Of a stretch of DNA of 64,000 nucleotides, positions 1 to 64,000 are shown one piece after another (position 1 is the first letter of the stretch; each line of letters starts with the position of its first letter). The position numbers and the translations under genes were made by a program. The stretch lies in assembly GCA_963695555.1 (NCBI GenBank), contig CAVOGR010000005.1, forward strand, positions 224,001 to 288,000, in the 5' to 3' direction. The notes beneath the pieces were generated by a model that worked only from the letters and a program-made list of their open reading frames with translations, did no database searches and was not told the origin of the DNA. Source of the stretch: an uncultured Gemmatimonadales bacterium (GTDB lineage Bacteria; Gemmatimonadota; Gemmatimonadetes; Gemmatimonadales; GWC2-71-9).

Positions 1-886
1 CTTGACGGCGCGCTCGACGAGAAGGCGACTCCCGGCCGCGCAGACCTCGCCCTTGCCGTAGAAGATGCCGGTCTGGGCGCCCCGGATAGCCGCCTTCATG
101 TCGGCGTCGGCGAAGATGAGGTTTGGGCTCTTGCCGCCCAGCTCCAGGGTCACCCGCTTCAGGGAGTCGGCGGCTTCGCGCATGATGGTGCGCCCCACCT
201 CGGTCGAGCCGGTGAACGCGATCTTGTCGACGCCGGGGTGGCGAACCAAGGCAGCGCCGGCGGTTGGTCCAAATCCGGGCACCACATTGAGCGCCCCCGC
301 CGGGAGGCCCGCCTCGCGAAGGAGTTCGGCCAGCACGAGTGCCGTGAGCGGGGTCTCCTCCGCCGGCTTGAGCACCACCGTGCACCCCGCCGCGATGCGC
401 TGGGGCCACCTTCCAACTCGCCAGGTTGAGCGGGAAGTTCCACGGGACGATGGCACCGACCACGCCGACCGGCTCACGCAGGGTGTAGGTCAAATACGGC
501 CCTTCGACCGGGATCGTCTCGCCCGTTATCTTGTCCGCCCACCCTGCGTAATACCGGAGCGTCTCGACGGTCATGGCGACGTCGATCTTCGACTCGAACA
601 GCGGTTTGCCGTTCTGGAGCGTCTCGAGCCGGGCGATGTCGTCCAGGCTCGATTCCATCAAACTCGCGGCCCGGTACAGGATCGCCCCACGTTTGCGGCC
701 GGAGAGTGTCTGCCAGTCGTCGGATTCGAAACACCGGCGGGACGACGCGACGGCGGCATCGATGTCGGGGGCATCGCCCTCCGCCACGCTGGCGAGGATC
801 TCCTCCGTCGCCGGGTTGATGACGTCGAACCGCGCGCCGCCCGCCGCGGCCGAGAACGCGTTGTCGATGAAGATGTCGGTATGCAT
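1..886 (-). CDS. NAD-dependent aldehyde dehydrogenase (runs off window start; +1 frameshift near 397)
   Basis: Manual translation from ATG at 886 (overlaps TAA of upstream gene): [11 protein letters not shown]...[10 protein letters not shown]...[16 protein letters not shown]...WKVAPA. After one extra base it continues [16 protein letters not shown]...FTGSTEVG...LELGGKSP, which are ALDH motifs. Confidence 0.9.
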
Positions 887-1716
887 TACACGGCTTTGAA
901 CGTCGCCATGCGCTTCTCCACGTACGCGGCCAGCCCTTCCTTTGCGTCTTGCGATTGGAAGAGCTGCTGTTGGAGTTCGCGCTCGATACTCAACCCGCTC
1001 TCGAACGGCACTTCCGCACCGGACTGGACGGCGCGCTTGATCAGGCCGACGGCCTTCGATGCCTTGTTTGGCGGGCAGAATTGCTTGGCGTACATGAGGA
1101 CGTCGTCCCAGAAGGTGTCCTTCTCGAATACCTTGTTGACGATGCCCAGTTCCTCGGCCCGCTCGAACGAGAACGTCTCGCCGGTGGCCATGAGCTCAAT
1201 GGCGCGGGACTTGCCGACGATGCGGCAGAGCCGTTGGGTGCCGCCGGTGCCCGGCAAGACGCCCAGATTGACTTCGGGCAGGCCGATCTTCCCGGCATCC
1301 CGCCGCCCCAGCCGGAAGTCGCACGCCATGGCGATCTCGAGGCCCCCGCCGACCGTGTGTCCGTTGAGCGCGGCGATGGTCAGTTTGGGAGTCTGCTCGA
1401 GTCGGTTCAACGTCTCGTTAGCGTGTAGGCAGAAGTAATACTTGAACTTGGGCGTCACGCTGTTGAGCATGCCGATGTTGGCGCCGGCGGAAAAGAACTT
1501 ATTGCCCTCGCCGCGGAGGATGATCACATGGGCTTCGTCCGCCATGCGGGCATCGAGAATGGCCCGGTCGAGCTGCCGCATCATCTCGTAGGTGTAGGTG
1601 TTGGCCGGTGGATCGTTGAGCGTAATGATCGCGAGTCCATCGGTTACTTCGTAGTTGACCAAGACCTGGTCGGTCGGCGCTGGCGCACCTGGACGCTGGG
1701 TTACTGAAGTTGCCAA
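886..1716 (-). CDS. Enoyl-CoA hydratase/isomerase (crotonase) family protein, BoxC-like motifs
   Basis: FFSAGANI, GHTVGGGLEIAMACD and GLPEVNLGVLPGTGGTQRL crotonase motifs; TTG start, exact start uncertain. Confidence 0.9.
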   Translation of the reverse strand: MATSVTQRPGAPAPTDQVLVNYEVTDGLAIITLNDPPANTYTYEMMRQLDRAILDARMADEAHVIILRGEGNKFFSAGANIGMLNSVTPKFKYYFCLHANETLNRLEQTPKLTIAALNGHTVGGGLEIAMACDFRLGRRDAGKIGLPEVNLGVLPGTGGTQRLCRIVGKSRAIELMATGETFSFERAEELGIVNKVFEKDTFWDDVLMYAKQFCPPNKASKAVGLIKRAVQSGAEVPFESGLSIERELQQQLFQSQDAKEGLAAYVEKRMATFKAV

Positions 1717-1721
1717 GGGGA

Positions 1722-2330
1722 TTATCCTCCGTGCGAGGCGGCCAACGGTTGGGCCGCGTGGGATACAGGCTGCAGATACCCGTCGAGAAAGAGTCGGGCG
1801 ATCTCATCGGCCAAGTGTGCCGGCGGGATTTCGCCGCCGGGACGGTACCACGTGTAAATCCAATTCATCATGCCGAACAGCGCGTAGGCGGCAATTTGCG
1901 GGCTGACGTTCGGGACGTCGACCTTTTCGAGCAGCCCCGTCAGAAAGGCCACGTACTCCCGCTTGCGGGCGCGGATGGCGGTGGCCATGGTGCCGGTAAG
2001 CTCTTCGGCCTCGTGCGACAGCACTTTCATCTCCGGCATGTGGCCTGTGAAGAAGCCGACGTGATGCCGGACGAACGCGCCGAGGCGGGCCTCGGGGTCT
2101 GCTTCCTGAGCCACAGCCTCGCGGGCACCGCGGATGACGTCGGCGAAGCACCGCTCCTGAATGAGGAACAGCAGCTCGTGCTTGCTCTCGACGTAATGGT
2201 AGATGCCCGACAGGCTGAGCCCGGAGGCGCGCGAGAGGTCTCGCATGGACGTGCCGTGGAACCCGCGTTCCGCGAAGATCCGCGCTGCATCGGCCAGCAG
2301 GGTGTCGAGGCGATTGTCAGCAGTGGGCAA
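1722..2330 (-). CDS. TetR/AcrR family transcriptional regulator (PaaR/KstR2-like)
   Basis: N-terminal HTH AARIFAERGFHGTSMRDLSRASGLSLSGIYHYVESKHELL; C-terminal GMMNWIYTWYRPGG. Confidence 0.9.
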   Translation of the reverse strand: MPTADNRLDTLLADAARIFAERGFHGTSMRDLSRASGLSLSGIYHYVESKHELLFLIQERCFADVIRGAREAVAQEADPEARLGAFVRHHVGFFTGHMPEMKVLSHEAEELTGTMATAIRARKREYVAFLTGLLEKVDVPNVSPQIAAYALFGMMNWIYTWYRPGGEIPPAHLADEIARLFLDGYLQPVSHAAQPLAASHGG

Positions 2331-2337
2331 GGGCCGT

Positions 2338-2353
2338 CCGAACGTTCGTTCGG
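2338..2353. promoter_or_regulatory. Palindromic TetR operator CCGAACG-TT-CGTTCGG
   Basis: Perfect 7-bp inverted repeat just upstream of the TetR start, over the predicted transcription start; fits the CNAACGNNCGTTNG pattern of PaaR-type TetR sites. Confidence 0.7.
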
Positions 2354-2357
2354 TCTG

Positions 2358-2386
2358 AACCTAGTCCTGCAACTCCAACCCGTCAA
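2358..2386 (-). promoter_or_regulatory. Sigma70-type promoter for the tetR operon (TTGACG-17-TAGGTT)
   Basis: Minus-strand -35 at 2386-2381 and -10 at 2363-2358 with a 17-bp spacer. Confidence 0.6.
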
Positions 2387-2390
2387 GCGG

Positions 2391-2416
2391 CTTAACATTC
2401 GCCCTCCCACAACGTC
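2391..2416 (+). promoter_or_regulatory. Putative ECF-type autoregulatory promoter (CTTAAC-N16-CGTC)
   Basis: AAC at 2394-2396, 16-bp spacer, CGTC at 2413-2416, 12 bp before the ECF sigma ATG; typical ECF AAC/CGT architecture. Confidence 0.5.
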
Positions 2417-2428
2417 ACCTTACCGAAC

Positions 2429-2977
2429 ATGACCGCCCTCCCCGGACCGGATTCGGCCACGGACGCGGCCCTGATCGAAGCCTATCGGGCGGGGAGCGAG
2501 CCGGCCGCGAGCGAGTTGGTCTCCCGGCATGCCCCTGCGGTCGGGCGGTTCCTGTACAGCGCCGGGGCGGCGGCCAGCGATGTCGAGGACCTGGCCCAGG
2601 AGGCATTCTTCCGCGCGTTCCGGCGGTTGGACACCTGGCGGGGTGACGCGTCGTTCCGGAGCTGGTTGTTTTCGATTGCACGGAACCTCCTCAAGGACGA
2701 GTTTCGGAAGCGGCGAGGACGGCGCGTGCTCTCGATCGAGGACCGCGATGTGCCCGACCGCGACGACCCGGCGGGAGAAGTCGAAGCCCAGGAAGCGGCC
2801 GATCAGCTGCGACGGGGTCTGATGGACCTACCGCGGCTTCAGCGGGAAGTGTTCCTCCTGCGGGTGCAAGAGGGTGGAAGCTATGACGAGATCGCTGCGG
2901 TACTGGACACGACACCGGGGGCGGCGCGGGTTCATTATCATCATGCCGTCAAACGGCTGAAGGAGCTGCTGTCATGA
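2429..2977 (+). CDS. ECF (sigma-24/RpoE/SigW-like) RNA polymerase sigma factor
   Basis: Region 2 VEDLAQEAFFRAF..FRSWLFSIARN; region 4 LPRLQREVFLLRVQEGGSYDEIA. Confidence 0.92.
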   Translation: MTALPGPDSATDAALIEAYRAGSEPAASELVSRHAPAVGRFLYSAGAAASDVEDLAQEAFFRAFRRLDTWRGDASFRSWLFSIARNLLKDEFRKRRGRRVLSIEDRDVPDRDDPAGEVEAQEAADQLRRGLMDLPRLQREVFLLRVQEGGSYDEIAAVLDTTPGAARVHYHHAVKRLKELLS

Positions 2978-3498
2978 CCGAGCCACCCTGCATGCGACTG
3001 TCGGAGCGAATCCCCGAGGTGGCCAGGGGACGAGCCGACTGGTTGGCCGGCGAGGCCGAGCACTTGTCCGCGTGCGCGGCATGCCGGGCGGAGTGGCAGC
3101 TGGCCCAGACCGCACAGCGCTTGGCGCGTCGCGCCGAGGCGTTGATCGATCCCGATCGGGTCGCGGACGGTGTCATGCGGAGGCTCGCTGAGTCACCGGC
3201 CCGCGGGATCGGCCGGCGGCTCCGGTGGGTCGGGGTCACGGTGGCCGCGGCGGCGGCCATCCTGCTCGTCGTTCGGGTCACGTCCACCCCGGGACCCGAT
3301 ACGGTGCCCGTGGTCGCGAGTACGCCGCCGGATGGCCTTTTTCTCCCGGGCTTGGACAGCCTGACCGTCGAGGAGCTGGAAAACGTGCTGGTGTCGATCG
3401 ACCAGCCCATCGCGGCCGTGTCGACGATCGACGCATATGAGTGGCAGTCCTTGGACGACCACGAGCTGGAGCGCTTATTGCGCGAGTGGGAGGGTTGA
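2974..3498 (+). CDS. Zinc-binding anti-sigma factor (ZAS) with a single TM helix
   Basis: HLSACAAC (HxxxCxxC) motif, TM segment WVGVTVAAAAAILLVV, ATGA overlap with the sigma gene. Confidence 0.8.
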   Translation: MTEPPCMRLSERIPEVARGRADWLAGEAEHLSACAACRAEWQLAQTAQRLARRAEALIDPDRVADGVMRRLAESPARGIGRRLRWVGVTVAAAAAILLVVRVTSTPGPDTVPVVASTPPDGLFLPGLDSLTVEELENVLVSIDQPIAAVSTIDAYEWQSLDDHELERLLREWEG

Positions 3499-3499
3499 G

Positions 3500-3988
3500 A
3501 TGCGGTGGTTGATCGTAATTCTAGGCGTGAGCACTGGCATGATGGCCGGAACGACTCAGGGTGCGGCCCAGCAGGGGGTTCGGCCGGGAGCCCAGCGCGC
3601 GCAGATGATCCAGACGATCGAGCGTCGCTTCTGGGCCCGTGTGGTGGAGGACCTAGGCCTGAACAACGACCAGGCCACCCGCCTCCGGGCGACCGTGCGT
3701 GACTATTCGCAGCGACGGCGCGAGCTCGAGCGCCGGGAGGGGGAACTCAAGCAGGCCCTCGCTCGCCAACTCCGACCCGGCATTGCAGCCGATCAGGACA
3801 GCGTTGCGAAGTTGACGAATGCTTTTCTCGACATCAGAGTCGAGTATGCCCAATCGTTCCGCGACGAGCATCGTGACGTCGGCTCGTACCTGAACCCGGT
3901 GCAACAAGCGCAACTGCTCGTGGTACGCGAGCGACTGATGCAGCGCATCCGGGCCATTCAACAGGAACGCGTCGGCCAGGAGCAATAG
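3500..3988 (+). CDS. Periplasmic Spy/CpxP-like helical protein
   Basis: Signal peptide, plus LGLNNDQ and LNPVQQ LTxxQ-like motifs; follows the anti-sigma gene. Confidence 0.65.
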   Translation: MRWLIVILGVSTGMMAGTTQGAAQQGVRPGAQRAQMIQTIERRFWARVVEDLGLNNDQATRLRATVRDYSQRRRELERREGELKQALARQLRPGIAADQDSVAKLTNAFLDIRVEYAQSFRDEHRDVGSYLNPVQQAQLLVVRERLMQRIRAIQQERVGQEQ

Positions 3989-4074
3989 GGCCGGCCCGCG
4001 CCCCCCTTTCGACACTACCGGACCCCCGGGGCGGCCGCTAGGTTACGCAGTATCCTTCGCGAAGGAGCGAATGC

Positions 4075-5391
4075 ATGCTGCGCCTGGCGGGGCTGGCAGG
4101 ACTTCTCCTCTCGTCCATCGCCCACCCCCTGGCAGGACAAGAGGTCGTCTACCGCATCCCGATCACCGGCACCATCGAAAACGGTTTGGCTCCCTATGTT
4201 GCCCGCGCGATCCGAGAGGCCGCCGCGGCGCGTGTCGCGCTGGTATACCTCGACATCGACACGCCGGGCGGTCGCGTCGACGCGGCGGAGCGGATAGCAG
4301 ACGCCATCCGCAAGACCGACCTCGACGTCGTTGCCTTCGTCAATCCGCGGGCCTATAGCGCTGGTGCCTTGATCGCGTTGGCGAGCGACGGGATCTATAT
4401 GCGACCGGGCGGAGTCATTGGCGCCGCGACACCGGTGGACGGCGGCGGCACCAAGGCGCCGGAGAAGTACGTGTCCGCCATGCGGGCCGAGTTTCGTGCG
4501 TTGGCGGAGGAGCAAGGGCTCGACCCACGAGTGGCGGAAGCCATGGTGGACGAATCGATCGAGATTCCAGGCGTCGTGCCCGCGGGCAAACTCCTGACCT
4601 TGAGCACCGGCGAAGCCATCGAACTCGGATTCGCCAAGGGCGAAGTTGCGGATGAACGGGCGCTGCTCTCGACGCTCGGACTCACCGGGGCGCAGGTGGT
4701 AACCCCATCCATCAATTGGGCCGAGAGCCTAGTGCGCTTTCTGACTAATCCCGTCGTCGCCCCGCTCCTCCTTTCCCTCGGCATGCTCGGTTTGGTGCTG
4801 GAGATCAAGGCGGGTGCCTTCGGGCTGGGTGGGCTCGTGAGCCTCGGCGCGCTTGGTCTGTTCTTCGGATCGAACCTGCTCCTCGGCCTGGCGGGCTGGG
4901 AAGAGCTGATTGTCTTGGCAGCGGGTGTCATCGCGCTCGCCGTCGAGGTCTTCATCATTCCGGGCTTCGGCATCGCCGGGGTCCTTGGCCTCCTGCTCAT
5001 AGGATCTTCCGTGGTCATGGCCATGCTGGGCAACGTGCCGACCTTTGGCGACGTCACCACGGCGGTCGCCGTGCTCGGCTCGGCGGTAGTCATCACATTG
5101 GCGGTGTTCTACGCCTGGTTCCGTCACCTGCCGAGCAGCAACCGATTCAAGGGGCTTCTGCTCAAAGGCGGCCTGGATCGCGAGGGCGGGTTCATCTCTG
5201 CGCCGGAGCGGAAAGAGCTGATCGGGCAAATTGCCGTGTCGACAACCGATCTCCGGCCGGCGGGCACCGCGCGCGTCGGTGACGAACGAATCGACGTGGT
5301 CACCGAAGGCGATTTCATCGCCTCGGGAAGCAGGGTGCAGATCTTACGAGCGGAGGGCTACCGGCTCGTCGTCCGCCAAGCAGCCGACTGA
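4075..5391 (+). CDS. nfeD: NfeD family membrane-bound ClpP-class protease (YqeZ-like)
   Basis: IDTPGG, AYSAGALI and IGAATPV motifs, TM bundle, C-terminal OB fold (TDLRPAG..IDVVTEGDFI). Confidence 0.9.
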   Translation: MLRLAGLAGLLLSSIAHPLAGQEVVYRIPITGTIENGLAPYVARAIREAAAARVALVYLDIDTPGGRVDAAERIADAIRKTDLDVVAFVNPRAYSAGALIALASDGIYMRPGGVIGAATPVDGGGTKAPEKYVSAMRAEFRALAEEQGLDPRVAEAMVDESIEIPGVVPAGKLLTLSTGEAIELGFAKGEVADERALLSTLGLTGAQVVTPSINWAESLVRFLTNPVVAPLLLSLGMLGLVLEIKAGAFGLGGLVSLGALGLFFGSNLLLGLAGWEELIVLAAGVIALAVEVFIIPGFGIAGVLGLLLIGSSVVMAMLGNVPTFGDVTTAVAVLGSAVVITLAVFYAWFRHLPSSNRFKGLLLKGGLDREGGFISAPERKELIGQIAVSTTDLRPAGTARVGDERIDVVTEGDFIASGSRVQILRAEGYRLVVRQAAD

Positions 5392-5424
5392 GGCGCTTAC
5401 CTCACCAGCTAGTGGAGTGTTGAC

Positions 5425-6432
5425 GTGCAAGATTTCTCGCAATTGGGTCCGGCGTTGTTCTTCCTGATGGTCTTCTTCGGGATCGTATTCCTCTTCATAC
5501 TGTTCCGGTTCATCCCGGTCGGGCTCTGGATCACGGCGTGGGCATCGGGTGTTCGCGTCAATTTCGGCACCCTCGTCGGGATGCGGCTCCGGAAAGTCGT
5601 GCCGAGTGCCATCGTGGGCCCGCTCATCGCGGCGCATAAGGCCGGCCTCCACCTCCCTGTCAATTCGCTCGAGGGCCACTACCTGGCCGGCGGCAGCGTC
5701 GACCGGGTGGTGCGGGCTCTCATCTCGGCGGACAAGGCGGGAATCCCGCTGGATCTCAAGCAGGCGACGGCCATCGATCTTGCCGGGCGTGACGTGTTCG
5801 AGGCGGTGCAGGTAAGTGTGAACCCCAAAGTAATCACCACGCCCAAGGTGGCCGCGATGGCCAAGGACGGCATTCAGCTGCTGGCCATGGCGCGGGTCAC
5901 GGTTCGGGCCAACATCAACCGGTTGGTCGGTGGGGCGGGGGAAGAAACAATTCTGGCGCGGGTCGGCGAGGGCATCGTCAGCACCATCGGATCCTCGCCC
6001 AGCCACAAGTCCGTGCTCGAGAATCCCGACAGCATCTCGACCACCGTCCTCGCCAAGGGGCTCGACGCGGGCACGGCGTTCGAGATCTTGTCGATCGACG
6101 TGGCCGACGTGGACGTCGGGAAGAACATCGGCGCCGAGCTCCAGACCGACCAGGCCGAGGCCGACAAGCGCATTGCGCAGGCCAAGGCGGAAGAGCGGCG
6201 CGCGCTGGCTGTGGCCATGGAGCAGGAATTCATCGCTGAGGCCCAGCGGCAGCGAGCCAAGGTCATCGAGGCGGAAGCGCAGGTGCCGCTGGCCGTGGCG
6301 GAGGCCTTCCGCAGCGGGCAGCTCGGGATCATGGACTACCAGCGGTATCTCAATATCCAGGCGGACACCGGCATGCGGCGGTCGATCGCGGGCGAAAGCG
6401 GTAGCTCAGGGGCCGGAAAGAAGGACGCGTAG
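5425..6432 (+). CDS. floA: Flotillin-like protein FloA (YqfA)
   Basis: [43 protein letters not shown] and DIGKNIGA-like [10 protein letters not shown] motifs of FloA. Confidence 0.93.
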
Positions 6433-6434
6433 GG

Positions 6435-7091
6435 ATGGAAGACTTCGGCCCTCTGGTCTGGATCGCGATCATCTGGTTCTTCGCGACCTTCCTCTCGTCG
6501 CAGAAGAGGAAGAAGCAGCGCGCCGAGCAGGCGCGCCGCCAAGCGCAGGCTCGGACCATACCGCCTCCAGCCACTCCCAAGCCGACCGGGGTCGCGAGGC
6601 GCGGTGGTCATCCTGCCGGGCCGGTGCCGGGTCGCCCCGATGCGACCCAGCGCGAAGGCACGACGATCGAGCGGATGCTCCGCCAGCTTGGGGCGGACAT
6701 GGAACAGCTCGAAGGCGACCAGCGGGGGCCCATGGGGCGGGATGCTCGGGTGGAACTCCCCGCCGCCGAGGAGGTGGAGGATCTGGAGGTCCTCGACCTG
6801 CCGGTGGACCGTGGGGAGCGGACACCGGCAGCGCGAGAGATTCGGGCCGTGGTGGATCACGATGAGGAAGCGGAAGCCTTGCTCGAGCGCCGACTCGCCG
6901 TGTTCGAAGAACATAACCGTCCACGTACCATGGCGGACCATCGCGCGTTCGACGCCAGGATACGGCCCGCGCCGGCCGCGATCCTGAAGAAGACTCCCCG
7001 CTTCACTGCTGACCAGATTCGCCAGGCCATCATCTGGCGGGAGATAATCGGCCCGCCACATGCCCTGCGTGACACGCCTGATTGGTCATAG
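6435..7091 (+). CDS. Membrane-anchored hypothetical protein (positional analogue of YqfB)
   Basis: N-terminal TM helix and C-terminal IRQAIIWREIIGPP motif; third gene after nfeD-floA. Confidence 0.65.
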   Translation: MEDFGPLVWIAIIWFFATFLSSQKRKKQRAEQARRQAQARTIPPPATPKPTGVARRGGHPAGPVPGRPDATQREGTTIERMLRQLGADMEQLEGDQRGPMGRDARVELPAAEEVEDLEVLDLPVDRGERTPAAREIRAVVDHDEEAEALLERRLAVFEEHNRPRTMADHRAFDARIRPAPAAILKKTPRFTADQIRQAIIWREIIGPPHALRDTPDWS

Positions 7092-7151
7092 AGGTGCGTT
7101 GGGTACCAGCCCATCGGCGTCGGTCATGAACTGATGGTCAGGAAGGTCCGG

Positions 7152-7200
7152 ACTCCTTACTCCTTACTGTACTGTCCCCACTCCTTACTCCCTACTCCCT
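7152..7200. repeat. Heptamer tandem repeats ACTCC(T/C)T
   Basis: Five copies (7152-7165 and 7180-7200) interrupted by ACTGT x2. Confidence 0.7.
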
Positions 7201-8154
7201 CTTCCCTTCATTGTAGTCCCGCAGGAACTGCCTGAGTTCGCTCAGGCTTCCAAAGGGAGTGATGCCGAGCCGCTCGAAGTCTCGTGCGACTGGGGCCGCT
7301 CCGCTCCCACCGACGACAATCGTAGCACGTCCGCCGAGTTCCTTCTTCAAGGCCGCCGCATCCTCGAGGAGGCGGCGCGACTCGATCGGAAAGACTGAGC
7401 TCAGGGCGAGGACGTCGGCTTCCAATGACTTGGCCGCGCGCGCGATGTCGAGCGGCGGGAGATCCGCTCCGAGATAGGTCACCTGCCACCCCTCGGCGGC
7501 CGCCGTCCCCGCGGCCAGCATCGCGCCGAACTCATGCCGGTCGCCCGACATGGTGGCGACCACAAACCGTCGGGCGCTCCGCGAAGGCCGGTAGGCTTCC
7601 CGCGTCCAGGTGAGTACCTGGTGGATGACAGCGGAGGCGGCATGCTCATGAGCCGGCGTGAGGGTACCGGCATGCCAGCTCTCGCCGATGTAGCGGAGCA
7701 GCGGCGTCACGACTTCCTCGATCAGCCCGGTGGCGCCCAGGGTCATGGCCGCCTGCCGCAGCGTCAGGTGCAGGCGGGCGGTGTCGAGCTTCTCGATGGC
7801 CTCTTCAGCCCGGTCGACGAAGCCCGCCGCCGCGCGACCATTCTGCCCTGCGTTGAGTGAGGGCGCGACTGCCTGGCGGGCCCGGTCATCGGCCTCAATC
7901 AGGTCCCGCAATTCGTCGTTGGACGCTCCGGCCACCCGGCTGATCGAGCGACCGCCCAGGCTGGCGCGGTGCAACAAGTCCAACCGTTCGATGTCGGCGT
8001 CCGAGTAGAGCCGCTGCCCGCCATCACTGCGGCCGGGCTCCACCACCGCGTACCGCCGTTCCCAGACCCGGAGCAGGTCAGGACTCAGGCCGGTCCGAAG
8101 GGCGACGACCCGTATTGGGTGACGTGGCTCGGAGAAATCATGATCATTTGACAT
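7192..8154 (-). CDS. MerR-family cobalamin-binding regulator, CarH/LitR-like photoreceptor
   Basis: MerR HTH (LRVWERRY..GGQRLYS), W-x9-EH motif (WHAGTLTPAHEH), B12 motif DRHEFG, YLGADLP. Confidence 0.88.
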   Translation of the reverse strand: MSNDHDFSEPRHPIRVVALRTGLSPDLLRVWERRYAVVEPGRSDGGQRLYSDADIERLDLLHRASLGGRSISRVAGASNDELRDLIEADDRARQAVAPSLNAGQNGRAAAGFVDRAEEAIEKLDTARLHLTLRQAAMTLGATGLIEEVVTPLLRYIGESWHAGTLTPAHEHAASAVIHQVLTWTREAYRPSRSARRFVVATMSGDRHEFGAMLAAGTAAAEGWQVTYLGADLPPLDIARAAKSLEADVLALSSVFPIESRRLLEDAAALKKELGGRATIVVGGSGAAPVARDFERLGITPFGSLSELRQFLRDYNEGKRE

Positions 8155-8160
8155 GAAATC

Positions 8161-8239
8161 AATCTAGGAGGCCGTCCAATCCTTGTCAATATTTGAACTT
8201 GGTCAGATACTTGACAAACCGTGTCCAAATAGCTACTTT
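8161..8239. promoter_or_regulatory. Divergent sigma70 promoters with CarH-type TnnACA motifs
   Basis: Minus strand TTGACA(8189-8184)-17-TAGATT(8166-8161); plus strand TTGACA(8211-8216)-17-TACTTT(8234-8239). Confidence 0.7.
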
Positions 8240-8359
8240 TCCTGGGCATGGGTTGGACAGTGGTCTTGGGCAATCCTGGACCTCGAGGGCGAGGAGGTCG
8301 GTACTGCTGGTGGGATAGGAAAAGTCATCTACTCGAACACTCTCAGAAGGAGCAACACA

Positions 8360-8857
8360 ATGCGGTCAAAGATTCTCGCTGGGTTGGCGGTTGCCTCGTT
8401 GGCGATTGCGGGCAGCGCTCAGGCTCAGCAGAAGTACTCCGAGGCCAAGCAGGCGGACATCGTGGATGTCGCCATTGCGGCCGGTTCCTTTAACACGCTG
8501 GCCACGGCGCTCGAGGCGGCCGGGTTGGTGGAGACGCTCAAGGGCAGTGGTCCGTTCACCGTCTTTGCGCCGACCGATGAGGCCTTCGCCAAGATTCCAA
8601 AGGAAACCTTGAATGCGTTGCTGGCCGACAAAGAGAAGCTCACGGCCGTTCTGACTTACCATGTCGTCCCCGGTAAGGTCATGGCCAAGCAGGTCATGGG
8701 GCTCAAGAACGCCACGACGGTCAACGGCCAGGACGTCACCTTCATGATCCATGACGGGAAGGTGATGGTGGACAACGCAACGGTAGTGAAGGCCGATATC
8801 GAGGCGTCGAATGGCGTGATCCACGTCATCGACTCCGTGATCCTGCCGAAGAACTAG
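8360..8857 (+). CDS. Secreted fasciclin (FAS1) domain protein
   Basis: AAGGAG RBS, signal peptide, [19 protein letters not shown] and [18 protein letters not shown]1 motifs. Confidence 0.93.
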
Positions 8858-8881
8858 GCGACCACGTACCACGGTTCGTCA

Positions 8882-8927
8882 AACGCCTGCCTACGCGCTG
8901 ATACGCGCGGGGGCAGGCGTTCTTCTT
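8882..8927 (+). terminator. Intrinsic terminator after the fasciclin gene
   Basis: AACGCCTGCC...GGCAGGCGTT stem followed by CTTCTT. Confidence 0.65.
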
Positions 8928-8933
8928 GGGACC

Positions 8934-8950
8934 ACTCCCTACTCCCTACT
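8934..8950. repeat. Heptamer repeats ACTCCCT x2.4
   Basis: Same unit as at 7152-7200; overlaps the stop codon of the slt-like gene. Confidence 0.55.
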
Positions 8951-11294
8951 CAGGCTCCCACGAATACAGCATTCGGTAGACATCACGATTGCGGAGTACT
9001 GCGCGAACGTAGCCCCGGGTCTCGCGAAAGGGAATGCGCTCGGTGAAGACTTCGAGATCCTCGGATCCCGGCCGCATCTCCCAGCGGTCCACTCGCGACG
9101 TACCGGCGTTGTAGGCCGCGAGGACATGCGTGAGATTGGCCGATCGGCTCAGGAGATCTTCCAGATGCTTCACGCCAAGTTGCAGGCTCACATCGGGCTG
9201 GTACAACAGCACCGGATCCCAGAACGGAAAGCCCTGGGCCCGGGCCACCCGCCGACCGACATCCGGCATGATCTGCATCAGCCCGCGGGCGCCGGCCCGG
9301 GACGTTGCGGTGGGGTCGAAGTTGGACTCCTGGCGGATGAGCCCGGCCACCAGGGCCGGCTCAACACCGTGGGTACGGGCCAATTCGAGAATGCCATCCC
9401 GCTGGAGAATGGGATAGAGCAGCCTGAGAGTGCGAGCGTCCATCTGGGCGCCAAGGTCGACGGCGCGCCATGCCAACCGGATGGCCCGGGACACGCTCCC
9501 GATCCGGCTCAGACTCTCGGCCACTGCCAGCGTCATGTCCGCCGATTTGCCGGCTGACTCGGCGAGGGCCGCCTCCTCCATCTCGGCCTCCTCGCTGAGC
9601 CCGATCCGGCGGAGCAGCTCAATCCGGGCCGCGGCGCTGTCGGCTGCCGGGTAGCTCTGTCTCGAATCCGGCGCCGGCGGAATCGAGAGCGTGATACCGA
9701 GGCGGCGTGCGCTCAGGAATCCGTAATAGCTCCAAGGCTCCCGCTCGATGACGCGGTGCCAGCGTGCCTCGGCGGCCACGCTGTCGCCGGCGAGTTGCCA
9801 CGCCCGGCCGGCCCAGTAGAGCCCGGCCAGGGCCTCGGAGCTTGCCGCGTGCCTGTTGGACACCGTATCTAACTCGAAAGCGGCGGCGCGCGCCTGGCCG
9901 CCGACCAGGGCGATCAGTGCCGCTTGAAAACGCGCCGACGGGGCGTACGGACTCTCGGGCAACGCGGCGGCCGCCGCCCGATACGTTGCACGGGCCGCCT
10001 CGTCCCGTCCCTCATCGATGGCCAGATCTGACAGGAGGATCCGGGCGCGCACCGCGGCGAGCTCTCCGGGATAGGTGCGCAATATGTCGCGGAGGGCATC
10101 CCGGCTGCCGCCCAGTCCACCGCGGAGCAGAGACCGGGCTCTGAGATATGCCGCGTCGGCGGCCAGGCTCTTCGGCGCCTTGACCCTCTCGAATTGGGCT
10201 GCGGCCTCCGGATATTTCCCGAGCGACGCCAATGCGGAGCCGAAGGCGTAGCGGTCGCGCGCGGTACCACGACCGGCTGCGAAGGCACGGCGATACCCGG
10301 TAGCGGCCCGCGCGGTCATCCCGACGATGGACGCTGCCCGCGCCAGTACGAGCTCGTCCTCGGCCCCCAAGGCCTTGAACCTGCGATCGAGCAACGCGAT
10401 GGCGGGGCCAACAGCGTTGCGGGGGCGCTGGGTGGTGAGAATGTCGAGCAGCTCACGGCGAACGGCCTGTTCCCCGGCCGCCGTCCGAGCGAGATCCAGC
10501 TCGAGGTCGAGGGCGGCCGGCAGCTCGTTGGCCGCGCGGTAGATTCGGATGGCCGCGCTGGTGTCGCCGGTCGAAAGCCGGGCGTCGGCCTCGGTGGCCG
10601 AGATGCGGGACCGGACGGCCGGCAGGGTCAGCCGGTCATACACCGCGAACCGGTGGGCACTGTCGGCCGTTACCCCGGCCGCGCGGAGCAATAACCATTG
10701 CGCGACCAGCGGCAGTTCTTCGGCCGCCTCGCGATAGGCCTGGGCGGCGCTGTCGGGCGGTCCGACCCGCTCGTAGGCCCGCGCCAGCACGACCAATCGC
10801 TCGGCCCAATCGGGAGCATCGATCGTGGCCGCGGCTCGACGGGCGTGGCCGATTGCCGCGGAGTCGTCGGTCCGCTCGAGCGCCGCCCGCGCCAAGAGCG
10901 CCCGGGCGCGCCCCTGGAAGAGGGTATCCACCCACGTGTGATCGGCCAGGATTTGTTCGATGTGGTCCCAGCCGCTCCAGCCATTCGCCGCCTCGGCGGC
11001 AACCAGGACGGCCTCCGGTGTCCGCCTGGCCGTATCGGCGACGATCGGCTCGAGACGCAGCGTGGCCCGCCACGGCAGACCCTTGGCGATGTCGGCCCGG
11101 GCCGAGTCGACCGCTCGGTCGGAGGCTCGGGACAGGGTGGAGGACGTGAGCGGGACCGCGTCCGACTGCCCGCACGCCACTCCCGCGAAGGCCGATGCCA
11201 GGAGTCCCAGCAGGAGAGACTGGGGTGGGGGAAGGGGGATCGGCGGTGGCATGGGGAGGGGTCGTCTCCACTGGGCGGCGGTGTGCTGCGGCAC
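8946..11294 (-). CDS. Soluble lytic murein transglycosylase (Slt70-like) with TPR repeats, probable lipoprotein
   Basis: C-terminal SLT motifs IRQES, GARGLMQIMP, AAYNAG and IPFRETRGYV; N-terminal helical repeats; GVAC lipobox-like; start uncertain. Confidence 0.88.
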   Translation of the reverse strand: MPQHTAAQWRRPLPMPPPIPLPPPQSLLLGLLASAFAGVACGQSDAVPLTSSTLSRASDRAVDSARADIAKGLPWRATLRLEPIVADTARRTPEAVLVAAEAANGWSGWDHIEQILADHTWVDTLFQGRARALLARAALERTDDSAAIGHARRAAATIDAPDWAERLVVLARAYERVGPPDSAAQAYREAAEELPLVAQWLLLRAAGVTADSAHRFAVYDRLTLPAVRSRISATEADARLSTGDTSAAIRIYRAANELPAALDLELDLARTAAGEQAVRRELLDILTTQRPRNAVGPAIALLDRRFKALGAEDELVLARAASIVGMTARAATGYRRAFAAGRGTARDRYAFGSALASLGKYPEAAAQFERVKAPKSLAADAAYLRARSLLRGGLGGSRDALRDILRTYPGELAAVRARILLSDLAIDEGRDEAARATYRAAAAALPESPYAPSARFQAALIALVGGQARAAAFELDTVSNRHAASSEALAGLYWAGRAWQLAGDSVAAEARWHRVIEREPWSYYGFLSARRLGITLSIPPAPDSRQSYPAADSAAARIELLRRIGLSEEAEMEEAALAESAGKSADMTLAVAESLSRIGSVSRAIRLAWRAVDLGAQMDARTLRLLYPILQRDGILELARTHGVEPALVAGLIRQESNFDPTATSRAGARGLMQIMPDVGRRVARAQGFPFWDPVLLYQPDVSLQLGVKHLEDLLSRSANLTHVLAAYNAGTSRVDRWEMRPGSEDLEVFTERIPFRETRGYVRAVLRNRDVYRMLYSWEPE

Positions 11295-11365
11295 GTGCTG
11301 AACGGCACGCGCCGAAACTCGGTCATGGAGTTTAGTCGCCCTGGTTGGTCCCCTTCAACTGCGCA

Positions 11366-14039
11366 TCATAGCGATTCGAAGCGTCCCTGGAAGAAACGCA
11401 ACTTGGCCGGCTCATAGACGAACCGCAGTCCCGTGATTTGCTGGCGCCGCTCATACAGTCGGATGACGCCCTCCGCCACGGCCTGCATGTGATCGTTACT
11501 GTAGACCCGGCGTGGGATGGTGAGGCGCACCAACTCCAAGGCCGGACGGTAGTTTTCCCCGGTCTCCGGATTTCGTCCTTTCGACACGTTGCCGCGTTCC
11601 ATCGCGCGGACACCGGTCTCGACGAAGATTTCCGCTGCGAGCCGCTGGGCGGGATACTCGTCCTGGTCGAGGTGGGAGAGGAATCGTTTGGCATCGAGGA
11701 AGATGGCGTGGCTCCCAGGCGGGACGACGATGGGGACGCCCGCATCTAGCAGCAGTTGCCCGAGATATGCGGTCTGCCGCACTCGCGAGCTGATGTACCG
11801 GTCATCGACCATCTCCTCGACCCCGCGCGCGATGGCCGCGAGATCGGCCGTGGCGAGTCCGCCGTCCGTGATGTTGCCCTCATAGACCCGGAGCAGGTCC
11901 TGGGCCTTTCGTGCCCATTCCGCGTTCTCGCGGAAGGCGAGGATGCCGCCGATGTTGATCAAGAAGTCTTTCTTCCCGCTCACCGTGCAGCCGTCCCCGT
12001 AGAGCATCATCTCCCGGAGAATGTCCGCCACTTTGACGTGATGGTACTTCGGGTCCCGGGATTGGATCATGTAGGCGTTCTCGGCAAACCGGGTGGCATC
12101 GAAGAAGATCGGGATGCCCGCGGCGCTGCAATACTCGTACACCTCCTTCATGTTCTGCATGCTCACCGGCTGGCCGCCCGCCATGTTGACCGAGTGTTCG
12201 AACGAGATGTAGGCAACGTTTGAGGCGCCGTGACGCTCGACCACGGCCTCGAGCTTCTCCAGGTCGATGTTCCCCTTCCACGGGTAGTCGAGTTCCGGCC
12301 GATGGGCCTCATCCACGATCACGTCGACGAACACGCCACCCGCGAACTCCTGGTGCAGCTTGGTGGTGGTGAAGTACATGTTGCCGGGCACCAGTTGCCC
12401 GGGCGTGATCATGATCTGGCTCAGGATGTGCTCCGCGGCCCGACCCTGATGGGTCGGGATGATGTGTTCGTAGCCGATCACGTCGCGCAGCACTTTGACG
12501 AGTCGGAGGTACTCGTCACTGGAAGTTGCGCTGGCGCGCGCGCCGTCGTATGCAGCCCATTGCGCATGGCTCATGGCCGAGGTGCCGGAATCGGTCAGCA
12601 GGTCGATGGCGACGTCCGCCGAGCGCAGCAGGAAGGTGTTGTAGCCGGCGGCGCGGATGGCCCGCTCGCGTTCGCCGCGGGTCAGTACACCCACCCGTTC
12701 CACCGTATGGATCTCGATAGGGGAAGACGTCGAAGGCAAAGGTCTCCAGCTCGGGGAAGATCCACCGGTATTCCATCTGATCGCGCCAGCTTCCCTCAAC
12801 CGTGGCCTGGAGCCCGCTCACCGCCTCACGCTGGCGATAGAGGCTGATGATAGCGTTTCCGACCTCATCGAGTTGTTCGTTGGTCATGGCCAGGCGCGGG
12901 ATCTGCACCGGCACGAGCCGGTCTCGTCCTACCAGCCCCTGCGCGAGGGCACGCACACCCGATATCAGAAACAGCGCAGCGGAGAGGGTATCCTGCGCAT
13001 GCCGGCCGACGTGCGGGAGGAACTCGTCGGCCTTGAGGTAGGCGCCGTCGCACCCGCGTTCGATCGGCACGCCCGCGTCGCGGAGTCGCTCGGTGAATCG
13101 CTCGGTTTGATGCATGACCCAGTGGACCTCGTCCTCATCACACATTTCCCGGAGACCCCGAGCCAGCACCTCCATCGTGCGCCCGGCCATGCCGCCGTAC
13201 GTGTGGAGGCCTTCGAAGACCACGACTTCGTTCACGAACTTCTCATGATCATCCGGATTGTCGGTGGTCAGGAGGCCACCGGTGTTGCACTTGGGGTCCT
13301 GGGCTCCATCGACCATCAGGATGTGGGTGGTCTTGACGATGTGGCGTACGATGTCGGCGATGGCACGATCGGCCTGGCCTGGTTCGTGGCGTTGGATGTA
13401 CCAGGCGTTTTCGATGATCCGGGAGCCGTCGCAGACCAGCCGCTTGCCGTACCGGTCGGCGAGGGCACGGAGGGCACGGAGATTCGTCAGGCTGAAGGGG
13501 TGTTGGCCATCGGCAAAGGTTTGGAGCCCGACGATGGCGACTCCAGCCTGTTGGAGGATCTTTTCGAGCTTGCCGAGGTCCACGTTGCCCGTGAAGACCC
13601 GCTCCGCGAGGTCGCGTACGTGGGGATAGGCCACCCCCAGCGGTTGGAGGACGTCCATGCCGGTGCGAGCGTTACTGGGGATCACGGAATCGGGGGGCAC
13701 CATCGTCGTGAGGACCAATTTCAGACAGCCCAGCATATTGTGGGTGGGGCAGACATAGCCATGCCCGAGGACCGCGGTAACCGCTTGTTCCAGCGATCCG
13801 AAATTCCGCGACCCCGCATAGGCTTCGTCGCCAATCAGCTGGCCGGCTAGTTGCTCCTGGCTCATGGCGCCGGTGCCCCGGGCACACATGTCGAAGGTGA
13901 CCTGGGTCGGTGTCAGGTTGAAGACATTGAAATGCGCTGCCGCCAGGTGCTGCTTCCGCTCCTCGAGCGAAGGGAATGAGAGGAGCCTGACGGTTTTGAT
14001 CTTGTGCGGCTCGTGCGGCACCATGGATCCTCCGGACAT
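11366..14039 (-). CDS. Tandem double-domain tyrosine phenol-lyase/tryptophanase-family protein (~890 aa; +1 frameshift at ~12716)
   Basis: ATG 14039 with a GGAG RBS. N-half (EPHKIKTV, GDEAYAGS, EGLHTYGG) joins the C-half (LLTDSGT, PTHQGRAAE, NMYFTTT, FDATR, SGKKD, AMERG, LRFFQGRF) if the single extra base in TTC CCC TAT c GAG ATC CAT is removed. Confidence 0.85.
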
Positions 14040-14279
14040 CGGGACGAAATCTCCGGCCGTGGACTCGCTCTGCCAGGCGTCTCGGGGCAGGCGCCGCGCG
14101 GGCCCGGCAGGCCGCTGAGGAAGATGGGCGGCCGGGGCCAACGAAATGGTGAAGCCAGTGTGAAGCGGTATTCCAGGAGACTACGCCAGCCATACCCTGG
14201 GCGCACAAGCGTTTCGCTGCTGCGGAGCGTGCCCCGTCGCGCTTGCGAATTCACGGCGCTCCGGACAGGTTTTGGCCGG

Positions 14280-14362
14280 GCCCGAGTGGCGGAATGGCAG
14301 ACGCAGTGGACTCAAAATCCACCGGGGGCAACCCCGTGCGAGTTCGACTCTCGCCTCGGGCA
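14280..14362 (+). tRNA. tRNA-Leu (CAA)
   Basis: Acceptor stem GCCCGAG/CTCGGGC, D-loop TGGCGGAATGGCAGAC, anticodon arm GTGGA-CTCAAAA-TCCAC, long variable arm, GTTCGAC T-loop; CCA not encoded. Confidence 0.96.
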
Positions 14363-14442
14363 CTGGCAATATTTCCGGCGCCTTCTCTGGGCCAGTGATT
14401 ACGGTCTGCGCTCCCGTCCCGAATCTTGAGGCCGGCTCCCCC

Positions 14443-15075
14443 ATGCTCCTTCCCGACGAGTTCCTGAAACTCCTGATCGCGCTCCTGGTGGGTGGGCTGA
14501 TCGGAGCCGAACGCGAGTTTCGTGACAAGTCCGCCGGCTTCCGTACCATGATCTTCATCTGCCTTGGCGCCACCTTCTTCACCATCTTCTCGGCGCGGCT
14601 CGGGGGCCCGGAGGACCCGGTGCGGATCGCCGCCAGCATCGTGAGCGGCATCGGCTTCCTCGGCGCGGGGGCTATTCTCCAGACCGGAGACAAGATCAAG
14701 GGACTGACTACCGCAGCCACCATCTGGCTCGTCGCGGCTCTCGGAATGGGGATCGGGGGCGGGCAGTACGCATCGGTGGCCATCGGCACAGGCGCGACCC
14801 TGGTGGTCCTCTGGGCCTTTCCATGGATCGAGATCTGGATCGACCGGGCGCACGAATCTCACACCTATGAGGTGGTGTGCCCGGTTCGATTCGAGAAGTT
14901 CGCGGAGATCGAGCAGCTGTTTCGCCAGCACGGACTCAAGTACCGGGGGCAAAAGCAGTATAGGGAGGGGGAGACGATGACGTGTGTGTTTGAGGCGGCG
15001 GGACGGCGACGGGGCCACGAGGCGGTGATGGCCACACTGTTCGCGGACCCCGAGGTGGTAGAGTTCAGGTTCTGA
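14443..15075 (+). CDS. MgtC/SapB family membrane protein
   Basis: GGLIGAERE, AGFRT, DPVRIAASIVSGIGFLGAG and GLTTAATIW motifs. Confidence 0.92.
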   Translation: MLLPDEFLKLLIALLVGGLIGAEREFRDKSAGFRTMIFICLGATFFTIFSARLGGPEDPVRIAASIVSGIGFLGAGAILQTGDKIKGLTTAATIWLVAALGMGIGGGQYASVAIGTGATLVVLWAFPWIEIWIDRAHESHTYEVVCPVRFEKFAEIEQLFRQHGLKYRGQKQYREGETMTCVFEAAGRRRGHEAVMATLFADPEVVEFRF

Positions 15076-15152
15076 AGCCCGTGTTCGGGCTATGAGATTA
15101 CATGAGATCTATTTCGTAAAACACATATATTACAGAGCATTACAAATTATTC

Positions 15153-15941
15153 ATGAGAAGTTACTGGAGCATCTGCAGGGTCCGGATGGGGATTGGTCTC
15201 TTGGTCCTCGGCTGCGGCGGGAGCACGGCGGGAGTCGTGCCCGCCGCGGGTCCGGGGCCTGAGCGGGGGCGGGCAGTCGGGTCGGACTCGCTGAGGCTCG
15301 AGGCCGTGTGGTCCGAAGCCGGGCCGGCGCCGGAGGGCAGTGCCATCAGCTTCCGGGTCACCTGGAGCCGAAACGGGGAGCATGTCGGGTCGGACACGAC
15401 CACCCAGCTCAGTCGAGGAGCCACGATCCGCCGCATGGGAAACGGCATTCCCGACACGGTCCTGGTGACCCTCTGGACGCTGAACCAAGGCGTGCCGTCC
15501 GAGCGGGCCAGCTGGAAGGAGCGAGTCTATCGGCCCAGGTCGGCCACAAGCGACACCATCGATCTGGGCCCGGCGCCACCACCCGAAACCAACATTCCCC
15601 GAGCCAGCCCCCAGGCGGGGGTCCCTGACTCGGCGGAGCCTACGGCCGACCCTGTCTCCGCCCGAGACCCCGCCCCTCCTCCCGCCCAACGGGCACCGAA
15701 GCCCGTGGCCCCAGCGCCCCAGGCTGGCGCAGCTCCCGCTGTCGCCCCTGCCCCCTCGCGAGCCATCCAGCGCGTGGTTGTCCGGGTGATGAACCCTCCC
15801 GCGTCTTGGGCGGCCAGGGGCTGGGATCGGGACTGCCCCGCGGGCATCCGGCCGGAGGGGCCGCTTGGCATGGTGATCGTGCCTGAAACGCCGGAGCGCT
15901 GCAAGCCGTATGTGGCCTCATACGGAACCACGCCGGAGTAG
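15153..15941 (+). CDS. Hypothetical proline-rich lipoprotein
   Basis: LLVLGC lipobox, beta-rich middle domain, Pro/Ala linker, C-terminal Cys pair; AT-rich upstream region. Confidence 0.55.
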   Translation: MRSYWSICRVRMGIGLLVLGCGGSTAGVVPAAGPGPERGRAVGSDSLRLEAVWSEAGPAPEGSAISFRVTWSRNGEHVGSDTTTQLSRGATIRRMGNGIPDTVLVTLWTLNQGVPSERASWKERVYRPRSATSDTIDLGPAPPPETNIPRASPQAGVPDSAEPTADPVSARDPAPPPAQRAPKPVAPAPQAGAAPAVAPAPSRAIQRVVVRVMNPPASWAARGWDRDCPAGIRPEGPLGMVIVPETPERCKPYVASYGTTPE

Positions 15942-16218
15942 CAGCCCCGCGCATCCCTCGCCAAGGAAGGGGGTCTTCGACGGAGCGCGCGATCTTGGTC
16001 GCCGCCCCGACTTCCGAACAATCTCTGGCGCCAGCGGCAATATTGTTGATATTGGTGTCTGGAGCGTGGTCTCGATGGCGAGACCGACGCGCCGCCGACC
16101 TCGGTGGGTACCCGCTCACGAGGTCGTTTCGTAGTGATTTCACGGGTTCTTCATTCACGGCTGACCAGCTTGACTCGCTGGGTGGCAGCGTCGGATCCTC
16201 TGGAAAGGAGTGAGTACT

Positions 16219-16857
16219 ATGCTACGACGTTCCTTGTCGGTTGTGTTCGCGGTCTTGTTCGCGGTGAGCCTGGCCGTGCCTCAGGCCTCGGCCCAGGGCA
16301 TCAAGGGTGGGGTCAAAGGTGGGGTGAACCTCGCCAAGTTGGGCGGAAGTGATGCCGGGAGCCTCGAGACCAAGGCCGGCCTTGTCGCCGGCGGGTTTGT
16401 GGAGTTCATGATCGGCAACATGTTCGCGATCCAGCCGGAAGTGCTCTACTCCCAGAAGGGCGCCAAGGAGAGCGTCGGTGGCGACGAGCTCAAGTTGAAG
16501 ATCGATTACGTCGAGGTGCCGGTGCTGCTCAAGATCAACATCCCGATCGAGGGCAGCAACGTTCATCCGAATGTCTATGCCGGCCCGGCCGTGGCCTTCA
16601 AGGCAAGCTGTAAGTTCTCCGGGAGTTCCGGCGGCGTTTCTTTCAGCGAGAGCTGTGATGACGCGGGTGTAATGGTCAAGAGCACCGATTTTGGCGTGGC
16701 GTTCGGTGGGGGGGTCAGTTTCGATGTCGGTGGGGCCGAGGTCGGCGTGGACGTGCGCTACACGCTCGGACTCACAAAGATCGACGATGAGCCCGATCCT
16801 GACAATGTCAAGAACAAGGTTATCTCGATCATGGGCACGGTGGGGTTCAGTCGCTGA
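16219..16857 (+). CDS. Outer-membrane beta-barrel protein (PorT/OmpA-like 8-stranded), paralog 1
   Basis: AAGGAG RBS, signal peptide ..ASAQ, GVKGGVN, IQPEVLYSQKG, YVEVPVLLK and DVRYTLGL motifs. Confidence 0.85.
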   Translation: MLRRSLSVVFAVLFAVSLAVPQASAQGIKGGVKGGVNLAKLGGSDAGSLETKAGLVAGGFVEFMIGNMFAIQPEVLYSQKGAKESVGGDELKLKIDYVEVPVLLKINIPIEGSNVHPNVYAGPAVAFKASCKFSGSSGGVSFSESCDDAGVMVKSTDFGVAFGGGVSFDVGGAEVGVDVRYTLGLTKIDDEPDPDNVKNKVISIMGTVGFSR

Positions 16858-16881
16858 GCTGATACCCTGTCTAGGAAGGGA

Positions 16882-16917
16882 AGCGCGGGCCGGCAGTTGC
16901 CGGCCCGCGCTGCTTTT
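16882..16917 (+). terminator. Intrinsic terminator
   Basis: 14-bp inverted repeat AGCGCGGGCCGGCA/TGCCGGCCCGCGCT followed by GCTTTT. Confidence 0.8.
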
Positions 16918-17048
16918 CAAAGAACATGTCGAGGGCGTGGTTTCTCCGTGTGCCATTTCGCACAATCTTCATCACCGCTTCACCCTCGATGCATGAGTTT
17001 TAGGCGCTGGAGTGGGGTTACCGGACCAAACGAGAAAGGAGTGGCGCC

Positions 17049-17711
17049 ATGCTACGACGTTCCTTGTGGGCCGTCCTCGGGGTCTTGTTCGCGGCGAGCC
17101 TGGCCGTGCCTCAGGCCTCGGCCCAGGGCATCAAGCTCGGGGTCAAGGGCGGGGTGAACATCGCCAACATCGGAGGGAGTGACATCGATGAGTTCGAGAC
17201 CGACCTCGGTGCCTCCACCGACAGCAAGGTCGGCCTTGTCGCCGGCGTATTCGCCGAGTTCATGATCGGGAACATGTTCGCGATTCAGCCGGAGGTGCTC
17301 TACTCGCAGAAGGGCTTCAAGGCGAGTGAAATGGGCGCCGAGGTCAAGTTGAAAGGCGATTATGTGGAAATCCCGGTGCTGCTCAAGATCAACATCCCGA
17401 TTGAGGGTAGCAAGGTGCATCCCCATGTCTATGCTGGCCCGGCCGTGGCCTTCAAGGCCAGCTGCAAGATCGAGGGGAGCTCCGGCAGCGCGTCAGCCAG
17501 CGTGGATTGTGAAGATGCGGGTCTCCTGATCAAGAGCACCGACTTCGGTGTGGCGTTCGGCGGAGGGGTCAGTGTCGATGTCGGCGGGGCCGAGGTCGGC
17601 GTCGATGTGCGTTACACGTTAGGGCTCACGTCCGTCGATGACGAGCCTGACCCGTACAGCATCAAGAACAAGGTCATTTCGATCATGGGGACAGTGGGTT
17701 TTTCCCGCTAG
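17049..17711 (+). CDS. Outer-membrane beta-barrel protein, paralog 2
   Basis: Near-identical signal peptide, RBS and barrel motifs to 16219-16857. Confidence 0.85.
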   Translation: MLRRSLWAVLGVLFAASLAVPQASAQGIKLGVKGGVNIANIGGSDIDEFETDLGASTDSKVGLVAGVFAEFMIGNMFAIQPEVLYSQKGFKASEMGAEVKLKGDYVEIPVLLKINIPIEGSKVHPHVYAGPAVAFKASCKIEGSSGSASASVDCEDAGLLIKSTDFGVAFGGGVSVDVGGAEVGVDVRYTLGLTSVDDEPDPYSIKNKVISIMGTVGFSR

Positions 17712-17734
17712 GCCATTTCAGCGTACCCAACGCA

Positions 17735-17764
17735 AGCGCGGGCCGGCGATCGCCGGCCCGCGCT
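17735..17764. terminator. Hairpin terminator between convergent genes (copy of the 16882 hairpin)
   Basis: AGCGCGGGCCGGCG-AT-CGCCGGCCCGCGCT. Confidence 0.75.
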
Positions 17765-17796
17765 GCTGTCTTGGACCTTCCGGCCACCGGCAGGAG

Positions 17797-19464
17797 CTAC
17801 GAGCCCTGCTGCAGCACCGCCATCCCCTGCTCGAACACGATGTCGACCGGAATCCCCGCGGTCGCCAGGCGATCCAGGTCGGCCTGGAGCTCGGGCCCGA
17901 TGGTGCCGTACTTCTCCATGTAGTCCTGGACTCCGTAGTAGTCGCCGTCGCCCTGATAGGTCAGGATCTTGGCCGAGAGCGCGTCCATGGCCTCCCGCAT
18001 CTTGGCAAAGTCCACCCGGTAGGTGCCGGTGGCCGGATCGCGGCTGAACGCACCCATCTCCTTGAAGAAGTTGAACCGGGCGACGTTGGCCCGACCATGT
18101 GCGCTCGAGGCGCCAAATCGGATCGAGCGGAAGATGCTGGCCATGAAGGTGACCAGGTTGTCGTTGAGATCCTCATTCGCGAGTTCATTCATTTCGTGGA
18201 GCTTGGTCACCATGTAGAGGCCCAGCACATCGGCCTTGCCCTCTTCGAGGGCGGAGGCCTCCTCCTTCAGCGCCTGGCGCACGGTGCCGCGGCCGTCGAG
18301 CGTGTTCTTGATGCCGAGCCCATGCGCCACCTCGTGGAACATGACGTTGCCGAAGAAGGCGTCGAAGGTGACGTGCTGCCGCTGGTCCTCGGCGATGAGC
18401 ATGCCGGCGATCGGTACCAGAATACGATCGAACTTGGCCCGCATGGCATTCTTGAGCTGGAGGCGCCGAGTCCCCTTCGCCAGCTGCACTTCCTCGTCGT
18501 TGGGCAGGTTGATCGCGATGGTCTTGGATCCGGCGTTGGCCTGACCCGCGTAGTAGACCACGTCGTACGCGTTGAGATCGGCATCCGTGCCCGGCTTCTC
18601 GCGTCGGTACTGGGCCGGGACCGGCAACCCGCGCTGAAGGGCCGGCAGTAGCGCCGCATAGCGCGACAACCGGCGGCTCCATTCCTTGTCCTTGACGAGG
18701 ACGACGCCTTCGTGCGCCGCCTTGTAGCCGTAGAGCTGGTCTTCGTATGTCTCGATCGGCCCCACCACGATGTCGATCCCATTGTCCTTCATGTCCATCC
18801 AGGCGACGTCGCTCGGCTGATAGTCGTCACTCAGCAACGCGTCGGCGCGGAGATTCAGGTACTGCTTGAGCCCGGGGTCATCGGCCAACTCAGCCGCCGC
18901 GCGAAGGTTCTGGGCCGCTCGGCCGTGCTCCGCGGCATAGGCCTCGGAGTAGGGCACGGTGGTCAGGGCACGGTTCTGGTCACGCCGCACCAACGTGTAG
19001 AGGCTCTTGAGCGCCGCCACCCGCTCGGGTCGAGCATCGAGCGCGGCCTCGAACTCGCCCTTGGACATGTCCGCCGGGTAGAAATTGGCGCCGGCCGGCT
19101 TGGGTCCGACGCCCGGAAGGAAGGGGGCGTCGCCGTCCACCCGGTCCCAAGGGCCGTAGTTGATCTCGGCGAAGCGTCGGAGCTGGGGGTCAGCGATCGA
19201 CGCGAGCAGGCTGTCCTTGTTGCCGTACGCTTGCTTCCAGTAGACGCGGTTCATTTCGCGCGCCGCCTCGATCAGGAGCGGCAGCATCTGCCGCTCATGC
19301 TCGGACAACTGGCTCATGTCGGTGGTGAGGCGCACGGAGGTGTACTTGTCGGTGAGCGCCGCGGACTCGGTGCTCCCACCGCCCGGGGTCGCCCGGTCGG
19401 CGCGGCACGCCGCGGCGAAGAGAGTGATCAGTCCGAGGGTGAGGTATAACGGCATCCGACGCAT
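17797..19464 (-). CDS. Zn-dependent dipeptidyl peptidase III-like hydrolase (M49), lipoprotein
   Basis: INYGPWDR, GPIETYED, AINLPND, HEVAHGLG and LEEGKAD motifs; FAAAC lipobox. Confidence 0.85.
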   Translation of the reverse strand: MRRMPLYLTLGLITLFAAACRADRATPGGGSTESAALTDKYTSVRLTTDMSQLSEHERQMLPLLIEAAREMNRVYWKQAYGNKDSLLASIADPQLRRFAEINYGPWDRVDGDAPFLPGVGPKPAGANFYPADMSKGEFEAALDARPERVAALKSLYTLVRRDQNRALTTVPYSEAYAAEHGRAAQNLRAAAELADDPGLKQYLNLRADALLSDDYQPSDVAWMDMKDNGIDIVVGPIETYEDQLYGYKAAHEGVVLVKDKEWSRRLSRYAALLPALQRGLPVPAQYRREKPGTDADLNAYDVVYYAGQANAGSKTIAINLPNDEEVQLAKGTRRLQLKNAMRAKFDRILVPIAGMLIAEDQRQHVTFDAFFGNVMFHEVAHGLGIKNTLDGRGTVRQALKEEASALEEGKADVLGLYMVTKLHEMNELANEDLNDNLVTFMASIFRSIRFGASSAHGRANVARFNFFKEMGAFSRDPATGTYRVDFAKMREAMDALSAKILTYQGDGDYYGVQDYMEKYGTIGPELQADLDRLATAGIPVDIVFEQGMAVLQQGS

Positions 19465-19582
19465 GCTCGACTCCGAGAATTGGTAGAGTAGCCTGGAAGA
19501 TAGGGCGCGACAGACGCAGGCGGGAGCCACCCGCCTCGCGGCTCTGTTGGTCTCGCGCGGGCTCTGGCTCACGCGGGTTGGA

Positions 19583-19616
19583 AAAACGCGGGGCGGCTCA
19601 GCGGCCCCCCCGCGTT
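19583..19616 (-). terminator. Intrinsic terminator
   Basis: Minus-strand AACGCGGGG...CCCCGCGTT stem ending in a T run. Confidence 0.6.
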
Positions 19617-19641
19617 CCACCCCAACCAACGAGGGAGGTAG

Positions 19642-20418
19642 CTATTTCTTGAACGCCGCCGCAGCGAGATCCGGCCGCATCATCCCGTCGCGAGTCTCGA
19701 CCCGGCGGGTGAGCTTGAACGCCTTCTCGAAGAGCGCATTGTCGGCGTCGCCGAGCTTTGCATCATTCCGGGCACCGGTCGCGTAATAATCCGCAGGGTC
19801 CATGCCGCTGTTCGCCACGATGTAGAGGGGGAGTTCCGGGCCGGTAATGGCCTGGTACACCCGCCAGCCGTTGTCCATGTTGTTGGCCTTATACATCGCC
19901 GCAAATTCCCGCGCCACGGCCTCGAGCTCCTGCGCCTTGCCCGGCAGCGGGTACCAGTAGGTCCAGTGGCGGAAGGTGCCCTCCGATTCCGCCTTGCTTG
20001 GATTGGCCGGGACGAAGGACATATCCGGCCTGAATGCCACCATCGAGGAGCCGGAGTGATCGACCAGCGCATCGGACTTGGCGAAGATCGCCGGTCCACC
20101 CGCTGCGGCTATGGCGGTCTCCCAGTCCCGGTTGATGCGGTCCATGTCGCCCATGCTCTGCATGGGGAAGGCGTAGAGGTACCAGTTTCCGGAGCCTGAA
20201 GCGGCGATCCAGTCGAGCTTGGCGCCTGCCGGAACGGCCAGGACCTTACCGAGCCCCTCCTTCAGCGCCGCTTCATAGGCCGCCGTGTTGGCGGGAGCCA
20301 CATAGTCGTTGTAGACGAACAACATGGGGGGCGTCGTCGGCTGCTCTTGGGCCATTGCTGTGGCCGGCTGTGCCAGGGCGAGGCTGAAGGCCGCGCCGAG
20401 CAATACGGCTGTTCTCAT
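19642..20418 (-). CDS. Secreted hypothetical protein with two NIPSNAP-like (dimeric alpha/beta barrel) repeats
   Basis: GGAGG RBS, signal peptide ..AMAQ; two halves each ending in RPD(M/L). Confidence 0.65.
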   Translation of the reverse strand: MRTAVLLGAAFSLALAQPATAMAQEQPTTPPMLFVYNDYVAPANTAAYEAALKEGLGKVLAVPAGAKLDWIAASGSGNWYLYAFPMQSMGDMDRINRDWETAIAAAGGPAIFAKSDALVDHSGSSMVAFRPDMSFVPANPSKAESEGTFRHWTYWYPLPGKAQELEAVAREFAAMYKANNMDNGWRVYQAITGPELPLYIVANSGMDPADYYATGARNDAKLGDADNALFEKAFKLTRRVETRDGMMRPDLAAAAFKK

Positions 20419-20548
20419 TGCTGTCCTCCAGAACGAAGTAGAAAACGATTCGAGTCGTCCGCAACTAAGCCGCCCGGCAGGATGGGCGGGGCTGCCGCGA
20501 ATATATCCCCGGGACGTGGGTTGGGAAGGCGTCGCGGGGCCGGAATGG

Positions 20549-21244
20549 TCAGGGTTCGAGTAGATCAGCCAGGCGGGCTGCATGCAGCGGGTTCACCCCA
20601 TCGTCGTGCTTGAGAAAGACGTAGGCCTCGTTCCAGGATTGTCCCGCGATGCGATCGGCCCAGTCCTGGAGCCGGCCATCATCGTATGCGCTGCGACGCA
20701 ATCGGAAGTACCCCCAGTCGGTGGTGGCGACGAGCGGCGTTGCACCCTCATCGGTGTCCGCAACACAGAGGGCCACCCCGCGAGCGCCGAGCGCGGAATA
20801 GACCTCGTCGTCGAACCAACTCTCGTGCCGAAACTCGAATGCCGCCGGCCAGCCCTCCGGAAGGAGAGCGAGGAACTGCTCCAGCCGGGGCAGATCCTTC
20901 TTCATGTTGGGCGGCAGCTGGAAGAAAGTCGGGCCGCGCTTGGTCCCCAGCGCGGACGAGACCTGGACGAGGTAGGATAGCTCGTCCCCGGCGTCCTTCA
21001 GCCTCTTGAAATGGGTGATTCGCCGGGATGCCTTGAGGACGAATGTGAACGCATCCGGAACCTGTTCAGCCCATGAGACCACGACACTCTCCTTGGGCAG
21101 CCGGTAGAACGTGTTGTTGATCTCGACGGTCGAGAACCGGCCGGCATAGTAGCCCAGCATGTCCGCGGCCTTGAGATCCGCGGGGTAGAGCGTGCCCTTC
21201 CATTCTTTGTACGCGTACCCGCTCATGCCGACCAATGCGCGCAT
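20549..21244 (-). CDS. DUF72 (YecE/YunF) family protein
   Basis: GMSGYAYKEWKG, VEINNTFY, FVLKA, FQLPP, FEFRHESW and YFRL motifs. Confidence 0.9.
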   Translation of the reverse strand: MRALVGMSGYAYKEWKGTLYPADLKAADMLGYYAGRFSTVEINNTFYRLPKESVVVSWAEQVPDAFTFVLKASRRITHFKRLKDAGDELSYLVQVSSALGTKRGPTFFQLPPNMKKDLPRLEQFLALLPEGWPAAFEFRHESWFDDEVYSALGARGVALCVADTDEGATPLVATTDWGYFRLRRSAYDDGRLQDWADRIAGQSWNEAYVFLKHDDGVNPLHAARLADLLEP

Positions 21245-21691
21245 GCGGCCCCTTTCGACGACGGTGGCCGAAACCTCGCAGCCGGGACCAGAGAGTCGCA
21301 ACCCTGACACGGATGGTGCAAGCAGCTGCAGTGCGACAGGCCGCTGCAGGTATCGGCAGGCTTGGAGCTTCCAGGATACGACATGGTGGCGTCGTTGCTA
21401 CGATCCGGGGTGCACGGGTGAAGTAGGCGCCTGGGCTACCCCTAGAAAGCGCGGTGGGCAAGGGAAACGCAACGGATCCTAACATATTATCTTTGCGTGA
21501 GTTAACAAGCTTATGTCATACCACCTGCCTGAACGGATCGCCGGGACCAGGACTGAGGATTTCGAGGCATGCGGATTGCAGAAGAAAGGTCCCGGTTACG
21601 TGTGAGCTGTCAGTATTTTGACCCGGTGGACGTGGCCGCCTACTCCGTCCGGGACGGGATTCGCATTGCCACTCCATGGCAGGGAGGCAGC

Positions 21692-21817
21692 ATGAAGAAG
21701 AGGTACGAGAAGCCAGAACTCCAGCGCTTTGGGAAATTCCGAGATCTGACACTGGACTGGTGCTCGGACAACCTGGGTCATCCGCGTTGGGAAGCGGAGG
21801 GGTGCCGGACCAGCTGA
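21692..21817 (+). CDS. Small RiPP precursor with lasso-type leader (41 aa)
   Basis: GGAGG RBS at 21683-21687; MKKRYEKPELQRFGKFRDLTL-DWCSDNLGHPRWEAEGCRTS matches YxxPxLxxxGxxxxxT; followed by its own terminator. Confidence 0.8.
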   Translation: MKKRYEKPELQRFGKFRDLTLDWCSDNLGHPRWEAEGCRTS

Positions 21818-21861
21818 TCTGTGGTTCCCGAAGGTGCGCGAAACCTCCAATCGCATTACGG

Positions 21862-21901
21862 AACGAGAGGGGCATCACAGATGCCCCTCTCGTTGCTTTG
21901 T
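21862..21901 (+). terminator. Intrinsic terminator after the RiPP precursor
   Basis: Perfect 15-bp stem AACGAGAGGGGCATC/GATGCCCCTCTCGTT followed by GCTTTGT. Confidence 0.85.
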
Positions 21902-22075
21902 TCGTCGGTCTTTGGCCTACGGATCCGGAGGATCAACACGACGATGACACCGGGAGTTGAACCCGGCAAGAGCTAGGCCGCGGCGCGACTTCCCTTTGCT
22001 CCGGCCCCCATTAGGTTCAAGCCTGCCATCCCGATCCTTCCGCGCGCCACCAACAGCCATTTCTCCGGGTGCGTT

Positions 22076-23563
22076 ATGGCCTTCGATACCACCGTGCTCG
22101 CCGTCCAGCCTCACCGTCATGCGACCCCTCTTCTGGCCGTTCTCGTGCTCAAGGGCAAGATGCCCGCGAGCCTCCAGCAACTGGACGGTACCCTTGGCGG
22201 CGCGCTCGGACGGTTGTACGCGTCCGGTGACTTCATCGGCAAGAAGGGCGAGGCTGCGCTGCTCCATCCTGCCGGTCCTGCCGATCGGGTGCTTCTGGTG
22301 GGGTTGGGGGAGGCGAAGGAGATTGTGCCCAGCCAGGTCCGAGAAGCAAGCGCGACTGCGGCACGCCGCGCAGGGGCGATGGGGGCTCGGACTGCCGCGC
22401 TCTATCTGACCGCGGAGGCGCTCGACCTGGTTGCGGCAAAGGCCGCCGGACAGGCAATGGCCGAAGGCGCGGCGTTTGGGGCCTGGGACTTCATCGAGCT
22501 CCGCCGAAAAGAGGACGACGAACGGCCACTGCTCGAGCGGATGGAAATCCTGGCTCCCCGGAAGACCAAGACCGTTGAGGCTGGGCAGCTGGTCGGTGCG
22601 GCCATCGGTGCCGGCCAATCGTTCGCGCGCGACCTGCAAATGCAGCCGGGCAACATCTGCACGCCCGCCTACTTGGCCCGGTCTGCCAAGGACCTGGGAA
22701 CCCGGCACAAGTTCGGGGTGACGGTGCTCGACCGGCGGGCAATTGTGAAGGAAGGACTGACCGCTCTCATGGCGGTCGCGCAAGGCAGCGCCGAGGACCC
22801 GCGGTTCATCGTGCTGGAGTACCGCCGTGGCGGTGCACGGAAGCCGGTCGTGCTCGTGGGGAAGGGCGTCACATTCGACACCGGCGGCATCTCGATCAAG
22901 CCGGCGGCGAGCATGGAGGAGATGAAGTTCGACATGTCGGGGGCAGCCGCCGTCCTCGGTGTGTTCGAGATGCTGGGCCGGCTCAAGCCGAAGCTGAACG
23001 TGGTGGGTCTGATCCCCGCCACGGAGAACATGCCATCGGGCACCGCGATCAAGCCGGGGGATGTGGTGCGGGCGCATCTTGGAAAGACCATCGAGATCGT
23101 CAATACGGACGCTGAAGGGCGCTTGATTCTGTGCGATGCGCTTTCCTACGCCCGCCGCTACAAGCCCGCCTGCGCCGTGGACATCGCCACCTTGACTGGT
23201 GCCGTGGTGATCGCGTTGGGCGATGCCGCGATGGCGGTGATGGGCAACGACGAATCTTTGGTCGAGGCCCTGCGAGCCTCCGGCGAACGCTCAGGGGAAC
23301 GGGCATGGCCGCTCCCGATGTGGGACGAGTACCGCGAACTGATCAAGTCTCAGATTGCCGACGTGAAGAACTCGGGTGGGCGTCTGGCCGGCTCCATCAG
23401 CGCCGGGTGGTTCCTCCGTGAATTCGTCGAGGGGTTTCCCTGGGCCCATCTCGACATTGCGGGCACCGCCTATTCCGATCGCGAGAAGCCGACTCGGGTC
23501 AAAGGGCCCACCGGGAGTGGAGTTCGACTCCTGAGCGACTTCGTTCTGTCACGCAAGTTTTAA
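22076..23563 (+). CDS. pepA: Leucyl aminopeptidase (M17)
   Basis: GKGVTFDTGGISIK, MKFDMSG, NTDAEGRL and HLDIAG motifs. Confidence 0.96.
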   Translation: MAFDTTVLAVQPHRHATPLLAVLVLKGKMPASLQQLDGTLGGALGRLYASGDFIGKKGEAALLHPAGPADRVLLVGLGEAKEIVPSQVREASATAARRAGAMGARTAALYLTAEALDLVAAKAAGQAMAEGAAFGAWDFIELRRKEDDERPLLERMEILAPRKTKTVEAGQLVGAAIGAGQSFARDLQMQPGNICTPAYLARSAKDLGTRHKFGVTVLDRRAIVKEGLTALMAVAQGSAEDPRFIVLEYRRGGARKPVVLVGKGVTFDTGGISIKPAASMEEMKFDMSGAAAVLGVFEMLGRLKPKLNVVGLIPATENMPSGTAIKPGDVVRAHLGKTIEIVNTDAEGRLILCDALSYARRYKPACAVDIATLTGAVVIALGDAAMAVMGNDESLVEALRASGERSGERAWPLPMWDEYRELIKSQIADVKNSGGRLAGSISAGWFLREFVEGFPWAHLDIAGTAYSDREKPTRVKGPTGSGVRLLSDFVLSRKF

Positions 23564-23581
23564 AGGCGCGGCGAGGCTGCC

Positions 23582-25378
23582 GTGCGTGTTGCTTTCCACC
23601 TGGCCGCTTTGATCGCTTTCGGCGCCATCGCGTCCGGCGTGTCCGCTCAGATCCCCGATAGCCTGCCACGGGATTCGGTCCCCCAAGACACGGTCGACCA
23701 GACTGCGCGGTTCCTCGAAGCGCGGGCGCTCGAGGCCGAAGACGTTGGTGTCTTCCCGCTTGTCGGGTCGGAGGGCGTGCGCTCGCCGGGAAGCCGCATC
23801 GTGTTCACCAGAGATTCAATCGACTGGGCCAATGCCCAGACCCTCGGCGACCTGTTGGCACAAGTGCCCGGGGTGTTTCTGTGGCGAGGCGGGTGGATTG
23901 GCCGTCCGGAACTGCCGAACTACGAAGCGCGTGGCGCCGCCTCGGTGGAGTACTTCCTGGACGGACTTCCCTTCCTGCCCGTCGGCCAAGACAGCCTCAG
24001 CGTTGATCCCGTCCTGATTTCCCTCAGCTTGCTGGAACGGATCGAGGTGGAGCAGTGGCCCGGTCTGCTGCGCGTACGGCTCTTCACCCGGCGGCACAAT
24101 CGTCTGGCCGCGCGGTCCCGGATCGGTATCGCGACGGGTGACGACGATGTGGCACGCTACGATGGGGCGCTCGAACGGCGCTTCAAGTCCGGGCTCGGCT
24201 TTTCGTTCGCCGCCGATTTCCTAAGTGCACCTACCGCCAGCGGCGTCGCGAGCGACCATGAACAGACCCAATACTGGATCCAAATGGGGTATCTCCCATC
24301 GCCGCGGTTCGGCGTCCAGGCTCAGCTATTGCGAACCGAGCCCAAGCGGGACCCGTTTCTTGGAATAGGCCAGACCGACACCATCGGGTCGGGCCTCGAG
24401 GGAAAGCGAAGCGACTACCAGGTGCGGCTCTTCAGCCGGCGTGGATCGGATGAACGTCCGCTCCGCGTCGATGTGCTGTACGGCCGCACCACATGGGACG
24501 GGAGCGGCGTGACACAGGCGGTGGATCGGTATGGCGCGACGGTCGCCTATCGTGTCCCGACTCTTTCGCTGGGCCTGTCGGCGTTCGGCGCGTCGCGGTG
24601 GACCACGCTCGAATTGGGCACTGAGGCCGGGTGGTCGCCGGTGGAGGGGCTGTCGTTCCACGCGGAGGGGCATTATGGGCGCCACGACGCCGATCGGTCG
24701 AGCACCTGGGTCGGCCTCGGCGCCGGGTTCCGTCTGCCACTCGGTGTGATCCTGTCCGGTTCGGCTCGGATCGGCTCGGTGGTGGCCACGCCGGCCCTGG
24801 ACGCCGATTCCGCCCAAGACCTGCGGGATGTACGCGTTTCGGCCGGCTGGAACGGCAAGCGGCTGGGGCTGGAAGTGGGGTTGAGCCGGACCGCCGCATT
24901 CCAGCCGAGGGCGTTTCAGCCGTTTCTCGCGGTGGCCTCCCTCGCGGCAGTGCCCGAGACTGAGTGGCTCACGGCCGCCGTCCGAGTGGCGCCGCTCTCG
25001 TGGCTCACGCTCGCCGGGTGGTACAGCGATCCCATGGGGGGCTCGGTGCCGGACGGCCAGCCGCCGGAGCACATGGTCGGAAAAGCGACGATACGGTCGG
25101 GCTTTCTCCGGAAATTTCCGAGTGGGACGTTCGACCTCAAACTGGAGCTCACGGTGGAGCGATGGGGCACCGGGGTCCTGGGCCGCGATGGGGCAGGGGC
25201 CGCGATCGTGCATCCCGGCGCAACCCTGCTCCGGGGCCTGGCCCAAATCCAACTCGGCCGGCTCCACATCTTCTATGACCGCTACAACTTCCAAGGCACC
25301 AACGCCGCGTACGTGCCCGGGTTCACGGTGCCCACCTTCAACACCACGTGGGGAGTCCGCTGGGAATTCCTGAACTGA
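23582..25378 (+). CDS. Outer-membrane protein with TonB-dependent plug domain
   Basis: Signal peptide, plug motifs TLGDLLAQVPGV..YFLDGLP..LERIEV, beta-strand pattern, C-terminal WGVRWEFLN. Confidence 0.7.
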   Translation: MRVAFHLAALIAFGAIASGVSAQIPDSLPRDSVPQDTVDQTARFLEARALEAEDVGVFPLVGSEGVRSPGSRIVFTRDSIDWANAQTLGDLLAQVPGVFLWRGGWIGRPELPNYEARGAASVEYFLDGLPFLPVGQDSLSVDPVLISLSLLERIEVEQWPGLLRVRLFTRRHNRLAARSRIGIATGDDDVARYDGALERRFKSGLGFSFAADFLSAPTASGVASDHEQTQYWIQMGYLPSPRFGVQAQLLRTEPKRDPFLGIGQTDTIGSGLEGKRSDYQVRLFSRRGSDERPLRVDVLYGRTTWDGSGVTQAVDRYGATVAYRVPTLSLGLSAFGASRWTTLELGTEAGWSPVEGLSFHAEGHYGRHDADRSSTWVGLGAGFRLPLGVILSGSARIGSVVATPALDADSAQDLRDVRVSAGWNGKRLGLEVGLSRTAAFQPRAFQPFLAVASLAAVPETEWLTAAVRVAPLSWLTLAGWYSDPMGGSVPDGQPPEHMVGKATIRSGFLRKFPSGTFDLKLELTVERWGTGVLGRDGAGAAIVHPGATLLRGLAQIQLGRLHIFYDRYNFQGTNAAYVPGFTVPTFNTTWGVRWEFLN

Positions 25379-25498
25379 GTCCGCGCGTCCGGGTTGGCGG
25401 GGCCGGCGTGAGGCAATCGTGTTGATTGTGGCGGGGCTACCGCTGGTGTCGCTACAAGCTTATTTTTAAAGGCTTTACCCGAGCCTGGAGGCCGACGC

Positions 25499-26374
25499 GT
25501 GGCCCACAGCATGACGGGATTCGGGGCGGGTGAGGGGCTAGTCGCGGGAGGACGGTTGCGGGTCGAGATCCGCACGGTCAATCACCGTTTCTTCAACGTC
25601 GCCCTCAAGCTGCCTGCCAACTTGGCCGTCCTCGAGCCCGATCTTCGCGAGCAGTTGCGCCGCGACTTCGAGCGGGGCCACATCGCGGTGACCGGGCGGT
25701 GGGCGGTGTACCCCCAGGAAGGGGAGTCCTCGCTCTATTTGAATCTGGAGCGTGCCCGAGCGGTCGTCGCCCATTTGCGCGAACTCCAGACCGCGCTCGG
25801 GATCGGCGGCGACGTCGATGTCGGCCTGGTTGCTCGGCAACCCGACGTGCTCGGCTCGGTGGCGACCGAGCTGACGGTTGCGTGGAAGGACGTCGAGGCC
25901 ATCGTGCTCGAAGCCGTCGCCGAGTGCAAGGCGATGCGTCGGCGCGAAGGGGCCGTGCTGGTTGCCGAAATGCGCCACCGACTCGATCGGCTGGAAAGCC
26001 TTGCCGCGGCAGTGACGGCCAGGGCCCCGGAGCGGCTCACGCGGGAGCGCGACCGCCTCCGACAAGCGGTGGCCGATCTCTTGGACGGGCGGCAGATCGA
26101 TGAGAGCCGGTTGGCACTGGAAGTCGCGCTGATCGCCGACAAGGTCGATCTGACCGAAGAACTCGTCCGGCTCGGCGCCCACGTCGCTGCGGCCCGGGAC
26201 TCTCTGGATACGGACGGGGCGGTCGGAAAGCGGCTGGGTTTTCTGGCGCAGGAAATGGGGCGCGAGATCAACACGCTCGGGTCTAAGGCCAACGACGCGG
26301 AGATTGCGGCGCAGGTCATAGAAATGAAGGGCGAGCTCGAGAAACTCCGCGAGCAGCTCGAGAACATCGAGTGA
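25499..26374 (+). CDS. yicC: YicC/YloC family endoribonuclease
   Basis: SMTGFG, EIRTVNHRF, GKRLGFLAQEMGREINTLGSK and REQLENIE motifs. Confidence 0.94.
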   Translation: MAHSMTGFGAGEGLVAGGRLRVEIRTVNHRFFNVALKLPANLAVLEPDLREQLRRDFERGHIAVTGRWAVYPQEGESSLYLNLERARAVVAHLRELQTALGIGGDVDVGLVARQPDVLGSVATELTVAWKDVEAIVLEAVAECKAMRRREGAVLVAEMRHRLDRLESLAAAVTARAPERLTRERDRLRQAVADLLDGRQIDESRLALEVALIADKVDLTEELVRLGAHVAAARDSLDTDGAVGKRLGFLAQEMGREINTLGSKANDAEIAAQVIEMKGELEKLREQLENIE

Positions 26375-27039
26375 CGGGTCTTCTCCTCGTCCTCTCGTCA
26401 CCGTCAGGTGGTGGCAAAACGACCATCGCGCGGCGGCTGATCGAGCGGCGGACCGACATGGCCTTTTCGGTCTCCGCCACGACCCGGCCGATGCGGCCGG
26501 GCGAGCGGGACGGAGTCGATTACCATTTTCTGGCTGCCGAAGAATTCCGGCGCCGGGAAGCGGCAGGAGAGTTTCTGGAGACGGCGTCGTACGAGGGCCA
26601 CCGATACGGCACACTCACGGGTGAGATCCGTGCCATCGTGGAGGCCGGTCGTCACGCGGTGCTCGATATCGAGGTGGAGGGTGGCCGGCAAGTACGCCGA
26701 CAACGGCCCGATGCGGTTTTGGTCTTCATTCTGCCGCCCGCGGTCGACGTGTTGACAGCGCGGCTCGAGGCCCGGAAGACGGACGATCTCGGTGTCGTCG
26801 CCGGTCGGCTGCTTGCAGCGGCCGAGGAGGTACAGGTTGCTCGGGAGTATGACTACCTGGTGGTCAACGACGACCTGGAGCATGCAATCCATCAGGTCGA
26901 GGCTATAGTGGAAGCCGAGGCGAGGCGGGTCGAGCGACACGCCGGGCTCTCAGACATGATCGACTCATTCCGTCGTGATGTCCTAGCAGCGGCGGCCGGT
27001 TTTCGGGAACGCGCACGAGCGAAGGAGCACAATCGATGA
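26371..27039 (+). CDS. gmk: Guanylate kinase
   Basis: SSPSGGGKTT, SVSATTRPMRPGERDGVDYHF. Confidence 0.96.
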   Translation: MTGLLLVLSSPSGGGKTTIARRLIERRTDMAFSVSATTRPMRPGERDGVDYHFLAAEEFRRREAAGEFLETASYEGHRYGTLTGEIRAIVEAGRHAVLDIEVEGGRQVRRQRPDAVLVFILPPAVDVLTARLEARKTDDLGVVAGRLLAAAEEVQVAREYDYLVVNDDLEHAIHQVEAIVEAEARRVERHAGLSDMIDSFRRDVLAAAAGFRERARAKEHNR

Positions 27040-27251
27040 AGATCTACACCCCGCACGAAGCAGCCGCTGCCGCTGACGGCAACAAATACCTCGGTGTTCT
27101 CGTCGCGTCGCGGTTTGCGCGGTACCTGAACGAGTTCCCCCGGGATCGTCTCGCCGATCAAGACGAGAAGCTCACGACGACGGCGCTCGACGCGCTGGCT
27201 CGGCAGGAGCTGTCCTACAAGCTGGTCCGCCGCCGCCGCTCCGAGGCGTAA
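27036..27251 (+). CDS. rpoZ: RNA polymerase omega subunit
   Basis: NKYLGVLVASRFAR..KLTTTAL; canonical gmk-rpoZ-coaBC position. Confidence 0.85.
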   Translation: MKIYTPHEAAAAADGNKYLGVLVASRFARYLNEFPRDRLADQDEKLTTTALDALARQELSYKLVRRRRSEA

Positions 27252-27253
27252 TC

Positions 27254-28450
27254 GTGCTGGCGGGACGCCGCGTCCTCCTCGGTCTTTCGGGTGGGATTGC
27301 CAGCTATAAGAGCTGCTATCTCGCCCGGGCTCTGACGGAACGCGGCGCGTTGGTTACCACCGTCATGACACGCGGGGCCGCCGAGTTCGTCGGCCCCGCC
27401 ACCTTTGAGGCGCTCACGCACCAGCCCGTGCTCCGCTCGGTCTGGGAACCAGGCCATGCGCTCGATCACGTGCGATTGGCGCAGGAGTCCGATCTCATCG
27501 TTGTCGCCCCGGCCACCGCGCATGTGATAGCCCGCGCGGCCCAAGGGTTGGCCGATGATCTACTGACGACCATCCTGGTTGCGGCCACCGTCCCCATTCT
27601 CATGGCGCCCGCGATGAACGACGCCATGTTCGCCCACCCCGCGACCCGGGCGAATCTCGCGACGCTCGAGTCACGCGGCGTGCGGTTCGTCGGGCCTGAT
27701 GCCGGGGCCTTGGCGGAAGGACCCTCCAGCCTGCCGGGCCGGATGAGCGAACCCGACGTGATCCTGGCCCACGTGCTTCGGTTGTTGGCCGGGAGCGGCC
27801 CGCTCAGCGGTCGGCGAGTGTTGGTGACCGCCGGCCCCACGCGGGAAGCGATCGACCCCATTCGGTTCTTGAGCAATCGGTCGAGCGGTCTGATGGGGCA
27901 TCGTCTGGCGGAGGTGGCATGGGAGCGCGGCGCCGATGTCACGTTGATCACCGGGCCGACCGCACTGCCGGCCCCGGTCGGTGCCCGCGTCGTGCGGATC
28001 GAGACCACGCGTGAACTCGAAGACGCGGTTCGCCGCGAATTACCCCAAGCCGACGTGCTCATCATGGCTGCCGCGCCCTCGGATTATCGCCCAACCTCGG
28101 CGAGCGATACCAAGCGACCACGCAGCACGGGCGATTGGTCGCTCCCGCTCGAACCGACGGCCGATATCCTGAGCGCGACCCGCGCCGTGCGCAAGGCGGG
28201 AAGCATCATCGTTGGGTTCGCGCTGGAAACCGGGGACGCCCTGGCGAAGGGGCGCACCAAGCTCGAGCAGAAGGGGCTCGATCTGATCGTGATCAACGAC
28301 GCCCTGGAGCCCGGCGCGGGTTTCGATGTCGACACCAACCGCGTGACGATCGTGTCCAAGACCCACGACGAATGGGACCTTCCGCTGCAATCGAAACGCG
28401 ACGTTGCGGTCGGCATCCTCGAGCGAGTGGAGCGGTATCTTGTCCCTTAG
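27254..28450 (+). CDS. coaBC: Phosphopantothenoylcysteine decarboxylase/synthetase
   Basis: SGGIASYK, APAMN, TAGPTREAIDPIRFLSNRSSG and GFALET motifs. Confidence 0.96.
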   Translation: MLAGRRVLLGLSGGIASYKSCYLARALTERGALVTTVMTRGAAEFVGPATFEALTHQPVLRSVWEPGHALDHVRLAQESDLIVVAPATAHVIARAAQGLADDLLTTILVAATVPILMAPAMNDAMFAHPATRANLATLESRGVRFVGPDAGALAEGPSSLPGRMSEPDVILAHVLRLLAGSGPLSGRRVLVTAGPTREAIDPIRFLSNRSSGLMGHRLAEVAWERGADVTLITGPTALPAPVGARVVRIETTRELEDAVRRELPQADVLIMAAAPSDYRPTSASDTKRPRSTGDWSLPLEPTADILSATRAVRKAGSIIVGFALETGDALAKGRTKLEQKGLDLIVINDALEPGAGFDVDTNRVTIVSKTHDEWDLPLQSKRDVAVGILERVERYLVP

Positions 28451-29204
28451 ACGCCGATACCTCGCGCAGCAGGCGGAACTCGGCGGCCCCGAAGTGATTC
28501 TGCCCAACGGACAGCCGGAGCTCGCAGCCGGTGCTGCAGGGCCCCCTCCCCGATCGGAGGACGAGCCGGCGTGGAAGCGCGGTGCGCCGCCGATTCCAGG
28601 TCCCGGCCTCACAGTCGACCTACCCGAGCCATCCCTAATTGAAACGGCGGAGACCTACCCGTCGCTCGACGCACTCGCGGAGGCGGTACGGCGTTGCACC
28701 CGTTGCCCGCTGTGTGAGAGCCGCACCCATGGCGTGCCGGGAGAGGGTCATGCAGCCGCGCGGCTCATGCTGATCGGGGAAGGGCCCGGTGCGCGCGAGG
28801 ATGCCACCGGGCGCCCGTTTGTGGGGCCGGCGGGGAAGCTCCTGGACGAGATACTTGCGGCAATCGATATCTCGCGGCAGAGTGTATTCATAGCGAATAT
28901 CGTCAAGTGCCGGCCTCCGCAGAACCGGAAGCCTTTGCCGGATGAAGCCGCGGCCTGCCTCCCGTACCTTCACCGCCAGATCACGCTGATCGCACCAAAG
29001 GTCATCGTCGCGCTTGGCGGGACGGCCGCGGAGGGTTTGCTTGGCGTTCGAAAGAGCCTTGGAGACTTGCGCGGAGCGGTCCATACGTTTGGCGGCATCC
29101 CGCTGATCGTCACGTACCATCCGGCGGCCTTGCTCCGCAACCCGAACTGGAAGAAGCCCACCTGGGATGACGTCCGTATCGCCCGGCAACTTCTCGACCG
29201 CTGA
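28440..29204 (+). CDS. Uracil-DNA glycosylase family 4 (Fe-S)
   Basis: CTRCPLC, IGEGPG, PFVGPAG, NIVKCRPP and TYHPAALLR motifs; start (TTG 28440) uncertain. Confidence 0.92.
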   Translation: MSLRRRYLAQQAELGGPEVILPNGQPELAAGAAGPPPRSEDEPAWKRGAPPIPGPGLTVDLPEPSLIETAETYPSLDALAEAVRRCTRCPLCESRTHGVPGEGHAAARLMLIGEGPGAREDATGRPFVGPAGKLLDEILAAIDISRQSVFIANIVKCRPPQNRKPLPDEAAACLPYLHRQITLIAPKVIVALGGTAAEGLLGVRKSLGDLRGAVHTFGGIPLIVTYHPAALLRNPNWKKPTWDDVRIARQLLDR

Positions 29205-30570
29205 TCCCTACGTCGGCCGCTCGGCGCCATGGAGCGCGGAAGCGGAGCAGGCGGTGCTCGCCGCCATGCTACTCGACCAGGACGCGGCCCTGCGCGCAGC
29301 GGAACTCCTCGACGACACCATGTTTTACCGGGAGGCCCATCGACGGCTCTTCCGCACCATGCTGGCGCTCACCGAACGCCGGGTCGTCATCGACCATGTG
29401 ACCCTCAATGATGAACTGCTGCGCCGTGGCGAACTGGAAGCGGCAGGCGGCGTGGACTATCTGGCTGAACTGGTCGACGCCGTGCCGACCACGGCCAACC
29501 TCGAATACCACGCGAAGATCGTCCGCGACAAGGCCATCCTCCGCCGGTTGATCGAGACCGCCACGTCGGTCATCTCCGAGGCATATGAAGGGCGCAGCAC
29601 TGCCGGCGATCTGCTGGACACCGCCGAATCGCGCATCTTCCAAATCTCCCAGGAGCGCGGGGACGAAGGGTTCATGCGCATCAAGGAGATGCTGTGGCCC
29701 ACCATGGAGCGCATCGAATCGCTCCAGCGCAGCGGCAAAAGTATTACCGGTGTCGCGAGCGGGTTCGCAGATTTGGATGAAATGACATCCGGATTTCAAA
29801 GATCCGAACTGGTCATCGTTGCGGCCCGGCCGTCGATGGGGAAGACGGCGCTGTGCCTGAACCTTGCCACCCACGCCTCGGTCGAGGCCGACTGCGGCGT
29901 GGCCATCTTCTCGCTCGAGATGTCCAAGGAGGCCTTGGTGCAGCGGATGCTGTGCGCTGAGGCAATGGTGGATAGCCAGCGCGTCCGTCAGGGTCGATTA
30001 CGCGACGAGGACTTCACGCGCTTGGCCCGGGCGGCCGGCGTCCTGCAGAACTGCAAGCTGTGGATCGACGACACGCCGGCCCTCAATCTATTGGAGATGC
30101 GGTCCAAGGCCCGGCGGCTCAAGGTGGAGCACGATATCAGCCTGGTCATCGTCGATTACCTCCAGCTCATGCGAGGCCCCGAGCGCGCGGAGAACCGGGT
30201 CCAGGAAATCTCCGAAATCTCACGGTCGCTCAAGGGTCTGGCCAAAGAATTGGACATTCCCGTTGTCGCGCTGTCGCAATTGTCGCGGGCGTCGGAACAG
30301 CGTGGTGGCGATCGCCGGCCGATCCTGTCCGATTTGCGGGACTCCGGCGCCATCGAACAAGACGCCGATATCGTGATCTTCATTCACCGACCCGAGATGT
30401 ACGAGGGGCCGGTCGACAAAGACGGCAACAGTCTCGAGGGCAAGGCGGAAATCATCGTCGGCAAGCACCGCAACGGGCCCACCGGCAAGGTCGAGTTGTT
30501 CTTCCATAAATCCTTCACCCGTTTCGAAAGCTTCACGGATCGGCCCGAGCCGTCCGGCAATGGCGCGTAA
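29167..30570 (+). CDS. dnaB: Replicative DNA helicase
   Basis: AARPSMGKT, FSLEM, VDYLQLM, LSQLSR and DLRDSGAIEQDAD; no intein. Confidence 0.97.
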   Translation: MTSVSPGNFSTADPYVGRSAPWSAEAEQAVLAAMLLDQDAALRAAELLDDTMFYREAHRRLFRTMLALTERRVVIDHVTLNDELLRRGELEAAGGVDYLAELVDAVPTTANLEYHAKIVRDKAILRRLIETATSVISEAYEGRSTAGDLLDTAESRIFQISQERGDEGFMRIKEMLWPTMERIESLQRSGKSITGVASGFADLDEMTSGFQRSELVIVAARPSMGKTALCLNLATHASVEADCGVAIFSLEMSKEALVQRMLCAEAMVDSQRVRQGRLRDEDFTRLARAAGVLQNCKLWIDDTPALNLLEMRSKARRLKVEHDISLVIVDYLQLMRGPERAENRVQEISEISRSLKGLAKELDIPVVALSQLSRASEQRGGDRRPILSDLRDSGAIEQDADIVIFIHRPEMYEGPVDKDGNSLEGKAEIIVGKHRNGPTGKVELFFHKSFTRFESFTDRPEPSGNGA

Positions 30571-31927
30571 GGTCCGGTCGGTCTACTGCTGCGCCGAGTG
30601 TGGCCATCAGCACCCCAAATGGGTTGGGCGCTGTGACGGCTGCGGCGCGTGGAACTCCGTTACCGAGGAACCGGTTGCCGAGCCCGCGGGACTCCGCGGA
30701 AGGCGTTCTCGCACCGACCGGGTACACCCCGCCGTACCCCACCGTCTGATCGACCTGGCAACGCCGCGCCTCTCCCGCTGGAAGACCGGGCTCGACGAGT
30801 TCGATTTCGTTCTGGGTGGCGGTATCGTGCCCGGTTCGCTCACGCTCATCGGCGGAGAGCCGGGCATCGGGAAGTCGACGCTGCTGCTGCAAGCCGCGGC
30901 ACGACTCGAAACCGAGGGGCACGCGGTGCTCTACGCCAGCGGCGAGGAGTCACCCGAGCAGCTGCAGCTCCGGGCCGCACGGCTGGAGGAAGACACGGGA
31001 TCGGTCCACGTGCTGGGTGAAACCCGGCTCGAGGCTGTCTGCGCCGCCGCCGCGGCCCTCGAGGCCCGGGTGTTGATGCTCGACTCCATCCAAACGGTCT
31101 ATACCGACGCTCTCGAGAGCGCGCCGGGAAGTGTCGGCCAGGTCCGCGAGTCGGCCGCGGCACTCATGCGCTTCGCCAAGGAGAGCGGTACGGCCGTCAT
31201 GGTCGTGGGACACGTCACCAAGGGCGGCGGCATCGCTGGGCCGAAGACCCTCGAACACATCGTCGATACTGTCCTCTACTTCGAGGGGGAATCCACCCTC
31301 GACTATCGGCTGCTCCGCGCGACGAAGAATCGTTTCGGGTCGGTCGATGAGCTTGGCGTGTTTGCCATGACTGACCGCGGGCTCCAGCCCGTCCCCAATC
31401 CCTCAGCCGTCTTCCTTGCCGCGCGTGCGGTGGGAAGTCCGGGTAGCGCCGTCACCGCACTCATCGAAGGCACGCGCCCCGTGCTGGTCGAGGTCCAGGC
31501 GCTCGCGTCACCGTCCGGGTACGGCACGCCGCAGCGCGTGGCCACCGGACTCGATCCGCGGCGGCTCGCAGTGCTCCTGGCAGTGCTCGAGCGCCGAACC
31601 AGCTCGTCATTTGCCAACCAGGACGTGTTCGTCCAAGTGAGTGGGGGCGTGCGGGTCACCGAACCCGCCGCCGACTTGGCGGTGGCGGCGGCCCTGGTAT
31701 CGAGCCTCTGTAACCGCCCGACGCCCGCCGACGGACTCTATGTCGGGGAGATCGGGCTCGGCGGGGAAGTGCGACCCATCGCCGGACTCGACCGGCGGCT
31801 GGCCGAAGCATCCAGGCTCGGGTTCCACACCGTGTTCGGCTCAGGCCGCGGCGCGACTCGGGTGCCCGGCGTCGAGCTGGTCAGCATGAACCACGTCGAT
31901 GCGCTGGTGCAGAACTTTGCCGCGTGA
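30560..31927 (+). CDS. radA: DNA repair protein RadA/Sms
   Basis: C4 zinc finger, GGEPGIGKSTL, KNRFG motif, Lon-like C-terminus. Confidence 0.97.
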   Translation: MARKVRSVYCCAECGHQHPKWVGRCDGCGAWNSVTEEPVAEPAGLRGRRSRTDRVHPAVPHRLIDLATPRLSRWKTGLDEFDFVLGGGIVPGSLTLIGGEPGIGKSTLLLQAAARLETEGHAVLYASGEESPEQLQLRAARLEEDTGSVHVLGETRLEAVCAAAAALEARVLMLDSIQTVYTDALESAPGSVGQVRESAAALMRFAKESGTAVMVVGHVTKGGGIAGPKTLEHIVDTVLYFEGESTLDYRLLRATKNRFGSVDELGVFAMTDRGLQPVPNPSAVFLAARAVGSPGSAVTALIEGTRPVLVEVQALASPSGYGTPQRVATGLDPRRLAVLLAVLERRTSSSFANQDVFVQVSGGVRVTEPAADLAVAAALVSSLCNRPTPADGLYVGEIGLGGEVRPIAGLDRRLAEASRLGFHTVFGSGRGATRVPGVELVSMNHVDALVQNFAA

Positions 31928-32615
31928 CGTCGGTGCCATCATCGTCGCGGCGGGACGCGGAAGTCGGATGGGTGGCACGCTGCCCAAGCCGTTTCGCATG
32001 GTTGGTGGCATGCCGATCCTCGCGAGGGCGGTGCGCCCGTTTCTGGCGCACGCCGATGTAGCGCACGTGGTCATCGCCCTTCGCCAACCCGATGTCGAGG
32101 CACCACCGAGGTGGCTCGCCAAGCTTCAAAAGGAGCGCGTGACACTGGTGGCCGGCGGTGACGAGCGGGCCGACTCCGTGCGCGCCGGGCTAGGCGTACT
32201 CCCGGCCGAGTGCCGGACGGTGCTGGTTCACGATGGCGCGCGGCCATTTGTCGAGTCTGATGTTCTGGATGCCGTGATCGCTGTCGCGCGCCGTGGCATC
32301 GGAGCTGTCGCCGGGGTCCCGCTCACCGATACGGTGAAACACGTGTCCGATGACAACGGTACCGTCGTCGTTGTCGAGACGCTGCCCCGGGAGCGGTTGT
32401 GGCGGGCGCAGACCCCGCAAGGGTTTCCCCGGCGGATGCTCGAGGACGCGCACCAGCGTGCGGCCAAGGCGGGCGTGTCAGGGACCGATGACGCGAGCCT
32501 GGTGGAGCAGGTCGGAGAACGGGTGGAGATGGTGCCGGACTCACCGCGCAACATCAAGATCACCTCACCTTACGATCTCGCATTGGCCGAGTGGCTGGTG
32601 GACCAGCTCCGATGA
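31917..32615 (+). CDS. ispD: 2-C-methyl-D-erythritol 4-phosphate cytidylyltransferase
   Basis: AAGRGSRM, VHDGARP, AQTPQGF, TDDASLVE and NIKIT motifs. Confidence 0.95.
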   Translation: MPRDVGAIIVAAGRGSRMGGTLPKPFRMVGGMPILARAVRPFLAHADVAHVVIALRQPDVEAPPRWLAKLQKERVTLVAGGDERADSVRAGLGVLPAECRTVLVHDGARPFVESDVLDAVIAVARRGIGAVAGVPLTDTVKHVSDDNGTVVVVETLPRERLWRAQTPQGFPRRMLEDAHQRAAKAGVSGTDDASLVEQVGERVEMVPDSPRNIKITSPYDLALAEWLVDQLR

Positions 32616-33262
32616 TCCTCCCGTTTCGTACCGACGCCGACATCGACGCGGCTATTGCCACGGCGGTGCCGCACCTCGAGGCCGAGCGGCTCCTGGCCTA
32701 TCCGACGGAAACGGTGTACGGCCTGGGGTCGATTCCCACCGAGCCGGCCCTCGCGGCGCTGTCGCGCCTCAAGGGCCGGCCGCCCAGCAAGCCTTTCCTA
32801 CTCCTCGTGTCGACTCGTACCATGGCGGAAGAGACCGGACTGGTCTTCAGCCATGCCGCCTCGGTCCTGGCCGAAGAATTCTGGCCCGGTCCGCTGACGC
32901 TCGTGCTACCGGGTGGGGAAGGCCGGCTTCCCGATGCCTTGCGCGGACCGGAGGGCGGGATCGCCGTCCGGCTCACATCGCATGCGGGCATTCGTCGGCT
33001 GATCGCTAGACTCGGCCAGCCACTCACGAGCACCTCAGCCAATCGTCCGGGCCAGCGGCCTGCGCCTGGCGCCGACCGACTGGCCGAGGCGTTTGCCCGG
33101 GAGATCGCGGGGGGAGAGTTGTTGGTGTTGGATGGCGGGGTGCTCGGGAATGTGCCGCCGTCGACGCTGATCGATTTGACCGCGCCCGTTCCCCGGTTGG
33201 TTCGGGAGGGAGCAATTCCACGGGCCGAATTGCGCCGCCGCGTCGGCAGCCTGGCGCCGTGA
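32612..33262 (+). CDS. tsaC: L-threonylcarbamoyladenylate synthase (TsaC/Sua5/YrdC)
   Basis: YPTETVYGL, KGRP, FWPGPLT and TSTSAN motifs. Confidence 0.92.
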   Translation: MILPFRTDADIDAAIATAVPHLEAERLLAYPTETVYGLGSIPTEPALAALSRLKGRPPSKPFLLLVSTRTMAEETGLVFSHAASVLAEEFWPGPLTLVLPGGEGRLPDALRGPEGGIAVRLTSHAGIRRLIARLGQPLTSTSANRPGQRPAPGADRLAEAFAREIAGGELLVLDGGVLGNVPPSTLIDLTAPVPRLVREGAIPRAELRRRVGSLAP

Positions 33263-33278
33263 GCGCCGTGGCCGAACC

Positions 33279-33764
33279 ATGACATCGCCGGCTATGCACC
33301 TGCTTCTCGTCTGCACCGGCAACACGTGCCGCAGTCCCATCGCCGAGGCACTGGCCAAGCGCACCCTGGAGGAACGCGGCGTATCGGATGTCACGGTCGC
33401 CTCGGCGGGCACGGGGGCATGGGATGGGGCTCCGGTCTCCGAGGGAGCGTATCTGGTGGGTCTCGAACGGCAGATCGACCTGTCACGGCACCAGGCAACG
33501 CTGTTGACACGAGAGGTCGTCACCGCGGCGGACGTGATCCTGACGATGGCCCGCCACCATCGGGCCAGAGTGGAGGAGCTGGGCGGCGGCGACAAGGTCC
33601 ACCTCCTGGGCGAATATGCCGGTGGTGGCGAAGAGGACCCGGAGGTACGCGATCCCTTCGGCGGTGATCTCCAGGAATACCGCCACACGTTCGACCAACT
33701 GGAACGATTGTTGGGGCCCGCCATTACGCGGATCGTGAGGGAACGCTCCGGTGGTCACCGGTAA
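33279..33764 (+). CDS. Low-molecular-weight protein phosphatase (YwlE-like, possibly Arg phosphatase)
   Basis: P-loop VCTGNTCRSP; DPFGG. Confidence 0.9.
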   Translation: MTSPAMHLLLVCTGNTCRSPIAEALAKRTLEERGVSDVTVASAGTGAWDGAPVSEGAYLVGLERQIDLSRHQATLLTREVVTAADVILTMARHHRARVEELGGGDKVHLLGEYAGGGEEDPEVRDPFGGDLQEYRHTFDQLERLLGPAITRIVRERSGGHR

Positions 33765-34560
33765 CACGCGGGTCTTTGCAGTGTTGGGGGCACCGGTGTC
33801 ACAGTCCCTCTCGCCAATCATGCACAACGCGGCCATGCGCGTGCTGGGCCTCGACGCCGTGTACGTCGCATTGCCCTCGGGGGACGCCGCCGTCGCGCCG
33901 CTCATCGCCACGCTGACGGCGGCAGGCGGAGGCGGCAGCGTGACGCGCCCGCACAAATCCCGAGCCGCCGCTTCGGTCTCGCATCCGACCGAATTGGTCC
34001 GCACCCTCGATGCGTGCAATACCTTCTGGGGAGAGAACGGTGCCAGCGCCGGAGACAACACCGATGTGGCCGGCGTGCTCCACGCAACAACGGTCGTTGG
34101 CGGGGGTCGGGTGTGGGCCATCGCAGGGACCGGAGCCTCGGCCCATGCCGCGGTGGAGGCGGCCCGCACGGTCGGGGCCCGGGTGGCGGTACGCTCGCGG
34201 AGCGAGAGTCGCGCCGAATCACTGATTGAGTGGGCCACATCGAGAGGGGTGCAAATCGCCCAGCTGCCCGATGCGGACCTGCTCATCAACGCGACACCGC
34301 TCGGGTGGCGGGACGACGATCCGATGCCGTTCGATGGAGCCGACCTTCCGCGCGCCCGGGCGGCGGTCGATATGGTCTACCGGCCGGGGGAGTCTCCCTG
34401 GATTCGGGACCTGCGAGTGCGGGGACTGTCCGCCGTGGACGGCCGTGAGATGCTGCTGGGCCAGGGCGTGGCTGCGTTTCGGCGTTGGTTTCCCCAGCAC
34501 GAGCCCCCGATGGAGGTGATGCGTGCGGCAGTGGAGCGAGCGCTTCGCGCGCCTGGGTGA
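33751..34560 (+). CDS. aroE: Shikimate dehydrogenase
   Basis: SLSPIMHN, VTRPHK, ACNT, NTDVAG, INATPLG, DMVY and DGREML motifs. Confidence 0.9.
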   Translation: MVTGNTRVFAVLGAPVSQSLSPIMHNAAMRVLGLDAVYVALPSGDAAVAPLIATLTAAGGGGSVTRPHKSRAAASVSHPTELVRTLDACNTFWGENGASAGDNTDVAGVLHATTVVGGGRVWAIAGTGASAHAAVEAARTVGARVAVRSRSESRAESLIEWATSRGVQIAQLPDADLLINATPLGWRDDDPMPFDGADLPRARAAVDMVYRPGESPWIRDLRVRGLSAVDGREMLLGQGVAAFRRWFPQHEPPMEVMRAAVERALRAPG

Positions 34561-35260
34561 GCTCGCCGCAAGGCTCGAGCGGTTCTTGCTGCCGGCCGCG
34601 TGTCTCTGCTGCGGTGACGCGCTCCCCGGCTCGTCCGGCGCCGATGCCTGCATCTGCGCGGTCTGCCAGAGCCGGTGGTCGCGGTTGCCTGATCCCTTAT
34701 GTTCGCGGTGCGGACAGCCCGTGGGATACGACATGCCGTGTCGGATTTGTGCGGACTGGCCCGCCGGGCTCCGGCGGGTGCGGAGTGCGGTGTGGCTCAA
34801 CGACGGGGCCCGCCACGTGGCGCATCTGCTCAAGTATGAAGGCTGGTGGGGGGTGGCGCGGCCAATGGCTCGCGCCATGCGAAGCCTCGCGCCATTGACG
34901 GATGGAGTATTCTTGGTACCGATTCCGCTGGGGCGCCGCCGTCGCCGCGCTCGGGGATACAATCAGAGTGAGTACATTGCCAGGGCATTGGGCCGGGCGC
35001 GCGGACTCCCGGTACGGGAGCAGGTGTTGCGGCGGGTGCGTGAGACTGCTACCCAGACCGCCCTGACGCCCGAAGCCCGGCGGGCCAACGTGGCGGGGGC
35101 GTTCTTGGCCGCGGACGTCGCTGGGCTCGACCTGGTGCTGGTCGATGACGTCTTCACCACGGGGTCGACGCTGGCGGCGGCGGCAGCGGCGCTGGAGAAG
35201 GCCGGGGCCCGCCGGATAGATGCGGTAACATTTGCGCGAGCGCCACAGCCTGTGGCTTAG
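34523..35260 (+). CDS. comF: ComF family amidophosphoribosyltransferase-like protein
   Basis: Double zinc ribbon, [18 protein letters not shown]. Confidence 0.9.
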
Positions 35261-35310
35261 CTCGGTTGCGGGACGAATTGGACAGCAGCTTCACATCTTC
35301 GGGAGAATCG

Positions 35311-36318
35311 ATGACCATCAAAGTCGGAATCAATGGCTTCGGCCGTATCGGGCGCAACGTACTCCGCGCCGCCGTCAAGCAAGCGGACAAGGATCTGGAG
35401 ATCGTCGCGGTGAATGACCTCACCGACGCGCCGACGCTGGCCCACCTGCTCACGTACGACTCCATCCACGGCCGCTTCGACGGGTCGGTGGAATCCGCAG
35501 GCGACACGATCGTGGTTCGCGGGAAACCGATCAAGGTCTTGTCAGAGCGCGATCCCGCGAGCCTGCCATGGAAGGCGCTTGGCGTGGACATCGTGCTCGA
35601 GGCCACCGGTATTTTTCGAGATCGTGAGGGGGCAGGCAAGCATCTCAAAGCCGGGGCGAAGAAGGTCGTCATCTCCGCTCCCGCGAAGGGAGAGGACATT
35701 ACCATCGTGGTGGGAGTCAACCACACCGCGTACGACCCGAAGGCGCATCACATCATTTCCAATGCCAGTTGTACCACCAACTGTCTCGTTCCGGTGGTGC
35801 ACGTGCTCCGATCGAAATTCGGGTTCGTGCAGGGATTCATGACCACCGTGCATTCCTACACCAACGATCAGCGGATTCTCGACTTGCCCCACACAGACTT
35901 GCGGCGTGCGCGGGCGGCAGCCCTCTCCATCATTCCCACCTCGACGGGCGCGGCGAGGGCAACGGCCCTGGTCATCCCGGAGCTGAAGGGAAAGCTCGAC
36001 GGCGTCGCCCTGCGGGTTCCAACCGCCAATGTGTCGATTGTCGAGCTGACGTGCACGGTCGAGCACCCCACCACGGCGGATGAAGTCAACGCCGCCTTTC
36101 GGGCGGCGGCAGGCGGCGCGCTCCAGGGCGTCCTGGCCGTCAGTGACGAGCCGCTGGTGTCGACGGATTACATCGGCAACCTCTACTCGAGCACGGTGGA
36201 TGCCGAGCTGACGACCGTGATGGGGAGCATGGTCCACGTCTCGTCGTGGTACGACAACGAGATGGGATACTCCGCGCGGTGCGTCGATCTCATCCGCCAC
36301 ATCGGCCGGCAGCTGTGA
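35311..36318 (+). CDS. gap: Glyceraldehyde-3-phosphate dehydrogenase type I
   Basis: [19 protein letters not shown] and WYDNE motifs. Confidence 0.98.
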
Positions 36319-37505
36319 AGCGCAGCCTGTCTGCGCTGGGCCACGAGACGCTCGCCGGGACGCGGGCGCTGGTGCGGGTCGACTTCAATTGTCCCATTGA
36401 AGACGGTGCGGTCACCGACGCGACCCGGATCCGAGCGGCGCTCCCGACCATTCGGTACCTCAAGGAGCGGGGGGCGCGGGTGGTGCTTCTGTCGCACCTG
36501 GGCCGGCCCAAGGGCAAGAAGGACCCGGCGTACACGCTCCAGCCGGTGGTCGGCGAACTGGAGCGGCTGCTCGGCGAGCCGGTCACGTTCATCGAAGACC
36601 CCACGGCAGCCGAGGCGGTGCGGGCCACGGCCAGGCTTCCGCGAGGCGGCGTCGCCGTGGTGGAGAACACGCGGTTCTTTCCCGGCGAGGAGAAGAACGA
36701 TCCCGACACCGCCCACATGTTCGCAGCCCTCGGCGACATCTTCATCAACGATGCCTTCGGCGCCGCACACCGCGCCCATGCAACCACGGTTGGCGTGGCT
36801 CACGTGCTCAAACCCGCCGTCACCGGATTTCTCATGGAACGGGAGCTCCGCTACCTCGGTGCGGCGCTCGAACAGCCGGCCAGGCCGTTTGTGGCCATTC
36901 TCGGTGGCGCCAAGATCTCCGGCAAGATCGATCTGATTGGCGCCTTGCTCCCCAAGGTGGATCACATCCTCATCGGCGGGGCGATGGCGTGCACCTTCTT
37001 CCGGGCCATGGGACTGGAAGTCGGAACCTCGCTGGTCGAATCCGACCGCCTCCCGATGGCCCGCGACCTCCTGTCTACGGCGGACGGCAAGCTCGTGCTT
37101 CCCAGCGGGGCGGTGATCGCCGAGCGACTCGAACCCGGGATTGCGACCCGCGAGGTTACCCGCGACGCCATCCCTCCGGGGTGGGGGATGTACGATATCG
37201 ACAGCGCGACCATCGAGAGCTACGGCCAGACCATTGGCGCCGCCGGAACGGTGCTTTGGAACGGCCCGATGGGTGTGTTCGAGACCGAGCCATTCGACCG
37301 CGGGACGCTTGGGGTTGCCAAGGCCATGGCCGCGGCGACGGCCCGCGGCGTCGTCACGATTGTCGGCGGTGGCGACTCCGCGGCTGCTGTCGCCGCGGCC
37401 GGGCTCTCGGAACAGATGACGCATGTCTCAACCGGTGGGGGCGCCTCGCTCGAATTTCTCGAAGGCAAGGAGCTGCCGGGCGTACAGGCATTGGACGATG
37501 CCTGA
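36315..37505 (+). CDS. pgk: Phosphoglycerate kinase
   Basis: [34 protein letters not shown] and [13 protein letters not shown] overlap with gap. Confidence 0.97.
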
Positions 37506-37528
37506 ACGGTCACCGCGCGGAGGCTGAC

Positions 37529-38287
37529 ATGCCGGAACTGCTGTACGCCGCAAACTGGAAGATGAACCTCGGCCCCGCCGAGACGCGCACCTACGCCGAG
37601 GAGTTCCTCGCGGCCGTGCCCGTCGTCAAAGGGCGGAGCATCTGGTTCTTCCCGCCCGCGGTGTCGCTTGCCGCCGCGGCCGACGCGTTTCGGGGTCGCC
37701 CGGACATCCGGGTCGGCGCGCAGGACATCCACTGGGAGCCGTCCGGCGCCTACACGGGTGCCACGTCCATCCCGCTGGCCGTGGCCGCTGGTGCCACCGC
37801 GGCATTGGTGGGGCACTCCGAACGCCGCCACGTGTTCGGGGAAACGGACCAGGAAACGGGACGGAAGGTCCGGGCGTCCATCGCCGGTGGACTCATTCCC
37901 GTCTTGTGCGTGGGTGAACGGTTGGAGGAGCGCGAAGCCGGCCACACCAAGGCCGTGGTGCAGCGGCAGCTCCAAGCCGGCTTGGCTGACGTCGGCCCAA
38001 GAGAATTGGGGCGGATCATCATCGCGTACGAACCGGTCTGGGCCATCGGGACTGGGAAGAACGCAACGCCCGCCGACGCCGCACTGGTGCATCACCACAT
38101 CCGGCAGCAACTGGAGCAGCAGGGAGCGCGCGAGCCCATCCGAGTGCTGTATGGCGGGAGCGTGAAGACGAAGAACGTCCAAGCGCTCCTGGCGGAGCCG
38201 GAGCTCGATGGCGTGTTGGTTGGCGGGGCCAGTCTCGAGCCCGCCGAATGGGCCAAGCTGGTCGCTCTGGTCAGGGACCGGGCGTAG
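37529..38287 (+). CDS. tpiA: Triosephosphate isomerase
   Basis: ANWKMN, GHSERR, AYEPVWAIGTG, YGGSV and LVGGASL motifs. Confidence 0.97.
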   Translation: MPELLYAANWKMNLGPAETRTYAEEFLAAVPVVKGRSIWFFPPAVSLAAAADAFRGRPDIRVGAQDIHWEPSGAYTGATSIPLAVAAGATAALVGHSERRHVFGETDQETGRKVRASIAGGLIPVLCVGERLEEREAGHTKAVVQRQLQAGLADVGPRELGRIIIAYEPVWAIGTGKNATPADAALVHHHIRQQLEQQGAREPIRVLYGGSVKTKNVQALLAEPELDGVLVGGASLEPAEWAKLVALVRDRA

Positions 38288-38291
38288 TCCG

Positions 38292-38320
38292 TTGACCGTG
38301 CGCGGCCACGGCGTTAGTCT
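38292..38320 (+). promoter_or_regulatory. Sigma70-type promoter for secG (TTGACC-17-TAGTCT)
   Basis: Hexamers at 38292-38297 and 38315-38320. Confidence 0.55.
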
Positions 38321-38349
38321 TCCCCGCCCAGGAAAGCGCTGACGGAGCC

Positions 38350-38742
38350 ATGTTTCAATTCATCCTCGTTCTCATCATCATCGATGCCATTGTCCTCGCG
38401 GTGGTCGTGCTGCTCCAGGCCGGCCAAGGCGGCGGGCTCGCGTCGCTTGGCGGTGCAGGCGGGACGGATTCAGTGCTCGGCGGGCGCCACGCCGTCAACT
38501 GGCTCACCAAGACCACCTGGGTGTCGGGCGGGCTGTTCCTCTTCTTCTCGCTGATTCTGACCCTGTTGAGTTCGAATCGTGCCGTGAGCGGCAGCGAAGT
38601 TCAGGATCTCTTGCGCACCGCACCCGCGCCTGTCGAGGCACCGGCTCAGCAAGGGACCCAAGGGCAAGTGCCGATACCCGGACTTGGCGAAACCCCTGCG
38701 GGCAGCCAACCCGCCCCGACCGAGCCCGCGCCCAGCCCGTGA
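38350..38742 (+). CDS. secG: Preprotein translocase subunit SecG
   Basis: VLLQAGQGGGL..LTKTT, two TM helices, follows tpiA. Confidence 0.92.
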   Translation: MFQFILVLIIIDAIVLAVVVLLQAGQGGGLASLGGAGGTDSVLGGRHAVNWLTKTTWVSGGLFLFFSLILTLLSSNRAVSGSEVQDLLRTAPAPVEAPAQQGTQGQVPIPGLGETPAGSQPAPTEPAPSP

Positions 38743-38782
38743 GCCTTGGCGCTCGGACGATCCGGCACGGCGGGGCGATCGC

Positions 38783-39913
38783 ATGAGTGATCGCCCCGCC
38801 TTCGTCTTGTTGGAAGACGGAACACTGTTTTCCGGTACCGCGCCTGCCTCCATCCGGGCATCGTTCGGCGAAGTGGTCTTCACGACCAATCTCACCGGTT
38901 ACCAGGAAGCATTCACCGACCCGAGTTACCTCGACCAGATTCTCGTCATGACGGCCCCGATGATTGGGAACTACGGCGTCACCAGGGACGACATGGAATC
39001 GGACCGCCCGCAGGTCGCAGGGGTGGTGGTCCGGGAACTTTCGCGCCATCCCTCGAACTGGCGCGCCACCGAGTCGCTCGGCGCGTGGCTCTCCGAGTAC
39101 GGCATCCCGGTGGTTGAAGGGGTCGATACCAGGAGGCTCACGCGCCACATACGGGAACGCGGCGCGATGCGGGGGGTACTGGCAGAGGGCAGGACGCCAA
39201 CGCCCGACCTCTCGGCCGAGCTCGACCGATGGCCCTCGATGGTCGGGCTCGACCTCGCGTCGCGCGCCACCGTGGCGCAACCCTGGACGGAAGGTCAAGA
39301 GGGACCGCACGTGGTGGCGTTCGACTTCGGGATCAAGCGCAGCATCATTCGGCAGCTCCGGGCCCGTGGCTGCCGCGTAACCGTCGTCCCGGCCAGGACC
39401 TCGCCTGAGGAAGTGCGCGGCTTCCGGCCAGACGGCCTGTTCCTGTCCAACGGTCCCGGAGACCCCGCCGCGGTCGGCTACGCGTTGGAAACCATCCGGA
39501 CCCTGACACGCTCCGGAATGCCGACTTTTGGTATCTGCTTGGGGCACCAGCTCTTGGCGCTCGCGCTTGGCGGGAGCACCTCGAAGATGCCCTATGGCCA
39601 TCGTGGAGGTAACCACCCGGTGCGCGACTGCCGGACCGCGCGGGTCCTCATCACGACGCAAAATCATGGTTTCACGGTTGTGGGCAACGACCGCGAAGTT
39701 GCTGGCGCGCCAGAACTTGAGGTGAGCCACGTGAACCTCAATGACGGGACCATCGAGGGCCTGCGACACCGAGTTTTGCCCGTCTTTTCAGTGCAATACC
39801 ACCCCGAGGCCGCGCCCGGACCCCACGACGCCTACCCTCATTTTGGGGAATTCCTCGATCTCATCGGGGCCCCGCCCCGAGCCCGGATCCCCCAACCCCT
39901 TGACAGTCAATAG
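38783..39913 (+). CDS. carA: Carbamoyl-phosphate synthase small subunit
   Basis: GEVVFTTNLTGYQE, LSNGPGDP, GICLGHQ and SVQYHPEAAPGP motifs. Confidence 0.96.
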   Translation: MSDRPAFVLLEDGTLFSGTAPASIRASFGEVVFTTNLTGYQEAFTDPSYLDQILVMTAPMIGNYGVTRDDMESDRPQVAGVVVRELSRHPSNWRATESLGAWLSEYGIPVVEGVDTRRLTRHIRERGAMRGVLAEGRTPTPDLSAELDRWPSMVGLDLASRATVAQPWTEGQEGPHVVAFDFGIKRSIIRQLRARGCRVTVVPARTSPEEVRGFRPDGLFLSNGPGDPAAVGYALETIRTLTRSGMPTFGICLGHQLLALALGGSTSKMPYGHRGGNHPVRDCRTARVLITTQNHGFTVVGNDREVAGAPELEVSHVNLNDGTIEGLRHRVLPVFSVQYHPEAAPGPHDAYPHFGEFLDLIGAPPRARIPQPLDSQ

Positions 39914-39928
39914 GTAAGCTCGTATCCT
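39900..39928 (+). promoter_or_regulatory. Sigma70-type promoter for the HU/IHF gene (TTGACA-17-TATCCT)
   Basis: Consensus -35 at 39900-39905 and -10 at 39923-39928. Confidence 0.65.
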
Positions 39929-39979
39929 CTGGCCCAGAGAAGGTCGAGCTGCGACTCGCTGGGGTTCCCTGGGGGACGA

Positions 39980-40330
39980 ATGACCAAGGCTGATCTCGTC
40001 GAATACGTCACCGCCTCGATTGCCCGAACCTCGGGGCCCATGATATCGAAGAAGGACTGCGCCCGGGTGGTGGACGCGTTTTTGGACGCTGTCAAAGAAG
40101 CACTGCGCACCCAGCAAAACATTGAGGTTCGGGGGTTTGGGACCTTCAAGATCAGGCGCCGGAAGACCCGGATGGCTAGAAACCCGCGGACCGGTGAGCC
40201 GGTGCAGGTGGCGGCCCGTCCGGTTCCGGTTTTCAAGCCGAGCAAAGAACTCCGGACCCTCGTGGCCGAGTACGAAGGACCGGCCGCCGGTCCGCCGCCA
40301 GGTTTGGGCTCGTCCGGAGACTCGATGTAG
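39980..40330 (+). CDS. HU/IHF family DNA-binding protein
   Basis: MTKADLV, IEVRGFGTF, ARNPRTGE and FKPSKEL motifs. Confidence 0.94.
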   Translation: MTKADLVEYVTASIARTSGPMISKKDCARVVDAFLDAVKEALRTQQNIEVRGFGTFKIRRRKTRMARNPRTGEPVQVAARPVPVFKPSKELRTLVAEYEGPAAGPPPGLGSSGDSM

Positions 40331-40460
40331 CGAGGCATGTCAGCAGATTGTTTGTCAGACTCGGGGCCGCGCATGGGGTGCGGCCCCGGTGCTATCCACC
40401 CTAGATTGCTCCTTCACTATGCGAGCGAGACTAGACCCTCCAGCGCCTGCGGCAAGCACG

Positions 40461-40706
40461 ATGCAGGTCGAAGTCCTGGTCTTTGGCCAGCTCGTCGAGT
40501 TGCTGGGCGCGAGTAGCCTGTCGGTCCGGCTGCCGCGGCCGGCAACAGCGCGAGACGTGTTTCACGCCGTGCTCGCCACGCTGCCGAACCCCGCTCCTTC
40601 CATCCCTCCGCTCGCCTTCGCCGTCAATCGCGTCCATGCCACCCCCGAGGCAGCGGTGGAGGACGGCGATGAGGTGGCCCTCCTGCCTCCTCTGGCGGGG
40701 GGATAG
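40461..40706 (+). CDS. moaD: Molybdopterin synthase sulfur carrier
   Basis: FAVN..DGDEVALLPPLAGG, C-terminal GG. Confidence 0.9.
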   Translation: MQVEVLVFGQLVELLGASSLSVRLPRPATARDVFHAVLATLPNPAPSIPPLAFAVNRVHATPEAAVEDGDEVALLPPLAGG

Positions 40707-40707
40707 C

Positions 40708-41163
40708 GTGCCGCACCTTACCACGGAGCGGCTTCGGCTCGATCGACTGGTCGCCGAGGTCCTGTCCCCGGAGCGGGGTGGAGTTGCGACCTTCATCGGA
40801 GTGGTGCGCAACCACCATGATGGCCGCTCGGTCGTGCGGCTCGAGTATTCCGCGTATGACGCGATGGCAGAGGCGGAGTGCCAACGGATCGTGGCTGAGG
40901 CTACCGAGCGCTGGCCGGTCCGGGTGGCGGTCGAGCATCGTCTGGGCACGCTCGAAGTCGGCGATGCGGCGGTAATGGTGGCTGCGGCCGCGGCGCATCG
41001 GGCACAGGCATTCGAAGCATGCCGCTACGTGATCGAGGAGCTGAAGCGCCGCGTGCCGGTGTGGAAGCGGGAACATTTCGCCGACGGAAGCATGGTGTGG
41101 GTCGAGCCGGCCGGGGCCGGTGCAGCCGGCGGAAACGTCCCGCCGGACGGGGCGGCACGATGA
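40708..41163 (+). CDS. moaE: Molybdopterin synthase catalytic subunit
   Basis: FIGVVRNH, LEYSAY, HRLG, HR..AF and LKRRVPVWKRE motifs. Confidence 0.93.
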   Translation: MPHLTTERLRLDRLVAEVLSPERGGVATFIGVVRNHHDGRSVVRLEYSAYDAMAEAECQRIVAEATERWPVRVAVEHRLGTLEVGDAAVMVAAAAAHRAQAFEACRYVIEELKRRVPVWKREHFADGSMVWVEPAGAGAAGGNVPPDGAAR

Positions 41164-42194
41164 GTACACCGCTGCGTCCGACAGATCGCCATGACCGGCC
41201 GATGGGAAGTCTCCGCGTGTCGGTGACTGATCGTTGCAACATGCGGTGCCGTTACTGCATGCCGGAAGACAGCTACGTATGGTTGCCGCGAACCTCGCTG
41301 TTGTCCTTCGAAGAAATCGAGCGGTTGGTCAGGGTGTTCGCCTTGGCCGGCGTCGACAAGATCCGGCTCACCGGGGGCGAGCCGCTGTTGCGCCATGACC
41401 TATGCTCCTTGATCGGACGGATTCGGCGCGTTCCGGGAATTCGTGACCTCGCCTTGACCACCAACGGAGTCTTGCTCGCGCGTTGGGCGCGGCCAATGCG
41501 GGAGGCCGGCCTGGACCGCGTGACCATCAGCCTGGACACCCTGCGGCCCGAGCGGCTCCGCGAGTTTGCCCGCACTGAGCGCCACGACGATATCATGCGA
41601 GGCATCGCCGCCGCGCGCGAAGCCGGATACCCGACCATCAAAGTGAATGCGGTGATCATCCGCGACTACAATCTGGACGAAGTGGCGGAGCTGCTCGCGT
41701 TCGGGAAGGCGAACGGGCTCGAGGTCCGTTTCATTGAGTACATGGATGTCGGCGGTGCCACGCGCTGGTCAATCGATCAGGTGGTGTCGCGAAGGGAGAT
41801 ACTCGAGGTGATTGGCCGCGCACTCGGTCGAGTCACGCCGCTGCCCGGCGATCCGAGGGCGCCGGCCGAGCAATTCACCTTGTCGGATGGCAGCCGGTTC
41901 GGCATCGTGGCGTCGACCACGGCGCCGTTTTGCGGCCAATGTGATCGCAGCCGCCTCACCGCGGACGGAACGTGGTTCCTCTGCTTGTATGCCGAGTCGG
42001 GAGTCGACCTGAGGGACGCAGTGCGTAGGGGGGCGTCGGACGCGGAGCTGCGCGACCTGGTTGTCAGGACGTGGCGGGCACGGACCGATCGGGGCGCGGA
42101 GGCTCGCCTGGGCCTGGCCGATCGCGGGGCACTCTATCCGGTCGAAGCGCTCCGCCTCAACCCTCTCCGCGAGATGCATACCCGTGGAGGGTGA
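41160..42194 (+). CDS. moaA: GTP 3',8-cyclase (radical SAM)
   Basis: SVTDRCNMRCRYCMP, LTGGEPLLR, FCGQCDRSR..CL, C-terminal GG. Confidence 0.96.
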   Translation: MSTPLRPTDRHDRPMGSLRVSVTDRCNMRCRYCMPEDSYVWLPRTSLLSFEEIERLVRVFALAGVDKIRLTGGEPLLRHDLCSLIGRIRRVPGIRDLALTTNGVLLARWARPMREAGLDRVTISLDTLRPERLREFARTERHDDIMRGIAAAREAGYPTIKVNAVIIRDYNLDEVAELLAFGKANGLEVRFIEYMDVGGATRWSIDQVVSRREILEVIGRALGRVTPLPGDPRAPAEQFTLSDGSRFGIVASTTAPFCGQCDRSRLTADGTWFLCLYAESGVDLRDAVRRGASDAELRDLVVRTWRARTDRGAEARLGLADRGALYPVEALRLNPLREMHTRGG

Positions 42195-42197
42195 TCC

Positions 42198-42662
42198 GTG
42201 ACACTGAACGTGGCTCTGATCGAACCGCTCATCCCGCCCAACACAGGCAACATCGCCCGGCTCACGGCGGCGACCGACAGTGCCCTGCACCTGATTGAGC
42301 CGCTGGGCTTCTCGCTGGACGACCGGGAGGTGCGCCGGGCCGGCCTGGATTATTGGGACGCGGTGGATCTCTGGGTCCATCCCCATTGGCGCGCCTTTCG
42401 GGAGGCGATGGATCGGGAGCGGTGCTTCTACTTCACATCCAAGGCCGAACAACCGTTCTGGTCCGCGCCGTTCGGTCCCAACAGCTGCCTCGTCTTCGGG
42501 AATGAGACCGACGGCATGCCGGCGCGAATATTGGAAAAGCACCCGGAGCGTTGTTACCGCATTCCGATGACCGCGCAGGTCCGGAGTCTCAATCTGGCGA
42601 CGGCGGTCGCGATCGTGTTGTATGAAGCGATCCGGCAGTGCAACAAGCACTCCGTGGCGTGA
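42198..42662 (+). CDS. trmL: tRNA (cytidine34-2'-O)-methyltransferase
   Basis: PLIPPNTGNIAR, RRAGLDYW, FGNETDG and RSLNLA motifs. Confidence 0.94.
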   Translation: MTLNVALIEPLIPPNTGNIARLTAATDSALHLIEPLGFSLDDREVRRAGLDYWDAVDLWVHPHWRAFREAMDRERCFYFTSKAEQPFWSAPFGPNSCLVFGNETDGMPARILEKHPERCYRIPMTAQVRSLNLATAVAIVLYEAIRQCNKHSVA

Positions 42663-42767
42663 GCTGGCGGCCACCGGCCCCGCTAGCTGCCCGGCCCTGA
42701 ACCGTTTACATTGTCTTGCACCCGCACCGATCCACCCCCCTTCCGAAAATATGAAAGCGGGCCTGCA

Positions 42768-43695
<928 letters not shown>

Positions 43696-43707
43696 GGCGC
43701 ACGTCGC

Positions 43708-44364
43708 ATGGGCTGGGCGCTCCGGTTCTACCGCTCCACGATCGGGAAAAAGATCCTGATGGCTGTCACGGGCCTAATCTGGGTCCTGTTCGTGATCGAG
43801 CATATGGCCGGCAACCTCCTGACATTGAAGAGTCCTGAGGCAATCAACGGGTACGCAGCCCTGCTCAAGTCGTCCGATGAGATCCTCTGGGCCTTCCGGA
43901 TTGTGCTGTTTGTCGCGTTGGTCGTGCACGTGGACAGCATGCTCAAGCTGACCGCGCGCAACTGGACCAGCCGACGGGCTCGGTACGCCAAGGTTGCGCA
44001 TCAGACGTCCAGCCCCGCCTCGAGGACCATGCGGTGGGGTGGGGTGTTCTTGATCCTGTGGCTGGTCTATCACATTCTGCATTTCACCACGGGGCAGGTG
44101 CACCCCGACTTTAGCCACACCGATGTGTACAACAACGTGACCGTGGCCTTTCAGAGCGGAGGCAAGGTGGCGCTTTACGGTGCCGCCATGGTAGCGCTCG
44201 GGTTCCATCTGTATCACGGCGCTTGGAGCATGTTTCAAACGGTGGGGGCGAATCATCCGCATGTCGAGAAGCCCCGCCGCTGGCTGGCAACCGCGATCGC
44301 GATCTTGATACCGCTCGGGTTCATTACGGTACCGCTCGCGATCTACTTCGGGATCATCGGCTAG
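43708..44364 (+). CDS. sdhC: Succinate dehydrogenase/fumarate reductase cytochrome b subunit
   Basis: [25 protein letters not shown] and HLYHGAWS heme-ligand His motifs. Confidence 0.93.
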
Positions 44365-44384
44365 ACCGAGGGACGGCATTCGCA

Positions 44385-46298
<1,914 letters not shown>

Positions 46299-46300
46299 CC

Positions 46301-47050
46301 ATGAAACTCACGCTCCACGTCTGGCGACAGACCGGTCCCCACGATGCGGGCCGGCTGGTCACGTACGACGTCCCCGACGCAAGCCCGGACATGTCGTTCC
46401 TGGAGATGCTGGACGTGGTGAACGAGCGGCTGATCGAGCGGGGCGAGGAGCCCATCGCGTTCGACCACGATTGCCGTGAAGGGATTTGTGGATCGTGCAG
46501 CCTCATGATCAACGGCGTGCCGCACGGCCCGCGTCGCGGCACGGCGTCGTGCCAGCTGCATATGCGGACCTTCAAGGACGGCGACCACATCTGGGTTGAG
46601 CCGTTCCGCGCCCGTGCGTTCCCCATCGTCCGTGATCTCGTGGTCGACCGCTCCGCCTTCGACCGAGTGATCCAGGCAGGCGGATTCATCGGCGTGTCGA
46701 CCGGAAGCGCCCCCGACGCCCACGCCATCCCGATCGCCAAAGCCGCCGCCGACCGGGCCATGGACGCCGCTGCGTGCATCGGGTGCGGTGCGTGTGTCGC
46801 CGCCTGTCCCAACGCCTCCGCCATGTTGTTCACTGCGGCCAAGGTGAGCCATCTCGGGCTCCTGCCGCAGGGGCAACCGGAGCGAATGCGGCGAGCCCTG
46901 GCGATGGTGTCGCAAATGGACCTCGAGCATTTTGGCGGCTGCACCAACTACGGTGAGTGCACCGCCGCGTGCCCCAAGGAGATCCCGCTCGAGATGATCG
47001 CACGGCTCAACCGCGACTACCTCAAGGCGACCCTGGTCGCCCGTGACTAG
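46301..47050 (+). CDS. sdhB: Succinate dehydrogenase/fumarate reductase Fe-S subunit
   Basis: [20 protein letters not shown] and [12 protein letters not shown] clusters. Confidence 0.96.
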
Positions 47051-47115
47051 GAGACAATGGGCGAAGGTGTGCACAAAGGCCCGCTGACTCCCGTCCTAGA
47101 ACTAACCGACACAGG

Positions 47116-48364
47116 ATAGACGCATTCGACCGCTGGCCCTTACCACCGCGCTCTCCGCGGCGGCCGTACCGCTCGTGTCTCAAGTTCCCGCGACGCCGTG
47201 GATCGAGGCGCGCCTCGATGTGAGTCCCGTGCACGCGACGGTCGATCCGGTGCCGGGCGGCGGATCGCTGAGTGAGTTCCGGCTGGCCCGTCCCACCGTC
47301 GCCGTCGAGGCCGGAGTCCTGGGCGACAAGCTCAGGCTCCGGAGCGCCGTCATCCTCGAAGGATGGACCATCAGCGACGGCGAGCTGTCTCTCGGTGCCT
47401 TTGGCGAGGGGTTCGTCGACCGGCGGCATCCCCACACCTACGTCCACGAACTCATGCTGTCCGCCGACGATCTCCTCGGGTCACTCGACGGGGCGCGCGT
47501 GTGTCCCTCGCCGTAGGCAAGGGATTCGTCGCGTTCGGCACCGACGACCCGATGAGCCGCCCGGCGCTGCGCTTTCCCGTCAATCATCACTGGAGCCAAG
47601 TGCTGGAGCGAGCGGTGACTACCGTGGGTGTCAAGGTGGGTCCGGTCGCGGTGGAGGGCAGCCTGTTCAACGGCGACGAACCGGAAGAGCCGGGTCAGTG
47701 GCCCCGGATCGGGAATCGCTTCGGCGACTCACGGGCGCTCAGGGTGACGGTATTCCCCGCCACGGGAATTGAACTCCAAGGTTCCCACGCGGTCGTCGCC
47801 TCGCCGGAGCAACGCGAAGGAGCAGGGCCGGACCAATTCAAATGGAGTACCTCGGCGCGGTGGGCCCGACCGATCGCCGGTCGCCCTGCCTACGCCCTCA
47901 TGGAATGGGCCAGGACCTCTGAGCTGGATGGCGCCTTCGTGTTCTCCACCTTCCTTGCGGAAGGCCAGTACCGGATTGGACGGCACCGGATGTACTACCA
48001 GTTCGAGCGCACTGAGCGCCCCGAAGAGGAGCGCCAGCTCGACCTGTTTCGCACCGTGCGGCCTCACCACGACGACAATCTGCTCGGTGTCACCCGCTGG
48101 ACGATCCACACCTTAGGCTATGGCGCCAACTTCTCGCGCTGGGCGAACGTGCGTCTCGAGCCGTTCGTCGAGCTCTCGTTGGGCAGGGTGAGCCGGGTTG
48201 GAGCCGGGCTGTTCGATCCCGAGGCGTTCTATGGCCGGCGGTCGCTCACGTCGCTGAGCATCGGTGCGAGGCTCGCATGGGCATCGGCCGGTGGGATGGA
48301 GCACCGAATGGGTCGCTACGGCGTCGTGGCCATGCCGCGTCACTCGGGCACCCACGATCACTAG
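47116..48364 (+). CDS. Putative outer-membrane beta-barrel protein with His/Met motifs (frameshift near 47500; start codon apparently damaged)
   Basis: Frame of 47175 has an upstream signal-like RRIRPLALTTALSAAAVPL and DRRHPHTYVHELM. It continues in the 47363-48364 frame (VSLAVGKGFVAFGTDDPMSRP...) with alternating beta-strands and a His-rich tail. Confidence 0.55.
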
Positions 48365-48387
48365 CTGAGCGGATAGAAGGGGCTGAG

Positions 48388-50181
48388 ATGCAAAGGGCCA
48401 GAACCTCTGACTGGTTGCACACCGGAGTGGCGTCGATCCTCATCCTTGTCGCGTCCGGATGCGGGTCGAACGAAAGCACTACCGGTCCGCCTCCACCGCC
48501 TCCACCCCCACCCCCGCCGTCCGTGAACAGCTTGGTCGTTGCGGCGGGCGATAGCCAAGTCGGAACGGTGGCGGCAGGCTTGACCGAGCCACTCACGGTG
48601 CGGGTGGAAGCCAGCAACGGGCAGCCCGTGAGCGGAGTGTCGGTGAGTTGGTCTGTGGTGGCGGGCGGGGGAACGCTATCCTCGGTCGCATCCTCGAGCG
48701 ACGCATCAGGCCTTACCACTGTGTCCTACACCCTGGGCACGACTGCCGGCATGCAGAGAGTCCGTGCGTCGATTGCAGGCACATCCACCACGGCCACCTT
48801 CACGGTTACCGCGCGAGCTGGTCCGTCGGCGACACTGGCTGTGGTGGCCGGCAATGACCAGGCCGGGCCGAGCGGTGCAGCACTGCCGGTCGCGTACCGC
48901 ATTCGTGTCGATGATCAGTACGGCAACGTGGTCGAGGGAGCCACCGTGGCCTGGACAATGGTCAAGGGAGGGGGAAGTGTCGCCGCGATGTCTTCGGTGA
49001 CGGATGCCTCGGGCACGGCGTCGGTCATCCACACGCTTGGCCCACAGGGAGGAGGGCAAGTGGTGGCCGCAGCTGTTCAGGGCACCGCGGTCACCGCCGT
49101 GCGATTCCATGCGACCGCCCGCTCCGCCTTCACGATCACGGCCGGAGGCTCCAACGTGACCGAGCGATTCGGGTCGGATCTCTGGGTCCACGGCGGCTAC
49201 GGCTACAGCGGAACGTGGGGCAACCGCAACGGCACCCCGGGCAATGCGGTCAAGATCTGGCAACTCGATCCGTCGGGGGCGCCGTCATTGATCGACAGTG
49301 TGGTGACGGCCGGCATCAGTACCGTCAGCGACGTGGAAGTGAGCGCCGACGGAAGCGTGCTCATGTTCAGTGCGGAGGGTGGGCCGAATGCCGGGCTGTA
49401 CATCTATCGGCTCACCGATCCGCGCAGCCCGACCTTTGTAGGCAGAGCGCTGGTATCGACAGGGCTCCACACGGCGACCTTCGGGTATATCGACGGGAAC
49501 ACGTATGCTTTTGCGGCCAAGAATCCCGGCAGCCCGGCACTGCTGATCTACCAGATCGACGCGACCGCACCCAATCCCATTACGCTCGTGTCCACCACAC
49601 CGATCCCGCCGGCCTACGGCATTCACGACACCTTCGTCCGCGACGGCATCGCCGTCGTCTCGGCCTGGGATACCGGTGTCATCGTGTACGACGTTGGGAA
49701 CGGACTGCGCGGCGGCACGACGAGCAACCCGCTCGAGATCAGCCGCATCGCCACGGCCAACGGGAATTCCCACAACGCCTGGTGGTTCCATAACCCGAAT
49801 ACCGCTGAGCGGCGCTACATGTTTGTTGGTGAGGAAGGCCCCGGCGTGGTCGGGGGGGCCGCCTCCGGCGATATCCACGTCGTCGATGTGTCGGCCCTCA
49901 GCGCGCCGCGTGAAGTTGCCACCTTCAGCGTCGCCGGAGCGGGGACCCACAACTTCTGGATGGACGAGCAAGCGGAAGTGCTGTATGCTGCCTACTATAA
50001 TGCCGGGATCGTGGCCATCGATGTCTCGGGCGACTTGAGTGGCGACCTGGCCATCCGGGAGATCGCGAGGATCCAACCCGGAGGAACCGCCAACACCTTC
50101 ACGTGGGGAGTGCAGCTCTATCAAGGGTCCGTCTACGCCGTCGACATGCTCTCGGGGTTCTGGCAGCTCTCGCGTCCCTAG
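48388..50181 (+). CDS. Lipoprotein with two bacterial Ig-like domains and an LVIVD-type beta-propeller
   Basis: VASGC lipobox, poly-Pro linker, two repeats (AGDSQVG..GQPVSG..W / AGNDQAG..GNVVEG..W), HDTFV/HNAWW/HNFW propeller blades. Confidence 0.75.
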   Translation: MQRARTSDWLHTGVASILILVASGCGSNESTTGPPPPPPPPPPPSVNSLVVAAGDSQVGTVAAGLTEPLTVRVEASNGQPVSGVSVSWSVVAGGGTLSSVASSSDASGLTTVSYTLGTTAGMQRVRASIAGTSTTATFTVTARAGPSATLAVVAGNDQAGPSGAALPVAYRIRVDDQYGNVVEGATVAWTMVKGGGSVAAMSSVTDASGTASVIHTLGPQGGGQVVAAAVQGTAVTAVRFHATARSAFTITAGGSNVTERFGSDLWVHGGYGYSGTWGNRNGTPGNAVKIWQLDPSGAPSLIDSVVTAGISTVSDVEVSADGSVLMFSAEGGPNAGLYIYRLTDPRSPTFVGRALVSTGLHTATFGYIDGNTYAFAAKNPGSPALLIYQIDATAPNPITLVSTTPIPPAYGIHDTFVRDGIAVVSAWDTGVIVYDVGNGLRGGTTSNPLEISRIATANGNSHNAWWFHNPNTAERRYMFVGEEGPGVVGGAASGDIHVVDVSALSAPREVATFSVAGAGTHNFWMDEQAEVLYAAYYNAGIVAIDVSGDLSGDLAIREIARIQPGGTANTFTWGVQLYQGSVYAVDMLSGFWQLSRP

Positions 50182-50194
50182 CCGGGGCTCTGGC

Positions 50195-52321
50195 GTGCCC
50201 GAGTGGGCCTGGGTGAGCGGAATCGGCGTTGCCGTGCTGCTCCTCGCCCAGCCGCTGGGCGCGCAGGGACGACTCGCGGGCTTCTCACCGTCCGCGAGCG
50301 TCGAGGAACGTGCGCTCGAAGCGGAGCTCTCGCGCGTTCCCGATTCGGCGAGCGCGCGATCACATTCGCGGGCGCTGGCCTCGCGCGCACACGTGGCCGG
50401 CACGCCGGCTCAGCGCCGCACCGCCGACTACGTCCTGGAACATATGGCGCATTGGGGACTCGACACGAGCCGGGTCGAATTCCGGGTCTTCCTGCCGTTC
50501 CACGACTCGACGGTCGTCGAGCTCGTGGCTCCCGAACGCGTTCGCCTTGTCCTCGAGGAGGCCGCCGAGCCGTCCGACTCGGCCACGCTCGACGGCATCT
50601 GGCCGGCGATGAACGGCTATAGCGGTTCCGGAGACGTCACGGCCGCGGTGGTCTACGTCAACTACGGCCTCCCCGAGGACTACGCGGCGCTGGACTCGAT
50701 GGGCGTGCGGGTCGAGGGCCGGGTGGTGGTCGCACGGTACGGCAGGAGCTTTCGCGGCATCAAGGCCAGGGAGGCGGAGCGCAACGGCGCGGCGGCGCTC
50801 TTGCTCTACTCGGATCCCCAGGACGACGGCTACTTCCGCGGCGACGTCTATCCCGACGGGCCCATGCGTCCGGAGTCGGCGGTGCAACGCGGCAGTCTCT
50901 TCAACGATCGCGGCGATCCGTCGACACCGGGATGGCCTTCAACCGACGACGCGCACCGTCTGCCGCGTGATTCGATGGAGTTGCCGCGGATCCCCGTTGT
51001 GCCGCTGAGCTACGGCAATGCTGCCCACCTGCTTCGCCCGCTCGATGGCCCGTCCGTGCCCCAGGCCTGGCAGGGTGGGCTGCCTTTCCGGTATCACGTC
51101 GGGGCCGGCAACGTGCTTGCGCGAGTGGCGGTCTGGCCCGAAGAAGGGGAGCGGGCATACAAGACCATCGTGAACACCTTCGGCATCATCCGAGGAGCGG
51201 AGTGGCCCGACGAGTTGGTCATCACGGGTGGCCATCGCGACGCCTGGGGACCCGGCGCGGCGGACAACGTGAGCGGTATCGTGAGCATCCTCGAGGCGGC
51301 GCGCGCCTGGGGAGATGCAGCCGCCCGGGGCCGTCCTCCGAAGCGTACCCTGATCTTCGCGACTTGGGATGCGGAAGAATGGGCGCTGGTCGGGTCCGTG
51401 GAGTGGGTGGAGCTCATGGCGGAGCGGTTGCGGGAGCATGCCGTCGCCTACATCAACCAGGATGTGGCCGCGATCGGGCGAAACTTCGGCGCGGCCGGCA
51501 CGGCCTCGTTGCACCCCTTCATTCGCGATGTGGCGGCAACGGTCCAGCAGCCCGGCGACACGGTGTCGGTCTATCAGGGGTGGCGAACAGCCCAAGAACT
51601 GGACGACACGGCCGAAGTGAGGATCGGGGACCTGGGCGGCGGCAGTGACTTCGCGGGTTTCTACAACCACTTGGGGATTCCGTCGCTCGGTTTCGGGTTC
51701 GGCGGCCCCTATGGCGTCTACCATGCGGCGTACGACAGCTATCGCTGGATGGAGCGATTCGGCGACACCGACTTCACCAGCCATGCGGCGGCCGGCCGCG
51801 TGCTCGCGATCATGCTGGGCCGGTTGGCGAATGCGTCGGTGGTACCCTTTGATTACATGGCCTTCGGGCGGTACCTGAGCGATTTGGTGGAGCGGACGGC
51901 AGCCACGCACGAGGAGATCGGCTGGGCTGCCCCCGCGCTCGACCGCCTCGGGAGGACGGCCAGCCACTTCACTCAGCGTGGGACGTCGTTCGACGAGACG
52001 CGGGTCCGGGCACTCACCGCAGAATCGGGCGCGCCCGTGTCGCCATCCGTCCTGGCCGAGGTCAACGCCATGCTGCGGGAGGTGGAGCGGGACCTCACCC
52101 GGGCGGAGGGCTTGGCAGGGCGGCCCTGGATGCGAAACCTGATCTTTGCCGCGGATCGAAACAACGGCTATGCCGATATCGCCTTCCCGGCCATCACCGA
52201 GGCCCTGGAAGACGGCGACCCTGCCCGGGCAGAGGCAGAGGTCGATGAGATGATTGCGAGAATCGGGCGGGCGGGGGCCCACCTCGAAGCCGCCCGGACA
52301 TTGCTCGAGAAGGGGCGCTAG
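50195..52321 (+). CDS. M28 family metallopeptidase (glutamate carboxypeptidase II-like, PA and TfR dimerisation domains)
   Basis: YVNYG, YSDP, VQRGS, GHRDAW, GAADN, WDAEE, GGGSD and YHAAYD motifs; start uncertain. Confidence 0.9.
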
Positions 52322-52878
52322 AGCCTCGGCAGGGTCACACCTCGTTGGCGCTGGTACTTGCCCTTCTTGTCGGCGTAGCTCACTTCACACACGTCATCCT
52401 CATCGGCTTCGAAGAACAGAACCTGACAGATGCCTTCGTTGGCGTAAACCTTGGCAGGGAGCGGCGTCGTGTTCGAGATCTCGAGCGTCACGTGGCCTTC
52501 CCATTCCGGCTCGAAGGGCGTCACATTGGTGATGATCCCGCACCGCGCGTAGGTGGATTTTCCAAGGCAGATGGTGAGCACGTTACGGGGAATGCGGAAG
52601 TATTCGATGCTCCGAGCGAGCGCAAAGCTGTTGGGCGGGACGATGCACACGTCGCCGCCAAACTCGACAAAGCTCCGTTCGTCGAAGTTCTTCGGGTCGA
52701 CCACCGCCGAGAGCACGTTGGTGAAGATCTTGAACTCGGGCGCCACGCGCATGTCGTAGCCATAGGACGAGAGCCCGTAGGATATGGCGTTCTCCCGGAC
52801 CTGGCCCTCGACAAACGGCTCGATCATGCCGTGCTCGCGGGCCATCCGGCGGATCCAGCGGTCGGATTTGATGGACAT
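52318..52878 (-). CDS. dcd: dCTP deaminase
   Basis: [33 protein letters not shown] and YANEGICQ motifs. Confidence 0.97.
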
Positions 52879-53004
52879 GGCTCCTCGGCGTGCCTGGTGG
52901 AGTCCTCGCGGACGGGAAGCCCGGGTGGCGGGCGGCTGGAATATAGTGCCTGGGCGGGCTCGCGGCGCCTCCGCCGCAACTGGTTTCGTCCCTGAGGGTT
53001 GTGC

Positions 53005-53033
53005 TTGAAGTCCCCCGCGTCAGGGTGTAAATT
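53005..53033 (+). promoter_or_regulatory. Sigma70-type promoter of the nuo operon (TTGAAG-17-TAAATT)
   Basis: Hexamers at 53005-53010 and 53028-53033. Confidence 0.6.
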
Positions 53034-53041
53034 GCGCGCTC

Positions 53042-53059
53042 TAGTGAATTTTTTCACTA
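53042..53059. promoter_or_regulatory. Rex-like operator TAGTGAA-TTTT-TTCACTA
   Basis: Perfect 7-4-7 palindrome between the -10 box and nuoA; two mismatches to Rex consensus TTGTGAANNNNTTCACAA. Confidence 0.72.
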
Positions 53060-53072
53060 ACTCCGGACCAGC

Positions 53073-53438
53073 ATGCTCCAAGCCTACATTCCGCTCCTGT
53101 TGGTCGTCGCGTTCGTGGTGGTCAACGCGGTCATCATGCTCGGCCTGTCGCACTGGCTGTCGAGTTCGCGACCCACCGGGGTCAAACTGCAGCCGTACGA
53201 ATCCGGCATGCCGGTCCTCGGGGACGCGCGCGAGCGCTTCTCCGTCAAGTTCTATCTCGTGGCCATGTTGTTCATCATTTTCGACATCGAGGTCGTCTTC
53301 CTGTTCCCGTGGGCGGTAGCGTTCAACCAGTTGCCTGCCCAGTCGGGGCTCCTGCTCGTGGCGATGCTGATCTTCCTCGGGGTGTTGACGGCGGGTTTCA
53401 TCTACGCGTGGAAGCGGGGGGCGCTCGAATGGTCGTAA
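53073..53438 (+). CDS. nuoA: NADH-quinone oxidoreductase subunit A
   Basis: [19 protein letters not shown] and WKRGALEW motifs. Confidence 0.96.
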
Positions 53439-54040
53439 CACCGCCGGCTGGTGGCGTGGAACTGAGCGCGGTTTCGCCGAACTGGGTCACCACCCGGCTC
53501 GATTTCCTGTCCAACTGGGCCCGGTCGAACTCGCTCTGGCCCATGCCGTTCGGCACGGCGTGCTGCGCCATCGAGTTCATGGCCACCGCCGCCAGCCGGT
53601 TCGATTTGGCCCGGTTTGGCATGGAGCGCATGAGCTACTCGCCCCGCCAGGCGGACGTGTTGATCTGTGCGGGCCGGCTGCCCTTCAAGCTGGCACCCGT
53701 TATCAGGCGGATTTGGGACCAGATGCCGCAACCGAAGTGGTCCATCTCCATGGGAGCGTGCGCATCGACGGGCGGCATCTTCGACAACTACGCCATGGTG
53801 CAGGGGATCGACACGATCATTCCGGTCGACGTCTACGTGCCCGGCTGCCCGCCGCGTCCGGAAGGACTGGTGTACGGCATCATGCTGCTCCAGAAGAAGA
53901 TCAAGGGTGAGTCCTTCACCGATCCGGATCTTCGCCAGGAGCATCTGCTGGACGACGCCGGCATGTTCCTGCCGCCGGAACGGGTGGATGAACTCTCGGA
54001 GCCGTTCGGCAACTCCATCCATCAAACGCGCTCCGGATGA
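53429..54040 (+). CDS. nuoB: NADH-quinone oxidoreductase subunit B
   Basis: [21 protein letters not shown] and [10 protein letters not shown] motifs. Confidence 0.96.
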
Positions 54041-54654
54041 CCGGCGTCTCGCCTTCGGTTGGCGCCCTGACCGCTGAGTTCGGCTCGGCAATTCTCCGTA
54101 CCGTCGTCTCCTGCGGGGACTCGATCGTGTACGTCACGCGCGAACGAGCCCACGACGTCCTGGCGTGGCTCAAGAACACACCCGGGCAAGAATTCGATTA
54201 CCTAACCGACATCACGGCAGTGGACTATCGAGACCCGGAGCGTCCGCTCGAAGTGGTGTATCAACTCCGATCGCTGGGCCGCAAGGCCGATCTGCGTGTC
54301 AAGATCGCGCTCGATGGATCCGCGCCACTGGACGTGGACTCGGTGTACGACCTGTGGAAGGGGGCGGATTGGCTGGAGCGCGAGGTCTACGACATGTTCG
54401 GCGTCACCTTTGTCGGCCACCCCGATCTGCGTCGGATTCTCATGTGGGAGACGTACGGGGAAGGGTATCCGTTGCGGAAAGACTTCCCGCTGCGGGGCCA
54501 CTTCAGCCGGGCGGAACAGGTGCGGCAGGCGCTGGCCGCCAATCCGGAGGCGCAGTACTCGCTGGAGGAACTGTCGCTGGCGCAGGCGATGCACGACCTG
54601 CCGGCCGATATGACCGAACGGCTGCGCCGCGGTGAGCGGGGGCTGGTGCCATGA
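54037..54654 (+). CDS. nuoC: NADH-quinone oxidoreductase subunit C
   Basis: [27 protein letters not shown]. Confidence 0.95.
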
Positions 54655-55925
54655 CCCGGCGCACCGTCGAGATGGCGCTGTCGACCCCGGGTCTCGACGC
54701 CCAGGGCCGTCCGGTGTCGTTGCCGCTTGGCGTCACGGGGGGCGAGCCGGGCCAGACGCCGGATGAGCACATGCTGCTCAACATCGGACCGCAGCACCCG
54801 GCGACGCACGGGGTCCTTCGATTGGTCGTAGAGCTCGACGGCGAGGTCGTGCGCCGGGTCATCCCGCACATTGGGTATTTGCACTCGGGGTTCGAAAAGT
54901 TGGGCGAGTACCGGCAGTACAATCAGATCATTCCGCTGACCGACCGGACCGACTACCTGGCGCCCATGGCCAACAACGTGGCGCTGGCGCTGGCGGTCGA
55001 GAAGCTGATGGGCATCGAGATCACCGAACGCTGCAAGGTGCTTCGGGTGATTGCCTGCGAGATGAGTCGCATCATCTCCCACATCGTGTGGCTGGGCACC
55101 ACCGGCATCGATCTCGGAGCGTTCACGCCGTTCCTGTGGTCGTTCCAGGAGCGGGAGCGCATTTACAACCTGCAAGAGGCATGGACCGGGGCGCGGCTCA
55201 CCACCAGCCTGACGCGCGTCGGCGGAATGATGGCCGACATTCCGGAGGGATGGGACCTGGCGCTCCGTGAATTCACCCAGACGTTCCCGAGCGTGCTCGA
55301 CGAAGTCGATACCATGTTCAGTCGGAACGCGATCTGGTGTGGCCGGACCCAGGGAATCGGCGCCATGTCGGCCGAGGACGCCATCAACTACTCCTTGTCG
55401 GGCCCGATGCTCCGCGCGAGCGGTGTCGACTACGATGTCCGGAAGGACCGTCCGTACCTGGATTACGAGACCTACGATTTCGAGGTCCCGGTGGGGGAAC
55501 ACGGCGACATCTACGACCGCTACATGGTGCGACTGGAAGAGATGTATCAGTCGAACCGGATTCTCCAACAGGCATTGGACCGGCTCGAGCCCGGCCCGAT
55601 CAACGTCGACGATCCCCGCGTCATCCTGCCGCCCAAATCGCGCGCCATGAGCGACATGGAAGCCATGATCTTCCACTTCAAGCAGGTCATGGAGGGCATC
55701 AAGCCGCCCGCCGGTGAGGTGTACTTCGGCGCCGAGAACCCCAAGGGCGAGCTGGGCTACTATTTCGTGTCCGACGGCACCGCAAAGCCGGTGCGTTGGC
55801 GTATCCGACCTCCGGCGTTCATCAACCTGGCGGCCCTGCCCGCGCTTTGCGAGGGCGCGCTCCTGGCCGACGTGATCGCCATCAACGCGAGCGTCGACAT
55901 CGTGATGGGGGAAATCGACCGATGA
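54651..55925 (+). CDS. nuoD: NADH-quinone oxidoreductase subunit D
   Basis: NIGPQHPATHGVLRL, GYLHSG.EK, ENPKGELG, C-terminal GEIDR. Confidence 0.97.
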   Translation: MTRRTVEMALSTPGLDAQGRPVSLPLGVTGGEPGQTPDEHMLLNIGPQHPATHGVLRLVVELDGEVVRRVIPHIGYLHSGFEKLGEYRQYNQIIPLTDRTDYLAPMANNVALALAVEKLMGIEITERCKVLRVIACEMSRIISHIVWLGTTGIDLGAFTPFLWSFQERERIYNLQEAWTGARLTTSLTRVGGMMADIPEGWDLALREFTQTFPSVLDEVDTMFSRNAIWCGRTQGIGAMSAEDAINYSLSGPMLRASGVDYDVRKDRPYLDYETYDFEVPVGEHGDIYDRYMVRLEEMYQSNRILQQALDRLEPGPINVDDPRVILPPKSRAMSDMEAMIFHFKQVMEGIKPPAGEVYFGAENPKGELGYYFVSDGTAKPVRWRIRPPAFINLAALPALCEGALLADVIAINASVDIVMGEIDR

Positions 55926-56446
55926 GTGCCACTCCGGGCGCCGCGCCCCACGGCCACGAGACGGCCCCGTATGAACCGGTGTTCGTCGGGTCGGCGTTGA
56001 GCAAACTCGAGTCGCTGTTTGCGCAGTACCCAACCAAACAAGCCTGCCTCCTGCCCGCGCTCTGGATGGTGCAAGACGCCCGCGGCTGGGTGTCGGAGTC
56101 CGCTATGGCCGAGGTTGCGGACGTACTCGGCCTCACGCCCGCGTTCGTCAAGGGCGTCGTGACCTTCTATACCATGTACCACCTCCACCCCGTGGGGCGG
56201 CATTTCATCCAGGTCTGCACCACGTCGCCGTGCGGCCTCTGCGGGGCGGAGGACGTGCGCGATGCGATCCTGGAAGCGACCGGCTGCGAAGAATTGGGAA
56301 GGACGAGCCCCGATGGGCGGTTCACGGTCATCGAGGTCGAGTGCCTCGGCGCCTGTGGGTTTGCCACTCCCATTCTGATCGACGACGACTTCATCGAGAG
56401 CGTCACGGCCGAACGGGTGCCGGCCCTGTTGGAGGGCTACGAGTAA
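55922..56446 (+). CDS. nuoE: NADH-quinone oxidoreductase subunit E
   Basis: TFYTMY, VCTTSPC and ECLGAC motifs. Confidence 0.94.
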   Translation: MSATPGAAPHGHETAPYEPVFVGSALSKLESLFAQYPTKQACLLPALWMVQDARGWVSESAMAEVADVLGLTPAFVKGVVTFYTMYHLHPVGRHFIQVCTTSPCGLCGAEDVRDAILEATGCEELGRTSPDGRFTVIEVECLGACGFATPILIDDDFIESVTAERVPALLEGYE

Positions 56447-57753
56447 TGGGTTACCCGCATCCGATCCATCCCAAAGAGACACCGGTGCTCTCCACCCACT
56501 TCGGAGACGCCGCCGCCCGCTCGTACGCCGGTTGGGTGGAGCGGGGGGGCTATCAGGCGCTGCGCAAGGCACTCGCCATGACACCCAACGACGTCACCGA
56601 GGAGGTCAAGGCGTCGGGCCTCAGGGGTCGCGGTGGAGCAGGCTTCCCGTGTGGGCTCAAGTGGTCATTCATGCCCAAGAACTCGGGGAAGCCGCATTAC
56701 CTGGTGTGTAATGCCGACGAGTCGGAGCCGGGCACGTTCAAGGACCGGGAGATTATGCGGTGGACGCCGCACGCGCTCATCGAGGGGTGCGCCATTGCCG
56801 CATACGCCATCGGTGCGGAGCGCTGCTACGTCTACATCCGCGGCGAATTCACCGAGCCCCTCCGCATCATGACCACGGCCATCGAGGAGGCCTACGCCAA
56901 CGGCGTGCTCGGCACGAACGTGATGGGCAGCGGGACCACCATCGACATGATCATTCATCGCGGGGCCGGCGCCTACATCTGCGGCGAGGAAACGGCCCTG
57001 ATGAACTCCATCGAAGGCAAACGCGGCAACCCCAGGATCAAGCCGCCCTTTCCGGCGCAAGCCGGTGTCTTCGGCATGCCGACCACGGTGAACAACGTCG
57101 AGACGTTGGCCGCGGTGCCGCACATCGTCACTCGAGGAGCGGCGTGGTACAAGGGCCTCTGCCTCGGCAGCGACAAGAGCACCGGCACCAAGCTGTTTTC
57201 GGTGTGCGGCCAGATCCAGCGGCCTGGGAACTACGAAGTGACGATGGGCACTCCCATGCGGGACCTCGTCGTCGACATGGCCGGCGGGGCCGGGCCGGGG
57301 CGGACCCTGAAGGCGGTGATTCCCGGCGGCTCATCGGTTCCGATCATGACCGTCGCGGAAATGGAAGACTGCGTCTGCGACTACGAAGGTGTCATGGCGA
57401 AGGGGTCCATGCTCGGTTCGGGCGGTATGATCGTGATGGACGACAGCGCCGACATGGTCTATCAGATCTGGCGCCTGGCCCGGTTCTACGCCCATGAGTC
57501 GTGTGCCCAGTGTACCCAATGCCGAGAGGGAACGGCGTGGACCACCAAGATCCTGGAGCGCATTCTCCGGGGGCAGGGGGAGCAAAAGGATCTGCAACTG
57601 CTCATGGACTTGTCCGAAAACATGACCGGCAAGACCATCTGCGTGTTGAGTGATTCCTGTGCCGCGCCGATCGTGAGCGGCATCCAGAAGTTTCCCGAGG
57701 AATTCGAGGCCTATATCTCCAAGCGCCGCCAGCCGGCACTCAGCCCAGCGTAA
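56446..57753 (+). CDS. nuoF: NADH-quinone oxidoreductase subunit F
   Basis: GLRGRGGAGF, NADESEPG, GAGAYICGEETAL and ESCAQCTQCREG motifs. Confidence 0.97.
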   Translation: MGYPHPIHPKETPVLSTHFGDAAARSYAGWVERGGYQALRKALAMTPNDVTEEVKASGLRGRGGAGFPCGLKWSFMPKNSGKPHYLVCNADESEPGTFKDREIMRWTPHALIEGCAIAAYAIGAERCYVYIRGEFTEPLRIMTTAIEEAYANGVLGTNVMGSGTTIDMIIHRGAGAYICGEETALMNSIEGKRGNPRIKPPFPAQAGVFGMPTTVNNVETLAAVPHIVTRGAAWYKGLCLGSDKSTGTKLFSVCGQIQRPGNYEVTMGTPMRDLVVDMAGGAGPGRTLKAVIPGGSSVPIMTVAEMEDCVCDYEGVMAKGSMLGSGGMIVMDDSADMVYQIWRLARFYAHESCAQCTQCREGTAWTTKILERILRGQGEQKDLQLLMDLSENMTGKTICVLSDSCAAPIVSGIQKFPEEFEAYISKRRQPALSPA

Positions 57754-57758
57754 CGCCG

Positions 57759-59339
57759 ATGCCCGACGACCTGGTTACGGTAACGATCGACGGCATCGCG
57801 GTGCAGGTGCCGAAAGGCACTCCGCTCATCGAAGCCGCGAAACGGGCAGGCATTCTGGTGCCCCATTACTGCTACCATCCGTCGCTGCCGGCACCGGCGG
57901 TGTGCCGGATGTGCTTGGTCGAGGTGGAGAAGGCCCCGAAACTGCTCCCGGCCTGCGTGACCACCGTGGCGGACGGCCAAGTGGTCCATGTCCATAGCGA
58001 GGCGGCCGAACAGGCCCGCGAGGGCGTGCTCGAGTTCCTGCTGATCAACCATCCGCTCGATTGCCCGATCTGCGATCAGGCCGGCGAATGTGAATTGCAG
58101 AACTACGTGTTCCAGGAAGGCCGGGCCGGCTCCCGGTACGACGACTATCCCAAGCGATTCAATCCGGTGGAGGACTTCGGCCCGGACATCCTGTACGTAC
58201 CCAATCGGTGCATTCTCTGCACCCGGTGCGTGCGCTTCATGGATGACGTGGCGAAGACCCCGGTGCTCAACGTCTCGGAGCGCGGCGATCGCGCGACGAT
58301 CGGCATCTTTCCGGAGACGACGCTGGACCACCCGTGGTCCGGCAACGTCGTCGACCTGTGCCCGGTGGGCTCGCTCGTCTCGAAGGATTTTCTCCACAAA
58401 GCGCGTGCCTGGGAACTGGACAAGACGGCCAGCATCTGTCCGGGCTGTACCCAGGGCTGCAACGTGACGATCGAGACGCGGGAGCACAACGTGGTGCGCC
58501 TGCGACCCAGGCCAAACATGGAGGTAAACCGGCACTTCATCTGCGATGAAGGCCGCATGAACTACCGGTGGATGAATCGCGGCGACCGGGTTGAGGCCCC
58601 TCGGGTGAAAGACGGCGCCCGCCATCAGGCCGTGGATTGGGACACGGCCCTCGCGCGGCTGGCCGAGTCCCTCGTGGGCACGCGCGGCTCCGCCGTGCTC
58701 CTGGCCAGCGCGCGGGCCTCGACAGAGTCCTTGGGACACCTCCGCCGCATGCTCGACCGCTTTGACGTGACCGCCGCCGTGAGAGTGCCGCTCGGTGATG
58801 AAGCGCCGCTCGAAGGAATTCCGGGGCTGGCCCTGAGGGCGGAGCGGGCTCCCAACCTGGCCGGTGCCCACCTCATGGGCTATACGGCCAAATGGGACGA
58901 CGCCGTCCGTGCGGCGGCGGCCGCGGCCGTGGTGGTCGTGGTGGATGAGCTCCTGACCGAGGCCGAGTTGGCTACCGCCCGCCGGGCGGGCCTGCTGGTG
59001 GTACTGAGCACGCTGGAATCGGACGACCTCGACCAGGCCGATCTGGTGTTGCCCATCACGACCATGGCCGAGGAGTCTGGCACATATCTCAACCGCGACC
59101 ACCGGCTGCAACGCTACCTGCAAGCGAAAGCGGCACCGGGCATGGCGCGTCCCGCCTGGTGGGCGGCGGTCGAAGCACAAGCCCGAGCCGATGGCCTAGC
59201 CACGGCCCCGGGCTCGGCCGCCGAGGCATTTGCGGCGTTGGGCGACCACGTGCCGAGCCTCGCCGGTCTTACCTACGCCGACATCGGATTCGTTGGCCGG
59301 ATCATCGGTCGGCATGCGGCGGTGGGAGTCGAGCGGTGA
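57759..59339 (+). CDS. nuoG: NADH-quinone oxidoreductase subunit G (short form)
   Basis: PHYCYH..CRMCLVE, NHPLDCPICDQAGEC, CILCTRC and CPGCTQGC motifs. Confidence 0.93.
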   Translation: MPDDLVTVTIDGIAVQVPKGTPLIEAAKRAGILVPHYCYHPSLPAPAVCRMCLVEVEKAPKLLPACVTTVADGQVVHVHSEAAEQAREGVLEFLLINHPLDCPICDQAGECELQNYVFQEGRAGSRYDDYPKRFNPVEDFGPDILYVPNRCILCTRCVRFMDDVAKTPVLNVSERGDRATIGIFPETTLDHPWSGNVVDLCPVGSLVSKDFLHKARAWELDKTASICPGCTQGCNVTIETREHNVVRLRPRPNMEVNRHFICDEGRMNYRWMNRGDRVEAPRVKDGARHQAVDWDTALARLAESLVGTRGSAVLLASARASTESLGHLRRMLDRFDVTAAVRVPLGDEAPLEGIPGLALRAERAPNLAGAHLMGYTAKWDDAVRAAAAAAVVVVVDELLTEAELATARRAGLLVVLSTLESDDLDQADLVLPITTMAEESGTYLNRDHRLQRYLQAKAAPGMARPAWWAAVEAQARADGLATAPGSAAEAFAALGDHVPSLAGLTYADIGFVGRIIGRHAAVGVER

Positions 59340-60577
59340 CCCCCGAGCTCAAGGGGTTCCTGCTCGTCGCCAGCGTCAAGATGGTGGTGGTCTTCGTCGT
59401 GGTCCTCGTGTGGGTGGCGCTCTTGACGCTCATGGAGCGCAAAGTGTCGGCCTGGATCCAGAATCGGTTGGGACCGAACCGGGTGGGCCCTGGCGGCCTG
59501 CTTCAGCCGGTGGCCGACGGGATCAAGAACTTCATCAAAGAAGAGACGCTGCCGAAGGTGGCCAACCCGGTACTGTTCGTGCTGGCGCCGGCGATGTCGT
59601 TCATCCCGGCCATGCTCCTGTCCGCGGTCATTCCGTTTGCCGCTCCGCTGCCGCTCGAGTTCGACTTCACGCTGCCGATCGTCGGCCGCATGGTGCATTC
59701 GGGCGCGACGCCGATGGTCGTCGCCGACTTGCCGGTCGGATTCTTGTTCGTGCTGGCGGTGAGTTCGATGGGCGTCTACGGTATCGCCATTGCGGGCTGG
59801 TCGTCGAACAGCAAGTACAGCCTTCTGGGGGGCCTCCGCGCCAGCGCGCAGATGGTGTCCTATGAGGTGGCCCTCGGACTGAGCGTGCTGCCCATCCTGC
59901 TGCTGGCGGGCAATGTGTCGTTCTCGTCGGTCATCGCCGAGCAGCAGGCCGGGCTCTGGTACGTCCTGCCGCTCTTCTTGTCGTTCTTCGTGTTCCTGAT
60001 CTCGGGCCTCGCGGAAACGAACCGACTGCCGTTCGACATGCCGGAGGCCGAGTCGGAGCTGATCGCCGGATACCACACCGAGTACAGTGCGATGAAGTTC
60101 GCCATGTTCTTCATCGCCGAATACGCCAACATGATCACCGTGTCGGCCATGACGGCGACGCTGTTCCTGGGCGGTTGGGATATTCCGTTTACCGCGTGGG
60201 ATCAACAAGGCGGGGTGGCGCAAACGCTGGCCACCGGCGGGTTCTTCGTGGCGAAAGTGATGGTGTTCATCTTCATCTTCATGTGGATCCGCTGGACGCT
60301 GCCTCGCTTCCGCTACGACCAACTCATGGCGCTGGGCTGGAAATTCCTGATCGAGGTGGCCACGGTCTATTTCGTGGTGATCGCAATCGCCATACACGTG
60401 ATCGGGCGGGTGTGGGGGGTGACTGATCCTCGCGCGATGGGGCTCTGGCTGTTTGGGTTGAATCTGGTGCTGTGCTACGTGGTGTTCATGCTGCTGGATC
60501 GCGGCAATGTCATTGAAGGGAGCTCGCCGCAGCGACGCGCCGCCCCCACCGAGGCCCTGGAGTCCGAATGGCGATAA
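59336..60577 (+). CDS. nuoH: NADH-quinone oxidoreductase subunit H
   Basis: ERKV..RLGPNRVGP.GLLQPVADG.K, AETNRLPFDMPEAESEL and PRFRYDQLM motifs. Confidence 0.96.
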   Translation: MTPELKGFLLVASVKMVVVFVVVLVWVALLTLMERKVSAWIQNRLGPNRVGPGGLLQPVADGIKNFIKEETLPKVANPVLFVLAPAMSFIPAMLLSAVIPFAAPLPLEFDFTLPIVGRMVHSGATPMVVADLPVGFLFVLAVSSMGVYGIAIAGWSSNSKYSLLGGLRASAQMVSYEVALGLSVLPILLLAGNVSFSSVIAEQQAGLWYVLPLFLSFFVFLISGLAETNRLPFDMPEAESELIAGYHTEYSAMKFAMFFIAEYANMITVSAMTATLFLGGWDIPFTAWDQQGGVAQTLATGGFFVAKVMVFIFIFMWIRWTLPRFRYDQLMALGWKFLIEVATVYFVVIAIAIHVIGRVWGVTDPRAMGLWLFGLNLVLCYVVFMLLDRGNVIEGSSPQRRAAPTEALESEWR

Positions 60578-61074
60578 CGGTCAAGGTGTGTCGGCGTCCG
60601 GAACGGAACGTGAGCTACGTGCGGGCGGCGCTCAAGGGGATGCGGCTGACCTTCAAACATCTCCTCCAGCCCAAATTCACCATGCAGTACCCCGAGGAGA
60701 AGAGCCGGGACGATTGGACGCTCTCCTCCCGATGGCGCGGCACGCATCGCATGATGACGGATGAGGCCGGGCGGTCGAAGTGCGTCGCGTGCGGTCTCTG
60801 CCCGCAGATCTGCCCCGCCAACTGCATCAAGCTCGTGCCTGGCGAGGACGAGCATGGCAACCGCTATCCGCTGATCTACGAGATCGACGAATTCCGCTGC
60901 GTGTTCTGCGGCTACTGCCAGGAAGTGTGCCCCGAAGAAGCCATCCACGTGGGTGTCCATTTCGAGAACGCGGAATACGACCGTGCGCGGTTCGTGTACG
61001 ACTTGGAGCGGCTGTCCTCGCAGACGCATCCGGTGTCGACGTTATGGGATCCCACCGATCCCAGGGGCGAGTGA
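60568..61074 (+). CDS. nuoI: NADH-quinone oxidoreductase subunit I
   Basis: CVACGLCPQICP and CVFCGYCQEVCP 4Fe-4S motifs. Confidence 0.96.
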   Translation: MAITVKVCRRPERNVSYVRAALKGMRLTFKHLLQPKFTMQYPEEKSRDDWTLSSRWRGTHRMMTDEAGRSKCVACGLCPQICPANCIKLVPGEDEHGNRYPLIYEIDEFRCVFCGYCQEVCPEEAIHVGVHFENAEYDRARFVYDLERLSSQTHPVSTLWDPTDPRGE

Positions 61075-61628
61075 TGGCCGAGATCGTCTTCTATTTCTTC
61101 GCGGCCGCTGCCATCCTGTCCGCGCTCATGTGCATTACGCAGCGGAACCCGGTGGCCTCCGCGTTCTGGTTGATCTCGACGATGCTGACCCTCGCGGGCA
61201 TCTTCGTGTTGCTCGAAGCGCAGTTCATCGCGGCCGTCCAGGTCTTGGTCTACGCCGGCGCCATCATGGTGCTGTTCCTCTTCGTGATCATGCTGCTGAA
61301 CCTGAGCGACCGGGTAAGCGACATCCGGGGCAAGTTGAGCTGGGTCGTGGCGGCGCTCATTGCCGGCGCACTGGCCGCGTCACTCCTCACGCTCCGGGGG
61401 TATACCCCGGCGCGGCTGGCGCTCGAGGTGACCGGCTCGGCACAGATTCCGCCCGAGGTCGCGTTCCAGGCCGCGGAGTTGGCTCGGGCGGAGGCGGCAT
61501 CGCGGGGGATCATCGGCGTCTTCGCCGAGCCGCTGTTCGGATCGTACCTCATCCCCTTCGAGATCACGGGGTTGCTCTTGCTCACGGCGATCGTCGGCGC
61601 GGTCGTGCTGGCAAAGCGGAGGCTCTAA
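61074..61628 (+). CDS. nuoJ: NADH-quinone oxidoreductase subunit J
   Basis: [19 protein letters not shown] and PFEITGLLL motifs. Confidence 0.95.
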
Positions 61629-61629
61629 G

Positions 61630-61926
61630 ATGCTGCTTGGCCCTTCGCTCGGCCTGTCCGCCATCCTGTTCGCGATCGGCGTGGCCGGTGTCATTCTCCG
61701 GCGCAACGCGATCGTGCTGTTCATGTGCATCGAGCTGATGCTCAATGCCGTGAATCTGAGTTTCATCGCACTGGCACGCTACCACGGCGTCAGCGGGCAG
61801 ATCATGGTCTTCTTCGTCATGACGGTTGCGGCGGCTGAGGCGGCGGTGGGGCTCGCGATCATCCTGGCCCTGTTCCGACATCGCGAGAGCGTCGATCTCA
61901 AGGACGCCAACGTGCTGCAAGGATAA
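61630..61926 (+). CDS. nuoK: NADH-quinone oxidoreductase subunit K
   Basis: RRNAI..IELMLNA and [11 protein letters not shown] motifs. Confidence 0.96.
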
Positions 61927-61931
61927 CCGGC

Positions 61932-63926
61932 ATGGCCGAACTCGTATCGGACGGATCGATGATCGGATGGGTCTGGGCCACCGTGGCCCTGGCCCTGGTC
62001 GGGTTCCTGGTGAACGGCGCCTTGGCGATTTGGAGGCCGACGGCCAAGCGAGCCGTGTCGATCGTGGGTCCGGGGGTGGTGCTCGCGGCCTTTCTGGTTG
62101 CGGCGGCGGCGTTCCTGGAGCTGTGGGGCGCCACCCCCGAACGGCCCTACATCCTGACCCTCTGGTCCTGGCTGCCGGTCGATACGCTCCACGTCGATCT
62201 CGCCTTCCAGGTCGACCAGCTCTCGGCCGTGATGATGCTCATCATCACGGGCGTCGGCGGCCTCATCCACGTGTTCAGCATCGGCTACATGCGAGACGAC
62301 CCGGGATACGCCCGCTACTTCGCGTATCTCAATCTCTTCATCGCCTTCATGCTGGTCCTGGTGCTGGGCGCCAATTTCCCGGTGCTCTTCATCGGGTGGG
62401 AAGGCGTCGGGCTCTGTTCGTATCTCTTGATCGGGTTCTGGTTCGAAGACCGGCTCAAGGCGGACGCGGGGAAAAAGGCCTTCATCGTCAACCGGATCGG
62501 CGACTTCGGGTTCCTGATCGCCATGTTCCTGATCTGGACGTCGGTGGGCTCGCTCGACTTTGTGGAGGTCTTCCGTGCCGCCCCCGGAGCGCTGCCGCTC
62601 GGCGGGGCGATGATCACCGCCATCACCCTGTTTCTTTTCCTCGGCTGCGTGGGCAAGTCGGCCCAGATCCCGCTCTACGTGTGGCTGCCCGACGCCATGG
62701 CAGGTCCGACGCCGGTGTCCGCCCTGATCCATGCCGCAACCATGGTGACCGCCGGGGTCTACCTCGTGGCACGCACCGGTGTCCTCTTCGCTATGGCGCC
62801 CGTCTCGAGCCTGGTGGTGGCGGGGGTCGGCGCGGTGACGGCGCTCTTTGCCGCTACCATCGGGCTCCGGCAATACGACATCAAGAAGGTCCTGGCGTAT
62901 TCCACCGTGTCGCAGCTCGGGTACATGTTCGTGGGCGTCGGCACGGGTGCGTTCGCCGCGGGCATTTTCCACCTGGCCACGCATGCGTTTTTCAAGGCGT
63001 TGTTGTTCCTGGGAGCTGGCAGCGTGATCCACGCGATGCATCACGCCTACCACGCCACCCATTCCGACGCGGACGCGCAAGACATGCGGAACATGGGCGG
63101 CCTCCGCGCCCACATGCCGTGGACCTTTGCGCTCATGGGCATCGCCACCCTGGCCATCGCCGGGATTCCGCCTTTTTCGGGCTTCTTCTCCAAGGATGAG
63201 ATTCTCGCCGCGGCGTTTGCTCGTGGCGGTGAGAACCCGGTCTACTACATCTACTGGGCGCTGGGATTGGCAGCTGCGGCCATCACCGCGTTCTACATGG
63301 CGCGATTGATGGCCATGACCTTCCTGGGAGCGAACCGGACCGGAGAAACAGAGCGCCGCCACCTGCACGAGGCCCCGTGGACCATGACCGGGCCGCTGGT
63401 GGTGCTCGGCATTCTGAGCTTGGCCGGCGGTATCATCAACCTCCCGGCCTTCGTGGGCGGCCACCACGCGCTCGAGACCTGGCTCGAGCCGCTGACTGCG
63501 GCGGCGCATTCGTTCGCGCCGCTGCACCTGCCGCACGGGACGACTGAGGCTGTGCTCATCGGCGCAGCGGTGCTGGTGGCCGTGGTGGGCCTCGTCTGGG
63601 GTGCCAGGGCCACGCTGGGAACGGCCATCGTGCCCGCCGGGCAGGCGGTCGAGGAGCGAGGGTTCTGGAAGGTGGTGTTCAACAAGTATTACGTCGACGA
63701 GTTGTACGACCGGGTCATCATCCGCCCGTTGATGTGGCTGTCTGAGACGGCCCTCTGGCGCGGCATCGATCAAGGGCTGATCGATGGAGTGGGAGTCAAC
63801 GGGACCGCCAAGGTGTCTCGTGCGCTTGGCTGGATCGGCAGCGCGCTCCAGACCGGGCAAGTGGGCTTCTACCTCGTGCTCTTCCTTCTTGGCGCGATCT
63901 GGATCATGCGCGCGGTGGTTGGGTAG
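61932..63926 (+). CDS. nuoL: NADH-quinone oxidoreductase subunit L
   Basis: GWEGVG, NRIGD, GKSAQIPL.VWLPDAMAGPTPVSALIHAATMV and HAFFKALLFL motifs. Confidence 0.97.
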   Translation: MAELVSDGSMIGWVWATVALALVGFLVNGALAIWRPTAKRAVSIVGPGVVLAAFLVAAAAFLELWGATPERPYILTLWSWLPVDTLHVDLAFQVDQLSAVMMLIITGVGGLIHVFSIGYMRDDPGYARYFAYLNLFIAFMLVLVLGANFPVLFIGWEGVGLCSYLLIGFWFEDRLKADAGKKAFIVNRIGDFGFLIAMFLIWTSVGSLDFVEVFRAAPGALPLGGAMITAITLFLFLGCVGKSAQIPLYVWLPDAMAGPTPVSALIHAATMVTAGVYLVARTGVLFAMAPVSSLVVAGVGAVTALFAATIGLRQYDIKKVLAYSTVSQLGYMFVGVGTGAFAAGIFHLATHAFFKALLFLGAGSVIHAMHHAYHATHSDADAQDMRNMGGLRAHMPWTFALMGIATLAIAGIPPFSGFFSKDEILAAAFARGGENPVYYIYWALGLAAAAITAFYMARLMAMTFLGANRTGETERRHLHEAPWTMTGPLVVLGILSLAGGIINLPAFVGGHHALETWLEPLTAAAHSFAPLHLPHGTTEAVLIGAAVLVAVVGLVWGARATLGTAIVPAGQAVEERGFWKVVFNKYYVDELYDRVIIRPLMWLSETALWRGIDQGLIDGVGVNGTAKVSRALGWIGSALQTGQVGFYLVLFLLGAIWIMRAVVG

Positions 63927-63931
63927 CGACC

Positions 63932-64000
63932 ATGGCCGACTTCCTCGTCTCCATCCGCTATTCGGAGTGGGTGCTCCACGCGCTCCTGATCCTGCCGCTC
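63932..64000 (+). CDS. nuoM: NADH-quinone oxidoreductase subunit M (N-terminal fragment, truncated by window)
   Basis: ATG 5 bp after the nuoL stop; hydrophobic start MADFLVSIRYSEWVLHALLILPL; identity rests on operon position. Confidence 0.7.
   Translation, partial: MADFLVSIRYSEWVLHALLILPL

Follow-up and report, generated by a model that had tools for sequence, protein, structure and literature searches.

On the reverse strand of the window (the whole 64,000-nucleotide stretch of DNA that was analysed) lies a gene for a fused two-domain protein resembling tyrosine phenol-lyase (TPL). The preliminary description had read two head-to-tail domains that join into about 890 residues once an extra base near 12716 is removed; the joining stood, while the length comes to 885 aa, given that the likely start codon is the ATG at 14024, which is preceded by a GGAGG and matches the Met at which the closest homologue, the 885-aa P0001, begins. 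Compared with P0001, the N half in the window shows 10 differences in 436 residues and the C half 8 in 449. SGKKD (11980-11966), DGAQD (13310-13296) and GDEAY (13832-13818) were all located where they had been reported. The features are listed below, with conservation counted over 181 two-domain proteins in TPL numbering.

11366..14024, minus strand: fused two-domain TPL-like gene, 885 codons plus stop with the extra base discounted
14029..14033, minus strand: GGAGG, a putative ribosome-binding site, 4 nt 5′ of the ATG at 14024
12717..14024, minus strand: N-terminal pseudo-enzyme domain
13818..13832, minus strand: GDEAY loop with the equivalents of Glu69 and catalytic Tyr71, each in 180 of 181 N-domains (the single miss is a truncated sequence); the Tyr codon, 13820-13818, is Tyr69 of the 885-aa protein
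13296..13310, minus strand: DGAQD, dead PLP motif with Gln replacing Lys257 (Gln in 167 and Lys in 5 of 181 N-domains)
13191..13214, minus strand: EGLHTYGG loop with the Tyr291 equivalent (codon 13199-13197; Tyr in 181 of 181 N-domains)
12716..12716, minus strand: extra base, frame shift at the domain junction
12701..12770, minus strand: head-to-tail junction without added linker (length comparison, 181 proteins), running into the N-terminal arm of the C-domain
11366..12715, minus strand: predicted C-terminal catalytic domain, TPL type
12581..12601, minus strand: LLTDSGT (Thr49, Asp50, Ser51 and Gly52 equivalents, 180-181 of 181 C-domains)
12527..12544, minus strand: GARASA, the lost GDEAY loop of the C-domain (Tyr71 in 3 of 181)
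12440..12451, minus strand: HQGR phosphate-binding motif (Gln98, Gly99 and Arg100 in 181 of 181 C-domains)
12362..12382, minus strand: NMYFTTT (Phe123, Thr124), TPL-type (Thr124 in 178 of 181 C-domains)
11966..11980, minus strand: SGKKD with the PLP lysine, Lys257 equivalent (codon 11971-11969; 181 of 181 C-domains)
11858..11881, minus strand: EGNITDGG, where the C-domain has lost Tyr291 (Tyr in 0 of 181)
11591..11602, minus strand: MERG with Arg381 (177 of 181 C-domains; the 4 misses are the side group P0246, P0247, P0249 and P0252)
11390..11401, minus strand: LRFF (Phe448, Phe449), TPL-type (176 and 175 of 181 C-domains)

A Pfam scan of 79 flanking ORFs at 50 loci found no conserved gene neighbourhood and none pointing to tyrosine; among five genomes, the window's neighbours (a lytic transglycosylase, a tRNA-Leu and MgtC) were common only to the same-genus genome G023. 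The promoter and terminator scan gave nothing above chance, and the GC profile gave no sign of an island at this locus. All 30 bins are covered by contigs of RNA library X1, which cannot indicate transcription.

The extra base at 12716

As it stands in the source assembly, the TPL-like gene is frameshifted, the frame of the window sequence changing at 12716. The proposed read check across the junction found this base missing from the single spanning contig in each of the four sequencing runs compared, and in G023 the gene lies in an open 986-codon frame that differs, within the gene, by exactly this base; for these reasons the extra base is probably an assembly error. The best 120 long homologues all run continuously in one frame across the junction, and a programmed frameshift is ruled out by these homologues and G023. 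That the source strain carries a recent, genuine pseudogene of a family functional elsewhere seems improbable to us, even though the source genome's tryptophanase gene (contig C7) likewise has a single base more than its G023 counterpart and none of the four runs is established as the source strain itself. Against this reading, the runs without the base include X2, other pieces of which are identical to the window over 178-258 bases; substitutions cluster at 12707-12761 in a pattern like a local error patch; the gene is free of stop codons, with every catalytic residue intact; and 2 other long frames of 42 are also frame-discordant between G000 and G023, where the fault may lie on either side.

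Family membership and reciprocal conservation

Both halves belong to the beta-eliminating lyase family, the N and C halves scoring 93.6 and 241.6 bits with PF01212 (cut-off 27) and 286.1 and 553 with NF009709 (cut-off 285), and their best PDB matches are TPLs (E values of 1e-61 and 8e-161, respectively). Scanned separately, the halves missed the TIGR02618 equivalog cut-off of 720.7 (C half 620.2, N half 252.3), and the score with the tryptophanase model TIGR02617 was 406.5 against a cut-off of 825.8. The model of the C-domain alone superposed on TPL 1c7g with an rmsd of 2.5 Å and a TM score of 0.93 at 54% identity; this fold superposition covers the C-domain only, the N-domain being placed in the TPL/tryptophanase fold by sequence match. 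As first described, the C-domain signatures are of TPL type (FTTT and LRFF) and not of tryptophanase type (FDTT and LRHF). In a tree of 100 selected rows, main-family C-domains adjoin TPL-type single genes, and all eight of the fusion-bearing genomes in the phylum sample carry a separate tryptophanase-type (FDTT) gene. Database labels for the fused proteins often read 'tryptophanase'. The ESM Atlas returned only single-domain TPL and tryptophanase clusters, a result that indicates neither novelty nor absence.

The roles of Lys257, Tyr71, Arg381, Thr124 and Phe448/449 in TPL have been described (PMC10170061), and in tryptophanase the catalytic Tyr is supplied by the partner chain (PMC11301627, PMC2770544). 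When the N- and C-domains are summed the full TPL catalytic set is present, and neither domain alone is complete; hence, judged by its residues, the protein is classed as a variant expected to work like TPL and not as a canonical TPL member. The reciprocal pattern recurs throughout the 181 two-domain proteins, and equally in a set of 20 representatives with less than 60% N-domain identity, and, as read from these alignments, is not a product of chance. The homologue check for random decay saw none: lent residues are invariant and the N-domain's own site varies. The outline of duplication, fusion and conserved reciprocal loss, with one predicted working site per chain, is supported. One detail needs amending, in that the N-domain has not lost every substrate arginine; it keeps Asp214 and, in the window's subfamily, Arg217. 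Its median identity to the C-domain of its own chain is about 28%. The monovalent-cation site of TPL, which we take to consist of Gly52, Asn262 and a lent Glu69, has one site's worth of candidate residues in the fusion (C-domain Gly52 in 181 and Asn262 in 180 of 181; N-domain Glu69 in 180). Members of the side group P0246, P0247, P0249 and P0252 lack, besides Arg381, one or both of Phe448/449, and three of the four keep an SGKK-type motif in the N-domain. The search for near homologues also returned N-type proteins 243-772 aa long, which may include a split form of the gene, although the majority sit on short contigs or bear the label partial.

Pairing of the domains and function of the sites

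From the Pro408 equivalent of the N-domain to the Ile10 equivalent of the C-domain, the junction spans 62 residues in 161 of 181 proteins (range 54-74), which equals the tail plus head of the single-domain protein P0230 (49+13). Modelled as separate chains with PLP, the N- and C-domains gave an ipSAE of 0.91, compared with 0.00 for the best of three controls; among solved complexes the ipSAE mark was attained in 116 of 157 cases, against 2 of 215 among mismatched pairs, and the pass of this complex may come from its likeness to solved TPL and tryptophanase dimers. Runs agreed in at least 96% of contacts, with a partner pLDDT of 93. The modelled interface includes, on the N-domain side, residues 66-73 (the GDEAY loop) and the flanks 268-273 and 278-283, Tyr276 itself being unlisted, and, on the C-domain side, 464-482, 525-529, 553, 837 and 874-878.

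The single-chain AlphaFold2 model of P0001 has a pTM of 0.78. Comparing this fused model with the C-domain alone (the window's C half, to which P0001 is 98% identical), residues 444-473 fall to pLDDT 36-48 from 56-87 and the rmsd to TPL rises to 6.3 Å from 2.5 Å. In the fused model, the C-domain arm and first helix are displaced, N-domain residues 62-65 occupy the place of TPL residues 9-12, and the arm is ordered, as it is not in the C-domain alone. TPL residues 21-51 form a naturally mobile hinge (PMC11512013), so lower confidence there is possible in any model.

Our preferred explanation, a catabolic TPL with a split site in a pseudo-tetramer paired between chains, has, taken whole, about an even chance of being right. 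The protein would have originated by duplication, head-to-tail fusion and reciprocal loss, and would convert L-Tyr to phenol, pyruvate and ammonia. The C-domain would carry PLP on Lys685 (Lys257 equivalent) and hold the substrate through the equivalents of Thr124, Arg381, Arg404, Phe448 and Phe449; the N-domain would lend the general acid Tyr69 (Tyr71) together with Tyr276 (Tyr291) and Glu67 (Glu69), and the reciprocal site would be dead and closed. That the active site is split between N- and C-domain halves is very likely in our judgement. L-tyrosine is probably the substrate, in view of the TPL signatures, the tree position and the separate tryptophanase-type genes. Catalytic pairing between two chains is favoured somewhat less strongly, because the junction has no added linker and the single-chain model is strained just after it. 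Two chains would then most likely assemble into a pseudo-tetramer that has two live sites and two dead ones. Its joined domains would meet through their N-terminal arms, at the non-catalytic interface, and the C-domain site of each chain would be completed by the other chain's N-domain. Tryptophanase arms form such a non-catalytic interface (PMC2770544).

The protein had been proposed as a single-chain pseudo-heterodimer, and of this the split site stands, with the Tyr loop in the modelled N-C interface, while pairing within the chain is weakened. The same split site with N and C of one chain as the pair, chains then dimerising, keeps an appreciable though minor chance: the single-chain model seems to set the domains as a catalytic pair, the domains pair well as separate chains, and about 14 junction residues, stretched, could bridge tens of angstroms. 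Yet the within-chain model takes residues 444-473, which fold alone, off their TPL position; the junction is short, conserved in length and confidently packed on the N-domain (421-430, pLDDT 93); and the residues listed for the separate-chain interface include neither chain end, an unlisted residue being only uncertain. A split site with a preferred substrate other than L-tyrosine (for instance a modified tyrosine, DOPA or an S-substituted cysteine) is unlikely. It would fit the C half's score below the TPL equivalog cut-off, the Leu at the Met288 position in 177 of 181 N-domains, the side group's losses of Arg381 and Phe448/449, and the action of TPLs on DOPA, Ser, Cys and S-methyl-Cys (PMC10170061); however, the TPL specificity residues are all kept in 20 of 20 main-family representatives, the exceptions being Phe448/449 and Met379 in one, and Leu288 also occurs in P0230 and many other single-domain genes that carry the name TPL.

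Retention of the dead site as a regulatory or ligand-binding pocket, raised earlier, appears very unlikely. In the window's subfamily (117 proteins), Asn96, Asp172, Ser201, Arg202, Lys245, Trp413, Arg414 and Asp415 are invariant near this site, and for glycine decarboxylase non-covalent PLP binding has been predicted at the dead N-terminal site (PMC7259800). Among the 20 distant representatives, by comparison, the Ser51, Gly99, Arg100, Thr124, Arg217 and Arg381 positions vary and only Ser at 216 is invariant; the phosphate place of the N-domain has Asp for Ser254 and bulky residues for Gly99; and the modelled N-C interface takes in N-domain residues 358-363, 413 and 415, consistent with a plug. 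Since dead-site residues vary across the family, a family-wide regulatory role is unlikely and the earlier suggestion goes unsupported at that scope. We give a similarly slight chance to a compound reading that joins the domain-swapped pseudo-tetramer, each chain lending Tyr to the other, to a dead site rebuilt in the window's subfamily as an allosteric sensor (invariant Asn96, Asp172, Arg202, Lys245 and Trp413-Arg414-Asp415) and to the side group P0246, P0247, P0249 and P0252 as a second independent fusion, earlier in the same decay and with another substrate.

Significance and comparison with known systems

TPL and tryptophanase are textbook homo-oligomers with sites shared between subunits, and the fused design is conserved in many uncultured bacteria. 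The fusion family offers a natural dissection of within-subunit and lent residues that agrees residue by residue with crystallography, and the importance of four coupled sites becomes testable because two are dead in the fusion protein. TPL makes L-DOPA in biocatalysis, for which the lent loops and the PLP domain might be changed independently. If the substrate call is true, the family may add an overlooked route from tyrosine to phenol in sediments and soils. The fusion has likely been missed because the carriers found in this analysis are uncultured, its labels are plain 'tryptophanase' or 'TPL', and at least one mining study retained 400-600 residues only (PMC12980246).

TPL (EC 4.1.99.2; Erwinia herbicola 1c7g, Citrobacter freundii 2ez1 and 2tpl; TIGR02618) has the same fold as the C-domain, with a site shared between two units as predicted here. 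The TPLs known so far assemble subunits of ~456 aa into homotetramers that bind four PLP (PMC10170061), whereas the fusion is an 885-aa chain of two unlike domains with half a site each and one predicted site per chain. Tryptophanase (EC 4.1.99.1; Proteus vulgaris 1ax4, E. coli 2c44) shares fold, family and the partner-lent Tyr, but the fusion C-domain lacks its Asp133/His458 pair, which binds indole (PMC11301627), and has FTTT and LRFF instead of FDTT and LRHF. Serine palmitoyltransferase (LCB1/LCB2), eukaryotic and viral, is likewise a two-unit enzyme, of another family and reaction. LCB1 lacks the PLP lysine, and LCB1/LCB2 yields one shared site. In coccolithoviruses, most EhV genomes encode the two subunits as a single fused gene, and two genomes keep them apart (PMC5371807).

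Searches of a literature collection with few subscription papers turned up no account of a TPL or tryptophanase made of two fused domains. So far as these papers go, the initial view that no enzyme of such architecture had been described held within the TPL/tryptophanase family; the superfamily has a precedent in glycine decarboxylase (GcvP/GLDC), which PMC7259800 calls an unusual member of its fold: a fold-type-I PLP enzyme of two related halves, fused or split as alpha/beta, with the PLP Lys in the C-terminal half and Gln in the N-terminal half, and predicted to dimerise. In architecture, though not in family, GcvP resembles the fusion protein in having two homologous halves per chain with the PLP Lys in the C-terminal half only, and differs in its family, its reaction and its ancient duplication. 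The halves of GcvP pair within one chain, unlike the pairing between chains proposed here. The fusion family would provide a recent, graded case of the evolutionary path that has been supposed for glycine decarboxylase.

The fused gene and its reading frame

As the preliminary description had proposed, the minus strand at window 14024-11366 encodes a tandem pair of tyrosine phenol-lyase (TPL)/tryptophanase-family domains, with a frame switch at 12716; this is borne out by profile search (PF01212, 93.6 bits for the N half and 241.6 bits for the C half) and by solved relatives, TPLs being the top matches of both halves (E 1e-61 and 8e-161, respectively), and every motif it listed was found where it had been placed. 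Translation probably begins at the ATG at 14024, which follows GGAGG, giving a product of 885 residues; the closest homologue (P0001), which carries a Gemmatimonadales name in the database, starts at the same Met. The gene and other features of the window are as follows.

7195-8854: MerR/B12-binding regulator, which we take to be CarH-like, divergent from a fasciclin-domain gene
11366-14024, minus strand: fused two-domain gene
14280-14363, plus strand: tRNA-Leu(CAA), on the strand opposite to the fused gene and 256 bases upstream of it; an MgtC-family gene comes next
16210-17711, plus strand: two tandem paralogous outer-membrane beta-barrel genes (PF13568)
40686-40778, plus strand: tRNA-Gly, 93 bases (ARAGORN call), with the anticodon ACC, an unusual one for bacteria; a sequence error or a miscall may explain it

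The surroundings of the tRNA-Leu(CAA) and MgtC-family gene showed neither an integrase nor a GC shift.

The extra base near 12716, for which the preliminary description had proposed a read check, is very probably an assembly error. It was absent from the sole spanning contig in each of the four sequencing runs compared (of 21 listed). Other pieces from one of these runs (X2) were identical to the window across 178-258 bases, and positions 12707-12761 hold a cluster of several substitutions, resembling a local patch of consensus errors. In the same-genus genome G023 the frame is open over 986 codons, and within the gene this base is the sole length difference from the window. In favor of a real insertion, none of the four runs was shown to come from the window's strain, and the separate tryptophanase gene of the same genome (FDTT, LRHF; L001:5302-6889, corresponding to G000:C7 ~61300-62670) likewise carries one base more than its G023 counterpart, which splits it. 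Among 42 long G023 frames compared with the window's genome, four showed frame changes. One is the fused gene and another the shadow antisense to it; in the remaining two, the change could lie in either genome.

Family members and reciprocal residue loss

The two-domain homologs of ~900 residues that the preliminary description suggested seeking do exist, at 847-928 residues. Searching for long relatives yielded 782 matches among 7,999 candidates, the best 120 of which have 866-925 residues and 68-98% identity to the N half, and 11 further, distant two-domain proteins (847-928 residues) came from a search of 50% representatives. An intact two-domain frame was present at 50 of 80 genome loci fetched, the remainder being single-domain genes, contig-end cuts, or broken frames. 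Going by record titles, all 50 are metagenome-assembled, from Gemmatimonadota, Acidobacteria, Myxococcales, Planctomycetota, Eisenbacteria, Bacteroidales, Gammaproteobacteria, Chloroflexota, Stahlbacteria, Elusimicrobiales and Desulfobacterales. Occurrence is patchy: in a sample of 301 genomes of the window's phylum, 8 carry the fused gene (the unpublished genome G057 enters only this denominator). Elsewhere, neighboring separate TPL-type and tryptophanase-type genes, unfused and with both sites complete (L070, L071, L077, L079), show that tandem arrangements occur in the family, and a stand-alone tryptophanase-type gene lies immediately upstream of one fused gene on the same strand (L039:4575-5975). 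Four single-domain members lack both Tyr71 and Tyr291 (P0336, P0365, P0294, P0319) and may be parts of unfused heteromers or enzymes with other activities.

PMC10170061 describes TPL as using Lys257 as the PLP lysine, Tyr71 as general acid and Arg381 as base, with phenol held by Thr124 and substrate contacted by Phe448/449; in its tetramer, N-terminal arms interlock two catalytic dimers. PMC11301627 has Tyr72, the Tyr71 equivalent, supplied by the partner chain, and in tryptophanase indole bound by Asp133 with His458. According to PMC2770544, one subunit supplies Tyr74 and Tyr307 to bind the neighbor's PLP phosphate, and strands 12-17 and 58-60 make up the non-catalytic interface; we infer that Tyr307 is the tyrosine of the YGG motif.

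Across 181 two-domain proteins (120 + 11 + 50, a redundant set), numbered by alignment to the TPL structure 1c7g, N-domains keep Glu69 and Tyr71 in 180 (the exception is truncated) and Tyr291 in all, and have a lysine at 257 in only five, four side-group proteins plus P0250, with the motif otherwise unrecognizable in two of these. C-domains invariably keep Lys257, Gln98-Gly99-Arg100, Phe123, Asp214, Arg217, Ser254 and Arg404, and nearly always Thr124 (178/181) and Arg381 (177/181), with Tyr71 in 3 and Tyr291 in none. In TPL, Gly52, Asn262 and lent Glu69 make up a monovalent-cation site, and the fused proteins keep the residues for one such site. When the main family was thinned to 20 representatives with N-domain identity below 60%, excluding the side group, GDE-Y was retained in 19/19 covered N-domains and EGL-TYGG in 20/20 while their own-site positions varied, and C-domains showed the mirror image. 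The reciprocal loss is thus conserved, and invariance of the lent residues beside a variable own site reflects purifying selection on the lent parts of the N-domain rather than random decay.

In the same representatives, Lys11 of the N-terminal arm is present in 19/19 covered N-domains and variable in C-domains, and Trp61 is present in 20/20 C-domains and variable in N-domains, an asymmetry that may reflect tetramer contacts. In the side group (P0246, P0247, P0249, P0252; 864-909 aa), three N-domains retain HQGR and an SGKK-type motif, and two C-domains retain Tyr71; all four C-domains lack Arg381 and Tyr291 and branch apart from the main family, so the fusion here may have arisen independently or have decayed less, and may act on another substrate.

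Domain pairing and chain geometry

Folded as separate chains with PLP, the N (1-424) and C (430-885) domains of P0001 gave an ipSAE of 0.91 versus 0.00 for the best control (a mark attained by 116 of 157 solved complexes and by 2 of 215 mismatched pairs, figures that apply only approximately in this case), with run agreement for at least 96% of contacts and a partner pLDDT of 93. The modelled interface is the catalytic one and involves N-domain residues 66-73, 268-273 and 278-283 (Tyr276 itself is not among them) and C-domain residues 464-482, 525-529, 553, 690-691, 837 and 874-878; because solved TPL dimers exist, this pass may reflect likeness to TPL only.

From the equivalent of Pro408 in the N-domain to that of Ile10 in the C-domain there are 62 residues in 161 of 181 proteins (range 54-74), equal to the tail plus head of the single-domain P0230, indicating no added linker. 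In the whole-chain AlphaFold2 model (mean pLDDT 83, pTM 0.78) the junction and C-domain arm packed confidently (blocks of 93 and 82), while segment 444-473 scored 36-48 and the live-site loops 65-71, 273-279, 811-820 and 874-878 fell likewise. With the same homologs, the C-domain folded alone had this segment at 87, 83, 71 and 56 with a disordered arm, and its rmsd to TPL was 2.5 Å versus 6.3 Å in the fused model, where N-domain 62-65 occupies the position of TPL residues 9-12. Our reading is that AlphaFold2 may have forced the catalytic pair into one chain, the covalent link keeping the C arm on the N arm.

A C-domain arm tethered on the N-domain arm would form the non-catalytic interface, and a two-chain assembly would meet both constraints, each N-domain completing the other chain's site. 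We therefore lean, from these models, toward live sites built between two chains rather than within one, with probably two working sites per two-chain molecule; against this stands the natural mobility of the TPL hinge, residues 21-51 (PMC11512013). Of the single-chain pseudo-heterodimer proposed initially, the split site is upheld by the conserved reciprocal loss, but pairing within the chain is disfavored by the linker-less junction and the strained fused model. The N-domain Tyr region (66-73) meets the C-domain in the separate-chain model; the live-site loops are of low confidence in the fused one.

Substrate, dead site and known systems

The C-domain carries the claimed TPL-type signatures FTTT, MERG and LRFF. 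A quick tree was built from 100 selected domains (LG+G4, SH-aLRT only, midpoint root, long branches). Its 22 main-family C-domains formed one branch (96) within a group that also holds 11 TPL-type single genes (87), and tryptophanase-type genes lay outside this group; all 26 N-domains fell on one side of a branch (98), their branching order largely parallel to that of the C-domains. A separate FDTT-type tryptophanase is present in all eight fusion-bearing genomes of the phylum sample, and the seven besides the window's own gave only three matches each (N, C and FDTT-type gene). This agrees with the fusion taking the TPL role, in a small sample whose genomes are related. A substrate other than tyrosine would accord with a C half below the TPL equivalog cut-off and with the lack of a conserved neighborhood at the 50 loci, but the signatures and the grouping with TPL-type genes argue against it. 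At three of the 50 (L030, L052, L059) a class I/II aminotransferase gene precedes the fused gene and an ornithine cyclodeaminase/mu-crystallin family gene follows it, a possible amino-acid catabolic cluster; L019, L031 and L054 share a small protein encoded upstream and divergently, which we take to resemble an Lrp/AsnC regulator.

The suggestion that the dead site was freed for a regulatory or ligand-binding role was not supported for the family as a whole, as its pocket is not conserved among distant members (20 main-family representatives). Several new dead-site residues are invariant in the window's subfamily, which would suit a retained regulatory site, but some lie within the modelled N-C interface; we consider such a site improbable, and a structural plug is the simpler reading.

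The fused TPL is a real, conserved variant with a split active site, and apparently undescribed so far: in agreement with the preliminary description, no fused two-domain TPL or tryptophanase was found in literature listings and abstract openings, and PMC7461572 added nothing further on such a fusion. A tryptophanase mining study applied a length filter of 400-600 residues (PMC12980246), which would drop the fused proteins. Judged by its residues, the enzyme would work like TPL yet depart from the canonical family on two counts, the equivalog cut-off and a homotetramer of identical subunits each with a full site. The fused two-half architecture already has precedent in the fold. Glycine decarboxylase consists of two related halves, in a single chain or as an alpha-beta pair, and Gln replaces the lysine in its N-terminal half, the same as in the fused TPL (PMC7259800); the coccolithovirus serine palmitoyltransferase is likewise a fusion, of LCB1 and LCB2 (PMC5371807).
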